DNA of 64,000 nucleotides from Escherichia coli (GTDB lineage Bacteria; Pseudomonadota; Gammaproteobacteria; Enterobacterales; Enterobacteriaceae), in assembly GCF_003334355.1 (NCBI RefSeq), contig NZ_QOWP01000016.1; one strand, written 5' to 3'. Of the stretch, positions 1 through 64,000 are shown one piece after another (positions within the stretch are counted from its first letter, which is position 1; each line of letters starts with the position of its first letter). Made by a program: the position numbers and the translations under genes. Under the pieces are notes generated by a model. That model was not told where the DNA came from, ran no database searches, and worked only from the letters and a program-made list of their open reading frames with translations.

Positions 1-250
1 AAGGCATTTCTATCGACAGAGTGAATTATTAATTCCCGATGTACTGGCGAATGTTAATTTTTCCCAGGCTGATGAGGTCATAGCTGATTTACGAGACAAA
101 CTTCATCAATTGTGTGAAATGTTATTTAATCAATCTGTAGCGCCCTATGCACATCATCCTAAATTAATAAGCACATTAGCGCTCGCCCGCGCCACGCTAT
201 ACAAACATTTACGGGAGTTAAAACCGCAAGGAGGGCCATCAAATGGCTGA
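1..250 (+). CDS. casA: Cse1/CasA (type I-E Cascade large subunit), C-terminal fragment truncated by window start
   Basis: Frame from base 2 is open with no stops to TGA at 248-250, ending ...KPQGGPSNG; stop overlaps casB start; position immediately upstream of casB as in the E. coli I-E operon. Confidence 0.75.
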   Translation, partial: RHFYRQSELLIPDVLANVNFSQADEVIADLRDKLHQLCEMLFNQSVAPYAHHPKLISTLALARATLYKHLRELKPQGGPSNG

Positions 251-725
251 TGAAATTGATGCAATGGCTTTATATCGAGCCTGGCAACAACTGGATAACG
301 GAGCATGTGCGCAAATTAGACGTGTTTCAGAACCTGATGAATTACGCGATATCCCTGCGTTTTATAGGCTGGTGCAACCTTTTGGTTGGGAAAACCCACG
401 TCACCAGCAGGCTCTTTTACGCATGGTGTTTTGCCTGAGCGCAGGAAAGAATGTCATCCGACATCAGGACAAAAAACCGGAGCAAACAACAGGTATCTCG
501 TTGGGAAGAGCTTTAGCCAATAGTGGAAGAATTAACGAGCGCCGTATCTTTCAATTAATTCGGGCTGACAGAACAGCCGATATGGTCCAGTTACGTCGAT
601 TGCTTGCTCACGCCGAACCCGTACTTGACTGGCCATTAATGGCCAGGATGTTGACCTGGTGGGGAAAGCGCGAACGCCAGCAACTTCTGGAAGATTTTGT
701 ATTGACCACAAACAAAAATGCGTAA
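243..725 (+). CDS. casB: Cse2/CasB, Cascade small subunit (160 aa)
   Basis: ORF 243..725, 160 aa, translation matches my recollection of E. coli CasB; operon context. Confidence 0.93.
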   Translation: MADEIDAMALYRAWQQLDNGACAQIRRVSEPDELRDIPAFYRLVQPFGWENPRHQQALLRMVFCLSAGKNVIRHQDKKPEQTTGISLGRALANSGRINERRIFQLIRADRTADMVQLRRLLAHAEPVLDWPLMARMLTWWGKRERQQLLEDFVLTTNKNA

Positions 726-737
726 GGAAACCTTTCT

Positions 738-1829
738 ATGTCTAACTTTATCAATATTCATGTTCTGATCTCTCACAGCCCTTCATGTCTGAACCGCGAC
801 GATATGAACATGCAGAAAGACGCTATTTTCGGCGGGAAAAGACGAGTAAGAATTTCAAGTCAAAGCCTTAAACGTGCGATGCGTAAAAGTGATTATTACG
901 CACAAAATATTGGTGAATCCAGTCTCAGAACAATTCATCTTGCACAATTACGTGATGTTCTTCGGCAAAAACTTAGTGAACGTTTTGACCAAAAAATCAT
1001 CGATAAGACATTAGCGCTGCTCTCCGGTAAATCAGTTGATGAAGCCGAAAAGATTTCTGCCGATGCGGTTACTCCCTGGGTTGTGGGGGAAATAGCCTGG
1101 TTCTGTGAGCAGGTTGCAAAAGCAGAGGCTGATAATCTGGATGATAAAAAGCTGCTCAAAGTTCTTAAGGAAGATATTGCCGCCATACGTGTGAATTTAC
1201 AGCAGGGTGTTGATATTGCGCTTAGTGGAAGAATGGCAACCAGCGGCATGATGAGTGAGTTGGGAAAAGTTGATGGTGCAATGTCTATTGCGCACGCGAT
1301 CACTACCCATCAGGTTGATTCTGATATTGACTGGTTCACCGCCGTAGATGATTTACAGGAACAAGGTTCTGCACATCTGGGAACACAGGAATTTTCATCG
1401 GGTGTTTTTTATCGTTATGCCAATATTAACCTCGCTCAACTTCAGGAAAATTTAGGCGGTGCCTCCAGGGAGCAGGCTCTGGAAATTGCAACCCATGTTG
1501 TTCATATGCTGGCAACAGAGGTCCCTGGAGCAAAACAGCGTACTTATGCCGCTTTTAACCCTGCGGATATGGTAATGGTTAATTTCTCCGATATGCCACT
1601 TTCTATGGCAAATGCTTTTGAAAAAGCGGTGAAAGCGAACGATGGCTTTTTGCAACCGTCTTTACAGGCGTTTAATCAATATTGGGATCGCGTTGCCAAT
1701 GGATATGGTCTGAACGGAGCCGCTGCGCAATTCAGCTTGTCTGATGTAGACCCTATTACTGGCCAGGTACAGCAAATGCCTACTTTAGAACAGTTAAAGT
1801 CCTGGGTTCGTAATAATGGCGAGGCGTGA
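738..1829 (+). CDS. casC: Cas7e/CasC, Cascade backbone subunit (363 aa)
   Basis: ORF 738..1829, 363 aa; operon position between casB and casD. Confidence 0.94.
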
Positions 1830-1831
1830 AC

Positions 1832-2506
1832 ATGAGATCTTATTTGATCTTGCGACTTGCTGGGCCAATGCAAGCCTGGGGGCAGCCGACCTTTGAAGGA
1901 ACGCGACCTACCGGAAGATTTCCGACCCGAAGCGGGTTATTAGGGCTACTCGGGGCTTGTCTTGGGATCCAACGTGATGATACTTCTTCATTACAGGCGT
2001 TATCAGAGAGTGTGCAATTTGCAGTGCGCTGCGATGAACTCATTCTTGACGATCGTCGTGTGTCTGTAACGGGGTTGCGTGATTACCATACAGTCCTTGG
2101 AGCGCGAGAAGATTACCGTGGTTTGAAAAGTCATGAAACGATTCAAACATGGCGCGAATATTTATGTGATGCCTCCTTTACCGTCGCTCTCTGGTTAACA
2201 CCACAGGCAACGATGGTTATGTCAGAACTTGAAAAAGCAGTATTAAAGCCTCGGTATACACCGTATCTGGGGCGGAGGAGTTGTCCGCTAACACAACCGC
2301 TTTTTCTCGGGACATGTCAGGCATCGGATCCTCAGAAGGTGCTATTAAATTATGAGCCCGTTGGCGGCGATATTTATAGTGAGGAATCAGTTGACGGGCA
2401 TCATTTAAAATTTACGGTGCGCGACGAACCGATGATCACCTTGCCTCGACAATTTGCTTCCCGAGAATGGTATGTGATTAAAGGAGGTATGGATGTATCT
2501 CAGTAA
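1832..2506 (+). CDS. casD: Cas5e/CasD (224 aa)
   Basis: ORF track begins at GTG 1826; ATG at 1832 gives MRSYLILRLAG..., the N-terminus I recall for CasD; casC stop at 1827-1829. Confidence 0.9.
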   Translation: MRSYLILRLAGPMQAWGQPTFEGTRPTGRFPTRSGLLGLLGACLGIQRDDTSSLQALSESVQFAVRCDELILDDRRVSVTGLRDYHTVLGAREDYRGLKSHETIQTWREYLCDASFTVALWLTPQATMVMSELEKAVLKPRYTPYLGRRSCPLTQPLFLGTCQASDPQKVLLNYEPVGGDIYSEESVDGHHLKFTVRDEPMITLPRQFASREWYVIKGGMDVSQ

Positions 2507-3092
2507 AGTCATCATTGCCAGGGCCTGGAGCAGGGATCTTTACCAACTTCACCAGGGATTATGGCATTTATTTCCAAACAGACCGGATGCTGCTCGTGAT
2601 TTTCTTTTTCATGTTGAGAAGCGAAACACACCAGAAGGCTGTCATGTTTTATTGCAGTCAGCGCAAATGCCTGTTTCAACTGCCGTTGCGACAGTCATTA
2701 AAACTAAACAGGTTGAATTTCAACTTCAGGTTGGTGTTCCACTCTATTTTCGGCTTCGGGCAAATCCGATAAAAACTATTCTCGACAATCAAAAACGCCT
2801 GGACAGTAAAGGGAATATAAAACGCTGTCGGGTTCCGTTAATAAAAGAAGCAGAACAAATCGCGTGGTTGCAGCGTAAATTGGGCAATGCCGCGCGCGTT
2901 GAAGATGTGCATCCCATATCGGAACGACCACAGTATTTTTCTGGTGATGGTAAAAGTGGAAAGATCCAAACGGTTTGCTTTGAAGGGGTGATCACCATCA
3001 ACGACGCGCCAGCGTTAATAGATCTTGTACAGCAAGGTATTGGGCCAGCCAAATCGATGGGATGTGGCTTGCTATCCCTGGCTCCACTGTGA
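2493..3092 (+). CDS. casE: Cas6e/CasE, pre-crRNA endoribonuclease (199 aa)
   Basis: ORF 2493..3092, 199 aa, overlaps casD end by 14 nt. Confidence 0.94.
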   Translation: MYLSKVIIARAWSRDLYQLHQGLWHLFPNRPDAARDFLFHVEKRNTPEGCHVLLQSAQMPVSTAVATVIKTKQVEFQLQVGVPLYFRLRANPIKTILDNQKRLDSKGNIKRCRVPLIKEAEQIAWLQRKLGNAARVEDVHPISERPQYFSGDGKSGKIQTVCFEGVITINDAPALIDLVQQGIGPAKSMGCGLLSLAPL

Positions 3093-3107
3093 TTAAGGTG
3101 TAATAAA

Positions 3108-4311
<1,204 letters not shown>

Positions 4312-4416
4312 AAACAAAGAATTAGCTGATCTTTAATAATAAGGAAATGTTACATTAAGGTTGGTGGGTTGTTTTTATGGGAAAAAATGCTTTAAGAACA
4401 AATGTATACTTTTAGA
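4312..4416 (+). promoter_or_regulatory. CRISPR leader (AT-rich, between cas2 stop and first repeat)
   Basis: About 105 bp AT-rich sequence directly abutting the first repeat on the cas2 side; type I-E leaders are known to carry the array promoter and integration signals. Confidence 0.7.
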
Positions 4417-4567
4417 GAGTTCCCCGCGTCAGCGGGGATAAACCGCCAAAGCAAAAGAAGTCGTCGATAATATGCGTGAGTTCCCCGCGTCAGCGGGGAT
4501 AAACCGGGCGCACTGGATGCGATGATGGATATCACTTAGAATTCCCCGCCCCTGCGGTAGAACACCC
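4417..4567 (+). CRISPR. Type I-E CRISPR array: 3 repeats (29 bp) and 2 spacers (32 bp); third repeat degenerate
   Basis: Repeat GAGTTCCCCGCGTCAGCGGGGATAAACCG at 4417-4445 and 4478-4506; spacers at 4446-4477 and 4507-4538; degenerate terminal repeat GAATTCCCCGCCCCTGCGGTAGAACACCC at 4539-4567. Confidence 0.92.
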
Positions 4568-4587
4568 AGCTCCCATTTTCAAACCCA

Positions 4588-5625
4588 TCAAGACGCCTTC
4601 GCCAACTCCTTCACCAGAGGTAGCATTATCCGCATAACGTCACGGCAGCGACGTTCTATTCTTCCAGGAAGTGCCTTATCAATATGCTGTTGATTATCCA
4701 GTCTTACGTCATGCCAGCTATTTCCCGCAGGGAATGCGGCTGTTTTTGCGCGTTGCTGATAACCATCCTTATTCCCAAGATTCCAGTTAGTCGCTTCCAC
4801 CGAAAGTACAGCAATGCCCGCTTTGTCGAATATTTCTGCGTCATTACAACACCCAGTGCCTTTCGGATAATTTTTATTCAAACCCGGATTGGTCGTTGCG
4901 GCTATTCCGTGACTGCGTGCAATTGCCAGCGCCCTGTCGCGCGTTAATTTCCTTACTGCTTCAGGGGTTTTTACACCGCTGTTGAAATACAATTTATCGC
5001 CAACAATTAAGTTATCGAGATTAATCACCAGCAGCGTATTTTTCTTTTCGGTGTCACTCATCCGCTTGAGTAAATTCTCAGCGCCTAATTTCCCTTCCTC
5101 TTCGCCGCTGGTCGCCACAAATCGAATACCATACTCGGTAGGCGTATTTTTCAGGCGTTCTGCCAATTCCAGCATGACACCTAAACCTGCGGCGTTATCA
5201 TCCATTCCTTGTAACGTCAGCCCGCCGAGATTGGCATCGGCGTCAGCATCGCTCAGCGGGGCGTAAGTATCCAGATGCGCCATAATGATGATCTGCTGCG
5301 GCGCTTTGCCTTCATGAGCGGCAATCACCGTACTTCCCGTCACGTTATGCCAGCTCTTACGATTATCGCGGGCGGTATAAATATACCGACTATTAAATGT
5401 CCGAATATCACTGCGATAACCCATTTGCTGAAACTGTTGGCGAATATAATCGGCAGATAACATTTCTGCAGGAGTTCCGGTCATGCGTCCCGGAAAGAAA
5501 GTAGCAATATGTCGTGCCTGAGTATTAGCAAAATCGCCAGGTTTAGGTGACGAGGCGTGTACGGGGAGAATAAAGCATACGCCGAGCGCCAGGGCAGCGG
5601 TACGGTGGCGCAATGCGGAAAACAT
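4588..5625 (-). CDS. iap: Alkaline phosphatase isozyme conversion aminopeptidase (345 aa)
   Basis: ORF 345 aa with N-terminal signal peptide; position between CRISPR array and cysD as in E. coli. Confidence 0.9.
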   Translation of the reverse strand: MFSALRHRTAALALGVCFILPVHASSPKPGDFANTQARHIATFFPGRMTGTPAEMLSADYIRQQFQQMGYRSDIRTFNSRYIYTARDNRKSWHNVTGSTVIAAHEGKAPQQIIIMAHLDTYAPLSDADADANLGGLTLQGMDDNAAGLGVMLELAERLKNTPTEYGIRFVATSGEEEGKLGAENLLKRMSDTEKKNTLLVINLDNLIVGDKLYFNSGVKTPEAVRKLTRDRALAIARSHGIAATTNPGLNKNYPKGTGCCNDAEIFDKAGIAVLSVEATNWNLGNKDGYQQRAKTAAFPAGNSWHDVRLDNQQHIDKALPGRIERRCRDVMRIMLPLVKELAKAS

Positions 5626-5876
5626 AGTGAGTCCTTAAATACCATGCAAATTTTTTTACCGCCATAGTATGAAACTGCCGCTGCGCTAAAACAATTTCAA
5701 ATCTTCCTAAACGCCCGAAATCCGGTGCCTTAAGCACTTTTTGATATTAGCTTTGCCAAATCGTTATTCCGTTAAGGAACTACTCATTCTAATTGGTAAT
5801 TTCATTCGTTCTCTTACGCTCCCTATAGTCGAAACATCTGATGGCAAGAAAATAGCGGTATTGCAAAGGAACGGTT

Positions 5877-6785
5877 ATGGATCAAATACGACTTACTCAC
5901 CTGCGGCAACTGGAGGCGGAAAGCATCCACATTATTCGCGAGGTGGCGGCAGAATTCTCAAATCCGGTGATGCTCTACTCTATCGGTAAAGATTCCAGCG
6001 TCATGCTGCATCTGGCGCGCAAGGCGTTTTATCCAGGTACGCTGCCTTTCCCGTTGCTGCATGTCGATACCGGCTGGAAATTCCGCGAGATGTATGAGTT
6101 CCGCGATCGTACTGCTAAAGCCTACGGCTGCGAACTGCTGGTGCATAAAAACCCGGAAGGCGTGGCGATGGGGATTAATCCATTCGTGCACGGCAGCGCG
6201 AAACATACCGATATTATGAAAACTGAAGGCCTAAAACAGGCGCTGAACAAATACGGTTTTGATGCCGCCTTCGGTGGTGCGCGCCGTGACGAAGAGAAAT
6301 CCCGCGCTAAAGAGCGAATTTACTCTTTCCGTGACCGCTTCCATCGCTGGGATCCGAAAAATCAGCGCCCGGAGCTGTGGCACAACTACAACGGGCAAAT
6401 TAACAAAGGCGAAAGCATCCGCGTCTTCCCGCTCTCTAACTGGACCGAGCAGGATATCTGGCAATACATCTGGCTGGAAAATATCGACATTGTTCCGCTA
6501 TATCTCGCTGCGGAACGTCCGGTTCTGGAACGCGACGGTATGTTGATGATGATTGATGACAACCGTATCGACCTGCAACCGGGCGAAGTGATTAAAAAAC
6601 GGATGGTGCGTTTCCGTACGCTGGGCTGCTGGCCGCTGACCGGTGCGGTGGAGTCAAATGCACAAACACTGCCGGAAATCATCGAAGAGATGCTGGTTTC
6701 CACCACCAGTGAACGTCAGGGCCGCGTGATTGACCGCGACCAGGCGGGGTCTATGGAGCTGAAAAAACGTCAGGGGTATTTTTAA
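5877..6785 (+). CDS. cysD: Sulfate adenylyltransferase subunit 2 (302 aa)
   Basis: ORF 302 aa; cysDNC operon order. Confidence 0.95.
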
Positions 6786-6786
6786 G

Positions 6787-8214
6787 ATGAACACCGCACT
6801 TGCACAACAAATCGCCAATGAAGGCGGCGTCGAAGCCTGGATGATTGCGCAACAACATAAAAGCCTGCTGCGTTTTCTGACCTGTGGTAGCGTCGATGAC
6901 GGCAAAAGTACTCTGATTGGTCGTCTGCTGCACGATACCCGCCAAATCTACGAAGATCAGCTCTCATCGCTGCATAACGACAGTAAGCGTCACGGCACCC
7001 AGGGCGAAAAGCTGGATCTGGCTCTGCTGGTGGACGGCCTGCAAGCTGAGCGCGAACAGGGCATCACCATTGACGTGGCCTACCGCTATTTCTCTACCGA
7101 GAAGCGTAAATTTATTATCGCCGACACCCCAGGGCACGAGCAGTACACCCGCAATATGGCGACTGGCGCATCGACATGTGAACTGGCGATCTTACTGATC
7201 GATGCCCGTAAAGGCGTGCTCGATCAAACCCGTCGTCACAGTTTTATCTCCACACTGTTGGGGATCAAACATCTGGTCGTGGCGATCAACAAAATGGATC
7301 TGGTGGATTACAGTGAAGAGACGTTCACCCGTATTCGTGAAGATTATTTGACCTTTGCCGGGCAGCTGCCGGGTAATCTGGATATCCGCTTTGTGCCGCT
7401 CTCTGCACTGGAAGGCGACAACGTGGCATCGCAAAGTGAAAGTATGCCGTGGTACAGCGGTCCGACACTGCTCGAAGTGCTGGAAACCGTGGAGATCCAG
7501 CGAGTGGTGGATGCTCAGCCAATGCGCTTCCCGGTGCAGTACGTTAATCGCCCGAATCTCGATTTTCGTGGTTACGCCGGAACGCTGGCATCCGGTCGCG
7601 TGGAAGTCGGGCAACGTGTCAAAGTGCTGCCCTCTGGTGTGGAATCAAACGTCGCGCGGATCGTGACTTTTGATGGTGATCGCGAAGAAGCCTTTGCCGG
7701 AGAAGCGATCACCCTGGTGCTGACGGATGAGATCGACATCAGCCGTGGCGATCTGCTGCTGGCGGCAGACGAAGCGTTACCGGCGGTGCAGAGCGCGTCG
7801 GTGGATGTGGTATGGATGGCGGAACAGCCGCTTTCTCCAGGGCAGAGTTACGACATCAAAATTGCCGGTAAGAAGACGCGCGCGCGTGTTGATGGCATTC
7901 GCTATCAGGTTGATATTAATAACCTTACCCAGCGTGAAGTTGAAAACCTGCCACTGAATGGGATCGGCCTCGTGGATCTCACTTTTGACGAGCCGCTGGT
8001 GTTAGATCGTTATCAACAAAATCCGGTGACGGGTGGGCTGATTTTTATCGATCGCCTGAGCAATGTGACCGTGGGTGCCGGTATGGTGCACGAGCCAGTT
8101 AGCCAGGCAACTGCTGCGCCATCTGAATTCAGTGCATTCGAACTGGAATTGAATGCTCTGGTTCGTCGCCACTTTCCGCACTGGGGCGCGCGCGATTTGC
8201 TGGGGGATAAATAA
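6787..8214 (+). CDS. cysN: Sulfate adenylyltransferase subunit 1, GTPase (475 aa)
   Basis: ORF 475 aa with GTP-binding motifs ([18 protein letters not shown]). Confidence 0.95.
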
Positions 8215-8819
8215 TGGCGCTGCATGACGAAAACGTCGTCTGGCATAGCCATCCGGTCACTGTGCAACAACGCGAGCTACACCACGGTCATCGTGGTGTA
8301 GTGCTGTGGTTTACCGGCCTCTCCGGGTCCGGTAAATCAACGGTCGCCGGGGCGCTGGAGGAGGCGTTACATAAACTCGGCGTCAGTACGTATCTGCTGG
8401 ATGGCGACAATGTTCGCCACGGATTATGCAGCGATCTCGGTTTTAGCGATGCCGATCGTAAAGAGAATATCCGTCGCGTCGGTGAAGTGGCGAATTTGAT
8501 GGTTGAAGCCGGACTGGTGGTGCTGACCGCATTTATCTCGCCACACCGCGCCGAACGCCAGATGGTTCGCGAACGCGTAGGAGAAGGGCGCTTTATCGAA
8601 GTGTTTGTCGATACGCCGCTGGCGATTTGCGAAGCCCGCGATCCCAAAGGCTTATATAAGAAAGCGCGTGCCGGTGAACTGCGCAACTTTACGGGAATAG
8701 ATTCCGTTTACGAAGCGCCTGAATCGGCAGAAATTCATCTCAATGGTGAACAATTAGTAACAAATTTGGTACAGCAATTATTAGATCTGTTGAGACAGAA
8801 CGATATTATCAGATCCTGA
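8214..8819 (+). CDS. cysC: Adenylylsulfate (APS) kinase (201 aa)
   Basis: ORF 201 aa with P-loop GLSGSGKST; start overlaps cysN stop. Confidence 0.95.
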
Positions 8820-8868
8820 GACACCACCGGGTTTCCATGCCCGGTTCGTCAAAGTAACAGGATCAAAT

Positions 8869-9192
8869 ATGCGTAATAGCCATAACATTACACTAACAAA
8901 TAACGACAGCCTTACTGAGGATGAAGAAACCACATGGTCACTGCCTGGTGCCGTGGTCGGTTTTATCTCCTGGTTATTTGCGCTGGCGATGCCGATGTTG
9001 ATTTATGGCTCTAACACGCTGTTCTTCTTTATCTACACCTGGCCTTTCTTTCTGGCGCTGATGCCCGTCGCGGTAGTGGTGGGGATTGCGCTGCATTCAT
9101 TGATGGACGGAAAGCTACGCTACAGTATTGTTTTCACCCTGGTGACAGTAGGCATTATGTTTGGCGCACTGTTTATGTGGCTACTGGGCTAA
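8869..9192 (+). CDS. ygbE: Small inner-membrane protein of unknown function (107 aa)
   Basis: ORF 107 aa with hydrophobic segments; position between cysC and ftsB. Confidence 0.8.
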   Translation: MRNSHNITLTNNDSLTEDEETTWSLPGAVVGFISWLFALAMPMLIYGSNTLFFFIYTWPFFLALMPVAVVVGIALHSLMDGKLRYSIVFTLVTVGIMFGALFMWLLG

Positions 9193-9385
9193 TTTGTACT
9201 TTCCCGTCTCCTCTGTTCATAATTCAAACCGTAACTAATAATGAGATTATGTTCTGCACGCCCTGGGTATACGTAACAATGGACAAATGTGGTACATTTG
9301 CCCGCGTTGTCGCGGTATCCCCAACAGAGGATGTAGAGTCGTCTTCGGATGCATGGGATGATGATGCCGTTTTTCAGGGGGCAGG

Positions 9386-9697
9386 ATGGGTAAACTAACG
9401 CTGCTGTTGCTGGCTATTCTGGTCTGGCTACAGTATTCGCTGTGGTTCGGTAAGAACGGTATACATGACTATACCCGCGTCAATGATGATGTGGCGGCAC
9501 AGCAAGCTACAAACGCGAAACTTAAAGCGCGAAACGATCAACTTTTTGCCGAAATTGACGATCTCAATGGCGGCCAGGAGGCGCTCGAAGAGCGTGCGCG
9601 TAATGAACTCAGCATGACCAGGCCGGGCGAAACTTTTTATCGTCTGGTGCCTGACGCGTCGAAGCGCGCACAGTCTGCGGGGCAAAACAATCGATAA
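9386..9697 (+). CDS. ftsB: Cell division protein FtsB (103 aa)
   Basis: ORF 103 aa, N-terminal TM segment followed by coiled-coil-like sequence; upstream of ispD. Confidence 0.9.
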
Positions 9698-9715
9698 ATC
9701 AGCCCGGGAATTAAC

Positions 9716-10426
9716 ATGGCAACCACTCATTTGGATGTTTGCGCCGTGGTTCCGGCGGCCGGATTTGGCCGTCGAATGCAAACGGAATGTCCTAAGCAAT
9801 ATCTCTCAATCGGTAATCAAACCATTCTTGAACACTCGGTGCATGCGCTGCTGGCGCATCCCCGGGTGAAACGTGTCGTCATTGCCATAAGTCCTGGCGA
9901 TAGCCGTTTTGCACAACTTTCTCTGGCGAATCATCCGCAAATCACCGTTGTAGATGGCGGTGATGAGCGTGCCGATTCCGTGCTGGCAGGTCTGAAAGCC
10001 GCTGGCGACGCGCAGTGGGTATTGGTGCATGACGCCGCTCGTCCTTGTTTGCATCAGGATGACCTCGCGCGATTGTTGGCGTTGAGCGAAACCAGCCGCA
10101 CGGGGGGGATCCTCGCCGCACCAGTGCGCGATACTATGAAACGTGCCGAACCGGGCAAAAATGCCATTGCTCATACCGTTGATCGCAACGGCTTATGGCA
10201 CGCGCTGACGCCGCAATTTTTCCCTCGTGAGCTGTTACATGACTGTCTGACGCGCGCTCTAAATGAAGGCGCGACTATTACCGACGAAGCCTCGGCGCTG
10301 GAATATTGCGGATTCCATCCTCAGTTGGTCGAAGGCCGTGCGGATAACATTAAAGTCACGCGCCCGGAAGATTTGGCACTGGCCGAGTTTTACCTCACCC
10401 GAACCATCCATCAGGAGAATACATAA
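9716..10426 (+). CDS. ispD: 2-C-methyl-D-erythritol 4-phosphate cytidylyltransferase (236 aa)
   Basis: ORF 236 aa; ispDF pair. Confidence 0.94.
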
Positions 10427-10905
10427 TGCGAATTGGACACGGTTTTGACGTACATGCCTTTGGCGGTGAAGGCCCAATTATCATTGGTGGCGTACGCATT
10501 CCTTACGAAAAAGGATTGCTGGCGCATTCTGATGGCGACGTGGCGCTCCATGCGTTGACCGATGCATTGCTTGGCGCGGCGGCGCTGGGGGATATCGGCA
10601 AGCTGTTCCCGGATACCGATCCGGCATTTAAAGGTGCCGATAGCCGCGAGCTGCTACGCGAAGCCTGGCGTCGTATTCAGGCGAAGGGTTATACCCTTGG
10701 CAACGTCGATGTCACTATCATCGCTCAGGCACCGAAGATGTTGCCGCACATTCCACAAATGCGCGTGTTTATTGCCGAAGATCTCGGCTGCCATATGGAT
10801 GATGTTAACGTGAAAGCCACTACTACGGAAAAACTGGGATTTACCGGACGTGGGGAAGGGATTGCCTGTGAAGCGGTGGCGCTACTCATTAAGGCAACAA
10901 AATGA
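10426..10905 (+). CDS. ispF: 2-C-methyl-D-erythritol 2,4-cyclodiphosphate synthase (159 aa)
   Basis: ORF 159 aa, start overlaps ispD stop. Confidence 0.94.
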
Positions 10906-11931
10906 TTGAGTTTGATAATCTCACTTACCTCCACGGTAAACCGCAAGGCACCGGGCTGCTGAAAGCCAATCCGGAAGACTTTGTGGTGGTGGAAGATTTG
11001 GGCTTTGAGCCTGATGGTGAAGGTGAGCATATTCTGGTTAGAATCCTCAAAAACGGCTGCAATACCCGTTTTGTGGCGGATGCACTGGCGAAATTCCTGA
11101 AAATTCATGCCCGTGAAGTCAGCTTCGCTGGGCAAAAAGACAAACATGCTGTTACGGAACAGTGGTTATGCGCTCGCGTGCCGGGCAAGGAAATGCCCGA
11201 TCTGAGCGCCTTTCAACTGGAAGGCTGCCAGGTGCTGGAGTATGCGCGGCACAAGCGCAAGCTGCGTTTAGGCGCGCTGAAAGGTAACGCCTTTACCCTG
11301 GTTCTGCGCGAAGTGAGCAATCGCGATGACGTTGAACAACGTCTGATCGATATTTGCGTAAAAGGTGTACCGAACTACTTCGGTGCCCAACGTTTTGGGA
11401 TTGGCGGTAGCAACTTGCAGGGGGCGCAGCGCTGGGCGCAAACCAATACTCCGGTGCGCGATCGCAATAAACGGAGTTTTTGGTTGTCGGCAGCCCGCAG
11501 TGCGTTGTTTAATCAGATTGTTGCTGAGCGCCTCAAAAAAGCAGACGTTAATCAAGTTGTTGACGGCGATGCGCTACAATTAGCCGGACGTGGTAGCTGG
11601 TTTGTCGCAACCACCGAAGAACTGGCGGAATTACAGCGTCGCGTCAACGATAAAGAGTTGATGATAACCGCCGCATTGCCAGGCAGTGGCGAATGGGGAA
11701 CTCAGCGTGAAGCGCTGGCATTCGAACAAGCAGCTGTCGCCGCAGAAACTGAATTACAAGCTTTACTGGTGCGCGAAAAAGTTGAAGCCGCGCGCAGAGC
11801 GATGCTGCTGTATCCGCAACAATTAAGCTGGAATTGGTGGGATGACGTCACCGTAGAGATCCGTTTCTGGCTTCCGGCGGGTAGTTTTGCAACCAGCGTT
11901 GTCAGGGAACTTATCAACACAACAGGTGATT

Positions 11932-11951
<20 letters not shown>
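10902..11951 (+). CDS. truD: tRNA pseudouridine-13 synthase (349 aa)
   Basis: ORF 349 aa; downstream of ispF. Confidence 0.92.
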
Positions 11952-13313
<1,362 letters not shown>

Positions 13314-13452
13314 AACGTGAGGAAATACCTGGATTTTTCCTGGTTATTTTGCCGCAGGTCAGCGTATCGTGAACATCTTTTCCAGTGTTCAGTAGGGTGC
13401 CTTGCACGGTAATTATGTCACTGGTTATTAACCAATTTTTCCTGGGGGATAA

Positions 13453-14592
13453 ATGAGCGCGGGAAGCCCAAAATTCACCGTTCGCCGCATTGCGGCTTTG
13501 TCACTGGTTTCGCTATGGCTGGCAGGCTGTTCTGACACTTCAAATCCACCGGCACCGGTCAGCTCCGTTAATGGCAATGCACCTGCAAATACCAATTCTG
13601 GTATGTTGATTACGCCGCCGCCGAAAATGGGGACGACATCTACAGCGCAGCAACCGCAAATTCAGCCGGTGCAGCAGCCACAAATTCAGGCTACTCAACA
13701 ACCGCAAATCCAGCCAGTGCAGCCAGTAGCTCAGCAGCCGGTACAGATGGAAAACGGACGCATCGTCTATAACCGTCAGTATGGGAACATTCCGAAAGGC
13801 AGTTATAGCGGCAGTACCTATACCGTGAAAAAAGGCGACACACTTTTCTATATCGCCTGGATTACTGGCAACGATTTCCGTGACCTTGCTCAGCGCAACA
13901 ATATTCAGGCACCATACGCGCTGAACGTTGGTCAGACTTTGCAGGTGGGTAATGCTTCCGGTACGCCAATCACTGGCGGAAATGCCATTACCCAGGCCGA
14001 CGCAGCAGAGCAAGGAGTTGTGATCAAGCCTGCACAAAATTCCACCGTTGCTGTTGCGTCGCAACCGACAATTACGTATTCTGAGTCTTCGGGTGAACAG
14101 AGTGCTAACAAAATGTTGCCGAACAACAAGCCAACTGCGACCACGGTCACAGCGCCTGTAACGGTACCAACAGCAAGCACAACCGAGCCGACTGTCAGCA
14201 GTACATCAACCAGTACGCCTATCTCCACCTGGCGCTGGCCGACTGAGGGCAAAGTGATCGAAACCTTTGGCGCTTCTGAGGGGGGCAACAAGGGGATTGA
14301 TATCGCAGGCAGCAAAGGACAGGCAATTATCGCGACCGCAGATGGCCGCGTTGTTTATGCTGGTAACGCGCTGCGCGGCTACGGTAATCTGATTATCATC
14401 AAACATAATGATGATTACCTGAGTGCCTACGCCCATAACGACACAATGCTGGTCCGGGAACAACAAGAAGTTAAGGCGGGGCAAAAAATAGCGACCATGG
14501 GTAGCACCGGAACCAGTTCAACACGCTTGCATTTTGAAATTCGTTACAAGGGGAAATCCGTAAACCCGCTGCGTTATTTGCCGCAGCGATAA
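13453..14592 (+). CDS. nlpD: Lipoprotein NlpD, LysM plus M23 peptidase-like domain (379 aa)
   Basis: ORF 379 aa, lipobox LAGCS, Gln/Pro-rich repeat linker, C-terminal M23-like region; the rpoS promoter is known to lie inside this gene. Confidence 0.93.
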
Positions 14593-14654
14593 ATCGGCGG
14601 AACCAGGCTTTTGCTTGAATGTTCCGTCAAGGGATCACGGGTAGGAGCCACCTT

Positions 14655-15647
14655 ATGAGTCAGAATACGCTGAAAGTTCATGATTTAAATGAAGATGCGG
14701 AATTTGATGAGAACGGAGTTGAGGTTTTTGACGAAAAGGCCTTAGTAGAAGAGGAACCCAGTGATAACGATTTGGCCGAAGAGGAACTGTTATCGCAGGG
14801 AGCCACACAGCGTGTGTTGGACGCGACTCAGCTTTACCTTGGTGAGATTGGTTATTCACCACTGTTAACGGCCGAAGAAGAAGTTTATTTTGCGCGTCGC
14901 GCACTGCGTGGAGATGTCGCCTCTCGCCGCCGGATGATCGAGAGTAACTTGCGTCTGGTGGTAAAAATTGCCCGCCGTTATGGCAATCGTGGTCTGGCGT
15001 TGCTGGACCTTATCGAAGAGGGCAACCTGGGGCTGATCCGCGCGGTAGAGAAGTTTGACCCGGAACGTGGTTTCCGCTTCTCAACATACGCAACCTGGTG
15101 GATTCGCCAGACGATTGAACGGGCGATTATGAACCAAACCCGTACTATTCGTTTGCCGATTCACATCGTAAAGGAGCTGAACGTTTACCTGCGAACCGCA
15201 CGTGAGTTGTCCCATAAGCTGGACCATGAACCAAGTGCGGAAGAGATCGCAGAGCAACTGGATAAGCCAGTTGATGACGTCAGCCGTATGCTTCGTCTTA
15301 ACGAGCGCATTACCTCGGTAGACACCCCGCTGGGTGGTGATTCCGAAAAAGCGTTGCTGGACATCCTGGCCGATGAAAAAGAGAACGGTCCGGAAGATAC
15401 CACGCAAGATGACGATATGAAGCAGAGCATCGTCAAATGGCTGTTCGAGCTGAACGCCAAACAGCGTGAAGTGCTGGCACGTCGATTCGGTTTGCTGGGG
15501 TACGAAGCGGCAACACTGGAAGATGTAGGTCGTGAAATTGGCCTCACCCGTGAACGTGTTCGCCAGATTCAGGTTGAAGGCCTGCGCCGTTTGCGCGAAA
15601 TCCTGCAAACGCAGGGGCTGAATATCGAAGCGCTGTTCCGCGAGTAA
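14655..15647 (+). CDS. rpoS: RNA polymerase sigma factor RpoS (sigma-38, 330 aa)
   Basis: ORF track starts 14619; ATG at 14655 gives [17 protein letters not shown]..., 330 aa. Confidence 0.95.
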
Positions 15648-15663
15648 GTAAGCATCTGTCAGA

Positions 15664-15694
15664 AAGGCCAGTCTCAAGCGAGGCTGGCCTTTTC
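15664..15694 (+). terminator. Intrinsic terminator downstream of rpoS
   Basis: GC-rich hairpin AGGCCAG...CTGGCCT followed by TTTTCT. Confidence 0.75.
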
Positions 15695-15704
15695 TGTGCA
15701 CAAT

Positions 15705-15734
15705 AAAAGGTCCGATGCCCATCGGACCTTTTTA
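15705..15734 (-). terminator. Intrinsic terminator for ygbN (also terminator-like on the plus strand)
   Basis: Hairpin GGTCCGATG...CATCGGACC flanked by A-run upstream and T-run downstream on the plus strand. Confidence 0.7.
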
Positions 15735-15740
15735 TTAAGG

Positions 15741-17105
15741 TCAAATTACCGCCCATACGCACCAGGTAATTAAGAATCCGGTAAAACCGAGAATGGTCGT
15801 TAACACTGTCCAGGTTTTCAGACCGTCTGCTACCGACAACCCCAGATATTTGGTCACAATCCAGAACCCTGAGTCATTAATATGTGACGCACCAAGCCCA
15901 CCAAAGCAGGCTGCCAGCGTCACCAATACGCACTGAATCGGATTCAATCCCATCACCGCTTCTGAGAGTAACCCGCCGGTTGTCAGTATTGCTACGGTTG
16001 CTGACCCCTGCGATGCACGCAGCGCCAGTGAAATAATAAATGCGGCTGGTAACAGAGGCAGGTCAATCATTTGTAGCATGTTGGCAAGGGCTTTGCCGAC
16101 GCCCGATTCCACCAGCACTTTGCCAAATACCCCTCCAGCACCAGTAACCAAAATCACTACCGCCGCAGTAGGAAGCGCTGAGCCCATAATGTCGCTGGTG
16201 TGTTGTAAGCTCCAGCCGCGACGTAAAGCCAATAACCAGAATGCCAGCACCAGCGCAATCATTAGAGCTACCATTGGTGAGCCGATCAGCTGTAGCGTAC
16301 CAAGCAGGGGATGCGAAGGCGGCATCAGTGTTGCGGAAACCGTACCCGCCATGATAATCGCGATAGGAATAACAATTAGCGAGGTGACCAGCGCGACGCC
16401 CGGTGGATTTATTTTATCGCTTAATTTTGTCGCGCCTTCCTCACTGGCCGGAGCCAGTTGCATCTGTTCCAGTACTTCTACTGACATCGCATATTGGCGC
16501 TTATTGATTATTTTCGCTGCAAAGTAGCCAACAACCCCTACGGGAATAGAAATCGCAATACCGATGATGGTTAGCCAGCCGATGTCTGCGTGGAGTAACC
16601 CCGCTGCGGCGACAGGGCCTGGATGCGGCGGTACCGCCACGTGAACAGTGAGCATGATCCCAGCGACAGGCAGGCCAAATTTGAGTGGCGATATTTTGGC
16701 AACCTTGGCAAAACCGTAAATGATTGGCGCAAGAATAATAAAGCCGACATCAAAGAAGACGGGAATACCGAGGAAGAACGCTGCCAGAGTCAGCGCAGCG
16801 ATAGTTCGTTTGTCACCTAACTTGCGACTGAAATAATTAGCCAGTGACTCTGCACCACCAGAGTGTTCGATCATACGCCCCAGCATAGCGCCCAGACCAA
16901 TAATAATAGTGACGGAACCAAGCACACCGCCCATCCCGGCGATCATCACTTTACCCACTTCGCCCGCCGGTATACCTGCCGCAAGTGCGACTAACAGGCT
17001 GACGAGGAGCAAAGCAACGAATGGTTGTACCTTTGCCTTGATGACCAGCAGCAACAGCATGATTACGCCAGCTAACGCAATGCATAACAATGTAATTGTG
17101 GACAT
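15741..17105 (-). CDS. ygbN: GntP-family permease, putative threonate/tetronate transporter (454 aa)
   Basis: ORF 454 aa, highly hydrophobic multi-TM; cluster context. Confidence 0.9.
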   Translation of the reverse strand: MSTITLLCIALAGVIMLLLLVIKAKVQPFVALLLVSLLVALAAGIPAGEVGKVMIAGMGGVLGSVTIIIGLGAMLGRMIEHSGGAESLANYFSRKLGDKRTIAALTLAAFFLGIPVFFDVGFIILAPIIYGFAKVAKISPLKFGLPVAGIMLTVHVAVPPHPGPVAAAGLLHADIGWLTIIGIAISIPVGVVGYFAAKIINKRQYAMSVEVLEQMQLAPASEEGATKLSDKINPPGVALVTSLIVIPIAIIMAGTVSATLMPPSHPLLGTLQLIGSPMVALMIALVLAFWLLALRRGWSLQHTSDIMGSALPTAAVVILVTGAGGVFGKVLVESGVGKALANMLQMIDLPLLPAAFIISLALRASQGSATVAILTTGGLLSEAVMGLNPIQCVLVTLAACFGGLGASHINDSGFWIVTKYLGLSVADGLKTWTVLTTILGFTGFLITWCVWAVI

Positions 17106-17193
17106 GGGAAACCCTGTCTGAAAGTTATAGTTAACCTACCCCATCCGTAGATGGGGGGATGTATGGGTACGTTGTAATTAGGGATTTAACGAA

Positions 17194-17970
17194 TTAGCGC
17201 CAGGCGTCAAACCAGCCAAGCCCTTCTTCGGTGAGGCCACGAGGTTTATATTCACAACCGATCCAGCCCTGATATCCCACCTCATCGAACAGGCGGAACA
17301 GCCACGGATAGTTGATTTCTCCATCGTCCGGTTCATGTCGATCAGGTAGTCCGGCAATTTGTACGTGCGCATATTTCCCGGCGTAGTCGCGGATTAAATG
17401 CGTCAGGTTGCCATCTACTTTTTGCGCATGAAAAGTATCTAGTTGAATAAACACGTTATCTCGCGCAACCTCTTCAACAATAGCCAGTGCCTGATACTGG
17501 CTGGAGAAGAGATAATGAGGCTTAACGCCGGGGCTGAGTGCTTCAACTAATATTCGCTTGCCGTGTGGCGCAAAGCGGTCGGCAGCGTAGCGGATATTAT
17601 CGATAAATACTGCCCGGTACCGTTCAGCATCTTCGCCAGCGGGCACGACGCCTGCCATCACATGGACTTGTTCACAATTGAGCGCCAATGCATATTCCAG
17701 TGCCAGGTCGATGTCTGCGTGTGCTTCGTGCTCACGTCCGGGAAGGGCGGATAATCCCCATTCCCCCGCATTAATATCTCCGGGAGCGGTATTGAACAGC
17801 GCCAGTGTCAGATGGTTTTGCTCCAGTTGCTTTTGGATTTGCAGGGTGGAGTAGTTATAGGGAAACAGAAATTCCACAGCATCGAACCCGGCTTTTCGCG
17901 CTGCGGCGAAGCGTTCAATAAAAGGCACTTCGGTGAACATCATGGATAAATTAGCTGCAAAACGAGGCAT
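17194..17970 (-). CDS. otnI: 2-oxo-tetronate isomerase, hydroxypyruvate isomerase family (258 aa)
   Basis: ORF 258 aa; ygbM position in cluster. Confidence 0.88.
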
Positions 17971-17974
17971 TGCA

Positions 17975-18613
17975 TTAACTCCTTAATTCCGCAATTTCAC
18001 CTGCGGTCAGATAACGGATCGGGCGGTCACCGAGAATAAAAATCAGCTTTGCCGTTTCCTCCAGCTCTTCCATATTGTTGGCGGCTTCTTGCAGGCTTTC
18101 ACCGCAAACCACTGGGCCATGATTTGCCAGTAAAAAAGCCTGATTGTCTGCTGCCAGTTCCGCCAGATCCTGTGCGATGCGTTTATCGCCCGGTCGGTAA
18201 TAAGGCACCAGCGGGACATTTCCCATCCGCATCACCACGTATGGTGTGAACGGACGAATAACGTTGCTGCTGTCCAGCCCTTGCAGGCAGGAAAGCGCCG
18301 TCGACCATGTGCTGTGCAAATGCACCACCGCTTTACAGCGCGGATTGTTGCGATACAGCGCCAGATGAAAGAGCACCTCTTTCGAGGGTTTGTCACCACT
18401 TAACCATTCGCCATCCGCGGCGACTTTGGAAAGCCGCTGCGGATCGAGATTGCCCAGGCATGAACCTGTCGGTGTCGCCAGTAAATTCCCGTCAGGTAAA
18501 AGCAGCGACAGATTGCCAGCCGAACCGGTTGCATAGCCGCGCTGAAAGAATGAACTGGCAATCCGCGTCATCTCCTCTCGCAAAGACTGCTCTACTTTTG
18601 CGAAATCGCTCAT
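17975..18613 (-). CDS. otnC: 3-oxo-tetronate 4-phosphate decarboxylase, class II aldolase/adducin fold (212 aa)
   Basis: ORF 212 aa; ygbL position. Confidence 0.88.
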
Positions 18614-19872
18614 GATAAAAACTCTCTTTGGGCTCGTGAAAAAAAGGCGTCATCACCGAAGTTGCCAGATTTAAGGGCGAGTGAGACAGGCTTATCCAGT
18701 GCGTTTACCCACGGCACGCCGGGGGAAATGGTTGGGCCAATATGAAACCCTTTTATTCCCAGGCTCTGTGTGACTACGCCGGAGGTCTCACCGCCTGCGA
18801 CAATAAAGCGTGTCACGCCTTCCGCTGCTAACCGCGCCGCTAGTTGAGAAAACAGTGTTTCTACTGCCTGACTGGCTTTTTGTGCACCGTATTGCTGTTG
18901 AATTGCTGCCAATGCGTCAGTGCTGGCGGTGGCAAAAACCAGTGGAGCAAGTACACTTTCCTGGCCCAGAACCCACTCTGCCAGTTCGTGTGCATAAGCG
19001 GCCAGAGTTTCAATTGAGAGGCAGCGTGCCACATCAACTTCACGGGCTGGTGCAATTTGACGGTAATGTGCTACCTGGCGGTTGGTCATTTGAGAGCATG
19101 AACCGGAGAGCACTACGCCGCGCCCAGCGAGCGGACGCCCTGCTTTGCGAGCCTGGTTACCGTTTTCTTGCGCCCACTGCCGGGCCAGGCCAATCGCCAG
19201 ACCAGAACCGCCCGTTACCAGTGGGGCATCGCGCAAGGCTTCTCCCTGAATTTCCAGATGGTGTTCGGTCAGCGCATCAAGCACCGCGTAGCGGTAGCCC
19301 TCTTGCTGTAAGCGAGCCAGCTCTTGACGAACGGCATCCACACCTTGTTCGAAAACATGTGCCGAAACGACGCCGCAGCGCCCTGTGGATTGCGCTTCAA
19401 CCAGACGGGGAAGATAGCTGTCGGTCATGGGATTTACCGGGTGATGGCGCATCCCGGATTCGGCCAGCAGTTGATTCATTACGAACAAATACCCCTGATA
19501 AACCGTACGTCCGTTGACCGGCAGGGCCGGAGAGAAGACCGTAAACGGCGTGTCGAGAGCATCCATTAAGGCATCGGTAACCGGGCCAATATTACCTTTC
19601 GCCGTACTGTCGAAAGTAGAGCAGTATTTGAAATAGATCTGTTTGCAACCTTGCTGTTGCAACCAGCTCAGAGCCGCCAGCGATTGCTGTGTGGCTTCAA
19701 CCACTGGACAGGAGCGCGTTTTCAGGCTGATCACCAGTGCGTCGATTGCTTCCGGCATTTTACCTGTTGGAACACCGTTAATTTGTACCGTTGGTAGACC
19801 GTTTTCCACCAGAAAACTGGCGATATCCGTCGCGCCGGTAAAATCATCGGCGATAACGCCAATCTTGATCAT
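18610..19872 (-). CDS. otnK: 3-oxo-tetronate kinase (420 aa as read from first ATG)
   Basis: ORF 420 aa starting MIKIGVIADDFTGATD; start overlaps ygbJ stop (ATGA); exact start not verified. Confidence 0.85.
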   Translation of the reverse strand: MIKIGVIADDFTGATDIASFLVENGLPTVQINGVPTGKMPEAIDALVISLKTRSCPVVEATQQSLAALSWLQQQGCKQIYFKYCSTFDSTAKGNIGPVTDALMDALDTPFTVFSPALPVNGRTVYQGYLFVMNQLLAESGMRHHPVNPMTDSYLPRLVEAQSTGRCGVVSAHVFEQGVDAVRQELARLQQEGYRYAVLDALTEHHLEIQGEALRDAPLVTGGSGLAIGLARQWAQENGNQARKAGRPLAGRGVVLSGSCSQMTNRQVAHYRQIAPAREVDVARCLSIETLAAYAHELAEWVLGQESVLAPLVFATASTDALAAIQQQYGAQKASQAVETLFSQLAARLAAEGVTRFIVAGGETSGVVTQSLGIKGFHIGPTISPGVPWVNALDKPVSLALKSGNFGDDAFFSRAQREFLS

Positions 19873-20777
19873 GATTTCGCTCCCGGTAGAGTGATGCCAG
19901 AGAAAATCTTGATAACTGCGCTATCGTCTTCTTTCCCGTAACCCGCGTTACTGGCGCTGGTGAACATATTCAATGCTGTTGAGGCCAATGGCAGCGGGAA
20001 GTGCAGGGCTTTGGCTGTATCGGCAACCAGACCAAGATCCTTAACAAAAATATCGACGGCTGAATGCGGGGTGTAATCGCCATCCACCACATGACGCATC
20101 CGGTTTTCGAACATCCAGGAATTTCCGGCGGCATTGGTCACGACGTCATACATCACATCCAGCGGGATCCCCGCACGGGCTGCAAGTGCCATCGCTTCGG
20201 CTCCGGCAGCAATATGTACGCCCGCTAACAACTGGTGAATAATTTTTACGGTCGAACCTAGTCCCGGTTCTGCACCTATGCGATAAACTTTTCCGGCAAC
20301 GGCTTCCAGCACGGGTGCCAGTCGTTCAAAGGCAATATCGCTACCGGAGGCCATGACAGTCATTTCACCGTTAGCGGCTTTTACTGCACCACCAGAAACT
20401 GGCGCATCCAGCATTTCCAGATCGAATCCAGCCAGAGCGGTAGCAATTTCTTGCGCATCAGCACTAGCGATAGTGGAAGAAACCATTACTGCCGTACCGG
20501 GTTTCAGATGTTGTGCAACGCCTGTTTCACCAAACAGCACCTGTTTAACCTGGGCCGCATTGACCACCAGCACCAGCAGTGCGTCCAGTTTTTCGGCAAA
20601 CGTCGCGGCGTTATCAGAAACCCCGCAAGCACCTGCCTCTTTCAACGTAGCGCAGGCATTGCTGTTCAGGTCTGCGCCCCAGGTAGAAAGACCTGCGCGG
20701 ACACATGACAGTGCTGCTCCCATTCCCATTGACCCTAAGCCAACGATACCGACATGAAACTCAGATCCCGTTTTCAT
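19869..20777 (-). CDS. ltnD: L-threonate dehydrogenase, 3-hydroxyisobutyrate dehydrogenase family (302 aa)
   Basis: ORF 302 aa with NAD-binding GxGxxG N-terminus (GIVGLGSMG); ygbJ position. Confidence 0.9.
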   Translation of the reverse strand: MKTGSEFHVGIVGLGSMGMGAALSCVRAGLSTWGADLNSNACATLKEAGACGVSDNAATFAEKLDALLVLVVNAAQVKQVLFGETGVAQHLKPGTAVMVSSTIASADAQEIATALAGFDLEMLDAPVSGGAVKAANGEMTVMASGSDIAFERLAPVLEAVAGKVYRIGAEPGLGSTVKIIHQLLAGVHIAAGAEAMALAARAGIPLDVMYDVVTNAAGNSWMFENRMRHVVDGDYTPHSAVDIFVKDLGLVADTAKALHFPLPLASTALNMFTSASNAGYGKEDDSAVIKIFSGITLPGAKS

Positions 20778-20972
20778 CTGCTCTCCTTGTTAATTTAAGT
20801 GATATTTTGTTTGATATTGTGAATATAAGCGCTGGAAGATAACGATATGATGATCTGATTCACATAAATTAACATTGTGTGTTATTTTATGTGAACTAAG
20901 CGTTAGTTGCGCCGCGCACGTTTCGCAGGCAAATAGCGTAGAATGTCAGCAGGACAAAGGAAGGAGCAAAAG

Positions 20973-21740
20973 TTGATACCCGTAGAGCGTCGCCAAATCA
21001 TCCTTGAGATGGTAGCTGAAAAAGGCATTGTCAGTATTGCTGAACTAACGGACAGAATGAATGTGTCACATATGACCATTCGTCGGGATTTACAAAAACT
21101 GGAGCAGCAGGGAGCCGTTGTGCTGGTGTCCGGAGGCGTCCAGTCTCCGGGACGCGTGGCGCATGAACCTTCTCATCAGGTAAAAACTGCGCTGGCAATG
21201 ACGCAAAAAGCGGCTATTGGCAAGCTGGCGGCAAGTCTTGTTCAGCCGGGAAGTTGTATCTATCTGGATGCGGGAACGACCACGTTAGCGATAGCACAGC
21301 ATCTGATTCACATGGAGTCACTGACTGTGGTCACAAACGATTTCGTTATTGCGGACTACTTGCTCGACAACAGTAATTGCACAATTATTCACACTGGCGG
21401 TGCAGTGTGTCGGGAAAACCGTTCCTGTGTCGGGGAAGCCGCTGCGACCATGCTGCGCAGCCTGATGATTGATCAGGCTTTTATTTCTGCATCGTCATGG
21501 AGTGTGCGGGGGATTTCTACGCCAGCGGAAGATAAAGTCACGGTGAAACGGGCGATTGCCAGTGCCAGCCGCCAGCGAGTTTTGGTCTGTGATGCGACGA
21601 AATATGGTCAGGTGGCGACATGGCTGGCGTTACCATTAAGCGAGTTTGATCAGATTATTACAGACGACGGTTTGCCGGAGAGTGCCAGTCGCGCGCTGGT
21701 GAAGCAGGATCTCTCTTTGCTGGTAGCGAAAAATGAATAA
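20973..21740 (+). CDS. ygbI: DeoR-family transcriptional regulator (255 aa from TTG; 265 aa if ATG 20943 is used)
   Basis: HTH N-terminus plus sugar-binding-like C-terminus; AAGGAG at 20960-20965 is spaced for a TTG start at 20973; divergent from ygbJ. Confidence 0.8.
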   Translation: MIPVERRQIILEMVAEKGIVSIAELTDRMNVSHMTIRRDLQKLEQQGAVVLVSGGVQSPGRVAHEPSHQVKTALAMTQKAAIGKLAASLVQPGSCIYLDAGTTTLAIAQHLIHMESLTVVTNDFVIADYLLDNSNCTIIHTGGAVCRENRSCVGEAAATMLRSLMIDQAFISASSWSVRGISTPAEDKVTVKRAIASASRQRVLVCDATKYGQVATWLALPLSEFDQIITDDGLPESASRALVKQDLSLLVAKNE

Positions 21741-21790
21741 TGGCCTGCAATAACACCGGGTTACTCATGCTTCACAGAAGAAGCATGAGA

Positions 21791-22447
21791 CTACTTTATT
21801 TTATAAAATGACAGCCGCCCGCTGTTCGGCGATCCGGTATCAATATAAATCTGGTTAGCGAACGTCTGAATGTTATCAAACATCATATGTCCAAATATAA
21901 AATAATCAGCGCCGTTTATTTGTTGTAACTCGCCATTAAGCGATTTCTGCACACGATCAACAGGCCAGAGTAATTCGCTCTCCGCTATTTCTTTACCAAA
22001 GAGATATTCACTCCCCGGATAATCTGCATGTGCGATGGCATATTTTATGTTGTCGTTAGTGATTTCAATAATATGTGGAAGGTGATGGAATTTCAGCAAC
22101 AGATCTATTGCCTCTTGTTGCTCTGAATCATTTAAATCGAAAAACCAGTCACCACCGCTGGCAAGCCACATATTGCCATCGCCAGTTTCGAATGCCTCAA
22201 GCGCCATCGCTTCGTGGTTGCCTTTAACCGACGTAAACCAGGGTTGGTTTAGCAGGCGCAGGACGTCAAGACTCTCCGGTCCACGATCAATATTATCGCC
22301 GACAGAAATAAGTAAGTCGATTTCGGGGAAAAAAGAGAGTTGATGTAAGCGGGATTGTAATAACTGATATTCACCATGAATATCACCAACGACCCATATA
22401 TGGCGATAGTGATGGGCATTGATTTTTTGATAGCGTGTAGATGGCAT
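21791..22447 (-). CDS. pphB: Serine/threonine protein phosphatase 2 (218 aa)
   Basis: ORF 218 aa with metallophosphatase motifs (GDIHG, GDNIDRG, GNHE). Confidence 0.92.
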   Translation of the reverse strand: MPSTRYQKINAHHYRHIWVVGDIHGEYQLLQSRLHQLSFFPEIDLLISVGDNIDRGPESLDVLRLLNQPWFTSVKGNHEAMALEAFETGDGNMWLASGGDWFFDLNDSEQQEAIDLLLKFHHLPHIIEITNDNIKYAIAHADYPGSEYLFGKEIAESELLWPVDRVQKSLNGELQQINGADYFIFGHMMFDNIQTFANQIYIDTGSPNSGRLSFYKIK

Positions 22448-22552
22448 GGTTTTACCCTGTAAAATAAGCTTTCCTATTATACAGGGTGTTTTTATTTTAT
22501 TCGTCAGTTGTCGTTAATATTCCCGATAGCAAAAGACTATCGGGAATTGTTA

Positions 22553-32969: not shown

Positions 32970-34792
32970 GCGCAATTTCCCTGATCAATAGCGGCGTGGC
33001 GTGGTTTGTCGCCGCCGCTGTTCTGGCATTTCTCTTTTCTTTTCAAAAAGCGTTAAGTGGCTGGATAGCTGGAATTGGCGGCGCGGTTGGTAGTCTGTAT
33101 ACGGCAGCCGCGGGCTTCACTGTACTGACTGGCGCGGTTGGCGTGAGCGGTGCGCTGTCGCTGGTAAGCTACGATGTGCAAATTTCTCCGCTTAACGCGA
33201 TTTGGCTGATTACGCTCGGTCTGTGCGGTCTGTTTGTCAGCCTCTACAACATTGACTGGCATCGCCACGCGCAGGTGAAGTGCAACGGCTTGCAGATCAA
33301 TATGTTGATGGCTGCCGCCGTCTGCGCCGTCATTGCCAGCAACCTCGGCATGTTCGTGGTAATGGCCGAAATCATGGCCCTGTGCGCGGTGTTCCTCACC
33401 AGCAACAGCAAAGAGGGCAAACTGTGGTTTGCGCTGGGGCGTCTTGGCACTCTGCTGCTGGCGATTGCTTGCTGGCTGCTGTGGCAGCGTTATGGCACGC
33501 TGGATCTGCGCCTGCTGGATATGCGTATGCAACAGCTGCCGCTCGGTTCCGATATCTGGCTGCTCGGTGTGATTGGCTTTGGCCTGCTGGCCGGGATTAT
33601 TCCGCTGCACGGCTGGGTGCCGCAGGCACATGCTAACGCCTCTGCGCCAGCTGCCGCGTTGTTTTCTACGGTAGTCATGAAAATTGGCCTGCTGGGCATT
33701 TTAACCCTGTCACTGCTGGGCGGTAATGCACCGCTGTGGTGGGGGATCGCGCTGCTGGTGCTCGGCATGATCACCGCGTTCGTCGGTGGTCTGTATGCGT
33801 TGATGGAACACAACATCCAGCGCCTGCTGGCTTACCACACCCTGGAAAATATCGGCATTATCCTGCTGGGGCTGGGCGCTGGCGTAACGGGTATCGCGCT
33901 CGAACAACCGGCACTGATTGCTCTTGGCCTGGTCGGTGGTCTGTACCATCTGCTTAACCATAGCCTGTTCAAAAGCGTACTGTTCCTCGGAGCGGGGAGC
34001 ATCTGGTTCCGTACCGGTCATCGCGATATCGAAAAACTCGGTGGTATTGGCAAGAAAATGCCGGTTATCTCCATCGCCATGTTAGTCGGGCTGATGGCAA
34101 TGGCTGCGCTGCCGCCGCTGAATGGTTTTGCCGGGGAATGGGTTATCTATCAATCCTTCTTCAAACTGAGCAATAGTGGCGCGTTTGTTGCCCGTCTGCT
34201 GGGGCCGCTGCTCGCCGTGGGTCTGGCAATTACCGGTGCGCTGGCGGTGATGTGTATGGCGAAAGTCTATGGCGTCACGTTCCTCGGCGCGCCGCGTACC
34301 AAAGAAGCCGAAAACGCCACCTGTGCACCGCTCCTGATGAGCGTAAGCGTAGTGGCACTGGCGATTTGCTGCGTAATTGGCGGTGTTGCTGCGCCGTGGC
34401 TGCTGCCGATGCTGTCTGCTGCTGTACCTCTGCCGCTGGAGCCTGCTAACACCACCGTTTCTCAACCGATGATCACGTTGCTGCTGATTGCCTGCCCGCT
34501 GCTGCCATTCATCATTATGGCGATTTGCAAAGGCGATCGTTTGCCATCGCGTTCCCGCGGCGCGGCCTGGGTGTGCGGCTACGACCACGAAAAATCAATG
34601 GTGATTACCGCTCACGGTTTTGCCATGCCGGTGAAACAGGCGTTTGCGCCAGTGCTGAAACTGCGCAAATGGCTGAATCCGGTGTCGCTGGTGCCGGGCT
34701 GGCAGTGCGAAGGTAGTGCGTTGCTGTTCCGCCGGATGGCGCTGGTTGAACTGGCGGTACTGGTGGTGATTATTGTTTCACGAGGAGCCTGA
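32966..34792 (+). CDS. hycC: Formate hydrogenlyase membrane subunit HycC, NuoL/antiporter-like (608 aa)
   Basis: ORF 608 aa, polytopic membrane protein. Confidence 0.94.
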   Translation: MSAISLINSGVAWFVAAAVLAFLFSFQKALSGWIAGIGGAVGSLYTAAAGFTVLTGAVGVSGALSLVSYDVQISPLNAIWLITLGLCGLFVSLYNIDWHRHAQVKCNGLQINMLMAAAVCAVIASNLGMFVVMAEIMALCAVFLTSNSKEGKLWFALGRLGTLLLAIACWLLWQRYGTLDLRLLDMRMQQLPLGSDIWLLGVIGFGLLAGIIPLHGWVPQAHANASAPAAALFSTVVMKIGLLGILTLSLLGGNAPLWWGIALLVLGMITAFVGGLYALMEHNIQRLLAYHTLENIGIILLGLGAGVTGIALEQPALIALGLVGGLYHLLNHSLFKSVLFLGAGSIWFRTGHRDIEKLGGIGKKMPVISIAMLVGLMAMAALPPLNGFAGEWVIYQSFFKLSNSGAFVARLLGPLLAVGLAITGALAVMCMAKVYGVTFLGAPRTKEAENATCAPLLMSVSVVALAICCVIGGVAAPWLLPMLSAAVPLPLEPANTTVSQPMITLLLIACPLLPFIIMAICKGDRLPSRSRGAAWVCGYDHEKSMVITAHGFAMPVKQAFAPVLKLRKWLNPVSLVPGWQCEGSALLFRRMALVELAVLVVIIVSRGA

Positions 34793-34794
34793 GA

Positions 34795-35718
34795 ATGAGT
34801 GTTTTATATCCGTTAATTCAGGCGCTGGTGTTATTTGCCGTTGCGCCGCTGCTCTCCGGTATTACCCGCGTGGCGCGCGCCCGTCTGCATAACCGTCGTG
34901 GGCCGGGTGTGTTGCAGGAGTATCGTGACATTTTCAAACTGCTGGGCCGCCAGAGCGTTGGCCCGGATGCCTCCGGCTGGGTGTTCCGCCTGACGCCGTA
35001 TGTGATGGTGGGCGTCATGCTGACTATCGCTACTGCGCTGCCGGTGGTGACCGTCGGTTCTCCGCTGCCGCAACTGGGTGATTTGATCACCTTACTGTAT
35101 CTCTTTGCCATCGCGCGTTTCTTCTTTGCCATTTCTGGTCTGGATACCGGTAGCCCGTTTACCGCTATCGGCGCGAGCCGTGAAGCGATGCTTGGCGTGC
35201 TGGTCGAACCGATGCTGCTGCTTGGTCTGTGGGTTGCCGCACAGGTTGCCGGTTCCACCAACATCAGCAACATCACCGACACCGTTTATCACTGGCCGCT
35301 GAGCCAGAGCATCCCGCTGGTACTGGCGCTTTGTGCCTGTGCGTTCGCCACCTTTATCGAAATGGGCAAACTGCCGTTCGACCTGGCGGAAGCCGAGCAG
35401 GAGCTGCAGGAAGGCCCGCTCTCTGAATACAGCGGCAGCGGCTTTGGCGTCATGAAATGGGGTATCAGCCTGAAACAGCTGGTGGTGTTGCAGATGTTCG
35501 TCGGGGTGTTTATTCCGTGGGGACAAATGGAAACCTTCACCGCCGGTGGACTGCTGCTGGCGCTGGTGATTGCCATCGTAAAACTGGTGGTCGGCGTCCT
35601 GGTTATCGCGCTGTTCGAAAACAGCATGGCCCGTCTGCGTCTTGATATTACTCCGCGCATTACCTGGGCTGGGTTTGGCTTTGCATTTTTAGCGTTCGTC
35701 TCCTTGCTGGCGGCGTGA
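34795..35718 (+). CDS. hycD: Formate hydrogenlyase membrane subunit HycD, NuoH-like (307 aa)
   Basis: ORF 307 aa, hydrophobic. Confidence 0.94.
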   Translation: MSVLYPLIQALVLFAVAPLLSGITRVARARLHNRRGPGVLQEYRDIFKLLGRQSVGPDASGWVFRLTPYVMVGVMLTIATALPVVTVGSPLPQLGDLITLLYLFAIARFFFAISGLDTGSPFTAIGASREAMLGVLVEPMLLLGLWVAAQVAGSTNISNITDTVYHWPLSQSIPLVLALCACAFATFIEMGKLPFDLAEAEQELQEGPLSEYSGSGFGVMKWGISLKQLVVLQMFVGVFIPWGQMETFTAGGLLLALVIAIVKLVVGVLVIALFENSMARLRLDITPRITWAGFGFAFLAFVSLLAA

Positions 35719-35735
35719 TTAAAGAGAGTTTGAGC

Positions 35736-37445
35736 ATGTCTGAAGAAAAATTAGGTCAACATTATCTCGCCGCGCTGAATGAGGCATTTCCGGGCGTCGT
35801 GCTGGACCACGCCTGGCAGACCAAAGATCAGCTGACTGTCACCGTAAAGGTGAACTACCTGCCGGAAGTGGTGGAGTTTCTTTACTACAAACAGGGTGGC
35901 TGGCTGTCGGTGCTGTTTGGTAACGACGAACGCAAACTGAATGGTCATTACGCCGTTTACTACGTGCTGTCGATGGAGAAGGGCACTAAGTGTTGGATTA
36001 CGGTTCGCGTCGAAGTTGACGCCAACAAACCGGAATATCCGTCCGTGACGCCGCGCGTTCCGGCGGCGGTGTGGGGCGAGCGTGAAGTGCGCGATATGTA
36101 CGGTTTGATTCCGGTTGGTCTGCCGGATGAACGTCGTCTGGTGCTGCCGGATGACTGGCCGGATGAACTTTATCCGCTGCGTAAAGACAGCATGGATTAT
36201 CGTCAGCGTCCGGCACCGACCACCGATGCTGAAACCTACGAGTTCATCAACGAACTGGGCGACAAGAAAAACAACGTCGTGCCGATTGGTCCGCTGCACG
36301 TCACTTCTGATGAACCGGGCCACTTCCGTCTGTTCGTCGATGGCGAAAACATTATCGACGCCGATTACCGTCTGTTCTACGTCCATCGCGGCATGGAAAA
36401 ACTGGCGGAAACCCGTATGGGTTATAACGAAGTGACCTTCCTCTCTGACCGTGTGTGCGGGATCTGCGGCTTTGCCCACAGCACCGCCTACACCACGTCG
36501 GTGGAAAACGCGATGGGTATTCAGGTGCCAGAACGTGCGCAGATGATCCGCGCCATTCTGCTGGAGGTAGAACGCTTGCACTCGCATCTGCTCAACCTTG
36601 GCCTGGCCTGTCACTTTACCGGCTTCGACTCCGGCTTTATGCAGTTCTTCCGCGTGCGTGAAACCTCCATGAAAATGGCAGAGATCCTTACCGGTGCGCG
36701 TAAAACCTACGGCCTGAACTTGATCGGCGGGATTCGTCGCGATCTGCTGAAAGACGACATGATCCAGACCCGCCAGCTGGCACAACAGATGCGTCGTGAA
36801 GTGCAGGAGCTGGTGGATGTGCTGCTGAGCACTCCGAACATGGAACAGCGCACTGTCGGCATTGGTCGTCTGGACCCGGAAATCGCTCGCGACTTCAGTA
36901 ACGTCGGCCCGATGGTCCGTGCCAGCGGTCACGCCCGTGATACCCGCGCCGATCACCCGTTTGTCGGCTATGGCCTGCTGCCAATGGAAGTCCACAGCGA
37001 GCAGGGCTGCGACGTTATTTCCCGTCTGAAAGTGCGTATCAACGAAGTCTATACCGCGCTGAACATGATCGACTACGGTCTGGATAACCTGCCGGGTGGC
37101 CCACTGATGGTGGAAGGCTTTACCTACATTCCGCACCGCTTTGCGCTGGGCTTTGCCGAAGCGCCGCGCGGCGATGATATCCACTGGAGCATGACCGGCG
37201 ACAACCAGAAGCTGTACCGCTGGCGCTGCCGTGCCGCGACCTACGCGAACTGGCCGACCCTGCGCTACATGCTGCGCGGCAACACCGTTTCCGATGCGCC
37301 GCTGATTATCGGTAGCCTCGACCCTTGCTACTCCTGTACCGACCGCATGACCGTGGTCGATGTGCGTAAGAAGAAGAGCAAAGTGGTGCCGTACAAAGAA
37401 CTCGAGCGTTACAGCATTGAGCGTAAAAACTCGCCGCTGAAATAA
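35736..37445 (+). CDS. hycE: Hydrogenase 3 large subunit HycE (569 aa)
   Basis: ORF track starts 35715; ATG at 35736 gives MSEEKLGQHYLAALNEAF...; [NiFe] ligand motifs near the N-terminal third (RVCGICG) and C-terminus (DPCYSCTDR). Confidence 0.93.
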   Translation: MSEEKLGQHYLAALNEAFPGVVLDHAWQTKDQLTVTVKVNYLPEVVEFLYYKQGGWLSVLFGNDERKLNGHYAVYYVLSMEKGTKCWITVRVEVDANKPEYPSVTPRVPAAVWGEREVRDMYGLIPVGLPDERRLVLPDDWPDELYPLRKDSMDYRQRPAPTTDAETYEFINELGDKKNNVVPIGPLHVTSDEPGHFRLFVDGENIIDADYRLFYVHRGMEKLAETRMGYNEVTFLSDRVCGICGFAHSTAYTTSVENAMGIQVPERAQMIRAILLEVERLHSHLLNLGLACHFTGFDSGFMQFFRVRETSMKMAEILTGARKTYGLNLIGGIRRDLLKDDMIQTRQLAQQMRREVQELVDVLLSTPNMEQRTVGIGRLDPEIARDFSNVGPMVRASGHARDTRADHPFVGYGLLPMEVHSEQGCDVISRLKVRINEVYTALNMIDYGLDNLPGGPLMVEGFTYIPHRFALGFAEAPRGDDIHWSMTGDNQKLYRWRCRAATYANWPTLRYMLRGNTVSDAPLIIGSLDPCYSCTDRMTVVDVRKKKSKVVPYKELERYSIERKNSPLK

Positions 37446-37454
37446 GGAATCGCC

Positions 37455-37997
37455 ATGTTTACCTTTATCAAAAAAGTCATCAAAACCGGCACGGCGACCT
37501 CGTCTTATCCGCTGGAGCCGATTGCGGTTGATAAAAACTTCCGTGGTAAGCCAGAGCAGAACCCGCAGCAGTGCATCGGCTGCGCGGCCTGCGTCAATGC
37601 CTGCCCGTCAAACGCCTTAACGGTTGAAACTGACCTCGCCACAGGAGAGCTTGCCTGGGAGTTTAATCTTGGGCGCTGCATCTTCTGTGGACGCTGCGAA
37701 GAAGTCTGCCCGACGGCGGCGATCAAACTGTCGCAAGAGTACGAACTGGCGGTGTGGAAGAAAGAAGACTTCCTGCAACAGTCCCGCTTCGCGCTGTGCA
37801 ACTGCCGCGTCTGCAATCGTCCTTTCGCCGTCCAGAAAGAGATCGACTACGCCATTGCGTTGCTTAAGCACAACGGCGACAGCCGCGCGGAAAACCACCG
37901 CGAAAGCTTTGAGACTTGCCCGGAATGTAAGCGCCAGAAATGCCTGGTGCCGTCCGACCGTATTGAACTGACTCGCCATATGAAAGAGGCCATCTGA
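37455..37997 (+). CDS. hycF: Formate hydrogenlyase Fe-S subunit HycF (180 aa)
   Basis: ORF 180 aa with two 4Fe-4S cysteine motifs. Confidence 0.94.
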
Positions 37998-38764
37998 TGA
38001 GCAATTTATTAGGCCCCCGTGACGCCAACGGCATTCCGGTCCCCATGACGGTGGATGAATCCATCGCCAGCATGAAGGCGTCGTTACTGAAAAAAATCAA
38101 ACGTTCTGCCTATGTTTACCGCGTGGACTGCGGCGGCTGCAACGGTTGCGAAATCGAAATTTTCGCCACTTTATCGCCGCTGTTTGATGCAGAACGCTTC
38201 GGCATTAAAGTCGTTCCTTCACCGCGTCATGCGGATATTTTACTGTTTACCGGCGCGGTCACCCGTGCAATGCGATCCCCTGCGCTGCGTGCGTGGCAGT
38301 CCGCGCCGGACCCGAAAATTTGTATCTCCTACGGTGCCTGCGGTAACAGCGGCGGGATCTTCCACGATCTCTACTGCGTGTGGGGCGGTACGGATAAAAT
38401 TGTCCCTGTGGATGTTTATATCCCTGGCTGCCCGCCAACGCCTGCCGCCACGCTGTACGGCTTTGCAATGGCGCTCGGCCTGCTGGAGCAGAAAATTCAC
38501 GCCCGTGGGCCGGGTGAACTGGATGAACAACCGGCGGAGATCCTGCATGGCGATATGGTGCAGCCGCTGCGCGTGAAAGTGGATCGCGAAGCACGTCGCC
38601 TGGCGGGTTATCGTTACGGTCGTCAGATTGCCGATGATTACCTTACACAGTTAGGGCAGGGCGAAGAACAGGTTGCACGCTGGCTGGAAGCGGAAAACGA
38701 TCCGCGTCTGAACGAGATTGTCAGCCATCTGAATCATGTTGTTGAAGAGGCGCGTATCCGATGA
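37997..38764 (+). CDS. hycG: Hydrogenase 3 small subunit HycG (255 aa)
   Basis: ORF 255 aa, NuoB-like with CxxC motifs. Confidence 0.94.
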
Positions 38765-39171
38765 GTGAAAAGGTGGTGTTCAGTCAACTGAGCCGTAAAT
38801 TTATTGATGAGAACGATGCCACGCCCGCCGAGGCGCAGCAGGTGGTCTATTACAGCCTGGCGATTGGTCACCACCTTGGGGTTATCGATTGCCTGGAAGC
38901 GGCGCTCACCTGCCCGTGGGATGAATATCTGGCATGGATTGCCACTCTGGAGGCAGGCAGTGAAGCCCGCCGCAAAATGGAAGGCGTGCCGAAATATGGT
39001 GAGATCGTCATCGACATTAACCATGTGCCGATGCTGGCCAACGCATTCGATAAAGCCCGGGCAGCGCAAACTTCGCAGCAGCAGGAATGGAGTACAATGC
39101 TGTTAAGTATGCTGCATGATATTCATCAGGAAAACGCCATCTATTTGATGGTGAGGAGACTGCGTGACTGA
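38761..39171 (+). CDS. hycH: Formate hydrogenlyase assembly protein HycH (136 aa)
   Basis: ORF 136 aa; operon position. Confidence 0.92.
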
Positions 39172-39634
39172 CGTTTTACTCTGTGTTGGCAATAGCATGA
39201 TGGGCGATGATGGCGCAGGTCCGCTGCTGGCGGAAAAGTGCGCCGCCGCGCCGAAAGGTAACTGGGTGGTGATTGACGGCGGTAGCGCACCGGAAAACGA
39301 CATCGTCGCTATCCGTGAACTGCGCCCGACACGACTGCTGATTGTCGACGCCACGGATATGGGGCTAAACCCCGGCGAGATCCGCATCATCGACCCGGAT
39401 GATATCGCCGAGATGTTTATGATGACTACCCATAACATGCCGTTGAATTACCTTATCGACCAGTTGAAAGAAGATATTGGCGAAGTGATTTTCCTCGGCA
39501 TTCAGCCGGATATCGTCGGCTTTTACTACCCGATGACCCAGCCGATTAAAGATGCGGTAGAAACCGTTTATCAACGACTGGAAGGCTGGGAAGGAAATGG
39601 CGGCTTCGCGCAGTTAGCGGTGGAAGAAGAGTAG
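39164..39634 (+). CDS. hycI: Hydrogenase 3 maturation endopeptidase HycI (156 aa)
   Basis: ORF 156 aa; last gene of hyc operon. Confidence 0.93.
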   Translation: MTDVLLCVGNSMMGDDGAGPLLAEKCAAAPKGNWVVIDGGSAPENDIVAIRELRPTRLLIVDATDMGLNPGEIRIIDPDDIAEMFMMTTHNMPLNYLIDQLKEDIGEVIFLGIQPDIVGFYYPMTQPIKDAVETVYQRLEGWEGNGGFAQLAVEEE

Positions 39635-39697
39635 TTTTTCATTAAGGAATCAGGACAGGGATGTTCTTGATGGGGTGAACCAGCTCTGATGCCAAAT

Positions 39698-39786
39698 GCT
39701 AAATTGCCCGATGCGCTGCGCTTATCGGGCCTTCATGGTTCGTGCGACATGTAGGCCGGATAAGGCGTTCACGCCGCATCCGGCAC
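39698..39786. repeat. REP (repetitive extragenic palindromic) elements between hycI and ascB
   Basis: Imperfect palindromes of the GCCGGATAAGGCGTT...GCATCCGGC type typical of E. coli REP sequences. Confidence 0.8.
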
Positions 39787-39792
39787 TGTTAC

Positions 39793-42683
<2,891 letters not shown>

Positions 42684-42939
42684 CGGATTTTATCCTGTTA
42701 TCAGTAGGGTAGATGTAGTTGTTATCAGTCGACGTGACGGAAAAATGCCGATGCTGAAACGGAATTAAGAAACCGGTTTCACAAAATCATGAATAGTTGT
42801 CACTAAATAAGCAAGAGAGTGAATTGTTCATTTTTTATATTTGTGAAACCGGTCACCTGAATATTTTTCCCGCCGATTGTGCAAGGACAATCGGCAAACG
42901 GTGCAGTACACTGCGTTGATTGCGTGTAAAGGGATGAAA

Positions 42940-43953
42940 ATGATGACGACGATGCTGGAAGTGGCGAAGCGCGCCGGGGTTTCAAAAGCGACCGTTTCCC
43001 GCGTGCTTTCAGGTAATGGCTACGTCAGCCAGGAGACTAAAGATCGCGTGTTTCAGGCGGTAGAAGAGAGCGGTTACCGTCCAAACTTGCTGGCGCGCAA
43101 TCTGTCGGCGAAGAGTACTCAGACGCTGGGGCTGGTAGTGACCAACACGCTTTACCACGGCATTTATTTTAGTGAATTACTCTTTCATGCCGCGCGAATG
43201 GCGGAAGAGAAAGGGCGGCAGTTGCTATTGGCAGATGGTAAACACAGCGCAGAAGAAGAGCGCCAGGCGATTCAGTATCTGCTGGATCTGCGCTGCGACG
43301 CGATCATGATTTACCCGCGTTTTTTAAGCGTGGATGAGATCGATGACATCATTGACGCGCACAGTCAGCCGATAATGGTGCTTAATCGCCGCCTGCGCAA
43401 AAACAGCAGCCATAGCGTCTGGTGCGATCATAAACAGACCAGTTTTAACGCCGTGGCAGAGTTGATAAACGCCGGGCATCAGGAGATTGCTTTCCTTACC
43501 GGCTCGATGGATTCCCCCACCAGCATTGAACGTCTTGCCGGGTATAAAGACGCGCTGGCGCAGCATGGTATTGCGCTCAATGAAAAACTTATCGCTAACG
43601 GTAAATGGACGCCTGCCAGCGGGGCCGAAGGGGTAGAAATGTTGCTCGAACGTGGGGCTAAATTTAGCGCGTTAGTTGCCAGTAACGACGATATGGCGAT
43701 AGGTGCGATGAAAGCGTTACACGAGCGCGGCGTAGCGGTGCCAGAGCAGGTGTCAGTTATCGGATTCGATGATATCGCTATTGCCCCCTACACCGTTCCG
43801 GCGCTCTCCAGCGTAAAAATTCCGGTGACTGAGATGATTCAGGAAATTATTGGACGGCTGATTTTTATGCTCGATGGCGGGGATTTCTCACCGCCGAAAA
43901 CCTTCAGCGGAAAACTGATCCGCCGCGACTCACTCATTGCTCCTTCGCGATAA
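42940..43953 (+). CDS. ascG: LacI-family repressor of the asc operon (337 aa)
   Basis: ORF track 358 aa; start at MTTMLEVAKRAGVSKATVSRVL (HTH); divergent from ascFB. Confidence 0.9.
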   Translation: MMTTMLEVAKRAGVSKATVSRVLSGNGYVSQETKDRVFQAVEESGYRPNLLARNLSAKSTQTLGLVVTNTLYHGIYFSELLFHAARMAEEKGRQLLLADGKHSAEEERQAIQYLLDLRCDAIMIYPRFLSVDEIDDIIDAHSQPIMVLNRRLRKNSSHSVWCDHKQTSFNAVAELINAGHQEIAFLTGSMDSPTSIERLAGYKDALAQHGIALNEKLIANGKWTPASGAEGVEMLLERGAKFSALVASNDDMAIGAMKALHERGVAVPEQVSVIGFDDIAIAPYTVPALSSVKIPVTEMIQEIIGRLIFMLDGGDFSPPKTFSGKLIRRDSLIAPSR

Positions 43954-44101
43954 ACATTGTCATCACATGTCATCGTCACTAGTGTCGATGACATCGTTTT
44001 TCCTGCATTACAGAAATTAATTTCCTTAAATAACAGTAAATTAAAAACTGGCATGATTTGTGAATGTATCGGCGCATTAACTGTCATTGCTGGAGAATTT
44101 G

Positions 44102-44629
44102 ATGAACCGTTTCATCATTGCTGACGCGAGTAAATGTATTGGTTGCCGTACCTGTGAAGTAGCGTGCGTGGTTTCTCATCAGGAAAATCAGGACTGTGCA
44201 TCGCTGACCCCGGAAACTTTTTTACCGCGTATCCATGTCATTAAAGGTGTGAACATTTCCACGGCGACAGTTTGCCGTCAGTGTGAAGATGCACCGTGCG
44301 CTAACGTCTGCCCGAATGGTGCTATCAGCCGTGATAAAGGGTTTGTTCATGTGATGCAGGAACGTTGCATTGGTTGCAAAACCTGCGTTGTGGCTTGCCC
44401 GTATGGTGCGATGGAAGTGGTGGTACGTCCGGTGATCCGCAACAGCGGCGCGGGTCTGAATGTACGGGCTGACAAAGCCGAAGCCAATAAATGCGACCTG
44501 TGCAACCATCGTGAAGACGGCCCGGCGTGTATGGCGGCTTGCCCGACTCATGCGCTGATTTGTGTCGATCGTAATAAACTTGAACAACTGAGCGCAGAAA
44601 AACGCCGCCGTACGGCGCTGATGTTCTAA
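44102..44629 (+). CDS. hydN: Fe-S electron transport protein HydN (175 aa)
   Basis: ORF track 180 aa; start [15 protein letters not shown]...; four ferredoxin-type Cys clusters. Confidence 0.92.
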
Positions 44630-44781
44630 AAATCTTACAGAACTGTTCTGGCATCAAAGGAATTCCCGGAAATATTCGTAGAATACGGAGCGGGCGGTAT
44701 CGCCGACCTGTGACTGCCGGATGCGACGCTGTCGTGTCCGGCAGGGCGGGTTACGCAATTCATGATGGCGGGAATAACTCA

Positions 44782-47034
44782 ATGGCAAAAAACACATCTT
44801 GCGGTGTCCAACTGCGTATTCGTGGCAAAGTGCAGGGCGTCGGTTTTCGTCCGTTTGTCTGGCAGCTGGCACAGCAATTAAATCTTCACGGCGATGTCTG
44901 TAATGACGGCGATGGCGTAGAAGTCCGGCTGCGGGAAGACCCGGAAACGTTTCTTGTTCAATTGTATCAGCACTGCCCGCCGCTGGCGCGTATTGATAGC
45001 GTCGAGCGTGAGCCGTTTATCTGGTCACAACTGCCCACCGAGTTCACTATACGCCAGAGCACAGGCGGCACCATGAATACGCAAATTGTTCCCGATGCCG
45101 CTACTTGCCCTGCTTGCCTTACCGAAATGAATACCCCAGGCGAACGGCGTTATCGTTATCCGTTTATCAACTGTACCCACTGCGGCCCGCGTTTCACCAT
45201 TATTCGCGCCATGCCTTACGACCGCCCGTTTACCGTGATGGCGGCGTTTCCGCTATGTCCGGCCTGTGACAAAGAGTACCGTGACCCGCTCGATCGTCGC
45301 TTCCACGCCCAGCCGGTGGCCTGCCCGGAGTGTGGCCCGCATCTTGAATGGGTAAGTCATGGTGAACATGCGGAACAAGAGGCGGCATTACAGGCAGCTA
45401 TCGCACAGTTAAAAATGGGCAAAATTGTCGCCATCAAAGGGATTGGCGGATTTCATCTTGCCTGCGATGCACGTAACAGTAACGCGGTGGCGACACTTCG
45501 GGCGCGCAAACATCGCCCGGCGAAACCGCTGGCGGTCATGTTGCCAGTGGCTGACGGTTTACCAGACGCTGCGCGCCAGTTGCTTACCACGCCCGCCGCG
45601 CCGATTGTGCTGGTGGATAAAAAATACGTTCCTGAGCTTTGTGATGATATCGCCCCTGACCTTAACGAAGTCGGGGTAATGTTGCCTGCGAACCCGCTCC
45701 AGCATTTGCTGTTACAGGAACTGCAATGCCCGCTGGTGATGACCTCCGGCAACCTGAGCGGTAAACCACCAGCTATCAGCAACGAACAGGCGCTGGCGGA
45801 TTTGCAGGGCATTGCCGACGGATTTTTGATACATAACCGCGACATCGTGCAGCGGATGGATGATTCGGTGGTGCGCGAAAGCGGCGAAATGCTGCGCCGT
45901 TCGCGGGGGTATGTGCCGGATGCGCTGGCTTTGCCTCCGGGCTTTAAAAATGTTCCGCCTGTGCTGTGTCTCGGCGCGGATCTGAAAAATACCTTCTGCC
46001 TGGTGCGCGGTGAACAAGCGGTGTTGAGTCAGCATCTGGGCGATTTAAGTGACGATGGCATCCAGATGCAGTGGCGCGAAGCGTTACGCCTGATGCAAAA
46101 CATCTACGATTTCACCCCGCAATACGTTGTGCATGACGCACATCCGGGCTATGTCTCCAGCCAGTGGGCGCGCGAAATGAATCTGCCGACGCAAACGGTG
46201 CTGCATCATCATGCCCACGCAGCGGCGTGTCTGGCAGAGCATCAGTGGCCGCTGGATGGCGGTGATGTCATTGCTTTGACGCTCGACGGTATCGGTATGG
46301 GGGAGAATGGCGCTTTGTGGGGCGGCGAGTGCCTGCGGGTGAACTATCGCGAATGTGAGCACCTGGGCGGCTTGCCTGCAGTGGCGCTTGCTGGTGGCGA
46401 TTTGGCGGCGAAGCAGCCGTGGCGAAACCTGCTGGCGCAGTGCCTGCGCTTTGTGCCGGAGTGGCAGAATTATCCCGAAACAGCGAGTGTGCAACAGCAA
46501 AACTGGAGCGTGCTGGCGCGGGCCATTGAGCGTGGAATTAACGCGCCGCTGGCGTCATCGTGTGGGCGTTTTTTCGATGCAGTGGCGGCGGCACTGGGCT
46601 GTGCGCCAGCCACGTTAAGTTATGAAGGTGAAGCGGCTTGTGCTCTGGAGGCGCTCGCAGCCTCATGCCACGGAGTGACGCATCCGGTGACAATGCCGCG
46701 GGTGGACAATCAACTGGATCTCGCCACTTTCTGGCAGCAGTGGCTGAACTGGCAGGCACCGGTTAATCAACGCGCGTGGGCGTTTCATGATGCGCTGGCG
46801 CAGGGTTTTGCCGCGTTGATGCGTGAGCAGGCCACGATGCGTGGTATCACTACGCTGGTATTTAGCGGCGGGGTTATTCATAACCGTTTGCTGCGTGCAC
46901 GTCTGGCGCATTATCTCGCTGATTTCACATTGCTCTTTCCACAGAGTTTACCGGCGGGTGATGGCGGTTTGTCTCTGGGGCAGGGGGTTATTGCTGCGGC
47001 GCGTTGGTTAGCGGGTGAAGTCCAGAACGGATAA
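44782..47034 (+). CDS. hypF: Hydrogenase maturation carbamoyltransferase HypF (750 aa)
   Basis: ORF track 774 aa; start [24 protein letters not shown] (acylphosphatase domain), zinc-finger CxxC pairs, YrdC and Kae1-like regions. Confidence 0.92.
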
Positions 47035-47058
47035 AACGTGTTGCATTTGGACACCATT

Positions 47059-47143
<85 letters not shown>

Positions 47144-47161
47144 TTAGGCACAGTAGCCCAC

Positions 47162-48295
47162 CTACATCGGCAATGTTTTCAACAATCCAAATGCCTCTTT
47201 CATCCGATCCTCACTGACCACAAAGGCGCGAAGCTGGTCAGCATCGTCAACGCCGCGCGCCACCATTCCCTGGCGTTCGGTATTAATTTGCCAGCGTAAA
47301 TCCTGACGCTGGGTTTCGCCTGCCAGATGCAGCGGTAATTCCGGCGTTTTGATTTTCACCAGCATCGCCGGGAGTTTCAGCGGCGTGTTATTGCCGAGAA
47401 GATTTTTTGCCAGCACCATCGCGCTAAGTTGAATCGGCTGGAGGAACGGCAATACCTGACCGTTAATTTCCGCGCAATCGCCCAGCGCGTAAATATCGGT
47501 ATTACTGGTTTGCAGATAACTATCGACGCAAACGCCGCGATTAATCGTCAGCCCGGCGCGTCGTGCCAGGGCGGTTTCCGGGCGCAGTCCGGTGGCGGCA
47601 ATTACCGCATCCACTTCGATATTGCGCTGGCGGTCCAGCGTTGCCTGAATGCCAGAATCCGTTTTTTCCAGCCCCTGTAACTGAGATTTCAACAGCAGAT
47701 GAACGCCCATCTCCGTCAACCGATGCTGCAAGCGGCTGCTTACTTCCGGTGGCATTAACGACGCCAGAATACTGGCAGCGTTGTCGATTAGCGTGACCGC
47801 TTTGCCTGCACGACAAAAATCCATCGCCAGTTCGCTACCAATCAAACCACCGCCAACAATCAACACGCGTCGGGCATCCCGCAGTTGCGTTTCACAGGCG
47901 CGATACTCTTGCTGACTATTTAACGTCAGCATTAACTCACGCCCAGGCACAGGCGGGACAAAGGCACTGGCACCGGTTGCCAGTACTAGCTTGTCGTATT
48001 GCCACTGATTATTCTGGCTTTTCACCACACGGGCTTCGGCATCGATATCCGTCACCCAGGTTTGTGGAAACAGGTGCAGATTAAACTGCTCGGCAAATTC
48101 ACCCGCCGTCTGGCGGGTAAGGTCATCGGCACGTTGCCCCTGACTGATAACATGGCTGATGTCAGGTTTGTTGTACTCATCCATGCTGTCGGCGGCAATC
48201 AAGGTTAATGGAATAGTGGCGTCCTGTTTGCGAATATTTTTCACCAGTTGTCGGGCGGCGAAGCCCGAACCAATGATCACAATGCCGTTGCTCAT
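47162..48295 (-). CDS. norW: NADH:flavorubredoxin oxidoreductase (377 aa)
   Basis: ORF 377 aa, FAD/NAD-binding GxGxxG motifs. Confidence 0.94.
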
Positions 48296-49731
48296 TTTGC
48301 CTCCGATGCCAGTTCGTCAAAGACGTCTTTGCCGAGGGAGCATTCCGGGCAGAGGAAGTTATCCGGAACTTCACTCCACGGCGTTCCTGGCGCAACGTCC
48401 TGCATTGGCTCGCCTTTTGCCGGATCGTAAATCCACTGGCAGACGCTGCACTGCATCCGTGGGCCGAGGTCAGCCGTCGTGGTGGCAGAGGTTTCTTCTT
48501 TAACCACCGAATTCACCGTGCTCTGCGGCAGCGGCGCGAGCGCCCACTGACGGGCGATTTCGCGACCGTGTTCACGGCATAACTCCAGAGCGTCCTGGTC
48601 TGGTCGCCATTTGGCTTTCAGGCTGAGCGACATTTCGAAACCCGCATCCTGCAGGCGCGTGGAAAGACGATCCACCGCACCGCCGCTCCAGCCGTGAGAT
48701 CCGAAAGCACTGGCGCGTTTGTTACGGAAGCGTAATCCGGTCATCTCCTCCACCAGCCCGGCGATTTTCGGCATCATCACGTTATTCATCGTCGAAGTGC
48801 CGACCAGCACGCCTTTTGAGCGGAAGACATTGGTCAGGATTTCGTTTTTATCGCTTCGGGCGACGTTGAAAATTTTCACCGCCACGCGTGGGTCGGTTTC
48901 CGCAATTCCCTGGGCGATAGCGTCAGCCATCATGCGGGTGTTATTCGACATGGTGTCGTAGAAAATGGTGATTCTGTCTTCCTGATAATCAGCCGCCCAT
49001 TTCAGGTACAGCTCGACAATTTGCGTCGGGTTATCGCGCCATACCACGCCGTGGGAAGTGGCTATCATATCGACTGGTAAGTTAAAGCCCAGGATCTCGG
49101 TAATTTTCGGCGTTACCAGGCGGCTGAACGGCGTCAGGATATTGGCGTAGTAACGTTGGCACTGCTCGAAAAGCTCCGTCTGATCCACTTCATCGTTGAA
49201 CAGATGCTCGTCGCAGTAGTGCTGACCGAAAGCATCGTTACTGAACAGCACCGCGTCGCCTGTCAGGTAAGTCATCATGCTGTCCGGCCAGTGCAGCATT
49301 GGTGTTTCGACAAAAATGAGCTGTTTGCCGTTGCCGATATCCAGCGTGTCGCCAGTTTTCACCACATTAAAATTCCACTCCGGATGATGGTGATGACCAT
49401 TTATCGAGTCGATAGCGTTGGCAGTACAGTAGATCGGCGTATCGGGAATTTGTGCCATCAGTTCGGTCAGCGCCCCAGCGTGGTCCTCTTCTGCATGGTT
49501 AATCACGATGTAATCGATATCCGCCAGATCGATTTCATTACGCAGGTTCTGCACAAATTCGCGGCTGAATTTATGGTCGACGGTGTCGATCAGCACGTTT
49601 TTTTCTTCGCGGATGAGGTAGCTATTGTAGCTGCTGCCGCGCAGCGTTTTATATTCCGTGCCGTGAAAATCACGCACTTCCCAGTCACGTTGACCAACCC
49701 AATGAATGTTATTTTTCACCACAATAGACAT
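48292..49731 (-). CDS. norV: Anaerobic nitric oxide reductase flavorubredoxin (479 aa)
   Basis: ORF 479 aa, metallo-beta-lactamase-like plus flavodoxin domains and C-terminal rubredoxin CxxC...CxxC. Confidence 0.95.
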
Positions 49732-49777
49732 AGCAACCTCAATTTATTCAGCGTGTTCTAAAAAGATGTCTTGCTAA

Positions 49778-49795
49778 TTGCAGATTGCGTGCCAG
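49778..49795 (-). promoter_or_regulatory. Sigma54 (-24/-12) promoter for norVW
   Basis: Minus strand reads CTGGCACGCAATCTGCAA (TGGCAC-N5-CTGCA), about 45 bp upstream of norV start. Confidence 0.75.
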
Positions 49796-49849
49796 TTTTT
49801 TATCTGATTGTTTTTACTATATAAATAAAATTATGCCCATTAATGAGTA

Positions 49850-49905
49850 GTCAAAATGACTATCAATCAAATGGTCGATATGACAATATCTATAGTCAAA
49901 TTGAC
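49850..49905. promoter_or_regulatory. Three NorR enhancer-binding sites (GT-N7-AC inverted repeats)
   Basis: GTCAAAATGAC (49850-49860), GTCGATATGAC (49874-49884), GTCAAATTGAC (49895-49905), between the norV promoter and the norR start. Confidence 0.8.
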
Positions 49906-49917
49906 AGTGAGGCAAAG

Positions 49918-51432
49918 ATGAGTTTTTCCGTTGATGTGCTGGCGAATATCGCCATCGAATTGCAGCGTGGGATTGGTCACCAGGATCGTTTTCAGCGCCT
50001 GATCACCACGCTACGTCAGGTGCTGGAGTGCGATGCGTCTGCGTTGCTACGTTACGATTCGCGGCAGTTTATTCCGCTTGCCATCGACGGTCTGGCAAAG
50101 GATGTACTCGGTAGACGCTTTGCGCTGGAAGGGCATCCACGGCTGGAAGCGATTGCCCGCGCCGGGGATGTGGTGCGCTTTCCCGCAGACAGCGAATTGC
50201 CCGATCCCTATGACGGTTTGATTCCTGGGCAGGAGAGTCTGAAGGTTCACGCCTGCGTTGGTCTGCCATTGTTTGCCGGGCAAAACCTGATCGGCGCACT
50301 GACGCTCGACGGGATGCAGCCCGATCAGTTCGATGTTTTCAGCGACGAAGAGCTACGGCTGATTGCTGCGCTGGCGGCGGGAGCGTTAAGCAATGCGTTG
50401 CTGATTGAACAACTGGAAAGCCAGAATATGCTGCCAGGCGATGCCACGCCGTTTGAAGCGGTGAAACAGACGCAGATGATTGGCTTGTCCCCTGGCATGA
50501 CGCAACTGAAAAAAGAGATTGAGATTGTGGCGGCGTCCGATCTCAACGTCCTGATCAGCGGTGAGACTGGAACCGGTAAGGAGCTGGTGGCGAAAGCGAT
50601 TCATGAAGCCTCGCCACGGGCGGTGAATCCGCTGGTCTATCTCAACTGTGCTGCACTGCCGGAAAGTGTGGCGGAAAGTGAGTTGTTCGGGCATGTGAAA
50701 GGAGCGTTTACTGGCGCTATCAGTAATCGCAGCGGGAAGTTTGAAATGGCGGATAACGGCACGCTGTTTCTGGATGAGATCGGCGAGTTGTCGTTGGCAT
50801 TGCAGGCCAAGCTGCTGAGGGTGTTGCAGTATGGCGATATTCAGCGCGTTGGCGATGACCGTTGTTTGCGGGTCGATGTGCGCGTGCTGGCGGCGACTAA
50901 CCGCGATTTACGCGAAGAGGTGCTGGCAGGGCGATTCCGCGCCGATTTGTTTCATCGCCTGAGCGTGTTTCCACTTTCGGTGCCGCCGCTGCGTGAGCGG
51001 GGCGATGATGTCATTCTGCTGGCGGGGTATTTCTGCGAGCAGTGTCGTTTGCGGCAGGGGCTCTCCCGCGTGGTATTAAGTGCCGGAGCGCGAAATTTAC
51101 TGCAACACTACAGTTTTCCGGGAAACGTGCGCGAACTGGAACATGCTATTCATCGGGCGGTAGTTCTGGCGAGAGCCACCCGCAGCGGCGATGAAGTGAT
51201 TCTTGAGGCGCAACATTTTGCTTTTCCTGAGGTGACGTTGCCGACGCCAGAAGTGGCGGCGGTGCCCGTTGTTAAGCAAAACCTGCGTGAAGCGACAGAA
51301 GCGTTCCAGCGTGAAACTATTCGTCAGGCACTGGCACAAAATCATCACAACTGGGCTGCCTGCGCGCGGATGCTGGAAACCGACGTCGCCAACCTGCATC
51401 GGCTGGCGAAACGTCTGGGATTGAAGGATTAA
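49918..51432 (+). CDS. norR: Nitric oxide-responsive sigma54-dependent activator NorR (504 aa)
   Basis: ORF track 529 aa; start at [18 protein letters not shown]; GAF domain, AAA+ ([14 protein letters not shown]), C-terminal HTH. Confidence 0.92.
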
Positions 51433-52394
51433 ATAATCCCGGCCTGATAGAAATCCTGCAGGTTTATTGCGCCGGTGAGTTTGCCGTTTTCATCCACCAC
51501 CGGTGCGGCAGTGATTTTGCGCTTCATCAGGATCTCTTTGGCGTCGATGGCGCGACTTTGCGATTGCAACGTGGTGCCGCCGACCGTCATCGCTTCATTG
51601 ACTGGCGTGGTGAGTGCGCCGCCGCCAACCAGCCAGCGACGTAAATCGCCGTCGGTAAAGACGCCTTGTACCTGTTGTTGAGCGTCACATACCGCCACCA
51701 GCCCCAGACCGGTGCGGCTGAGTTCCAGCATCGCATCCATCACGCTGGCGGTTAACGCCACCTGTGGGATGGAATCGTCACGGCGCATCAGATGATGCAC
51801 TTTATTCAGCAAGCGAGCGCCCAGTGCCCCGGCTGGGTGGGAGCGGGCAAAATCTTCTTCATTAAATCCGCGCGCCTGCATGACCGCCATCGCCAGCGCG
51901 TCACCCATCATCAGGGTATTGACGGTGCTGGAGGTCGGCGCAAGGTGCATCGGGCAGGCTTCGCGTTCTACGGAGATATCCAGCACCGCTTTTGCCGCCA
52001 GGCCCAGCGGTGACGTCGGTTTGCCGGTCATCGCCAGCAGCGCGATAGATTTATCTTCCAGACGCGGAATAATCAGATCCAGTTCCTTCGCGCCACCGGA
52101 GTAAGAGATAAACAGCATCACATCGCGGCTTTCGATCATCCCCAGATCGCCGTGCAGCGCTTCTGCCGGATGGACAAAAAAAGCCGGAGTGCCGGTACTG
52201 GCAAGCGTTGCGGCGATTTTCTTACCAATGTGGCCCGATTTGCCAATTCCCGAAACCACCACTTTGCCTTCACAGTGCAGGATGATATTGGCGGCGCGAA
52301 CAAAATCATCGCCCAGACGTTCCGGTAAACGGCTTGCTTCCTGCAACTCCAGCATTAACGTCTGACGTCCCGCGTTCAGTAGTGCTTCACTCAT
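51429..52394 (-). CDS. gutQ: D-arabinose 5-phosphate isomerase (321 aa)
   Basis: ORF 321 aa, SIS domain plus tandem CBS domains. Confidence 0.93.
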
Positions 52395-53160
52395 TGCTCT
52401 CTCCGGTTATGATCACATCGATCCCTTTCTCTTCCAGCGCCTGACGAAACGCCGGATCGATACCTGCGTCGGTAATCAGCTTATCGACGCTTTCAAGACT
52501 GCAAACTACGTTGGGGCTTTTACGGCCAAACTTTGATGAGTCCGCCATCAAAATCACTTCGCGCGCGGCATTGCACATTGCCTTACTGACGGTATAAACC
52601 TCGTTAAAGGTGGTTACGCCCGCATTGAGATCGATGCCGTCGGTGCCCATAAACAATTTATCGAAGGTGAAATGCTCGAAGGCATTCTCTGCCAGTTGCC
52701 CGTGAAATGAGGCCGATTTTTTGCGAAACGTTCCGCCTGGCATCAGGATAGTTTGTTCGTTATCCAGTTCGGATAGCGCATTGACGATATGCAGGCTGTT
52801 GGTCATCACCGTGATGTTATTAAAGCGCGAGAGCAGGGGAACCATCTGCAAAACGGTACTGCCAGCATCAAGAATGATCGAATCGCCATCATGGATAAAA
52901 CTAACGGCAGCTTCTGCAATCAGCTCTTTCTTGTGGGTGTTGATGAGTGTTTTATGATCGATAGGCGGATCGGATTCCTCTTTATTCAACACCACTCCGC
53001 CATAAGTACGAATGACGGTTCCGGCATGTTCCAGAATGACCAGATCTTTGCGAATGGTTGTGCCTGTGGTGTCAAAGTATTGCGCCAATTCTTCAACCGA
53101 GCATTTACCCTGCTTTTGCAGATACTCCAGAATGGCGGCCTGACGCTGACGAGGTTTCAT
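52387..53160 (-). CDS. srlR: DeoR-family glucitol operon repressor (257 aa)
   Basis: ORF 257 aa with N-terminal HTH. Confidence 0.93.
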
Positions 53161-53226
53161 GGGCGTGATTACCTGATTTAGGTTTCAAAATGATAACTTC
53201 GCAAGCAAGTAACATTCACAACGAAA

Positions 53227-53586
53227 TTATCCACGTTTCAGTTTAAGCGCCAATGATAGAGCATTCTGTGATAGTGGATCATGGGGAAAGATCACATCGG
53301 GCTGTAAATCACCCGCATGCATACCGGTAATTGCGGGAATTTTTTGCGGTCGGGCGAAGACGGTCAGTCCTTTCATAAACAAGGTGTCGACGATGCGCTG
53401 CTGATCGTCCAGCGCGATGGCGACCACGACCCGCGGTTTAAAGCGCCCGCTGGAACGGCCCACGCCAACCCGCCCTTGCTGGCATAGTGTGTCGAAGGCA
53501 CGGTTAAAACGAGAAATTTGCCAGCCGCCTAAGGCCAGTTGCGCACACCAGGCGATAACGGCGACGGTGATGAGTGCGGATACCAT
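53227..53586 (-). CDS. gutM: Glucitol operon activator GutM (119 aa)
   Basis: ORF 119 aa with N-terminal hydrophobic segment; between srlD and srlR. Confidence 0.9.
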   Translation of the reverse strand: MVSALITVAVIAWCAQLALGGWQISRFNRAFDTLCQQGRVGVGRSSGRFKPRVVVAIALDDQQRIVDTLFMKGLTVFARPQKIPAITGMHAGDLQPDVIFPHDPLSQNALSLALKLKRG

Positions 53587-53690
53587 AACTTTTCCTTAAT
53601 GTAGTGGCGGAAGTCCTGTATGCCTGATGAGCGTAGCGCATCAGGCATTCTATAGTCTCACGGAGATCCTTAATGGATCTCCGCTGTTGA

Positions 53691-54845
<1,155 letters not shown>

Positions 54846-54855
54846 GTTTCAGCCT

Positions 54856-56393
<1,538 letters not shown>

Positions 56394-56630
56394 TTATTGT
56401 TTTATTACCAAACGGCAACCTAATCTAATCAGATTGAAAGATTTAAAAGTGTTATTTTGATCGCAAAATGAAAGATAAATATTTTAATTTGAAAGTTTGA
56501 ATAAAAGGATAGCGAGGGGAATGAGTTGAGTTATGTAAAGTCCGTATCGGGCAGTGACTACCGCTTCCTTGTGCGGGGCGTGATGCTTTACCATACTTGC
56601 CCCTGGTTGAATCTGTTAAATGGACCCCTC

Positions 56631-57716
56631 ATGTTCAAGCGTCGTTATGTAACATTGCTTCCCCTTTTTGTGTTGCTTGCCGCCTGTAGCAGCAAGCCAA
56701 AACCTACTGAGACTGATACGACCACCGGAACGCCGTCTGGCGGCTTCCTGCTTGAGCCGCAGCACAATGTGATGCAGATGGGCGGCGATTTCGCTAATAA
56801 CCCGAATGCCCAGCAGTTCATCGACAAAATGGTGAACAAACACGGTTTCGATCGTCAGCAGTTGCAGGAAATTCTCTCCCAGGCGAAGCGTCTGGATTCG
56901 GTACTGCGGCTGATGGATAACCAGGCACCAACCACATCGGTGAAACCGCCATCAGGTCCGAACGGCGCATGGCTCCGTTATCGCAAAAAATTTATTACGC
57001 CGGACAACGTGCAGAACGGTGTGGTTTTCTGGAATCAGTATGAAGATGCGTTGAATCGCGCGTGGCAGGTGTATGGAGTACCGCCGGAAATTATCGTCGG
57101 GATTATCGGCGTTGAAACCCGCTGGGGGCGCGTGATGGGGAAAACTCGCATCCTCGATGCGCTGGCAACGCTGTCATTTAACTACCCACGCCGCGCGGAG
57201 TATTTCTCTGGCGAGCTGGAAACCTTCCTGTTGATGGCGCGCGACGAGCAGGACGATCCGCTCAATCTGAAAGGTTCCTTTGCCGGGGCGATGGGCTACG
57301 GACAGTTTATGCCGTCGTCTTACAAACAATATGCGGTAGATTTCAGCGGCGACGGGCATATCAACCTGTGGGATCCGGTTGATGCGATCGGTAGCGTGGC
57401 GAACTATTTCAAAGCGCACGGCTGGGTGAAAGGCGATCAGGTCGCGGTAATGGCAAACGGTCAGGCTCCAGGCTTGCCAAATGGCTTCAAAACTAAGTAC
57501 AGCATTTCGCAGCTTGCCGCCGCAGGTTTAACGCCACAGCAGCCGCTGGGCAACCATCAACAAGCCAGCCTGCTGCGTCTGGATGTTGGCACCGGCTACC
57601 AGTACTGGTACGGTCTGCCGAACTTCTACACCATCACCCGTTACAACCACAGCACCCATTACGCAATGGCGGTCTGGCAGTTAGGACAAGCCGTGGCGCT
57701 GGCGCGAGTACAGTAG
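56631..57716 (+). CDS. mltB: Membrane-bound lytic murein transglycosylase B (361 aa)
   Basis: ORF track 396 aa; start at MFKRRYVTLLPLFVLLAACSS (lipoprotein signal with lipobox). Confidence 0.9.
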   Translation: MFKRRYVTLLPLFVLLAACSSKPKPTETDTTTGTPSGGFLLEPQHNVMQMGGDFANNPNAQQFIDKMVNKHGFDRQQLQEILSQAKRLDSVLRLMDNQAPTTSVKPPSGPNGAWLRYRKKFITPDNVQNGVVFWNQYEDALNRAWQVYGVPPEIIVGIIGVETRWGRVMGKTRILDALATLSFNYPRRAEYFSGELETFLLMARDEQDDPLNLKGSFAGAMGYGQFMPSSYKQYAVDFSGDGHINLWDPVDAIGSVANYFKAHGWVKGDQVAVMANGQAPGLPNGFKTKYSISQLAAAGLTPQQPLGNHQQASLLRLDVGTGYQYWYGLPNFYTITRYNHSTHYAMAVWQLGQAVALARVQ

Positions 57717-57860
57717 CTATTTACAAGAGGGGGGCGTGAGCTTCCCTCTGGCTAATCAGCTTTTTTCTGAATCCTCCTCGTAAAATTGCAACGCCAACAC
57801 CATCTTCCTGACGAAAGTGCTATCTTGTCCGGCATAAATTTTTGACTGACAGAGGTTGTG

Positions 57861-58358
57861 ATGACTGACAGTGAACTGATGCAGTTAAGTGAACAGGTTG
57901 GGCAGGCGCTGAAAGCCCGTGGCGCAACCGTAACAACTGCCGAGTCTTGTACCGGTGGTTGGGTAGCGAAAGTGATTACCGATATTGCCGGTAGCTCCGC
58001 CTGGTTTGAACGCGGATTTGTCACCTACAGTAACGAAGCCAAAGCGCAGATGATCGGCGTACGCGAAGAGACGCTGGCGCAGCATGGCGCGGTGAGTGAA
58101 CCCGTCGTGGTGGAAATGGCGATAGGCGCACTGAAAGCGGCTCGTGCTGATTATGCCGTGTCTATTAGTGGTATCGCCGGGCCGGATGGCGGCAGTGAAG
58201 AGAAGCCTGTCGGCACCGTCTGGTTTGCTTTTGCCACTGCCCGCGGTGAAGGCATTACCCGGCGGGAATGCTTCAGCGGCGACCGTGATGCGGTGCGTCG
58301 TCAGGCTACTGCGTATGCATTGCAGACCTTGTGGCAACAATTTCTACAAAACACTTGA
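57861..58358 (+). CDS. pncC: NMN amidohydrolase PncC, CinA-like (165 aa)
   Basis: ORF track starts at GTG 57858; ATG at 57861 gives MTDSELMQLSEQ... Confidence 0.9.
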   Translation: MTDSELMQLSEQVGQALKARGATVTTAESCTGGWVAKVITDIAGSSAWFERGFVTYSNEAKAQMIGVREETLAQHGAVSEPVVVEMAIGALKAARADYAVSISGIAGPDGGSEEKPVGTVWFAFATARGEGITRRECFSGDRDAVRRQATAYALQTLWQQFLQNT

Positions 58359-59499
<1,141 letters not shown>

Positions 59500-59517
59500 T
59501 CGTCTTGTTTGATACAC

Positions 59518-59549
59518 AAGGGTCGCATCTGCGGCCCTTTTGCTTTTTT
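59518..59549 (+). terminator. Intrinsic terminator/attenuator between recA and recX
   Basis: Hairpin GGGTCGCATCTGCGGCCC followed by TTTTGCTTTTTT. Confidence 0.75.
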
Positions 59550-59567
59550 AAGTTGTAAGGATATGCC

Positions 59568-60068
59568 ATGACAGAATCAACATCCCGTCGCCCGGCATAT
59601 GCTCGCCTGTTGGATCGTGCGGTACGCATTCTGGCGGTGCGCGATCACAGTGAGCAAGAACTGCGACGTAAACTCGCGGCACCGATTATGGGCAAAAATG
59701 GCCCAGAAGAGATTGATGCTACGGCAGAAGATTACGAGCGCGTTATTGCCTGGTGCCATGAACATGGCTATCTCGATGACAGCCGATTTGTTGCGCGCTT
59801 TATCGCCAGCCGTAGCCGCAAAGGTTATGGACCTGCGCGTATTCGCCAGGAACTGAATCAGAAAGGTATTTCCCGCGAAGCGACAGAAAAAGCGATGCGT
59901 GAATGTGACATCGACTGGTGCGCACTGGCGCGCGATCAGGCGACGCGAAAATATGGCGAACCTTTGCCAACTGTCTTTTCAGAAAAAGTTAAGATCCAGC
60001 GTTTTCTGCTCTATCGTGGCTATCTGATGGAAGATATCCAGGAGATTTGGCGAAATTTTGCCGACTGA
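59568..60068 (+). CDS. recX: RecA regulator RecX (166 aa)
   Basis: ORF 166 aa immediately downstream of recA. Confidence 0.93.
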
Positions 60069-60195
60069 ACGCATACGGTATTTTACTTCCCAGTCAAGAA
60101 AACTTATCTTATTCCCACTTTTCAGTTACCAGCCCGGCGGTTAAGACACGCTGGAGCTGGTGGCGATATTTCGTTAGCTTGATTTCAGGATAATT

Positions 60196-62826
60196 ATGAG
60201 CAAGAGCACCGCTGAGATCCGTCAGGCGTTTCTCGACTTTTTCCATAGTAAGGGACATCAGGTAGTTGCCAGCAGCTCCCTGGTACCCCATAACGACCCA
60301 ACTTTGTTGTTTACCAACGCCGGGATGAACCAGTTCAAGGATGTGTTCCTTGGGCTCGACAAGCGTAATTATTCCCGCGCTACCACTTCCCAACGCTGCG
60401 TGCGTGCGGGTGGTAAACACAACGACCTGGAAAACGTCGGTTACACCGCGCGTCACCATACCTTCTTCGAAATGCTGGGCAACTTCAGCTTCGGCGACTA
60501 TTTCAAACACGATGCCATTCAGTTTGCATGGGAACTGCTGACCAGCGAAAAATGGTTTGCCCTGCCGAAAGAGCGTCTGTGGGTTACCGTCTATGAAAGC
60601 GACGACGAAGCCTACGAAATCTGGGAAAAAGAAGTAGGGATCCCGCGCGAACGTATTATTCGCATCGGCGATAACAAAGGTGCGCCATACGCATCTGACA
60701 ACTTCTGGCAGATGGGTGACACTGGTCCGTGCGGCCCGTGCACCGAAATCTTCTACGATCACGGCGACCACATTTGGGGGGGCCCTCCGGGAAGCCCGGA
60801 AGAAGACGGCGACCGCTACATTGAGATCTGGAACATCGTCTTCATGCAGTTCAACCGCCAGGCCGATGGCACGATGGAACCGCTGCCGAAGCCGTCTGTA
60901 GATACCGGTATGGGTCTGGAGCGTATTGCTGCGGTGCTGCAACACGTTAACTCTAACTATGACATCGACCTGTTCCGCACGCTGATCCAGGCGGTAGCGA
61001 AAGTCACTGGCGCAACCGATCTGAGCAATAAATCGCTGCGCGTAATCGCTGACCACATTCGTTCTTGTGCGTTCCTGATCGCGGATGGCGTAATGCCGTC
61101 CAATGAAAACCGTGGTTATGTACTGCGTCGTATCATTCGTCGCGCAGTGCGTCACGGTAATATGCTCGGCGCGAAAGAAACCTTCTTCTACAAACTGGTT
61201 GGTCCGCTGATCGACGTTATGGGCTCTGCGGGTGAAGACCTGAAACGCCAGCAGGCGCAGGTTGAGCAGGTGCTGAAGACTGAAGAAGAGCAGTTTGCTC
61301 GTACTCTGGAGCGCGGTCTGGCGTTGCTGGATGAAGAGCTGGCAAAACTTTCTGGTGATACGCTGGATGGTGAAACTGCTTTCCGTCTGTACGACACCTA
61401 TGGCTTCCCGGTTGACCTGACGGCTGATGTTTGTCGTGAGCGCAACATCAAAGTTGACGAAGCTGGTTTTGAAGCTGCAATGGAAGAGCAGCGTCGTCGC
61501 GCGCGCGAAGCCAGCGGCTTTGGTGCCGATTACAACGCAATGATCCGTGTTGACAGTGCATCTGAATTTAAAGGCTATGACCATCTGGAACTGAACGGCA
61601 AAGTGACTGCGCTGTTTGTTGATGGTAAAGCGGTTGATGCCATCAATGCAGGCCAGGAAGCTGTGGTCGTGCTGGATCAAACGCCATTCTATGCGGAATC
61701 CGGCGGTCAGGTTGGCGATAAAGGCGAACTGAAAGGCGCTAACTTCTCCTTTGCGGTGGAAGATACGCAGAAATACGGCCAGGCGATTGGTCACATCGGT
61801 AAACTTGCTGCGGGTTCTCTGAAAGTGGGCGACGCGGTGCAGGCTGATGTTGATGAGGCTCGTCGCGCCCGTATTCGTCTGAATCACTCCGCAACGCACC
61901 TGATGCACGCTGCGCTGCGCCAGGTTCTGGGTACTCATGTATCGCAGAAAGGTTCACTGGTTAACGACAAGGTGCTGCGCTTCGACTTCTCACACAACGA
62001 AGCGATGAAACCAGAAGAGATTCGTGCGGTCGAAGACCTGGTGAACACACAGATTCGTCGCAATTTGCCGATCGAAACCAACATCATGGATCTCGAAGCG
62101 GCGAAAGCGAAAGGTGCGATGGCGCTGTTCGGCGAGAAGTATGATGAGCGCGTACGCGTGCTGAGCATGGGCGATTTCTCTACCGAGTTGTGTGGCGGTA
62201 CTCACGCCAGCCGCACTGGTGATATTGGTCTGTTCCGCATCATCTCTGAATCGGGTACTGCTGCAGGCGTTCGTCGTATCGAAGCGGTAACCGGAGAAGG
62301 TGCTATCGCCACCGTTCATGCAGACAGCGATCGCTTAAGCGAAGTCGCGCATCTGCTGAAAGGCGATAGCAATAATCTGGCTGATAAAGTGCGCTCAGTA
62401 CTGGAACGTACGCGTCAGCTGGAAAAAGAGTTACAACAGCTTAAAGAACAAGCTGCCGCACAGGAGAGCGCAAATCTTTCCAGTAAGGCAATTGATGTTA
62501 ATGGTGTTAAGCTGTTGGTTAGCGAGCTTAGCGGTGTTGAGCCGAAAATGTTGCGTACCATGGTTGACGATTTAAAAAATCAGCTGGGGTCGACAATTAT
62601 CGTGCTGGCAACGGTAGTCGAAGGTAAGGTTTCTCTGATTGCAGGCGTATCTAAGGACGTCACAGATCGTGTGAAAGCAGGGGAACTGATTGGTATGGTC
62701 GCTCAGCAGGTGGGCGGCAAGGGTGGTGGACGTCCTGACATGGCGCAAGCCGGTGGTACGGATGCTGCGGCCTTACCTGCAGCGTTAGCCAGTGTGAAAG
62801 GCTGGGTCAGCGCGAAATTGCAATAA
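60196..62826 (+). CDS. alaS: Alanine--tRNA ligase (876 aa)
   Basis: ORF 876 aa, [24 protein letters not shown]...; class II aaRS motifs. Confidence 0.97.
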
Positions 62827-63060
62827 TATAAGCGTCAGGCAATGCCGTGGACTCGCTTCACGGCATTCGCATTAACGCTATCGACAACGATAAAGTCAGG
62901 TTGAAGTTGTGTATATCGGCTAAACTTAGGTTTAACAGAATGTAATGCCATGACTGCTTAGATGTAATGTGTTTGTCATTGCTTACTTTTTGGCGTTATA
63001 TGATGGATAATGCCGGGATACAGAGAGACCCGACTCTTTTAATCTTTCAAGGAGCAAAGA

Positions 63061-63246
63061 ATGCTGATTCTGACTCGTCGAGTTGGTGAGACCCTCATGA
63101 TTGGGGATGAGGTCACCGTGACAGTTTTAGGGGTAAAGGGCAACCAGGTACGTATTGGCGTAAATGCCCCGAAGGAAGTTTCTGTTCACCGTGAAGAGAT
63201 CTACCAGCGTATCCAGGCTGAAAAATCCCAGCAGTCCAGTTACTAA
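63061..63246 (+). CDS. csrA: Carbon storage regulator CsrA (61 aa)
   Basis: ORF 61 aa [61 protein letters not shown]. Confidence 0.97.
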
Positions 63247-63561
63247 TCTTTCCGCGTCTCATCTTTATCGGTGAGACGCACCCTCAAAATTTCTCCTTCA
63301 CTCTATAGTCTTTTCGCTTTACTCCCGTTCATTCAACTTAAGTCTCCATTTTTTTGCATTACTACTATCTGTCAGACCTCCATTCTTCTGTTGATAAAAC
63401 ACTCTTTTTGACGTTTTTACAGACTAATTGAACGTGAAGTGTGCAAACGATAAAAGTGTAGGAAAAATTGTTTGACTTATAAGTCTCAGAAAGTAATATG
63501 TGCGCCACGCAGCGACGATGAGCGATAAACAAGTTCTTCGAAGCACTCGTAAGAGGCGTGT

Positions 63562-64000: not shown

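Follow-up and report, generated by a model that had tools for sequence, protein, structure and literature searches.

A short type I-E CRISPR1 allele in Escherichia coli, probably derived by internal deletion

Why does an Escherichia coli chromosome with an apparently intact set of type I-E cas genes hold only two spacers in the array beside them? The question was raised by a first-pass annotation of the 64,000-nucleotide stretch of DNA analysed here (the window), which described two 32-nt spacers, two identical repeats and one degenerate repeat downstream of the cas genes and proposed that the strain had either lost spacers or acquired few. The sequence reads as described. Positions 4312-4587 are the type I-E CRISPR1 array of E. 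coli, for which the name CRISPR 2.1 is also in use; as usual, it is located between cas2 and iap. The system is thoroughly known and the array is a routine strain variant, the short allele being new only as an allele. The best explanation, and one that we consider quite probable, is that a known CRISPR1 array was shortened by internal deletion, most likely leaving one canonical crRNA directed against a prophage tail gene.

Anatomy of the array and its cas genes

All elements of the array are given for the plus strand, and the repeats recur with a period of 61 bp. The interval starts with an AT-rich leader of 105 nt (4312..4416), which is 100% identical to the leaders of the K-12 derivative C600 and of strains OW1E2, PSS-12 and EC5. 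It is followed by a first 29-nt repeat, R1 (4417..4445, GAGTTCCCCGCGTCAGCGGGGATAAACCG), which carries the T-loop allele discussed below and has a predicted 7-bp stem with a 4-nt loop (-15.1 kcal/mol). Next come the newest spacer, S1 (4446..4477, 32 nt, CCAAAGCAAAAGAAGTCGTCGATAATATGCGT), and a second 29-nt repeat, R2 (4478..4506), which has the same sequence as R1 and is the probable deletion junction. The second 32-nt spacer, S2 (4507..4538, GGCGCACTGGATGCGATGATGGATATCACTTA), is the species-wide trailer-end (anchor) spacer. The array closes with a degenerate terminal repeat, R3 (4539..4567, GAATTCCCCGCCCCTGCGGTAGAACACCC), which mismatches the K-12 consensus at 9 of 29 positions and has a predicted hairpin of only 4 bp (-5.3 kcal/mol); its sequence is the same in OW1E2, E41, PSS-12, MDK9L1 and EC5. 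A trailer of 20 nt separates R3 from the iap stop codon at 4588. S1 is thus the sole spacer with an intact repeat on either side.

At a threshold of up to three mismatches, no further copy of the repeat was found in the 64 kb window (0 of 100 shuffled sequences gave a match), and neither spacer had a self-target within the window. A search against Rfam gave no match at E <= 1 between positions 3800 and 5000, and only tRNAs when the whole window was searched at the gathering score. This has no bearing on the CRISPR assignment, since the latter rests on the repeats, the spacers, the cas genes, the leader and the position next to iap. Likewise, a scan of positions 4250-4650 with sigma-70 promoter and terminator consensus sequences found no site, which is uninformative because the leader is the same as the leader of K-12.

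The genes upstream of the array all lie on the plus strand. The window opens within casA (cse1), of which it holds the last 83 codons (2..250) as an open frame with no internal stop, matching the terminal part of casA as annotated in PSS-12. It is followed by casB (cse2; 243..725, 160 aa; NCBIfam TIGR02548, 57.8 bits against a cut-off of 28.5), whose protein is the same as CasB of PSS-12, by casC (cas7e; 738..1829, 363 aa; TIGR01869, 425 bits) and by casD (cas5e; 1832..2506, 224 aa; TIGR01868, 282 bits), which, read from the ATG at 1832, encodes the same protein as PSS-12 Cas5e. The repeat-processing endoribonuclease is encoded by casE (cas6e; 2493..3092, 199 aa; TIGR01907, 268 bits), with His20 present. 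The two adaptation genes come last: cas1e (3108..4025, 305 aa; TIGR03638, 378 bits) has E141, H208 and D221 and matches K-12 Cas1 at 304 of 305 residues, and cas2e (4027..4311, 94 aa; TIGR01873, 142 bits) matches K-12 Cas2 at 91 of 94. On the other side of the array, iap (4588..5625, minus strand; NCBIfam NF007568, 705 bits) encodes the alkaline phosphatase isozyme conversion aminopeptidase and serves as a flanking landmark; it is annotated as iap in related genomes, and the order cas2-array-iap is kept in every related genome that was compared.

All six cas proteins encoded within the window, from CasB to Cas2e, are therefore full length and score above the curated NCBIfam cut-offs for type I-E, which bears out the intact casBCDE-cas1-cas2 set of the first-pass annotation. 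Its wording "complete operon" was an overstatement, as the window does not reach to cas3, the operon promoter or the remainder of casA. In PSS-12, the closest genome, full-length cas3 and casA are found upstream, which bears on the window only indirectly. The cas region of PSS-12 is otherwise that of the window, with cas1 as the sole exception: at about window position 3340, PSS-12 has a 1-base indel with a base difference next to it, and its cas1 is annotated as frameshifted. The window copy has the intact 305-aa form.

Over its full 64 kb, from casA up to the tRNA cluster behind csrA, the window is collinear with PSS-12 and thus represents ordinary E. coli core chromosome. Identity to PSS-12 is not uniform, being 99.88% over positions 4419-32332 and 99.07% (302 mismatches) over positions 31332-64000; this shift looks like a change of ancestry along a recombination mosaic. 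The window ends in a tRNA cluster (63562-64000) with three Rfam tRNA matches, the last of them cut by the window end, which corresponds to the tRNA-Ser and tRNA-Arg cluster of PSS-12 after csrA. A further difference between the related genomes is an island of about 10.6 kb in OW1E2 (L010 35468-45882), located between mutS and ygbA at the equivalent of about window positions 25071-25114 and missing from the window, E41 and PSS-12. It contains an integrase, an IS3 element, a type I restriction-modification methylase with its S subunit, an AAA ATPase and a Fic/DOC protein.

Distribution of the spacers and the missing units

Spacers and repeats were counted in 5,426 complete E. coli genomes. The two spacers behave very differently. 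S2 is present in 4,242 of these genomes, K-12 included, as a single copy in each, and it closes every array that was parsed, with the degenerate repeat behind it; the terminal spacer of C600 equals S2 except for the final base. No paper came up when the literature was searched for the S2 sequence string. Exact copies of S1, in contrast, occur in just two other genomes, OW1E2 (NZ_CP067245) and E41 (NZ_CP069707), where S1 is the leader-proximal spacer of an 8- and a 9-spacer array, respectively, that ends with S2. A version of S1 with three mismatches (CCAAAGCAAAAGAAGCTGTCGATAATATGCGC) is the leader-proximal spacer of CRISPR2, the second I-E array, next to queE, in five genomes; in strain 1943 it lies at L007 1501-1532. 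The combination of S1 directly followed by S2 was found in none of the 5,426 genomes, the best matches to the whole interval being 4-spacer arrays.

Comparison with K-12 shows how much of the locus is conserved. The K-12 CRISPR1 array, also of type I-E and proximal to iap, also lies between cas2 and iap, behind an identical 105-nt leader, and is likewise built of 29-nt repeats and 32-nt spacers, with highly similar Cas1 and Cas2 proteins. However, it has 13 spacers (as counted in C600) and mostly a GCCA loop where the window has two spacers and a GUCA loop, and apart from the terminal spacer the two arrays have no spacer in common. The earlier statement that the K-12 array is much longer was thus correct.

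The arrays of OW1E2 and E41 are far closer. They share with the window the leader, the T-loop repeats at the leader end, S1 as first spacer and S2 with the degenerate repeat as last unit, and their flanks are 99.6-99.9% identical to it, but they keep six and seven further spacers, respectively, between S1 and S2. For OW1E2 the identity is 99.6-99.8% on either side of the array, and within the array the sole difference is that 366 bp, equal to six 61-bp units, are absent from the window. This gap is placed between R2 of the window and the last intact repeat of OW1E2. The 4-spacer alleles (EC5 and many clinical isolates) also have T-loop repeats and the same leader, terminal spacer and degenerate repeat as the window; none of their other three spacers is S1, and all three are common to inner positions of the OW1E2 and E41 arrays. 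The inner spacers shared among the arrays of E41, OW1E2, PSS-12, MDK9L1 and EC5 keep one order, and each array lacks a different selection of them. Repeated internal deletions leave such a pattern, and the five arrays look as if they had been trimmed in different ways from a single spacer series.

An internal deletion is favoured because two longer arrays have S1 as their newest spacer and only S2 is widely found at the trailer end. For the same reason, of the two possibilities raised at the outset, loss of spacers is preferred and the acquisition of few spacers is disfavoured. We also considered whether both spacers occupy the trailer end of many arrays, as expected if the array were an ancestral short form. 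This holds for S2 only (4,242 genomes); the leader-proximal position of S1 in longer arrays led us to reject S1 and S2 as an ancestral short array. The ancestor would instead have been a longer array of the OW1E2/E41 type, in which recombination or replication slippage between R2 and the last intact repeat would remove six or seven units and leave the newest and the oldest spacer. S2 would persist because the repeat downstream of it has degenerated too far for recombination with the others. Such an event agrees with the literature on this locus: the allelic variation of CRISPR1 stems largely from spacer deletion (PMC4906003; PMC10910852), and among 1,048 isolates the arrays had 2-32 spacers with a mean of 11 (PMC10910852).

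The flanking sequence complicates this picture. The flanks of the window are closest to those of PSS-12, whose array is without S1. In addition, nine SNPs are clustered within 155 bp at window positions 3989-4143 (the 3' end of cas1 and the 5' part of cas2), where the window and PSS-12 share one cas1-cas2 allele and OW1E2 and E41 the other; as the sequence around it is nearly identical, the cluster looks like a short recombination tract directly upstream of the array. Given the PSS-12-like flanks and this cluster, simple vertical descent from an array like that of OW1E2 is not enough, and a further recombination event must be assumed. One could therefore suppose that the array was never long, i.e. 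that the ancestor consisted of the leader, a repeat, S2 and the degenerate repeat, and that S1 was taken up independently from the protospacer that OW1E2 and E41 had sampled. The match of the flanks and of the cas1-cas2 allele to PSS-12 rather than to the genomes that share S1 would fit such a history, as would the identity of R1 and R2, which is expected from a single integration that duplicates the first repeat. The intact cas1 and cas2 could in principle acquire spacers, and the same protospacer register, as an allele with three mismatches, was separately acquired into CRISPR2 in five genomes; such repeated uptake of an S1-like protospacer raises the plausibility of an independent event in this strain. 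However, it would require the identical 32-nt sequence to be taken from one phage allele in two lineages with flanks that are 99.6-99.8% identical and that both carry T-type repeats at the leader end. The difference to OW1E2 amounts to exactly six whole units, the literature attributes most change at this locus to deletion (PMC4906003, PMC10910852), and no array with S2 alone surfaced in the searches with the window array or with each spacer. On balance we regard independent uptake of S1 as unlikely and retain the internal deletion.

A more trivial cause would be the collapse of a longer array across the identical 29-nt repeats during short-read assembly. R1 and R2 are indeed identical, the gap is an exact multiple of 61 bp and the allele is found in no complete genome, and nothing more direct points to an artefact. 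The surrounding 64 kb, however, are collinear with a complete genome and show no other anomaly, and the spacers are unique, so that common assemblers running at a k above 29 keep such arrays. Short arrays also exist in nature, as CRISPR1 arrays range from 2 to 32 spacers (PMC10910852) and 4-spacer arrays are present in many complete genomes. We thus think it highly improbable that the short array is an assembly product.

The T-loop repeat

In both intact repeats of the window a T is found where the first-pass annotation gave a C for the commonly cited I-E repeat, which would make it a loop-position variant. The C was right, since most repeats of K-12 (derivative C600) read GCGCCAGCG (the C form), and so was the placement: the T in GCGTCAGCG is the second base of the hairpin tetraloop. 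Both forms fold alike at -15.1 kcal/mol, the repeat hairpin having 7 bp and a z-score of -3.96. The T form was detected in 240 of the 5,426 genomes at 981 sites, compared with 3,869 genomes and at least 27,001 sites for the C form. The T-containing repeat is thus not the standard repeat at this locus, and the remark on a variant stands. It is not a private mutation either; this possibility was rejected on account of the 240 genomes and of the same loop in published repeat tables, in which a related T-loop repeat that starts with GTG is listed among the E. coli repeat types (PMC12299204).

Within this array family, OW1E2 and E41 have the T form at the leader-end repeats and at the last intact repeat, and the last intact repeat of K-12 also has a T at that loop position. 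The T loop is an established minority allele, and in this array family it is what the leader-end repeat usually carries. Most likely it is a lineage marker there, without predicted structural effect. In type I-E adaptation each new repeat is copied from the first, leader-proximal repeat, so that a change in the loop at the leader end spreads to the units added later. By this route the C-to-T change would have spread through the array, and it was most likely inherited within the family.

The target of spacer 1 and the activity of the array

An exact protospacer of S1 was found neither in GenBank phages, PLSDB plasmids and IMG/VR nor in GTDB representative genomes and JGI metagenomes. Searches with S1 and S2 against GenBank phages and with both against plasmids returned only chance-level matches (E of about 1). 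For S2, no protospacer was found in GenBank phages or plasmids, and its core was not found in IMG/VR. The matches of the plasmid search that came from E. coli were megabase-sized records filed as plasmids, presumably mislabelled chromosomes, or one 293-kb record, and all carried the array's own S2. With a degenerate S1 pattern, GTDB representative genomes gave no match and JGI metagenomes only the 26/32 variant described below.

The closest site to S1 matches at 30 of 32 positions and has an AAG, the canonical I-E PAM, directly upstream. It lies on the IMG/VR contig UViG_2529293142_000021, a prophage contig of myovirus type, near the 3' end of a 476-aa ORF (phrog_3654). This ORF is found downstream of genes for a tail sheath protein, a protein in tail-tube position and a tail protein in chaperone position, with more tail genes after it, and by this order it is in the position of a tape-measure gene. 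The gene in tail-tube position belongs to a PHROG family labelled as head closure, and phrog_3654 itself is a PHROG family without assigned function. A second match, of 26 of 32 positions and again with AAG, lies in the homologous gene of a prophage whose tail genes have P2-style names; six E. coli genomes and a single metagenome contig carry this prophage. The three closest S1-like sites are all directly preceded by AAG, with matches of only 30/32 and 26/32. The nearest deposited relatives of the S1 target gene (region L009 4396-10382) have 75% amino-acid identity and come from the Escherichia phage records vB_EcoM-569R10, -720R5, -705R4 and -783R5 (H224-H227), which at 20-27 kb are unusually small.

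The differences between spacer and site are informative. Read in the frame of the ORF, the two differences between S1 and the 30/32 protospacer are a synonymous change and an alanine-to-valine exchange, and the S1 variant in CRISPR2 differs from this protospacer at three sites, all of them synonymous third codon positions. This pattern of substitutions fits diverged alleles of one coding gene, which argues that the assignment of S1 does not rest on a chance match. The assignment also fits the report that CRISPR1 spacers of E. coli match prophages almost exclusively (PMC10910852). Furthermore, the differences suggest that the CRISPR2 variant was taken up independently from another allele of the same phage gene. 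A bolder reading of these data is that the protospacer in tape-measure position was captured repeatedly and independently, in CRISPR1 of this strain and of OW1E2 and E41 and, from a different phage allele, in CRISPR2 of five other genomes, and that the deletion in this strain kept precisely S1, the newest spacer; we put this forward as a tentative and rather doubtful proposal.

What the array would do can be sketched by analogy with K-12. The leader would drive a short pre-crRNA, which CasE (Cas6e) would cut at the base of each intact repeat hairpin. As the third repeat is degenerate and S1 alone lies between intact repeats, the array most likely yields one canonical crRNA, that of S1, and S2 is probably not released as a canonical crRNA. 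At a site adjoining an AAG PAM, the S1 crRNA would target the tail gene in tape-measure position of a family of temperate prophages of myovirus type. What speaks against this is that the best match is mismatched at spacer position 2, a position that belongs to the seed region according to work on K-12. Transcription, processing and interference, like the direction of the deletion and the spread of the T allele, are steps that we infer.

A possible objection is that the array is an inert relic, idle because the cas genes are silent or cas3 or casA is defective, so that its length would reflect neutral decay. The state of the cas operon in related strains lends some weight to this idea. In the two genomes with S1, IS elements have disrupted the cas operon, whereas the visible cas genes of the window are intact: OW1E2 has ISKpn26 between fragments of cas3 and casC, with neither casA nor casB annotated between them (L010 10002-11599), and in E41 (L012 1-9991) IS3, IS1A and IS150 interrupt cas3, casA and cas1, with casD frameshifted. 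The annotated frameshift in PSS-12 cas1 points in the same direction, and it is established that H-NS silences this cas operon in K-12. Arrays have moreover been reported to be stable over very long periods (PMC10910852). On the other hand, the six cas genes visible in the window are full length with their catalytic residues, the leader is intact, and PSS-12, the closest relative, has full-length cas3 and casA. We therefore consider an inert array a serious possibility, though the less probable one. It concerns the activity of the array and not its identity, and it is compatible with a history of internal deletion.

For the locus itself, the array would illustrate neatly how deletion between repeats shortens CRISPR1 alleles, with the trailer spacer protected by its degenerate repeat. 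The S1-S2 allele is a possible lineage marker, of little importance beyond strain typing. Repeated capture of the tail-gene protospacer, if real, would indicate either a hot spot of acquisition or selection that is still being exerted by a natural I-E system commonly considered silent. That one prophage tail-gene site supplies the newest spacer of two arrays in different lineages is a mildly useful lead, as it bears on whether the natural I-E system of E. coli ever acts against temperate phages.

Follow-up and report, generated by a model that had tools for sequence, protein, structure and literature searches.

Between the sulfate-activation genes cysDNC and the division gene ftsB of Escherichia coli lies a short gene, ygbE, whose product the literature still terms DUF3561 of unknown function. 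It is among the remaining E. coli y-genes that have a strong gain-of-function phenotype, a 100,000-fold drop in the plating of phage T4, and no mechanism. The locus raises two questions, namely with which of its neighbors ygbE is expressed and what the encoded protein might do in the cell. We examined both in a stretch of 64,000 nucleotides of E. coli DNA (assembly GCF_003334355.1, contig NZ_QOWP01000016.1), which is referred to below in its entirety as the window. A sequence-only reading of the same DNA had placed a small membrane protein here and, from its adjacency to ftsB, had hinted at a role in the envelope or in division. The explanation that we favor, with somewhat less than even confidence, is that YgbE is a three-helix, lineage-specific membrane modulator that would be made from the cysDNC message, be gated by cysC and act through intramembrane contacts.

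The ygbE Gene and Its Alleles

The feature under study is the following:
8869..9192, + strand: ygbE coding sequence, 107 aa, DUF3561 family (HMM matches, hydropathy, AlphaFold2, dN/dS)

The ORF begins with ATG, comprises 107 codons and lies between cysC (8214–8819) and ftsB (9386–9697), the latter being followed by ispD, ispF, and truD. Its translation matched Pfam PF12084 (DUF3561) with E = 1.8e-53, residues 1–107 aligning to model positions 1–107, and scored 159.7 bits against the equivalog NCBIfam NF008001 (cut-off 114). Many E. coli chromosomes carry an annotated ygbE (“DUF3561 family protein”) with the same DNA sequence as the window ORF (100% identity), all 5426 complete E. coli genomes gave a match, and in 80/80 Enterobacteriaceae loci the start codon is ATG, with protein lengths of 106–109 aa. 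A comparison of the window with the ST131 (phylogroup B2) allele yielded 23.5 synonymous and 7.5 non-synonymous differences; the resulting dN/dS of 0.08 indicated that ygbE is under purifying selection. The ORF is ygbE, a real gene far beyond a chance ORF. The sequence-only reading was right about the name and extent of the gene, its place between cysC and ftsB and the lack of an assigned function: gene and family are already catalogued, and function is still without assignment. That reading had also counted a lack of expression against its proposal, and here the record speaks for the gene, as several transcriptome studies document ygbE expression, with transcript changes reported after an acid shift, in long-term stationary phase, in Yersinia grown in plasma, and on exposure to ethanol and vanillin. 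Compared with the known YgbE/DUF3561 family, the window gene shows a full-length match over the curated cut-offs, the same neighbors cysC and ftsB and no difference; it represents the non-B2 allele type of that family.

Identity to the window ygbE is bimodal across E. coli, with 3860 genomes at 99% or more and 1003 at 90–95%. The two allele types diverge most in the 5′ half of ygbE, and dS is 0.39 vs. 0.06–0.19 in the neighboring genes (window 8869–9192 compared with positions 6001–6324 of the ST131 locus, L001). The B2 allele is 90.3% and the E. albertii gene 89.7% identical to the window ygbE, the corresponding values for cysN being 96.7% vs. 91.5%. This dimorphism agrees with the published ranking of ygbE as the second most B2-differentiated core gene, so that the basic observation was already known (PMC4182557).

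Several reports bear on whether the gene can be lost. ygbE is disrupted in the Salmonella U288 lineage, transposon insertions in it had no effect on colonization of the pig colon, and combining ydgH and ygbE mutations brought no compound fitness defect over either single mutant. In E. coli SC422 (NZ_LR778143.1, L092), a lambdoid prophage of 43.6 kb splits the gene, and a tyrosine integrase and an excisionase lie beside the ygbE 5′ half. The two halves are as follows:
L092 4329–4523 and 48180–48356: ygbE pseudogene halves, overlapping by ~48 nt

The prophage inside the gene means that ygbE serves as a phage attachment site in SC422 and is dispensable there. Across the complete E. coli genomes there were 13 more ygbE match places than genomes, at most 2 per genome, which allows for up to 13 genomes with a split or second copy; SC422 is the one in which the split was examined.

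Elsewhere in the window, a type I-E CRISPR repeat (GAGTTCCCCGCGTCAGCGGGGATAAACCG) occurs twice, at 4417–4445 and 4478–4506, 61 nt apart and upstream of iap, constituting a minimal array. Upstream of ~4600 no alignment of the window with the ST131 locus was obtained, the latter having a hok/gef gene there, and Tandem Repeats Finder returned nothing for window positions 1–6000.

Distribution of the YgbE Family

A HMMER search of 1.84 billion cluster representatives identified 90 YgbE-family clusters at E ≤ 0.001, many of them fragments. With one genome taken per species, 280 of 100,044 contained relatives, and the 80 best matches all came from Enterobacteriaceae. A structure search of AFDB50 retrieved family members from Serratia, Yersinia, Ewingella, Rouxiella, Edwardsiella, Dickeya, Lonsdalea, Rosenbergiella, Sodalis, and others, and neither this search nor the profile searches gave a significant relative outside the family by sequence or by fold. 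No true phage or plasmid in the collections searched carried ygbE; all matches there were mislabelled chromosomes. The “phage” and “plasmid” records in question, e.g., AGRM01000002.1 and NZ_OL790696.1, are chromosomes or chromosome fragments of 0.57–5.4 Mb. The YgbE family is confined to Enterobacterales and is best explained as an invention within that order. Narrow conservation had been named in the sequence-only reading as a point that would refute it, and conservation is indeed restricted to this one order.

Topology, Fold, and Conserved Residues of YgbE

Kyte–Doolittle windows revealed three hydrophobic segments at approximately residues 25–47, 51–79, and 85–107, and modeling with AlphaFold2 from 15 diverse members of the family placed helices at 24–46, 49–78, and 83–106 (mean pLDDT 82.6). 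Of the two or three helices expected from the sequence-only reading, topology prediction by both routes settles on three. The predicted map displayed the following features:
Residues 1–24: N-terminal tail, variable and acidic
Residues ~25–46: predicted TM1, followed by a short YGSN turn
Residues ~49–78: predicted TM2, bearing the family motif YTWPFFLALxP, followed by a G-K-L-R loop
Residues ~83–106: predicted TM3

The protein thereby has the layout of its family, i.e., ~105–120 aa, three TM helices and a YTWPFFLALxP core. Conserved positions (G31, G47, T57, W58, P59, F61, L62, A63, L64, P66, G72, and F102) span the turn after helix 1 (YGxN) and nearly all of helix 2, the conserved part of the protein, which is rich in aromatic residues and proline. 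The family alignment contained no conserved charged residue within the membrane helices, which makes a channel or transporter less likely and favors a surface used in packing or contact. Beyond the first codons, basic residues occur only in the loop that joins helices 2 and 3 (K82 and R84), and by the positive-inside rule this suggests a topology with the N-terminus in and the C-terminus out. YgbE is, on these predictions, an inner-membrane protein with three TM helices, and it is best explained as one of low abundance.

Searches of Pfam, NCBIfam, PDB, and PADLOC found no signature of an enzyme, a transporter or a defense system in YgbE. The PDB profile search gave only ATP synthase c at E = 0.12, and PHROGs gave one weak match on the low-complexity tail (E = 0.0095); both were disregarded. 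An anti-phage defense protein was considered and rejected, given that the PADLOC models matched in 0 families and that the published T4 resistance reflects loss of the OmpC receptor. Several AFDB and PLSDB records name family members “Putative cytochrome oxidase subunit.” CyoD, subunit IV of cytochrome bo3 oxidase, resembles YgbE in its size (109 aa) and its three TM helices and shares no homology with it: hhalign gave a probability of 0.6%, YgbE had no match to Pfam COX4_pro, and CyoD was not among the fold matches. The label was rejected for want of any sequence or profile similarity to CyoD.

Gene Neighborhood and the ftsB Side

The order cysN-cysC-ygbE-ftsB-ispD-ispF was found in 80/80 Enterobacteriaceae loci, and it was also retained in 7/9 distant loci in which YgbE is only 30–40% identical. 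Two of the distant loci are informative. In L083, the most divergent, cysC is kept upstream of ygbE while lgt-thyA lies downstream and ftsB is gone; in L088 there is no cysC upstream and ftsB-ispDF is kept downstream. Since these two loci break opposite links, synteny alone cannot choose between the neighbors of ygbE. The spacers differ: that between cysC and ygbE has a median of ~57 nt in the 80 loci (~50 nt in the window), and that between ygbE and ftsB is long and variable, with a median of ~178 nt and a range of 82–296. The ftsB leader contains conserved promoter-like elements ~30–50 nt upstream of the ATG that are kept across the order, including L088, in the sequence GTGGAGTC, then TGGGATGAT, then CAGGGGG before the ATG. 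In the window, these and one further element are located as follows:
9287–9299: ATGTGGTACATTT, conserved only within Enterobacteriaceae
9333–9340: ftsB leader element GTAGAGTC, conserved across the whole order
9354–9362: ftsB leader element TGGGATGAT, resembling an extended −10, conserved across the whole order
9375–9381: ftsB Shine–Dalgarno sequence CAGGGGG, conserved across the whole order

An 11-codon uORF at 9358–9393 overlapping the ftsB start was considered and rejected, as distant loci do not retain the ATG run. In the part of the pdeL/yahA overexpression sheet of the published RNA-seq data considered here, ftsB mRNA was near-unchanged (+0.23 log2). With a conserved promoter-like leader of its own, ftsB seems independent of ygbE for its expression.

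These results bear on the suggestion of a division role. That YgbE is a divisome-associated protein acting with FtsB draws on its being a membrane protein and on ygbE being the gene just before ftsB, in the same orientation, in 80/80 Enterobacteriaceae and 8/9 distant loci. We find this hardly credible in view of the following: (i) the YgbE family occurs in one order only, whereas FtsB is widespread, so that no co-distribution with FtsB, FtsL or FtsQ across bacteria exists; (ii) the ftsB leader and the long, variable spacer speak for separate expression; (iii) L083 has ygbE without ftsB; (iv) ygbE is dispensable; and (v) the papers retrieved describe no division phenotype of ygbE. The ftsB-ispDF genes are far more widespread than the YgbE family. 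The hint of the sequence-only reading therefore divides: the envelope part is upheld by published overexpression data only, and the division part, which had been drawn from adjacency, falls with the spacer, the leader and the narrow distribution of the family. Overall, the sequence context appears to tie ygbE to cysDNC more than to ftsB.

The cysC-ygbE Junction

The junction contains the following elements:
8748..8786, + strand: invariant block within cysC, GAACAATTAGTAACAAAT ... TTATTAGAT, whose synonymous sites are invariant in 80 loci
8800..8818, + strand: putative 5′ arm of an outer stem, made up of the last 6–7 cysC codons (GAC GAT ATT ATC AGA TCC TG), which can pair with the ygbE initiation region
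8826..8845, + strand: intercistronic GC-rich hairpin, ACCGGGU/loop/GCCCGGU, starting 7 nt past the cysC stop and without a U-tract
8857..8862, + strand: ygbE Shine–Dalgarno (SD) sequence ACAGGA, the AGGA of which ends 7 nt before the ATG
8858..8874, + strand: putative 3′ arm of the outer stem, comprising the SD segment CAGGAUC (8858–8864), to which the window adds two letters of the start codon AUG, A and U (8869–8870)

The good SD that had been pointed out earlier is indeed present, and ACAGGAT is kept at this position in most of the 80 Enterobacteriaceae loci. cysC and ygbE are on the same strand in 80/80 loci, and a promoter and terminator consensus scan of 8500–9800 found none on the + strand near ygbE, the counts being no higher than in shuffles. 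By strand, short spacer and the lack of a promoter or intrinsic terminator in that scan, ygbE looks like a fourth cysDNC cistron, and in a Salmonella microarray study “ygbE-cysC-cysN-cysD” is given as a single operon whose genes responded together (PMC2225428). In the part of the published RNA-seq table considered here, the StringTie baseMean of cysC is ~5, which makes that table uninformative for the junction. Rfam gave no match in 8000–10500 at a permissive threshold.

The intercistronic hairpin varies in sequence among genera while its pairing is kept. RNAalifold showed both-side changes in all 6 pairs, 92% of the cells are paired, and the 25 compensatory cells exceed the 7.9 ± 3.1 obtained in column shuffles, a value reached in 0/500. 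Junction folds in 81 loci had a median z of −3.6. In the window, the 71-nt junction element folds at −23.5 kcal/mol (z = −3.7) and persists in both the MFE and the centroid structures of the 191-nt context.

The outer stem would enclose this hairpin by pairing the end of cysC with the start of ygbE. GAUCCUG at 8812–8818, which includes the U and G of the cysC stop UGA, is complementary to CAGGAUC at 8858–8864, and in the window the stem extends through pairing of 8800–8807 with 8866–8874, which would occupy the A and U of the ygbE AUG. Between 84 and 87% of the cells in the outer stem are paired vs. 20–47% in slid registers. Among the last 150 codons of cysC in 80 genomes, those with zero third-position entropy all lie within the last 24. 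Synonymous-site entropy is 0 at codons −7, −6, −4, −3, and −2 from the end, and one invariant group, with AGA, a rare codon for arginine, among its members, coincides exactly with the 5′ arm (GAC GAT ATT ATC AGA TCC TGA). Within Enterobacteriaceae, 0/10 outer-stem pairs showed both-side changes, so the complementarity could stem from separate constraints on each arm. In 70/85 loci, which are not independent of one another, the ygbE SD became more accessible once the 5′ arm was shuffled; the effect is absent in the window, where masking the cysC end in silico left the SD unfreed (0.25 to 0.14). In the distant loci, no consistent pairing of the cysC end with the SD was found, the pairing being different or not obvious. 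Taken together, co-transcription with cysDNC and coupling to cysC translation make up the best-supported model of ygbE expression, and they are offered here as a model.

The block at 8748–8786 (AACAATTRGTAACAAAT...TTATTAGA) is still present in loci where YgbE identity is only 30–40%. It contains no sigma-70 consensus and no Rfam family; as a sigma-70 promoter it is doubtful, the best fit found by eye, GTAACA-16-TATTAG, being poor. The block could be a candidate regulatory element for ygbE, either an internal promoter or an operator, and such an element would fit the reports that place ygbE in the OmpR acid regulon and among stress-induced genes. These observations bear on a different account, namely that ygbE is an independent stress gene driven by an OmpR- and/or RpoS-dependent promoter in the 3′ end of cysC, that its product modulates one particular sensor kinase, e.g., EnvZ, PhoQ or BasS, and that its position behind cysDNC is merely historical. 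ygbE has been reported to be OmpR-dependent in acid, among the acid-stress genes common to Salmonella and E. coli, and to be raised after an acid shift and in long-term stationary phase. The invariant block offers a place for the promoter or operator, and L088 shows that ygbE can stand alone. On the other side are the poor fit of the block to −35/−10 hexamers and the absence of a sigma-70 consensus on the + strand in 8500–9800. We regard this account as possible, though on balance unlikely. Some of the same evidence counts against the cysDNC-message model that we prefer: L088, where ygbE has no cysC upstream, implies that the gene can be expressed by itself, and the acid and stationary-phase induction, together with the effect of ~3 kb genomic fragments described below, points to a promoter nearer than PcysD.

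Effects of Excess YgbE

Mutalik et al. (2020) found ygbE to be the top multicopy suppressor of phage T4 infection (PMC7553319). On overexpression, the T4 efficiency of plating was 7e-6, ompC fell by 5.7 log2 (~50-fold), flagellar genes went down and arnBCADT went up, with the mechanism left open; low-copy Dub-seq genomic fragments of ~3 kb carrying ygbE also conferred T4 resistance (PMC7553319). In an independent ASKA selection, ygbE was recovered 13 times among 25 sequenced colonies, in which eight proteins were identified, and the ygbE ASKA cells were described as mucoid (PMC10475562). Loss of OmpC together with LPS modification explains the T4 resistance of the overexpressers.

To survey the regulons involved, we drew on the induced genes in the part of S7 Table, sheet “ygbE_ASKA vs wt,” considered here (PMC7553319), in which the His-tagged ygbE itself is raised by 10.2 log2, or ~1000-fold. 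The genes that went up comprised (i) the BasSR group arnBCADT, ais, eptA, pmrR, basRS, and ybjG; (ii) ygiVW and qseBC; (iii) the Rcs-controlled genes ymgDGI, osmB, bdm, ivy, rcsA, and yjbEF, with wca at +2 to +2.6; (iv) the PhoPQ genes mgrB, mgtA, mgtL, mgrR, yneM, rstAB, slyB, and phoP; (v) the Cpx/sigma-32 genes cpxP, spy, degP, htpX, ibpAB, dnaK, and clpB; and (vi) asr and cadA. As seen in this part of the table, ygbE overexpression perturbs the envelope broadly and engages PhoPQ, BasSR, and Rcs strongly. The fall of ompC, a classic OmpR target, and the rise of the PhoPQ and BasSR regulons would suit a modulator of EnvZ, PhoQ or BasS, as the account of an independent stress gene requires. 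However, many regulons respond together, beyond what any single kinase controls, and ompF and dtpA are not among the induced genes of the part of the sheet considered.

A more skeptical interpretation is that the published phenotypes reflect generic toxicity of an inner membrane flooded by a hydrophobic tagged protein, and reveal no specific function. The extent of overexpression and the accompanying rise of the heat-shock and Cpx genes listed above would be expected from it, and the dispensability of the gene (the null effect in the pig colon, the U288 and SC422 disruptions, and the ydgH ygbE double mutant) points the same way. Set against it are the strong purifying selection, the presence of ygbE in all 5426 E. 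coli genomes and across an order, the dominance of the BasSR, PhoPQ, and Rcs regulons, which is not the usual signature of membrane overload, and the T4 resistance conferred by the low-copy fragments. We consider it improbable that toxicity accounts for the phenotypes as a whole; nevertheless, at ~1000-fold overexpression of a tagged protein, they cannot define the native role of YgbE.

The same table contains a sulfur response. Within the part considered (PMC7553319), the CysB sulfur-starvation regulon was up about 6- to 22-fold on ygbE overexpression, and cysPUWA 11–22-fold; the log2 values were +4.5 for cysU, +3.9 for cysJ, +3.7 for cysA, +3.6 for both cysW and cysD, +3.5 for cysP, +2.9 for cysI, +2.8 for cysN, +2.7 for yeeE, and +2.4 for cysH. 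The standard errors of the cys genes are large (0.3–0.8). yeeD rose by only +1.5 log2, which was not significant, and in the pdeL/yahA overexpression control cysD stood at +0.74 log2, likewise not significant (PMC7553319). The induction of the CysB regulon is not discussed in the text of PMC7553319, and it is notable in that ygbE directly follows cysDNC. Given this position, a sulfur response to excess YgbE is suggestive, but it may be a growth artefact, the data being those of the part of the table considered.

If the response is genuine, it hints at a natural partner of YgbE in sulfur uptake or assimilation. Taken further, sulfate assimilation in Enterobacterales would have a dedicated membrane protein in YgbE, whose synthesis would keep pace with that of CysC through an RNA switch, ribosomes that terminate on cysC freeing the ygbE start, and which would act on sulfur uptake or on the handling of sulfur intermediates; this would explain the de-repression of the CysB regulon by excess YgbE, and would make the envelope stress and the T4 resistance secondary consequences. 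We give this stronger version little weight. A further variant, in which YgbE is a small oligomeric transporter or exporter of a sulfur intermediate such as sulfite or sulfate, and excess protein drains reduced sulfur and thereby de-represses CysB, appears very improbable to us. Besides the position of ygbE behind cysDNC and the CysB response, its support comes from the best non-family fold match, a fragment of CrcB, a member of a family of small channels with dual topology. That match is not significant, though (E = 1.9), the conserved residues are Gly, Pro, Phe, Leu, Ala, Trp, and one Thr rather than charged or polar residues that could line a pore, and no similarity to a transporter family was found in Pfam, NCBIfam or PDB.

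Discussion

The evidence presented here is most consistent with the membrane modulator model, which can be set out as follows. ygbE would be expressed mainly as the fourth, distal cistron of the sulfate-activation operon cysDNC, whose transcription would pass through the conserved intercistronic hairpin, lacking as it does a U-tract, into ygbE. On that message, the ygbE ribosome-binding site and, in E. coli, also the start codon would be masked by pairing with the last codons of cysC, and ribosomes finishing cysC would open the ygbE start, i.e., translational coupling by unmasking. The protein so made would exert its effect through contacts inside the membrane with a second protein, one of the envelope or of transport, as a small membrane modulator comparable to MgrB, SafA, MzrA, and PmrR and neither a catalyst nor a channel. 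L083, which retains ygbE behind cysC without ftsB, was counted in favor of the operon link.

The analysis narrows the search for a function: the division idea can be dropped, the gene belongs to one order, and the putative expression signals point to cysDNC. Should coupling to cysC and the sulfur link prove true, they would add a membrane component to a pathway deemed complete and connect sulfur status to the remodelling of outer-membrane porins and LPS; if they are false, ygbE is an ordinary lineage-specific small membrane protein.

Two groups of known systems invite comparison. With regard to the protein, YgbE has no sequence or fold relationship to the MgrB-type modulators; it has three helices in 107 aa, whereas they have one helix in 30–130 aa, and its induction by the systems that it perturbs is known only as a listing in the OmpR regulon. 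Like MgrB, SafA, MzrA, PmrR, AcrZ, and MgtS, on the other hand, it is small, hydrophobic, devoid of a catalytic motif and restricted to a lineage; as with the MgrB-type modulators, its excess alters the output of the PhoPQ, BasSR, and OmpR regulons, and its conserved residues lie within the membrane.

With regard to expression, the phage MS2 coat-replicase pair is a case of a distal cistron unmasked by upstream translation, and malEFG is an operon with intercistronic stem-loops. The cysC-ygbE spacer of ~50 nt is longer than in typical coupled pairs, which overlap or abut, and the putative outer stem here is without covariation support. Like them, the ygbE initiation region can pair with the end of the upstream ORF, cysC, and, as in operons with stabilizer hairpins, a stable, covarying hairpin without a U-tract lies between the two genes.

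Follow-up and report, generated by a model that had tools for sequence, protein, structure and literature searches.

The N-terminal tether of NlpD, as encoded in the Escherichia coli window analysed here (the whole stretch of DNA under study, 64,000 nucleotides in length), contains a short array of 24-bp coding repeats whose copy number differs among E. coli and Shigella strains. We consider it probable that this array is an old 24-bp tandem amplification within a disordered tether, in which misalignment of the units has given rise to in-frame length alleles that are tolerated, and the best-supported reading of the repeat itself is that it serves as spacer material. The gene is well studied, and low-complexity disordered linkers of outer-membrane lipoproteins, the class into which the feature falls, are known; what is new, on a small scale, is the list of naturally occurring nlpD length alleles, among them the one-unit allele of Shigella and of O157:H7 clade 8-type strains. 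No earlier description of an nlpD VNTR or of a 48-bp nlpD deletion in E. coli was found in the searchable literature.

The nlpD locus and the anatomy of its repeat

The open reading frames of the window confirmed that the repeat lies in nlpD, upstream of rpoS, as the initial annotation had it. The gene order on the + strand is truD-surE-pcm-nlpD-rpoS, followed by ygbN on the - strand, and nlpD is thus found between pcm and rpoS with the main rpoS promoter, rpoSp, inside it. The two coding sequences of interest are:

13453..14592, + strand: nlpD CDS, an ORF of 379 aa from ATG 13453 (RefSeq 'murein hydrolase activator NlpD')
14655..15647, + strand: rpoS CDS, an intact ORF of 330 aa

Pfam analysis of the nlpD product identified a LysM domain at residues 123-165 (E 4e-12) and a Peptidase_M23 domain at residues 279-372 (E 5e-33), which is the LysM to Peptidase_M23 (LytM) order of NlpD, and a lipobox, LAGC, with Cys26 as the +1 Cys could be read from the translation. 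The protein is 99% identical to database clusters of E. coli NlpD. E. coli K-12 NlpD has the same length, the same domain order, the same pcm-nlpD-rpoS synteny and a Q/P-rich stretch in its N-terminal linker, and over 241 bp spanning the repeat only some three substitutions, none of them substantive, separate the window allele from K-12-derived strains. An activator of the amidase AmiC, NlpD is a lipoprotein of the outer membrane, and its loss in combination with an envC mutation leads to cell chaining (PMC5533458).

Two observations on gene starts were made at this locus. Current RefSeq/PGAP records begin nlpD at TTG 13498, 45 nt downstream of the classical ATG 13453 (364 versus 379 aa). With this start the lipoprotein signal peptide loses its positively charged n-region (KFTVRR), whereas the classical ATG is preceded by GGGGGA and gives a product in which this signal peptide is complete; the shorter 364-aa annotation looks wrong. 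For rpoS, a mechanical ORF list places the start 12 codons further upstream, at the in-frame ATG 14619. Codon 33 of rpoS is Glu in the window; amber or Gln33 rpoS variants occur in K-12 laboratory lineages.

The peptide quoted in the initial annotation corresponds exactly to residues 66-98 of the 379-aa ORF, and the repeat does encode a Gln/Pro-rich linker. Its period had been given as 18 bp, but the true period is 24 bp (8 codons), of which the 18 bp encoding QQPQIQ are the conserved core of each unit and the last 6 bp a variable tail encoding PV, AT and PV in turn. Tandem Repeats Finder (TRF) reported a single array in nlpD (13646-13715, period 24, 2.9 copies, 71% matches). In codon register the array occupies 13648-13743, rather than 13660-13760 as first placed, and is made of three units (13648-13719) and a degenerate fourth (13720-13743):

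13648..13671, + strand: repeat unit 1 (u1), CAGCAACCGCAAATTCAGCCGGTG, encoding QQPQIQPV, residues 66-73
13672..13695, + strand: repeat unit 2 (u2), CAGCAGCCACAAATTCAGGCTACT, encoding QQPQIQAT, residues 74-81
13696..13719, + strand: repeat unit 3 (u3), CAACAACCGCAAATCCAGCCAGTG, encoding QQPQIQPV, residues 82-89; the unit nearest to u1 (3/24 differences)
13720..13743, + strand: degenerate unit 4 (u4), CAGCCAGTAGCTCAGCAGCCGGTA, encoding QPVAQQPV, residues 90-97; contains the CAGCCGGT microhomology of the -72 bp deletion

To call these units nearly identical, as had been done, is an overstatement. Besides the three differences between u1 and u3, u1 and u2 differ at 7/24 and u2 and u3 at 9/24 positions (62-87% identity), and the 18-bp cores differ pairwise at 2-4 of 18 positions. 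Within the three QQPQIQ cores, the four positions that vary are all third-codon positions with synonymous changes, a pattern that points to an old duplication in which the peptide was kept. No exact direct repeat is longer than the 11-bp CAACCGCAAAT, found at 13651 and 13699 (48 bp apart); CAGCCGGT occurs at 13663-13670 and 13735-13742, in u1 and u4 respectively (72 bp apart).

The 24-bp periodicity exceeds chance. Specifically, the array contains 44 lag-24 self-matches out of 72, a value reached by none of 2,000 codon shuffles of the whole CDS (mean 32.9, sd 1.6, max 40) and by only 2 of 2,000 shuffles confined to the codons of the Q/P-rich segment, which preserve the local composition. The nlpD array is also the top-scoring tandem repeat of the 64-kb window. 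Another small tandem repeat is present at 19757-19803 (24-bp unit, 2.0 copies, 83% matches, TRF score 64).

Natural length alleles and their recurrence

The unit count was surveyed in 5,426 complete RefSeq E. coli genomes, 5,420 of which matched a 241-bp query placed around the array; the other six gave zero match to this query, which suggests that the 5' region of nlpD is lost or disrupted in them. A 111-bp query covering the array (13640-13750) matched 5,409 genomes, 5,350 of them at ≥80% coverage. The standard array length was found in approximately 98.7% of genomes by a coverage test that would hide longer alleles. Nine genomes that matched the 241-bp but not the 111-bp query may carry -57 bp or other alleles, and 21 genomes at 90-95% identity in the nlpD queries are probably divergent lineages.

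The count is not invariant across these genomes. An in-frame -48 bp deletion that leaves one QQPQIQ unit was found in 59-60 or so complete genomes (~60/5,420): the best 60 matches to an allele-specific 63-bp query were all full-length and in a single piece, and, in agreement with this figure, 59 genomes showed reduced coverage with the 111-bp query and 59 lay at 80-90% identity with the -72 allele query. The in-frame -72 bp deletion, with its junction at CAGCCGGT, was present in exactly two genomes, Z142-6 and USDA-ARS-USMARC-49610. Its carriers were counted with a 45-bp junction query; a 169-bp query for the same allele was non-discriminating because wild-type genomes match it in two pieces at 100%. 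Lastly, a +48 bp duplication, which brings the array to five units and creates a hybrid u3/u1 unit where the copies join, was found in one genome, PapRG-04-4 (baboon). Synthetic allele queries detected neither a -24 nor a +24 bp allele in the 5,426 complete genomes, and the 24-bp register is therefore not the recombining one. The length variation by slippage anticipated in the initial annotation thus stands in so far as length alleles exist and recur, but they are rare (~1.3%), in frame, and confined in these genomes to 48- and 72-bp registers.

A wider protein collection added a -9 bp allele (376 aa), a -57 bp allele (360 aa, 7 contigs), further copies of the -72 bp allele (355 aa, 38 contigs) and a +72 bp allele (P0003). 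The one-unit allele was found there in Shigella dysenteriae, S. flexneri and S. boydii, as proteins of 363 or 348 aa from 20-30 contigs each. The collection also contained a 405-aa Escherichia NlpD with seven QQPQIQ units, a recent expansion in which the DNA is built from 2.5 copies of a 72-bp super-unit at 96% identity:

1688-1864 of contig RDNP01000004.1 (L009, GCA_026283405.1, a divergent Escherichia assembly): seven-unit array

In this assembly a MarR-family gene stands downstream of rpoS in place of ygbN. Overall, QQPQIQ copy numbers of 1, 3, 5, 6 and 7 were observed, and every array allele seen is a multiple of 3 bp (-9, -48, -57, -72, +48, +72). A separate length change was noted in the second, LysM-to-LytM linker of NlpD, which is rich in Thr, Ser and Pro: the 340-aa E. 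coli variant P0030 (Logan assembly) carries a 39-aa in-frame deletion with its junction at the repeated peptide 'VAS(Q/T)...', and the second linker is therefore also length-polymorphic.

The -48 bp allele has arisen more than once. Judged by the sequence within 100 bp of the array, its carriers belong to at least four flanking haplotypes, and their residual unit is of two kinds, mostly u3-type but pure u1-type in PEC145, which implies different breakpoints. Within O157:H7, EDL933 (L006) has three units and TW14359 (L005) one, although both carry the same O157-specific flanking substitutions. The one-unit allele was found in the O157:H7 strains TW14359, EC4115, SS17, SS52 and JEONG-1266 and in many further genomes of O157 size. 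TW14359 and EC4115 are strains that we take to be spinach-outbreak isolates of clade 8. [quoted passage not shown] The 48-bp deletion may consequently be of use as a simple PCR-sizeable marker to tell clade 8-type O157:H7 strains (TW14359, EC4115, SS17) from EDL933-type strains.

Assemblers can collapse repeats, and length variants in a repetitive region could in principle arise as artefacts of assembly or sequencing. At 96 bp, however, the array sits well inside single reads, the same -48 allele recurs within one clade across many complete genomes that were sequenced independently (TW14359, EC4115, SS17, SS52 and others) as well as in the Shigella proteins, each represented by its 20-30 contigs, and the junctions are clean and in frame. 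An artefactual origin is accordingly extremely unlikely.

Copy-number differences among strains and the repeated origin of the -48 allele could also be taken as signs of a contingency locus, in which the repeat would switch or tune nlpD, or rpoS by polarity, at high frequency. Phase variation of this kind is hard to reconcile with a unit that is a multiple of three and with alleles that are all in frame, which leaves no room for on/off switching, nor could the array act on promoter spacing from 311 bp away from the -35 hexamer of rpoSp. The divergence of the units (62-87% identity), an exact repeat of no more than 11 bp and the uniformity of some 98.7% of 5,420 genomes likewise argue against it. 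We regard this reading as effectively refuted and give it next to no credence.

Comparison with other genera bears on whether the QQPQIQ peptide has a function of its own. E. fergusonii NlpD has three units, as in E. coli. NlpD proteins of Salmonella, Citrobacter, Kosakonia, Enterobacter, Lelliottia, Atlantibacter and other genera are 78-89% identical overall and contain one PQIQPV motif, after which the sequence is unrelated or a degenerate Q/P/V/T-rich stretch. The repeat segment varies more than any other part of the protein and is bounded by a conserved 10-residue stretch and by QPVQ(M/T)ENGRIVYNR. As other genera carry a single motif in a hypervariable stretch, the array is best described as an amplification or homogenisation of an ancestral motif in the Escherichia lineage. 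The exact conservation of the QQPQIQ peptide despite synonymous drift could nevertheless reflect a specific motif function rather than a mere spacer, for example as a functional module whose copy number matters, such as a multivalent weak binding site with peptidoglycan, LolA or a component of the divisome or Tol-Pal as its partner. The perfect retention of the core in three copies with diverged codons, the three units common to E. coli and E. fergusonii and kept in ~98.7% of genomes, and the weak enrichment of the N-terminal linker alone at midcell (PMC5533458) are in keeping with such a module. The single motif of other genera, where NlpD is otherwise 80-88% identical, in the most variable region of the protein, the one-unit alleles fixed in lineages as successful as O157:H7 clade 8 and Shigella, and the existence of a seven-unit allele all speak against it, and we hold a copy-number-dependent module to be unlikely.

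Position of the repeat relative to rpoS

The initial annotation had proposed that sequence variation in nlpD can be relevant to rpoS expression, while noting that the repeat lies in the 5' part of the gene, and that the promoter should be mapped relative to the repeat. The published positions of rpoSp relative to the rpoS ATG are -601/-596 for the -35 element, -578/-573 for the -10 element and -568/-566 for the start site (PMC1852560). With the rpoS ATG at 14655, these positions were mapped onto the window, where both hexamers are present with a 17-bp spacer:

14054..14089, + strand: rpoSp, main rpoS promoter inside nlpD, with -35 TTGCGT at 14054-14059, -10 TATTCT at 14077-14082 and start at ~14087-14089

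Both hexamers thus lie outside the array, whose end at 13743 precedes the -35 hexamer by 311 bp and the start site by approximately 345 bp. A consensus promoter scan of 13250-14700 called no promoter, rpoSp itself being missed because its hexamers match 8/12 consensus positions, which is below the threshold of the tool. An Rfam scan of 12500-16000 returned chance-level matches only.

The idea that the repeat acts in cis on rpoS expression, as DNA or as RNA, would have in its favour the location of the main rpoS promoter within nlpD and the existence of nlpD-rpoS read-through transcripts (Lange and Hengge-Aronis 1994, cited in PMC3391293). Against this stand the distances given above and the lack of an Rfam match. 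In addition, the nlpD-rpoS fragments used for complementation begin at -657 relative to the rpoS ATG (PMC1852560); the corresponding primer sequence is found at window position 13998, downstream of the array, and the fragments that complement rpoS therefore do so without the repeat. The indels are in frame, so that polarity on the read-through transcripts is not to be expected from any of them. In the Salmonella Typhimurium UK-1 genome, the corresponding nlpD linker is shorter by 12 bp, an in-frame deletion that the authors likewise placed outside the rpoS promoter and judged unlikely to affect rpoS (PMC3391293). We conclude that a link of the repeat to rpoS expression is not supported and that a cis-acting element is very unlikely. 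With the array outside the promoter and every allele in frame, the repeat carries little weight for rpoS biology.

A probable spacer within the NlpD tether

NlpD was described by Tsang et al. (2017) as consisting of a signal sequence, an N-terminal linker, a LysM domain, a second linker and a degenerate LytM domain; both linkers were predicted to be disordered, the N-terminal one being unstructured according to DISOPRED, and the N-terminal linker on its own gave the weak midcell enrichment referred to above (PMC5533458). El Rayes et al. reported a disordered N-terminal linker in about half of the E. coli outer-membrane lipoproteins and found that Lol-dependent sorting is affected by how long and how disordered the linker is (bioRxiv 10.1101/2021.01.05.425367). 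Specifically, when NlpD residues 29-64 were deleted, approximately 60% of NlpD stayed in the inner membrane, and complementation of the envC nlpD chaining phenotype was impaired (bioRxiv 10.1101/2021.01.05.425367). This deletion stops just before the repeat, and residues 66-97 stayed in place. The composition and hypervariability of the repeat stretch are consistent with a disordered linker. An AlphaFold2 model of NlpD computed from a 16-sequence alignment had a mean pLDDT of 31, too poor to bear on disorder. The distance from Cys26 to LysM, approximately 96 residues in the window allele, falls to 80 with the -48 deletion and to 72 with the -72 deletion.

On this basis we propose the following scheme. 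The array lies in a low-complexity, Gln/Pro/Val-rich part of the N-terminal tether that runs from the lipidated Cys26 to LysM (approximately residue 123). This tether would act as a long unstructured spacer while the Lol system hands the lipoprotein to the outer membrane, and would allow the LysM and degenerate LytM domains to reach septal peptidoglycan. Such a job is generic, and tether length would therefore be only loosely constrained. Synonymous drift among the three units would make slippage inefficient; u1 and u3, with their 11-bp exact core and 21/24 identity at a distance of 48 bp, could still misalign occasionally, and u1 and u4 could do so 72 bp apart through the shared CAGCCGGT. Replication misalignment or unequal recombination, as we infer from the registers, would then yield in-frame contractions (-48, -72) and expansions (+48, +72), which would be tolerated and at times fixed in clones such as O157:H7 clade 8 and Shigella lineages. 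The presence of these alleles in otherwise successful clones suggests that they are nearly neutral.

The recurrence of the one-unit allele could instead reflect selection, if linker length were a tuning knob and the loss of 16 aa altered outer-membrane sorting or the reach of LytM; we consider this improbable. Were it true, AmiC activation, cell separation or envelope properties would be changed in O157:H7 clade 8 and in Shigella lineages. The natural one- to seven-unit alleles form a ready-made series for relating linker length to lipoprotein sorting and function.

Among known systems, the closest counterparts are the linkers of outer-membrane lipoproteins such as RcsF, Pal and NlpD itself, with which the repeat stretch shares its position after the lipobox, its low complexity and its variable length. 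The array also resembles coding VNTRs with copy-number polymorphism in that it gains and loses sequence in frame between short direct repeats, but its polymorphism, at a combined frequency of approximately 1.3% in complete genomes, is far lower than that of the loci used in MLVA typing. The UK-1 linker deletion is a change of a similar kind but of a different size, 12 bp as opposed to a 24-bp unit with recombining registers of 48 and 72 bp. Lastly, the C565T hotspot at rpoSp of Pseudomonas fluorescens SBW25 is also a mutation-prone site in an nlpD gene with an embedded rpoS promoter (PMC11838912). That hotspot is a point mutation within the promoter and depends on transcription from rpoSp (PMC11838912), whereas the E. 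coli repeat lies more than 300 bp upstream of rpoSp and would change by misalignment of its repeats.

Follow-up and report, generated by a model that had tools for sequence, protein, structure and literature searches.

Codon 33 of an intact Escherichia coli rpoS gene is GAG (Glu), the species-wide allele, and not the TAG or CAG of K-12

The DNA analysed in this study (the window) is a stretch of 64,000 nucleotides from E. coli, and the features that bear on its rpoS gene, which encodes sigma-S, are collected in Table 1. The rpoS frame of 993 nt runs from an ATG at 14655-14657 to a TAA at 15645-15647, and its translation gave 330 amino acids with no internal stop codons. The frame, which a sequence-only reading of this DNA had thought to be intact, is uninterrupted over its full length. 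A GGAG Shine-Dalgarno-like motif was seen ahead of the ATG on inspection of the sequence. In profile searches, the predicted protein scored well above the cutoffs of both RpoS models, with 604.6 bits against the NCBIfam equivalog NF004207 (cutoff 394) and 480.7 bits against the equivalog TIGR02394 (cutoff 378.7), the core of the latter model covering residues 48-328. The Pfam sigma-70 regions were present in order, namely region 1.2 (PF00140, residues 56-88), region 2 (PF04542, residues 94-163), region 3 (PF04539, residues 174-248) and region 4 (PF04545, residues 262-315). The gene was classed as rpoS on the combination of these equivalog scores, the order of the sigma-70 regions and the 330-aa frame in its nlpD-rpoS context.

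Table 1. Position and basis of the features discussed in the text (coordinates are those of the window).
Feature	Position	Strand	Basis	Remarks
Type I-E CRISPR array	4417..4567	+		Between cas2 and iap; two full repeats, two spacers, degenerate terminal repeat
nlpD	13453..14592	+	ORF, MG1655 annotation	Immediately upstream of rpoS
rpoS (sigma-S) CDS	14655..15647	+	ORF and translation	330 codons plus TAA; intact
rpoS codon 33	14751..14753	+	Sequence, translation, alignment	GAG (Glu), species-wide allele
Hairpin, then U-rich run	15657..15700	+	RNA fold	Directly 3' of the rpoS stop codon
otnK (ygbK, 3-oxo-tetronate kinase)	18610..19872	-		Intact 420-aa ORF, overlaps otnC

The main rpoS promoter sits within nlpD, producing a long leader, and no difference from the K-12 strain MG1655 was found in the mismatch map between position 13939 and the rpoS start codon. 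Within nlpD, an internal tandem repeat with a 24-nt unit (13646-13715; 2.9 copies, 71% matches) codes for a Gln/Pro-rich linker (QQPQIQ...), which is ordinary for NlpD. On the other side of the gene, the hairpin beyond the stop codon had a folding energy of -27.8 kcal/mol (z = -5.76), and none of 200 shuffled sequences folded as well. This hairpin, which was missed by a simple terminator scan, is probably the intrinsic terminator of rpoS. Nothing was returned for rpoS by a scan for consensus promoters and terminators, and an Rfam scan at the gathering cutoffs reported tRNAs only, with nothing on rpoS. A tRNA cluster at the end of the window (63562-64000) corresponds to the serV-argV-argY region of MG1655, and the window edge truncates its final tRNA. 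Two ORFs on the minus strand that overlap rpoS in antisense (14653-14904 and 15081-15722) have no support and were for this reason taken as mechanical.

Counted from the ATG at 14655, codon 33 of rpoS encodes Glu, and both the coordinates and the reading given for it by the sequence-only reading were exact. Residue 33 belongs to an acidic N-terminal segment that precedes region 1.2, and the TIGR02394 core does not reach it. With GAG at this codon, the gene belongs to the wild-type rpoS 33E allele class. When rpoS of the window was aligned with that of MG1655 (b2741, RPOS_ECOLI; NC_000913.3, 2866559-2867551), 992 of the 993 nucleotides and 329 of the 330 amino acids were the same. The sole difference was at nt 97, which is G in the window and C in MG1655, giving GAG (Glu33) in the former and CAG (Gln33) in the latter. 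BW2952, of the MC4100 lineage, also has CAG at codon 33 and no other difference in rpoS. The W3110 gene was likewise one base apart from that of the window, with T at nt 97 and hence the amber codon TAG, and in RefSeq it is marked as a pseudogene that contains an internal stop. The amber allele, rpoS396(Am), found in W3110, J53, HMS174, ER2796 and BLR(DE3), has the same haplotype as the window save for nt 97; unlike it, the window gene has no stop at this codon and encodes a full-length sigma-S. These comparisons agree with the earlier statement that K-12 lineages have TAG or CAG at codon 33, a statement that would have been undone by GAG in MG1655 itself; the window, with GAG, falls outside this K-12 pattern.

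The polymorphism at codon 33 is well documented and was already known (Atlung et al. 2002; Subbarayan and Sarkar 2004; the rpoS396(Am) allele), and publications from about 1997-2004 onwards describe both it and its confinement to K-12 stocks. GAG has been described as common among natural non-K-12 isolates, with CAG in MG1655 (PMC2700278), and every isolate analysed in another study had GAG (PMC1852560). The rpoS396(Am) allele, TAG at codon 33, has been traced to the very early K-12 pedigree (PMC4444293). A passage of PMC2700278 that cites Atlung et al. (2002) and Subbarayan and Sarkar (2004) gives GAG or TAT for some K-12 stocks. The window gene does not differ from the 33E (GAG) allele described for natural isolates (Atlung et al. 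2002; Subbarayan and Sarkar 2004; Dong et al. 2009, PMC2700278) and represents the same allele. At the DNA level, rpoS of the window was 100% identical to that of many human, animal and environmental isolates.

Allele frequencies were assessed with exact 61-mers centred on codon 33 in 5,426 complete E. coli genomes, of which 5,415 had a match; the counts are of exact matches, so that any nearby SNP drops a genome from the allele counts. The GAG 61-mer was present in 4,819 of these 5,415 genomes (89%), and GAG is for this reason the expected and not an unusual state. Among genomes sampled across the ranking, its carriers included O157:H7, O103, IAI39, E2348/69 and many human, animal and environmental isolates. 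An error of sequencing or assembly at base 14751 was considered extremely improbable, since the base as read yields the majority allele, exact in all 4,819 of these genomes, and is located outside any homopolymer run. The CAG 61-mer was exact in 173 genomes, and all 40 of those among the matches listed were MG1655 or other K-12 or laboratory derivatives. For TAG, exact in 121 genomes, the matches listed included W3110, J53, HMS174, NCM3722, S17-1, ER strains, O16:H48 mouse-colonisation isolates and BLR(DE3). Among the matches listed, the genomes with CAG or TAG were K-12 laboratory derivatives, plus BLR(DE3), a B strain whose recA-to-queE region, amber codon included, came from K-12 (PMC5454202). 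The remaining genomes (about 300) had another SNP near codon 33, as in E. coli C, which combines GAG with S36N. For practical purposes, GAG is a good discriminator between K-12 genomes and others.

The relationship of the whole window to K-12 was examined by alignment to MG1655, with which it is collinear (2882879-2818207) and shares the gene order nlpD-rpoS-ygbN-ygbM-ygbL-ygbK-ygbJ-ygbI-pphB-mutS. There were 205 mismatches over 59.5 kb (99.65% identity), and the cas region was 97.4% identical. The SNPs were dense at 1-6 kb (the cas genes, the CRISPR array and iap into cysD), 22-26, 28-30, 32-36 and 46-50 kb, and were almost absent elsewhere, including 6-12, 14-22, 40-46 and 50-64 kb. This mosaic pattern is typical of recombination. 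Positions 22000-46999 of the window were 100% identical to natural isolates (swine strain B2, STK39-3-E and EC529) and to E. coli C; around rpoS, swine strain B2 and E. coli C were only 99.3-99.7% identical to the window. For positions 1-6500, no 100% match was found among complete genomes, the best matches being 99.4-99.6% identical.

The CRISPR array also sets the window apart from MG1655. It holds two spacers, as against at least 11 parsed in MG1655, and the two arrays have only the trailer spacer in common (GGCGCACTGGATGCGATGATGGATATCACTT), which is also present in E. coli C. MG1655, swine strain B2 and E. coli C all lack the leader-proximal spacer (CCAAAGCAAAAGAAGTCGTCGATAATATGCGT). The CRISPR content had earlier been said to differ from that of K-12, and the short array, with a leader-proximal spacer missing from MG1655, bears this out. 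Near-identity to MG1655 that extends to the CRISPR spacer set, as would mark a K-12 genome, was not found in the window.

A further difference was found in otnK, where a run of G residues (18721-18725) has five G in the window and four in MG1655 and BW2952. This 1-bp deletion, near the 3' end of the gene, results in a truncated product of 388 aa and a gap of 92 nt before ygbL in the two K-12 strains. The window has neither the deletion nor the 388-aa product, and otnK is likewise intact and overlaps otnC in E. coli C and swine strain B2. A synthetic query combining GAG at codon 33 with the K-12 otnK-deletion haplotype gave nine exact one-piece matches, none of them labelled K-12, and every K-12-labelled genome among the matches listed was one mismatch off. 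The nine genomes were of animal, food, faecal or human origin, or their source was not given. The four-G run in these nine genomes may be real, which would make the marker less than strictly specific to K-12, or it may be an assembly error in the homopolymer.

Taken by itself, GAG at codon 33 is suggestive of a non-K-12 background and not decisive, because the 4.8 kb around rpoS (13939-18724) are K-12-like and because GAG is given for some K-12 stocks in the passage of PMC2700278 mentioned above. The window might on these two grounds derive from a K-12 laboratory strain with GAG, one in which the amber codon had truly reverted or one from an early GAG stock, as rpoS and this surrounding segment equal MG1655 apart from nt 97. 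Such an origin is very hard to reconcile with the 205 mismatches to MG1655 and the divergent cas region, the two-spacer array with its leader-proximal spacer foreign to MG1655, the otnK gene without the deletion of MG1655 and BW2952, and the complete identity of positions 22000-46999 to swine, poultry and human isolates. Moreover, the search for a K-12 genome with GAG returned no K-12-labelled exact match to the synthetic query, and BW2952 has CAG. A K-12 derivative is effectively refuted by the divergence; it is the flanking sequence, and not codon 33 by itself, that excludes K-12. The gene was accordingly read as ordinary wild-type rpoS from a natural E. coli outside K-12 whose rpoS locus is related to that of K-12, with a probability of about 97%, and nothing in the data spoke against this reading. 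The non-K-12, wild-type-like background put forward in the sequence-only reading was thus upheld by the mismatches, the CRISPR spacers, the intact otnK and the identity to natural isolates.

The state of codon 33 in related proteins and genomes was used to consider the origin of the K-12 alleles. In the protein collection, the E33 protein goes under the name 'MULTISPECIES: RpoS [Enterobacteriaceae]' and occurs on no fewer than 1,000 contigs, and the full RpoS of the window is identical to this sequence; RPOS_ECOLI is the Q33 protein. E33 also occurs in the E. albertii and Leclercia members of the same 90% cluster, and the residue aligned with it is Asp or Glu in Sodalis and Hafnia. The faecal isolate LD27-1 from China (NZ_CP047594.1; 9084-9784 and 19934-20926) has eight CRISPR spacers in common with MG1655 and GAG at rpoS codon 33. 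Its cas proteins from casA through cas2, cas3 excepted, are the same RefSeq proteins as those of K-12 BW2952, and its mutS, pphB and ltnD proteins are different ones. At this locus, LD27-1 looks like a close natural relative of K-12.

Because Glu is found in E. albertii and Leclercia, the E33 protein is widespread, LD27-1 has GAG and the 4.8-kb segment matches MG1655 everywhere except at rpoS nt 97 in the mismatch map, GAG is the ancestral state of the haplotype that K-12 carries, TAG and CAG having arisen in the K-12 laboratory lineage. GAG might instead have been recombined into a K-12-like haplotype from another lineage and not be ancestral there, and the mosaic divergence from MG1655, with SNP clusters between near-identical stretches, does imply that recombination shaped this region. 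A point mutation in the K-12 lineage is, however, far more parsimonious than a tract that alters one base in an otherwise identical 4.8 kb, and GAG is present in 89% of genomes, in the outgroups and in LD27-1 with its K-12-like CRISPR array. Recombination of GAG into the haplotype was on balance regarded as most unlikely.

From GAG as the ancestral codon, the K-12 laboratory lineage changed at nt 97, where a change of G to T gave the amber allele rpoS396(Am), still carried by W3110, J53, HMS174 and others. The lineages of MG1655 and MC4100 have C at nt 97 and hence Gln33, and the sequenced strain was untouched by any of this. We infer the order GAG to TAG to CAG from the literature and from parsimony; a direct change of GAG to CAG would likewise be a single step. 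A more tentative possibility, which we consider rather doubtful, is that the source strain and others such as LD27-1 preserve the exact pre-laboratory haplotype behind rpoS396(Am) of K-12; the identity of the 4.8 kb bar nt 97 is the basis for this suggestion. If this were true, the source strain would serve as a natural reference in rebuilding what K-12 originally had at rpoS and perhaps also at otnK.

The three codons are predicted to differ in their consequences for sigma-S. With GAG, translation from the annotated AUG would give full-length sigma-S, and with CAG, reading would be restored with Gln at residue 33. With TAG, translation would stop at codon 33, and sigma-S activity would be reduced or reliant on suppression or internal re-initiation (PMC5454202; PMC4444293). 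The amber allele has been reported to lower sigma-S activity (PMC5454202), and the product of this allele has been annotated from an internal start (PMC4444293). Among the solved structures of RNA polymerase with sigma-S, E33 is present in 5ipl and 18 related entries, and Q33 in 6kj6. The RpoS of the window is identical to the E33 construct of the solved holoenzyme structures (5ipl and related entries). Given this identity and the 329 of 330 residues shared with K-12 RpoS, the protein is likely to be active; any regulatory defects elsewhere, for instance in rssB or crl, would fall outside the window. A subtle difference between E33 and Q33 in sigma-S activity or regulation is a possibility.

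As the strain encodes a full-length canonical sigma-S, the caveats that attach to K-12, namely a reduced or altered general stress response due to the amber codon or to Q33, do not apply to it, and the result as a whole assigns the window to a natural isolate and not to a K-12 laboratory strain. Beyond correct annotation the significance is small, as the gene is well studied, its allele here is the usual one held by the majority, and the K-12 peculiarity at this codon is textbook-level knowledge in the field. Disrupted rpoS genes, in contrast to the intact gene of the window, were seen in several related genomes. In E. coli C (NZ_CP020543.1, 14665-15646), rpoS, which carries S36N, is annotated as frameshifted, and CAVP879 and CAVP880 (NZ_CM176324.1 and NZ_CM176323.1) have an IS1 insertion within rpoS.

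Follow-up and report, generated by a model that had tools for sequence, protein, structure and literature searches.

The locus studied here raises the question of what the short repeats between ltnD (ygbJ), the first gene of a tetronate operon, and ygbI, a divergent gene for a DeoR-family repressor, are for, and what their unit is. The sequence-only reading of this DNA had proposed them as candidate YgbI operators in the divergent control region. The window, that is, the whole 64,000-nt stretch of Escherichia coli DNA analysed (from contig NZ_QOWP01000016.1), comes from a strain other than K-12 and is reversed relative to MG1655; a window position equals 2882207 minus the NC_000913.3 coordinate, and the spacer contains no indels. 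A 351-bp query of this region was found in 4588 of 5426 complete genomes, the top match being 99.7% identical. The spacer between ltnD and ygbI (20778-20972) measured 195 bp with 38% G+C, in line with the AT-rich region of about 195 bp first described. The genes on its two sides are as follows.

19869-20777, minus strand: ltnD (ygbJ), L-threonate dehydrogenase, ATG start at 20777, NCBIfam equivalog.
20973-21740, plus strand: ygbI, DeoR-family repressor, TTG start, 255 aa, NF040890 at 484 bits against a cutoff of 400.

The operon runs ltnD-otnK-otnC-otnI-ygbN, all on the minus strand. NCBIfam equivalogs and RefSeq annotation agree on the identities of ltnD and ygbI, and NCBIfam further identified 3-oxo-tetronate kinase, 3-oxo-tetronate 4-phosphate decarboxylase, 2-oxo-tetronate isomerase and a GntP-family transporter. 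YgbI has an N-terminal HTH_DeoR domain (PF08220) and a C-terminal DeoRC effector domain (PF00455), as do its orthologues. The divergent arrangement of ygbI and the tetronate operon is repeated in 14 species. The ygbI start site has been mapped 21 nt upstream of the TTG (PMC2760140), which places its promoter within the spacer.

20939-20944, plus strand: ygbI promoter -10 hexamer TAGAAT, with the start site mapped at 20951/20952 (PMC2760140).

A 265-aa, ATG-initiated version of ygbI (20943-21740) in the open reading frame list was rejected, because the mapped start site at 20951/2 falls within the extension and the orthologues start at TTG or GTG; the real start is the TTG at 20973 (PMC2760140). 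The block AAATAGCGTAGAAT at 20931-20944 is conserved in all close species, well past the -10 hexamer, and its Serratia counterpart reads AAAT..GACGTAAAAT. This conservation exceeds what a -10 hexamer needs, and the block could be an extended promoter element or the site of another factor.

The 10-bp inverted repeat exists exactly where it was first placed: TTCACATAAA at 20859-20868 and TTTATGTGAA at 20886-20895 are perfect. It is longer than first described, with 16-nt arms at 20859-20874 and 20880-20895 that are complementary at 15 of 16 positions across a 5-nt gap. When the 195-bp spacer was shuffled with dinucleotides preserved, a perfect arm of at least 10 nt arose in 6 of 1000 shuffles and a 16-nt arm with one mismatch or none in 1 of 1000. 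The perfect 10-mer is not fixed within E. coli. B2-type strains carry TTCACAAAAA or TTCACAAAAG, and the variable positions 20865 and 20868 disrupt it in other E. coli.

The true unit proved to be smaller than the 10-bp half-site. A third copy of the 15-mer was present at 20788-20802, and alignment of the copies revealed a recurring pentamer, TGT(T/G)A (TMACA on the other strand), placed every 10 bp and pairing into a 15-bp box, TGTTA-N5-TGTGA. The third half-site of the sequence-only reading, TGTGAATAT, does occur, at 20818-20826 and not 1 bp earlier at 20817-20825 as given. It is no separate related site, being the last pentamer of a direct-repeat operator of four, which we call O1. The sites in the spacer are listed below.

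20788-20822, plus strand: O1, four direct pentamers at 10-bp phase, i.e. two tandem 15-bp boxes (conservation and PWM).
20860-20894, no single strand: O2, palindromic pair of inverted boxes centred at 20877, enclosing the repeat 20859-68 / 20886-95.
20860-20874, minus strand: O2L box TCACATAAATTAACA, the half of O2 kept in 14/14 species, whose TCACA doubles as a CRP half-site.
20880-20894, plus strand: O2R box TGTTATTTTATGTGA, the clade-specific second half that completes the palindrome.

O1 lies 11 nt upstream of the ltnD ATG and consists of TGTTA at 20788, aGTGA at 20798, TGTTt at 20808 and TGTGA at 20818; its two boxes score 22.4 and 13.9 bits with the PWM described below. It is the most widely conserved site of the spacer, and all but its last pentamer had been missed. 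O2 consists of TCACA at 20860 and TAACA at 20870, followed by TGTTA at 20880 and TGTGA at 20890, with zero mismatches to the four-pentamer pattern. Just two arrays of four phased pentamers (at most three mismatches) occur in the 64-kb window, both within this spacer. With no more than one mismatch allowed, we counted 4 two-pentamer boxes in the 195-bp spacer against 7 in the remaining 63.8 kb, and two of these seven fall inside ygbI. Among six other E. coli genomes ten spacer positions are variable and none of the ten lies in a pentamer (about 2 expected), a count that is consistent with constraint on the pentamers and non-significant alone.

For phylogenetic footprinting we used the ltnD-ygbI spacers of 14 Enterobacterales with YgbI identities from 96% to 60%, including E. 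albertii, Salmonella, Entomohabitans, Scandinavium, Serratia, a Citrobacter-like contig, Pectobacterium, Dickeya and Pantoea. An orphan ygbI of Yersinia pseudotuberculosis was added to these 14 ltnD-linked species. The orthologues were gathered via homologous proteins and then the contigs encoding them; a YgbI search of genome contigs gave 4 loci, including a contaminated MAG and an unrelated match of 35%. The MAG contig (RKCM01000024.1, 'MAG: Oscillospiraceae bacterium', our L006) encodes a YgbI 100% identical to that of E. coli; almost certainly, contaminating E. coli DNA was binned with a Firmicutes MAG here.

When the spacers of 10 species were aligned, the columns without variation fell on the pentamers (20788-92, 20799-800, 20808-11, 20818-22, 20860-64 and 20870-74), and variation was seen in the 5 nt separating successive pentamers and in the stretch from O1 to O2. 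Pentamer columns had 94% identity, against 70% for their spacers and 60% for the DNA separating the two operators (Mann-Whitney p = 4e-7; the classes were chosen post hoc). The sequence-only reading had tied its proposal to conservation of the repeats across orthologous spacers. All 14 ltnD-linked species have both O1 and O2L, 72-73 bp apart, and O1 stands 11-15 nt from the ltnD ATG, but the right arm of the repeat is limited to one clade: O2R occurred in the 7 species with a YgbI identity of 73% or more and in no others, and these 7 include Escherichia, Salmonella, Entomohabitans and Scandinavium. Over 42 boxes the consensus is TGTTA-wwTTw-TGTGA, with G2, T3 and G12 each in 42/42.

The post hoc choice of motif classes was mitigated by a held-out test, in which a PWM trained on 12 non-Escherichia species was scanned over 127,972 positions of the window. 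Its top three matches were 20860(-) with 23.6 bits, 20880(+) with 23.3 bits and 20788(+) with 22.4 bits, and the next match had 14.3 bits. O2R was no training class, yet it came within 0.5 bit of the PWM maximum. The segment VSHMT[IV]RRD[LV]QKLE, which includes the recognition helix, is invariant in 15/15 YgbI orthologues, and this fits an unchanged DNA specificity.

YgbI was until recently among the uncharacterised regulators of E. coli, and only one target is known for it. From an i-modulon study came the proposal that YgbI acts in this spacer to repress ygbJKLMN (PMC6892915). Gao et al. (2021, NAR) reported a single genomic YgbI site by ChIP-exo, at NC_000913.2 2859304-2859334 with a signal-to-noise ratio of 12.5; on deletion of ygbI, the log2 changes of ygbJ, K, L, M and N were 5.55, 5.15, 5.09, 4.62 and 3.95, a 16-47-fold derepression, and the mutant grew on L-tartrate (PMC8464067). 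Strains evolved on m-tartrate carried ygbI mutations and over-expressed both ygbI and ygbJKLMN (PMC6452873), and over-expression of ygbI in ygbI mutants is evidence for autoregulation. Two published findings count against an operator role of the repeats: YgbI was measured at just 2-6 copies per cell (values quoted in PMC7567609), and a YgbI box that others had predicted upstream of dgcZ had no regulatory effect (PMC13131220). Reg-Seq links YgbI to idnK, leuABCD and dicC by mass spectrometry, and its text gives no site sequences.

Together with these ChIP-exo and derepression data, the periodic motif, the phylogenetic footprint, the held-out PWM, the adjacent gene for a DeoR-type regulator and the resemblance to the deo operators argue that these repeats serve as the operators of YgbI, a repressor of the DeoR family; to this reading we assign a probability of roughly 80%. 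The proposal of the sequence-only reading is thus supported by footprinting and by published data, with its anatomy revised. The regulator-target pair is already published, and the switch is of a conventional kind, a local repressor with its operators; what is gained is refinement and no surprise. The box, its phasing, the sites O1, O2 and Oi (an intragenic candidate described below) and their conservation across species appear to be new. In the literature searched we found no YgbI motif; Gao et al. give only the 31-bp interval (PMC8464067), one site being too few for a MEME motif. An exact YgbI box makes the switch testable at the level of the pentamer, including inducers and the interplay of CRP and YgbI, and permits regulon prediction in other Enterobacterales. 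The operator model also explains why loss-of-function mutations in ygbI unlock growth on tartrate in evolution experiments.

The interval called by ChIP-exo and the operators can be compared directly after conversion of coordinates.

20896-20926 (approximate), no strand: YgbI ChIP-exo interval, converted, accurate to about 1-2 bp.

For this conversion we take the shift from NC_000913.2 to NC_000913.3 to be +1977, in agreement with a check on ynfL/ynfM. The interval begins 1-2 bp past the end of O2 without overlapping it, lies about 75 bp from O1 and is the least conserved part of the spacer; the lack of overlap counts against the operator reading. Intervals of 31 bp called by MACE can shift when the bound complex is large or looped, and we read this one as a displaced call on a large complex.

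The other protein with a documented site in the spacer is CRP. In MG1655 it binds taTGTGAatcagaTCACCata in in vitro Footprint-seq with a Kd of about 8.4 nM, which was reported as a new site (PMC12871828). This site and a putative promoter element of ltnD have the following coordinates.

20846-20866, no strand: CRP site, over which the Footprint-seq site was mapped, core GATGA-N6-TCACA at 20849-20864, centre 20856.5.
20822-20827, minus strand: putative ltnD (ygbJ) -10 hexamer TATATT, with the start site placed at about 20815.

The CRP site and the left arm of O2 have TCACA (20860-64) in common, and part of the conservation of these five positions may be due to CRP, because TGTGA/TCACA is a CRP half-site too. 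As read from the alignments, a left half-site nGTGA is retained in most species, and a TAYATT-like hexamer was seen by eye in 13/14 species. A start at about 20815 would place the CRP centre at -41.5, a class II position, conditional on that start site. On the minus strand no usable -35 was found for the putative ltnD promoter. The core has GGTGA in K-12 and GATGA in the window, where its two mismatches to TGTGA-N6-TCACA are at chance level. The difference is at 20850, which is A here and G in K-12 and five other E. coli; over 351 bp, this position is the sole difference between the window and the best match among the 5426 complete genomes. The A appears to be a private allele, and it could be either a real mutation that weakens the promoter or a sequencing error. 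An RpoD genomic-SELEX study also recovered the spacer and flagged H-NS, and predicted two promoters inside O2, TTCACA-18-TATTTT for ygbI and TTCACA-16-GTTAAT for ygbJ (PMC3946193).

These observations give rise to two readings in which YgbI is not the protein that shapes the repeat. The conserved TGTGA and TCACA could be sites of CRP or another global factor, with the repeat a by-product in an AT-rich spacer. That CRP binds here in vitro, that the TCACA of its site is the one at 20860-64 and that nGTGA is kept to its left in most species all speak for this. It is distinctly unlikely all the same, since the spacer has a single TGTGA-N6-TCACA arrangement and CRP would account neither for the invariant TAACA at 20870 and the TGTT elements in O1 nor for the 10-bp phasing. 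Besides, within O2 TCACA and TGTGA are oriented wrongly for CRP and separated by 25 bp, and in the strain of the window perfect boxes stand beside a CRP core with two mismatches. The repeat could instead consist of two fully overlapping, divergent sigma-70 promoters, TTCACA-18-TATTTT on the plus strand and TTCACA-16-GTTAAT on the minus strand, as predicted in the genomic-SELEX study; our promoter scan likewise found the plus-strand match, with an extended TG. We consider this unlikely as the explanation of the repeat, because the mapped ygbI start at 20951/2, with its -10 TAGAAT, is some 57 bp further right, GTTAAT does not have the A that is the key second base of a -10 hexamer, and O2R is missing in half of the species although ltnD must be transcribed there. 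Promoter elements would also leave O1, the intragenic copy and a further box found in distant species (O3, below) unexplained. The promoter pair is compatible with the operator reading, as YgbI on O2 would occlude both.

Two further readings concern the place of the operator and its very existence. The true operator might lie inside the ChIP-exo interval, which maps onto 20896-20926, for example as the palindrome AACTAA-GCG-TTAGTT at 20894-20908, which resembles a DeoR half-site and of which TGAACTAA recurs in ygbI. This we hold to be highly improbable: the interval is the least conserved stretch, and the palindrome is already broken in E. albertii, despite a YgbI identity of 96%, and absent in Salmonella, though the HTH is invariant across these species. 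The repeat might finally be a functionless chance palindrome, short repeats being common in AT-rich DNA and the spacer having 38% G+C. The shuffles (1/1000 matching), the conservation in 14 species with variable spacers and the top PWM ranks leave this reading next to no weight.

The palindrome AACTAA-GCG-TTAGTT was rejected as an operator, being unconserved outside E. coli and probably fortuitous; a part of it, TGAACTAACG, recurs at 21041-21050 inside ygbI. Elements acting in RNA were rejected as well. For the ltnD leader the minimum free energy was 0 and there was no Rfam match, the sole hit of the Rfam search being a sub-threshold plant miRNA with E = 0.5. A hairpin or terminator formed by the repeat in a transcript is contradicted by the position of O2 upstream of both start sites and by the region scan, which returned 0 terminator-like sites.

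Under the operator reading, YgbI would make its base contacts with the pentamer TGT(T/G)A, presumably with one subunit per pentamer, and two pentamers one helical turn apart would form a 15-bp box. O1 would cover the putative ltnD promoter from the edge of its -10 across the start site into the 5' leader (-7 to +28), and YgbI bound there would sterically block RNA polymerase. O2 would lie at about -45 to -79 of the same promoter, overlapping the upstream CRP half-site, and YgbI on O2 would compete with CRP. O2 probably cooperates with O1 via a short loop, since the centres are 72 bp apart, about 7 turns, and one oligomer could hold both at this spacing. The two operators together would silence ltnD-otnK-otnC-otnI-ygbN until YgbI is released by a metabolite of the pathway, the effectors of such repressors usually being phosphorylated intermediates.

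We compared this arrangement with known systems. The YgbI site of Gao et al. has the same regulator, spacer and target operon and the same logic of a local repressor with a single target, but theirs is a 31-bp interval adjoining the repeats and without a motif (PMC8464067). E. coli DeoR belongs to the same protein family, and its operators deoO1 and deoO2 begin with TGTTA and end with TAACA, pentamers in common with the YgbI box. The K-12 deo operators upstream of deoC are TGTTAGAATTCTAACA and TGTTAGAATACTAACA, 599 bp apart. DeoR, the founding member of the family, has several operators per locus, and their cooperation by DNA looping is documented (PMC8053113). The deo sites deoO1, deoO2 and deoOE are, however, single 16-bp palindromes, TGTTAGAA.TTCTAACA, lying 300-600 bp apart, whereas YgbI has arrays of pentamers spaced by one turn, all direct in O1 and two-plus-two inverted in O2, with O1 and O2 just 72 bp apart. 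The 16-bp DeoR palindrome had 0 matches with at most three mismatches in the window.

A predicted tandem-repeat site of the DeoR family has been mentioned elsewhere (PMC8579813). The YgbI arrays share with several sugar repressors the features of a local repressor of a sugar or sugar-acid operon, a divergent gene and several phased repeats bound by an oligomer, which for YgbI is presumed. Tandem or direct repeats are bound by the DeoR-family repressors GlpR and AgaR of E. coli and IolR of B. subtilis, and four adjacent 10-bp direct repeats have been reported for FruR of L. lactis. Compared with GlpR, AgaR, IolR and FruR, the repeat sequence of YgbI differs and O2 mixes orientations.

The position of O2 bears on the regulation of ygbI itself. 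Relative to the mapped start of ygbI, O2 spans -58 to -92, upstream of the promoter and not in a classical position for repression, which counts against its acting as a simple operator of ygbI. A different layout was observed in a more distant clade comprising Serratia, the Citrobacter-like contig, Pectobacterium, Dickeya, Pantoea, the Yersinia orphan and one genome at 67% YgbI identity (loci L013, L014, L016, L017, L020, L021 and L015). These carry a box, O3 (TCACA-N5-TATCA), on or just after the ygbI -10 (GTAAAAT), 25-62 nt upstream of the start codon. In the clade with at least 73% YgbI identity, O3 is absent, O2R is present, and six of the seven species have a candidate box within the regulator gene.

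21378-21394, minus strand: Oi, candidate intragenic box TGCACAATTATTCACAC (minus strand TGTGAATAATTGTGC), at +406 of ygbI, codons 136-140.

Oi matches the YgbI box as GCACA-N5-TCACA, is the 7th best PWM match in the window and is absent from the distant clade. All 17 nt of it are shared by 6 species without change, and no other unchanged run in ygbI exceeds 5 nt. It holds five consecutive invariant third codon positions, with 10% of third positions invariant gene-wide, and five consecutive invariant codons arose in 20 of 100,000 codon permutations. Judged from these comparisons, it looks like the autoregulatory site has been relocated by lineage.

Auxiliary looping operators within genes are familiar from lac O2, inside lacZ, and gal OI. 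Oi resembles these in lying about 500 bp away inside a coding sequence, and it would be kept there by synonymous-site constraint. It differs from them as a candidate site within the gene of the repressor itself, and by ChIP-exo no peak besides the one in the spacer was reported (PMC8464067). A joint reading, in which a single low-copy YgbI oligomer loops the eight phased pentamers of O1 and O2 and in which the Escherichia/Salmonella clade has in addition rewired its autoregulation, is offered tentatively, as we give it well under even odds. The O1-O2 loop, of about 7 turns, would enclose the CRP site and the ltnD promoter. In the rewiring, the ancestral O3 would have been lost and O2R and Oi gained, Oi being held by constraint on synonymous sites, and the ygbI promoter would be repressed from within an O2-Oi loop of about 500 bp.

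Two minor observations were made in the distant species. The mid-spacer regions of Pectobacterium and Dickeya (L016 and L021) have a common block, GACGTGAATTTATGATAATTATCG, with CGTGA and TGATA 10 bp apart, which may be a further degenerate box. The Yersinia pseudotuberculosis ygbI (L015) is an orphan without an adjacent ltnD operon, but it retains the opening box of O1, CTCTCCAATGTTAATTTTGGTGA, along with a remnant of the ltnD ribosome-binding region, and another box close to its own start (about 1363-1377 and 1446-1460 of that locus). This suggests that the operon was deleted and the regulator left behind.

Follow-up and report, generated by a model that had tools for sequence, protein, structure and literature searches.

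The 186 bp that separate the divergent genes norV and norR in this Escherichia coli genome (positions 49732–49917 of the window, as we call the whole 64,000-nucleotide stretch of DNA analysed here) raise the question of whether they hold the native promoter and enhancer of norVW, or whether the repeats found there have some other origin or use. We put the probability of the former, a native E. coli control region for norVW, at about 0.97, and no result contradicts it. The initial annotation had called it the norR-norVW control region, and the norV and norR annotation, the equivalog scores of the flanking genes and a one-base difference from K-12 all bear that out. The span it gave, 49778–49917, does reach from the promoter to immediately before the norR ATG (49918), but the full intergenic region begins at 49732. 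This region is 68% A+T, and 185 of its 186 bases are the same as in K-12 MG1655, the sole difference being position 49819 (A here, C in K-12), which is also the single difference over the surrounding 351-bp segment (49650–50000). At an identity of at least 95%, that segment has a match in all 5,426 of 5,426 complete E. coli genomes, and the annotation around it is norV and norR in every match listed. The K-12 context is hypF, norW, norV, norR, gutQ, srlR, and the window has the same order (hypF / norW-norV / norR / gutQ). Neither the three boxes nor the -24/-12 element nor the NorR protein differs from its K-12 counterpart, whereas position 49819, three residues of NorV and one of NorW do. The control region here is thus a textbook one, already known from the literature on K-12 norVp and NorR enhancer sites 1 to 3 (Tucker et al. 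2004 and 2010; Gardner et al. 2003; Hutchings et al. 2002), and because each of its elements was experimentally defined 15–20 years ago, we add nothing to it as discovery.

Three 11-bp repeats form the enhancer: site 1 at 49850–49860 (GTCAAAATGAC, with GTC/GAC arms), site 2 at 49874–49884 (GTCGATATGAC) and site 3 at 49895–49905 (GTCAAATTGAC, a perfect palindrome), centred respectively at about -87 to -89, -111 to -113 and -132 to -134 relative to the predicted norV start. Together they span 56 nt, from -68 to -13 of the norR start codon, and site 3 ends 12 bp short of the norR ATG. Start-to-start distances are 24 and 21 bp (gaps of 13 and 10 bp), in agreement with the spacing of 21–24 bp given for them originally. 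They had also been described as near-identical inverted repeats; all three are present, but only the third is a perfect 5+1+5 palindrome, pairwise agreement is 8–10 of 11 bases, and the arm common to all three is GTC/GAC.

These boxes are the ones on which NorR has been studied. According to Tucker et al. 2010 (PMC2831303), NorR recognises three inverted repeats upstream of norV whose core is GT-N7-AC, and the mutagenic primers of that study reproduce the window sequence around each box with GT..AC changed to GG..CC: the Site1 primer TAATGAGTAGGCAAAATGCCTATCAATC equals the sequence of 49850–49860 with this change, and ATCAAATGGGCGATATGCCAATATCT and ATCTATAGGCAAATTGCCAGTGAGGCAAAG are the primers for Site2 (box 49874–49884) and Site3 (box 49895–49905). 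The 66-bp "NorR123" oligonucleotide, which was used there in band-shift and ATPase assays, is an exact match to 49845–49910. [quoted passage not shown] In the same work, changing any one of the three abolished norV-lacZ induction, and its introduction gives NorR as essential for norV induction in E. coli (PMC2831303). The methylation protection conferred by NorR covers -137 to -84, counted from the norV start (PMC2831303), a span of 54 nt that fits the 56-nt box span if the start is 49766 or 49768. The initial annotation had named NorR footprints as a check on its repeats; since the protected span fits the boxes, the mapped footprint coincides with them. A further check, comparison with the characterized norR-norV region, gave a match for the primers, for the NorR123 oligonucleotide and for the sigma-54 motif alike.

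The sigma-54 promoter of norVW lies on the minus strand, from 49795 down to 49779 (CTGGCACGCAATCTGCA), with GG at 49793–49792 and GC at 49781–49780. Within it, TGGCACGCAATCTGCA (49794 down to 49779) has one mismatch to the consensus TGGCAC-N5-TTGCW, with CTGCA in the -12 element. The window contains four matches to the sigma-54 consensus, against 3.5 expected; because this count is insignificant alone, the reality of the element rests on its conservation and on motif identity in chromatin immunoprecipitation data, CTGGCACGCAATCTGCA being letter for letter the motif under the norV sigma-54 ChIP-seq peak OS25 of K-12 (Bonocora et al. 2015). In the table of that study the OS25 norV motif carries a C in the EcoCyc column. 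A minus-strand -24/-12 element driving norV, as originally proposed, is therefore present and is identical to the norV ChIP-seq motif. The Salmonella norV operon is likewise listed among sigma-54-dependent transcripts, with NorR as activator.

We infer a norV transcription start at 49766–49768 on the minus strand, which would give a 5' UTR of about 35–37 nt. The protection limits of -84 and -137 fit G residues 49850 and 49903 if the start is 49766, or C residues 49852 and 49905 if it is 49768. A start at 49768 would place GG at -25/-24 and GC at -13/-12 and leave a 37-nt leader, which would agree with the distance of 37 that the table of Bonocora et al. 2015 lists for norV.

Promoter and enhancer are separated by an AT-rich spacer (49796–49849; A+T 80% over 49795–49849), which is the most variable part of the region both within E. 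coli and across genera. Tucker et al. 2010 (PMC2831303), with reference to their 2004 paper, report that IHF binds somewhere in the interval from the norV start to the NorR sites. No match to the IHF consensus WATCAANNNNTTR with at most one mismatch falls inside 49796–49849, so the exact IHF site is not placed; such matches as occur near the locus all lie in the gap separating box 1 from box 2, and over the whole window their number does not exceed chance. The one base that differs from K-12 is in this spacer, where A for C at 49819 turns CTCTATAAAT into CTATATAAAT. The A is a rare allele; at least five records are identical over the 351 bp among the top matches listed, namely ETEC1730, ETEC1703, ETEC1717 and ETEC1718 (from pigs) and A30 (from a horse).

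The flanking genes are what the control region would require. norR (49918–51432, plus strand) encodes a 504-residue enhancer-binding protein with NO-sensing GAF, AAA+ and HTH domains, is preceded by the ribosome-binding site GAGG at 49909–49912, and matches the NCBIfam NorR equivalog NF003451 with 822 bits (cut-off 476). The protein is 100% identical to K-12 NorR, has GAFTGA at 262–267, and carries R75, R81, D96, D99, C113 and D131. D96, D99, C113 and D131, together with R75, are reportedly assigned to the iron site of NorR (Tucker et al. 2008), and R81 is presumably its key GAF arginine. A published abstract mentions a key arginine of the NorR GAF domain, the abstract itself giving no residue number. 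An open reading frame for norR of 529 residues can be drawn from an ATG at 49843, 25 codons upstream of 49918, and it runs through all three NorR boxes; we rejected it as the gene start, as this ATG is not conserved across genera and the RefSeq start is equivalent to 49918.

On the other side, norV (48292–49731, minus strand), the first gene of the regulated operon, encodes the 479-residue flavorubredoxin NO reductase, with a ribosome-binding site GAGG at 49740–49737 on the same strand. It matches the equivalog NF003954 with 1046.6 bits (cut-off 711) over the whole model, 1–479, and compared with K-12 it has three substitutions and no internal stop. A 204-bp norV deletion is found in some O157:H7 strains; norV is full length here, and this is thus not the deleted EHEC allele. 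norW (47162–48295, minus strand) overlaps the norV stop by 4 nt and encodes the 377-residue NADH:flavorubredoxin reductase (NF003437 equivalog, 683.9 bits, cut-off 392), with one substitution relative to K-12 and no internal stop.

In the full-length alleles aligned, variation within the species leaves the proposed functional elements untouched. Eight full-length alleles were aligned (the window, K-12 and six taken at even steps down the similarity ranking), and none of them shows a change in the three boxes or anywhere in the -24/-12 element, the promoter being invariant in nine alleles. Substitutions fall in the spacer (about 49806–49837), between boxes 1 and 2 (49864–49869) and at 49776, just downstream of the promoter. 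Across the complete genomes, the 66-bp enhancer is found at 99% identity or more (which means exactly, if all 66 bp are aligned) in 3,735 of 5,426 E. coli records, and at 95%–99% in the remaining 1,691.

One natural exception is the blood-culture isolate AF3 (NZ_OZ547117.1, E. coli; locus 1501–1641), the only one of the 5,426 genomes with less than 80% of the intergenic region aligned. A 45-bp deletion between direct repeats TAGTCAAA(A/T)TGAC, which contain sites 1 and 3, leaves it with a single GTCAAAATGAC box and an intergenic region of 141 bp. Given the published requirement for three sites, AF3 is predicted to be unable to induce norVW.

Comparison beyond E. coli drew on NorR homologues in a plasmid collection, which includes mislabelled chromosomes and megaplasmids, and covered ten further genera. 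Three tandem GT-N7-AC boxes upstream of norR, 44–46 bp from first to third, are present in most of the other genera checked, a pattern with which the published comparative genomics of NorR sites agrees. In an alignment of four enteric genera, conservation is concentrated in the boxes and TGGCAC, and the spacer around them is poorly conserved. TGGCAC is unchanged in Salmonella, Enterobacter and Klebsiella, the position of site 1 and its GTC/GAC arms are kept in all four genera, and of the three boxes it is site 2 that the genera conserve best (GTC(G/A)ATATGACA). Counted from the norR start, the boxes of the Enterobacteriaceae stand at the same positions as in E. coli; Enterobacter and Klebsiella, for instance, have three GTC-N5-GAC boxes at -68, -44 and -23 from the norR start.

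As in E. coli, norR and norV are divergent in other Enterobacterales (Salmonella, Enterobacter, Klebsiella, Sodalis, Chimaeribacter) and in Aeromonas and Photobacterium, and three strict GT-N7-AC boxes spanning 44–46 bp are found in all of these but Salmonella. There the first two boxes are as in E. coli, but in Salmonella enterica Senftenberg the counterpart of site 3, about 23 bp upstream of norR, is GTCAAAATGGC, that is GT-N7-GC, and so disrupts the core, which mutation of both its sides has shown to be essential in E. coli. All of these genera except Enterobacter and Klebsiella yielded a sigma-54 promoter facing norV. In Enterobacter hormaechei and Klebsiella pneumoniae TGGCAC is kept, but the -12 element reads TTGAT in place of (C/T)TGCA and thus lacks the canonical GC dinucleotide.

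Chimaeribacter, Aeromonas, Sodalis, Photobacterium and Ralstonia have three GT-N7-AC boxes with spacings of 25–26 and 19–20 bp, and in each of the five a sigma-54-like element faces a divergent NO-stress gene. In Chimaeribacter and Sodalis its annotation is norV; by score its product is NorV in Aeromonas and Photobacterium, and a YtfE-type iron-sulfur repair protein in Ralstonia. The box spacing of the more distant genera is 25/20 or 25/19, compared with 24/21 in E. coli, and in three of them the promoter lies 43–44 bp from site 1, compared with 55–56 bp. Over the three-box loci as a whole the first and third boxes always span 44–46 bp, and by our reading the distance from site 1 to the promoter is either 42–45 or 55–56 bp, two classes about one helical turn apart. 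There is an outside chance that the enhancer geometry is strictly constrained and that the rare C-to-A change at 49819 measurably retunes norV (or norR) in the lineage that carries it.

Two further records depart from the common arrangement. In the Pantoea agglomerans plasmid pPA_DBM3797_1 (1354–2000) the norV-norR intergenic region is about 650 bp long and holds two GT-N7-AC triplets, at -549/-525/-506 and at -56/-32/-14 from norR; no sigma-54-like match was found in it at the threshold used. NZ_CP146656.1, a 32.8-kb E. coli "plasmid," encodes at 1806–3245 a NorR-like protein 78.7% identical to E. coli NorR, and as such an identity is typical of Klebsiella, the segment may be foreign or misassembled.

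More remote systems resemble this one in part. Ralstonia eutropha norAB and the hmp genes of Vibrio and Pseudomonas are controlled by the same activator family, with the GT-N7-AC core in tandem sites upstream of a sigma-54 promoter; the targets differ (heme NO reductase, flavohemoglobin, ytfE/dnrN-like), as do the box bases outside GT/AC, and NorR is about 50% identical. NtrC at glnAp2 and FhlA at hyc/hyp have, like NorR, upstream sites with a GG-N10-GC promoter and a hexameric AAA+ activator, along with the IHF-assisted looping that is proposed for NorR too, and TyrR resembles NorR in having three boxes for a hexamer. NorR strictly needs three sites, with DNA serving as the assembly ligand, whereas for NtrC two sites suffice and control is exerted via oligomerisation.

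Could the boxes be chance palindromes, devoid of function, in an intergenic region that is AT-rich? GTC-N5-GAC is indeed not enriched across the window (16 found, 11.9 expected), and the 68% A+T of the region points the same way. Yet three box starts fall within 45 bp, that is three boxes within 56 bp, in just one of 2,000 dinucleotide-preserving shuffles of the window, and shuffling the intergenic region itself produced three or more GTC-N5-GAC in none of 20,000 trials and three or more GT-N7-AC in 25 of 20,000. The clustering is far beyond chance. The boxes are moreover invariant in the full-length E. coli alleles while neighbouring bases vary, their positions are kept across genera, and the published GG-N7-CC mutants, in which each site proved essential (PMC2831303), refute the idea directly; we give it a practically negligible probability. 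Nearly as improbable is that the boxes serve mainly another regulator, such as the paralogous GAF-type activator FhlA. NorR and FhlA are 41% identical over their GAF and AAA+ domains, and the hypA-hycA intergenic region holds GTCGAAATGAC (31643–31653), which conforms to GT-N7-AC and shares 10 of 11 bases with NorR site 2. The BLAST alignment of the two proteins nevertheless ends before the DNA-binding domains, and their C-terminal helix-turn-helix segments differ (that of FhlA is KRTTLLSRMKRLG). Since these regions do not align, NorR/FhlA cross-recognition at GTCGAAATGAC, judged from the two proteins and the one site, is unlikely. Experiment also speaks against a main role for FhlA, as NorR binding has been shown at exactly these sites and the loss of norV induction in a norR mutant of E. 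coli is already published (PMC2831303).

A role for the boxes in addition to that of enhancer, as an operator through which NorR represses norR, is quite possible, if on balance a little short of probable. E. coli norR is reportedly under negative autoregulation (Hutchings et al. 2002). The boxes lie at -68 to -13 from its start codon, and with site 3 ending 12 bp before the ATG, a DNA-wrapped NorR oligomer would have to cover the norR promoter or leader. Published work has NorR apoprotein binding its sites without NO, in heparin-resistant complexes that may wrap flanking DNA, and published comparative genomics has proposed a NorR site for negative autoregulation at Vibrio norR2. Against this, a sigma-70 consensus scan of 49650–50000 found no plus-strand norR promoter, so that an overlap of boxes with promoter cannot be shown; its one match, on the minus strand and overlapping boxes 1 and 2, is at chance level.

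A second sigma-54/enhancer region in the window is the hypA-hycA intergenic region (31560–31772). Its sigma-54 elements, TGGCACAATTATTGCT (31606 down to 31591, minus strand), facing hypA, and TGGCACAAAAAATGCT (31720–31735, plus strand), facing hycA, match the sigma-54 ChIP-seq motifs OS28 and OS27 (Bonocora et al. 2015), and FhlA-type repeats lie between them at 31634–31680; fhlA itself is at 25791–27869. Near the left end, the type I-E CRISPR array (4406–4506) consists of only two repeats (4419–4445 and 4480–4506) and one spacer, as against 763 bp for the array in K-12. The cas region (within 705–4506) is 97.2% identical to K-12, compared with 99.56% for the rest of the window up to norV. When the whole window was scanned against Rfam, no RNA family came up at the norV-norR locus, and we accordingly rejected a structured-RNA reading of it; the only hits were tRNAs near 63.6–64.0 kb, where three tRNA genes occupy the right end of the window (63562–64000), the last one cut by the window edge.

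How the native enhancer and promoter of norVW would work can be put together from two sources: the literature supplies binding, the need for all three sites, the assembly of the hexamer, the sensing of NO and the part played by IHF, and the elements, their agreement with the experimentally defined ones, gene identity and conservation were computed here. Three NorR dimers would occupy the three GT-N7-AC repeats, which begin about 82 bp upstream of the norV start and extend to about 139 bp, and published work places dimers on all three sites even without NO. DNA binding, aided by flanking DNA, is reported to promote assembly of a hexameric AAA+ ring poised on the DNA, while sigma-54 RNA polymerase would form a closed complex at the -24/-12 element. 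With IHF bound to it, the AT-rich spacer would bend and so bring the NorR ring into contact with the polymerase; IHF was present in the published open-complex assays, and DNA bending by IHF has been proposed to assist looping. Binding of NO to the ferrous iron of the NorR GAF domain would then lift repression of the AAA+ ATPase, and ATP hydrolysis would remodel the closed complex and open the promoter, with transcription of norV (flavorubredoxin) and norW (NADH reductase) as the outcome.

NO-dependent norV induction that requires NorR and RpoN has been published for K-12 (PMC2831303), and the norV promoter has been used as an NO biosensor part (PMC11334186). Since NorR here is identical to that of K-12 and NorV and NorW are full length, it is reasonable to predict from the sequence that the NO-responsive norVW system works in this strain. 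Nitric oxide is used by the host in its defence, and NorVW is among the systems with which E. coli removes it; in some EHEC strains norV status affects gut persistence and Shiga toxin output. With enhancer, promoter, NorR and NorVW all intact, the strain is predicted to mount a normal NO response.

Follow-up and report, generated by a model that had tools for sequence, protein, structure and literature searches.

The srlD-gutM spacer and its stem-loops

The window, a 64-kb stretch of Escherichia coli DNA analysed as a whole, carries the sorbitol operon on its minus strand at about 53.6 kb, where the list of open reading frames gives srlA, srlE, srlB, srlD, gutM, srlR and gutQ in this order, with norR next. 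The spacer between the srlD stop codon and the gutM ATG is 104 nt long and is, base for base, the same as that of K-12 MG1655. On the polycistronic srlAEBD-gutM-srlR-gutQ mRNA, this spacer carries two independent stem-loops, referred to here as hairpin A and hairpin B (Table 1), and gutM is the first gene downstream of both. In the order of the mRNA, the srlD UGA is followed by 6 nt, hairpin A, 12 nt, hairpin B, and a last stretch of 31 nt, which includes AAGGAAAAG, before the gutM AUG. Hairpin B, a repetitive extragenic palindrome (REP), starts about 42 nt past the srlD stop.

Table 1. Features of the srlD-gutM junction in window coordinates
Feature	Position	Strand	Basis
srlD CDS, sorbitol-6-phosphate dehydrogenase	53691..54470	-	ORF list; RefSeq annotation of identical E. 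coli DNA and of MG1655
srlD stop codon UGA	53691-53693	-	ORF list
Hairpin A, GCGGAGAUCC-AUUAA-GGAUCUCCGU	53660..53684	-	inverted repeat and fold; 9 perfect pairs and a closing G.U
Hairpin B, solo REP (Z-type palindromic unit), GTATGCCTGATGAGCGTAGCGCATCAGGCAT; on the srl mRNA AUGCCUGAUGCGCUACGCUCAUCAGGCAUAC	53618..53648	+	inverted repeat, copy number
Published RNA 3' end (MG1655 2828590 +)	53617..53617	-	Adams et al. 2021, supplementary files 1 and 3; mapped through L001
Weak third stem-loop, GGACUUCC paired with the gutM Shine-Dalgarno region AAGGAAAAG (~53589-53597)	53584..53618	-	MFE structure
gutM CDS, sorbitol operon activator	53227..53586	-	ORF list; Pfam PF06923 homologues named GutM; MG1655 annotation
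gutM start codon ATG	53584-53586	-	ORF list

An earlier note, made from the letters of this DNA, had described two perfect palindromes between srlD and gutM that would form stable stem-loops in the mRNA. Both palindromes are there. The one at 53620-53648 (ATGCCTGATG/CATCAGGCAT) extends beyond its perfect arms to 13-nt arms of 92% complementarity around a 3-nt loop, and the one at 53661-53683 (CGGAGATCC/GGATCTCCG) has fully (100%) complementary arms around a 5-nt loop. On the mRNA the 9-bp palindrome comes first, 6 nt after the stop, forming ten pairs with its closing G.U, and the 10-bp palindrome comes second. The expected folding was also borne out, as the predicted fold of the minus-strand spacer RNA has just these two stem-loops and a weak third stem covering the gutM Shine-Dalgarno sequence. 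The folded segment, 113 nt running from the srlD end to the gutM ATG, reaches -42.3 kcal/mol (z = -5.8), and none of 200 shuffled sequences folded as well. Folded singly, hairpin A has -17.7 kcal/mol (z = -6.7) and hairpin B -18.2 kcal/mol. Across 11 Escherichia alleles, 97% of the cells of the third stem are paired, without covariation.

Counting perfect inverted repeats with arms of 9 nt or more and loops of 3 to 10 nt gives 13 in the whole window, where first-order Markov simulations of the window give an expectation of 2.2 ± 1.5. Two such repeats inside one 104-nt spacer are, therefore, not a matter of chance. The eleven others lie elsewhere in the window, one of them at 15705-15732. Among these eleven, AAAAGGTCCGATGCCCATCGGACCTTTT resembles a bidirectional terminator. 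A perfect palindrome, ATACTGTATGAGCATACAGTAT, is found at 58358-58379, about 60 nt upstream of the recA ORF (58438 onward), and is presumably the LexA SOS box of recA.

The two hairpins resemble intrinsic (Rho-independent) terminators in that a stable, G+C-containing stem-loop stands right behind a stop codon, but their tails, UGAGACUA and ACAGGACU, hold no U-tract. A scan of positions 53000-54200 returned no terminator-like site, and the published intrinsic terminator score at the RNA 3' end of this junction is 1.51 against a threshold of 3.0 (Adams et al. 2021). An identity as intrinsic terminators is thereby ruled out. Of the Rfam families, the NiCo-AnGGAG riboswitch (RF03164) matched 53653-53729 of the minus strand, spanning hairpin A and the end of srlD, with 27.3 bits against a gathering threshold of 64.5 (E = 0.009); we take this sub-threshold match as chance. 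The only other match at a permissive threshold was a snoRNA, which we also take as chance.

A solo REP behind an Escherichia-specific hairpin

The earlier note had offered, as one option, that the palindromes are repeat-like sequences, and for the palindrome at 53620-53648 this is literally true. In mRNA order, hairpin B reads AUGCCUGAUG-C-GC-UAC-GC-U-CAUCAGGCAU (53648-53620) and folds into 10 pairs, a 1x1 internal loop and 2 pairs; it is an imperfect palindrome within the 30 to 40 nt by which REPs are recognised, and it is extragenic, lying within the srlD-gutM spacer 3' of srlD. A 42-nt query for hairpin B found related places in all 5,426 E. coli genomes, with a median of at least 40 places per genome and at least 204,403 places altogether. 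By blastn-short, the arms GCCTGAT...ATCAGGC are common to the Z-type units of REP325, whereas the centre differs. Compared with the described E. coli REPs (Y, Z1 and Z2; Bachellier, Ton-Hoang et al. 2012), hairpin B has Z-type arms and a length of about 31 nt, is likewise extragenic in a 3' UTR-like site between tandem genes, and is likewise multicopy in each genome. Solo REPs such as this one are a minority (84 of 584 in K-12), and the window copy differs from the described REPs by GTAT in place of GTAG and by the closing of one stem mismatch.

Hairpin B is apparently not only an already annotated kind of element but an already annotated copy, as the MG1655 REP annotation in Table S10 of a recent preprint lists gutM as 'REP-adjacent: Yes' (Harris et al. 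2026). The RefSeq copy of MG1655 shows no repeat feature at srlD-gutM, but it shows none even at REP325 or at the ~5.5 kb REP region, so its silence is uninformative. A BIME identity is ruled out, since only one palindromic unit lies in the spacer, hairpin A having no relation to REPs. The window does contain true BIMEs, made of a Y-type and an inverse Z-type REP, at ~39.70-39.79 kb and 47.06-47.14 kb. Fuzzy matching across the window and loci L002 and L088 for Z units with a short centre like that of hairpin B gave one related unit only, at 39704-39734.

The spacer occurs in E. coli as two haplotypes, of which the one that is not K-12-like is common to the other Escherichia species. The K-12-like haplotype carries three linked derived changes, namely GTAG to GTAT, the closing of one REP stem mismatch, and the weakening of the gutM Shine-Dalgarno sequence from the GGAG of other alleles to GGAA; its exact 42-mer is carried by about 3,000 records. 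The canonical allele, GTAG...CCTGATAAG, is present in other strains and species. The corresponding copies of E. coli ZJ3920 and other Escherichia have the sequence GTAGGCCTGATAAGCGTAGCGCATCAGGCA, with GTAG and a two-base stem mismatch, and GTAG (CCTAC on the mRNA strand) is found in E. coli ZJ3920, E69 and SCPM, in E. whittamii and in other Escherichia copies. The window copy has GTAT at 53618-53621 (+). Where canonical alleles have an AA / GC stem mismatch, the window allele has closed one position by T>C on the mRNA strand and left the other unpaired. Both REP changes lengthen or strengthen the RNA stem, which has -18.2 kcal/mol in the K-12-like allele as against -13.2 kcal/mol in the canonical one, a gain of 5 kcal/mol. 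In view of its sequence, the window REP is a point-mutated descendant of the canonical REP, a member of the family by descent that lacks one recognition determinant. Since GTAG and the stem mismatch are both required in vitro for binding and cleavage by TnpA-REP, and both are altered here, this K-12-like copy is probably immobile.

Hairpin A, which holds two GATC sites, is of another kind. A query of the same length as that for hairpin B found it in 5,409 of the 5,426 E. coli genomes at a median of one place per genome; a single place per genome rules out that it is a repeat. Every Escherichia locus retrieved has it, and the other genera lack it. All ten pairs form in each of 11 Escherichia alleles (100% paired), with variation in the loop and the flanks. 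Three changes fall within the stem (GC>GU, UA>UG and CG>UG), and these remain compatible with G.U pairing only on the mRNA-sense strand, which we count toward a role at the level of RNA. Double compensatory changes were found in neither stem among the 11 alleles, so that covariation lends no statistical support. Literature text searches on srlD and gutM returned nothing specific to the spacer, and no earlier description of hairpin A was found in the literature searched. Hairpin A is an unremarkable mRNA stem-loop, undescribed as far as we could find.

E. coli XD35 (NZ_CP089142.1) is a natural knock-out of the hairpin pair. In this strain the IS5-like element ISEc68 is inserted at TTAA in the loop of hairpin A, at the equivalent of about 53668-53672 in the window. 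The insertion (locus ~180-329) removes the 3' arm of hairpin A, the REP and the start of the normal gutM junction.

RNA ends and transcript levels across the junction

The earlier note had proposed that the hairpins could act as attenuators or stability elements modulating gutM-srlR expression relative to srlABD, and had named term-seq and RNA-seq coverage as the places to look. Published data support the proposal on both counts. By Term-seq of MG1655 in LB at an OD of 0.4, a 3' end supported by 4,666 reads was curated at 2828590 (+), between ...GCTCATCAGGCATACA and GG, 31 nt upstream of gutM, and was classed as orphan (Adams et al. 2021). In the window this end maps 3 nt past the last paired base of the REP stem, that is, 3 nt downstream of the hairpin at 53620-53648. 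In the same study, DirectRNA-seq over 800-nt windows gave 585 upstream and 197 downstream of the end without bicyclomycin (ratio 0.34), and 309 and 199, respectively, with bicyclomycin (ratio 0.64). Coverage thus drops about 3-fold across the end, and the drop is partly recovered by bicyclomycin. The corresponding Rho score is 1.91, flagged as 'significant Rho termination region: Yes', where the authors' rule-of-thumb value is 2. The end was recorded in one of three growth conditions only, in which the operon is poorly induced.

The RNA-seq step is seen in the DESeq2 baseMeans of Harris et al. 2026 (Table 2). RNA abundance within the operon peaks in srlD, immediately upstream of the hairpins, and is lowest in gutM, immediately downstream of them; reads per nt are about 12-fold fewer for gutM than for srlD, in values that average all samples of a study of another locus and that its authors did not correct for length or mappability. 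From their position we infer that the hairpins cause the drop. The per-nt values of srlR and gutQ exceed that of gutM, which points to an internal promoter or to differential decay as a further influence on the ratios. A sigma-70-like site, TTGGCG-16-GATAAT, runs from 53253 to 53226 (-) in the last gutM codons upstream of srlR; such a promoter-like site would fit the higher RNA levels of srlR and gutQ.

Table 2. Transcript levels along the operon (Harris et al. 2026, DESeq2)
Gene	baseMean	Reads per nt
srlA	5059	~9
srlE	9888	~10
srlB	3582	~10
srlD	14816	~19
gutM	590	~1.6
srlR	2494	~3.2
gutQ	2536	~2.6

We propose that the pair probably acts as a barrier to 3' exonucleases combined with a leaky, partly Rho-dependent attenuator, which sets srlAEBD above gutM-srlR-gutQ. 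Since neither hairpin has a U-tract behind it, the hairpins do not terminate transcription alone. Rather, some RNA polymerases would be released in or just past the region with the aid of Rho, which would gain access through the untranslated, slightly C-rich stretch past the REP and through the weak initiation of gutM. The 60 nt past the REP (53620-53561, -) contain 18 C and 11 G, a C/G ratio of 1.64 that is the highest of the neighbourhood, though modest. Transcripts ending farther downstream would be trimmed by 3'->5' exonucleases back to the REP stem, leaving a stable 3' end 3 nt past it, with hairpin A standing behind as a second barrier. Together, hairpins A and B would define where the abundant srlAEBD message ends on its 3' side. 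The net outcome would be a step down in RNA, with the PTS and dehydrogenase genes well above the gutM and srlR regulators and gutQ. Termination and protection would each have a share in this step, and hairpin A may have a role beyond that of a second barrier.

The arrangement has a close parallel in REP325 between yjdM and yjdN, described as a partly Rho-dependent terminator and a stabiliser of the upstream mRNA (Harris et al. 2026 preprint). There, too, a REP lies between co-transcribed genes with more RNA upstream than downstream, RNA 3' ends fall at the REP, dependence on Rho is partial, and no U-tract is present. In contrast, REP325 comprises 12 palindromic units, whereas the srlD-gutM spacer has one unit with a unique non-REP hairpin ahead of it, and the effect at srlD-gutM is deduced from position. 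More generally, expression of tandem gene pairs with a REP is biased to the upstream gene, the effects of REPs vary with context, and half-lives are not uniformly lengthened by REPs. For the REP between the co-transcribed genes malE and malF, Newbury and colleagues are said to have reported in 1987 a stabilising role, with higher levels of the upstream RNA.

Instead of acting on RNA, the spacer might act as DNA, with hairpin A serving as an operator for SrlR, GutM or another protein, or with a promoter in the spacer driving gutM-srlR-gutQ. The perfect 9-5-9 palindrome does have an operator-like geometry, and a published genomic SELEX placed a peak of RpoD holoenzyme within the srlD>gutM spacer and recorded it as a constitutive gutM-srlRQ promoter, with no -35 or -10 named. 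Our scan, however, finds no sigma-70-like site in the spacer, and gutM RNA is scarcer than that of any other segment of the operon, contrary to a promoter directly ahead of gutM. The half-site GGAGATCC is missing from the srlA promoter region, where the regulators of the operon must act, and hairpin A as an operator is rejected on this ground. Furthermore, conservation beyond Escherichia extends to GutM and SrlR but not to the palindrome, and the stem substitutions break the DNA palindrome yet give G.U pairs on RNA. A DNA-level element is, therefore, highly improbable.

The spacer might also act on translation, either through hairpin A hindering the terminating ribosome and lowering SrlD, or through the third stem occluding the gutM Shine-Dalgarno sequence. 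Hairpin A begins 6 nt past the UGA, within the cover of the terminating ribosome, and in many other species the first hairpin likewise lies 0 to 9 nt past the stop. In the MFE structure, part of the gutM Shine-Dalgarno sequence is paired, and K-12-like alleles carry this sequence in the weakened form GGAA. Reportedly, REPs within 15 nt of a stop codon lower protein yield, as Liang, Rudd and Deutscher are said to have found in 2015. Against such a role as the explanation of the locus, the REP stands about 42 nt past the stop, outside this 15-nt class, no other segment of the operon is as abundant in RNA as srlD, and the hairpin lies anywhere from 0 to 93 nt past the stop, depending on the species. 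We thus consider it very unlikely as the main function; an effect on translation may coexist with the proposed barrier and attenuator rather than replace it.

Conservation and turnover of the junction

The earlier note had also pointed to conservation in other enterobacteria, and here, too, the outcome was favourable. Of 5,426 complete E. coli genomes, about 5,400 have the pair of hairpins, and a strong hairpin stands at the junction in every related genus. What is conserved outside Escherichia is the presence of a hairpin and not the sequences. A scan with a GutM profile over one genome per species gave 80 loci with srlD directly upstream of gutM, with spacers of 41 to 612 nt. In the 75 species, all of them Enterobacterales, whose spacer does not exceed 200 nt, a single stem-loop with a folding energy of -11.4 kcal/mol or lower is always present (median -23.3 kcal/mol), and the median z of these whole spacers is -3.9. 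In the adjoining gutM-srlR spacer of these loci, the values are -11.9 kcal/mol and z = -1.6.

The hairpins themselves are non-homologous among genera, being a REP, a BIME, another palindrome or a terminator. By a crude motif test, 55 of the 80 spacers hold REP- or BIME-like sequences of the local family, 7 hold CCCTCTCCC/GGGAGAGGG palindromes and 18 hold other hairpins. Minimal spacers of 41 to 46 nt consist of just a G+C hairpin and a Shine-Dalgarno sequence, with no REP motif, and Hafnia and Ewingella have terminator-like hairpins with U-rich tails. The structure of the junction is, in short, universal while its sequence turns over.

This turnover bears on a neutral account, in which the REP is selfish DNA lodged in a tolerant spacer, hairpin A is a product of chance or a relic, and the RNA 3' end is a by-product, none having a selected role. 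REPs are mobile and of high copy number, the spacer ranges from 41 to 612 nt with different repeat families in each genus, one E. coli strain tolerates an IS5-family element within the hairpin A loop, and compensatory covariation was not found, all of which would suit such an account. We nevertheless regard it as unlikely, because a strong hairpin is present in every one of the 75 short spacers, including those of 41 to 46 nt without a REP motif, while the adjacent gutM-srlR spacer is much less structured. Besides, nearly all E. coli genomes retain both hairpins, the two K-12-like REP changes both strengthen the RNA stem, by 5 kcal/mol in sum, and the changes in the stem of hairpin A all preserve wobble pairing.

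A more far-reaching possibility, which we put forward tentatively and hold to be rather doubtful, is that the srlD-gutM junction needs a stable RNA stem-loop, that lineages fill this need with non-homologous parts, and that the K-12-like allele has been domesticated. The parts would then be the terminator-like hairpins of Hafnia and Ewingella, the G+C hairpins of minimal spacers, genus-specific REPs, BIMEs and CCCTCTCCC-type palindromes, and in Escherichia the unique hairpin with its solo REP. REPs may, on this reading, have been recruited repeatedly as replacement modules for attenuation or stabilisation. The K-12-like allele may represent the last step of domestication, having lost the transposase site, gained 5 kcal/mol of stem stability and acquired a weaker gutM Shine-Dalgarno sequence. 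If so, all three K-12-like changes would push the expression of the regulators down.

Returning to the barrier and attenuator that we favour, the junction holds a known kind of element in its usual role, and the mechanism of hairpin B is the textbook role of a REP; its importance beyond the sorbitol operon is little. The 3' end at the REP was already in a public table, unexplained there, and the REP with the second hairpin supplies a named cause for this orphan Term-seq end. The arrangement would explain why far more sorbitol transporter and dehydrogenase than activator and repressor are made from the same transcript. Only two aspects are mildly new, namely the universal but non-homologous hairpin at the junction, a small case of a regulatory site that stays fixed while its structures turn over, and a K-12-like allele that loses transposase determinants while gaining stem stability. 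With two natural alleles 5 kcal/mol apart in stem stability, the site could lend itself to studies of the still-debated function of REPs.

Two observations concern the surroundings of the spacer. In E. coli S17-1 (NZ_CP040667.1), only the first 55 nt of a 301-nt query, its gutM part, find a match, which implies a break or rearrangement inside gutM beside the spacer. In some genomes of Citrobacter, Salmonella and Enterobacter (L026, L028, L035, L039 and L087), the gutM-srlR spacer, normally 63 to 73 nt, measures 137 to 267 nt and is strongly structured, an expansion that suggests further insertions of REPs or BIMEs there.
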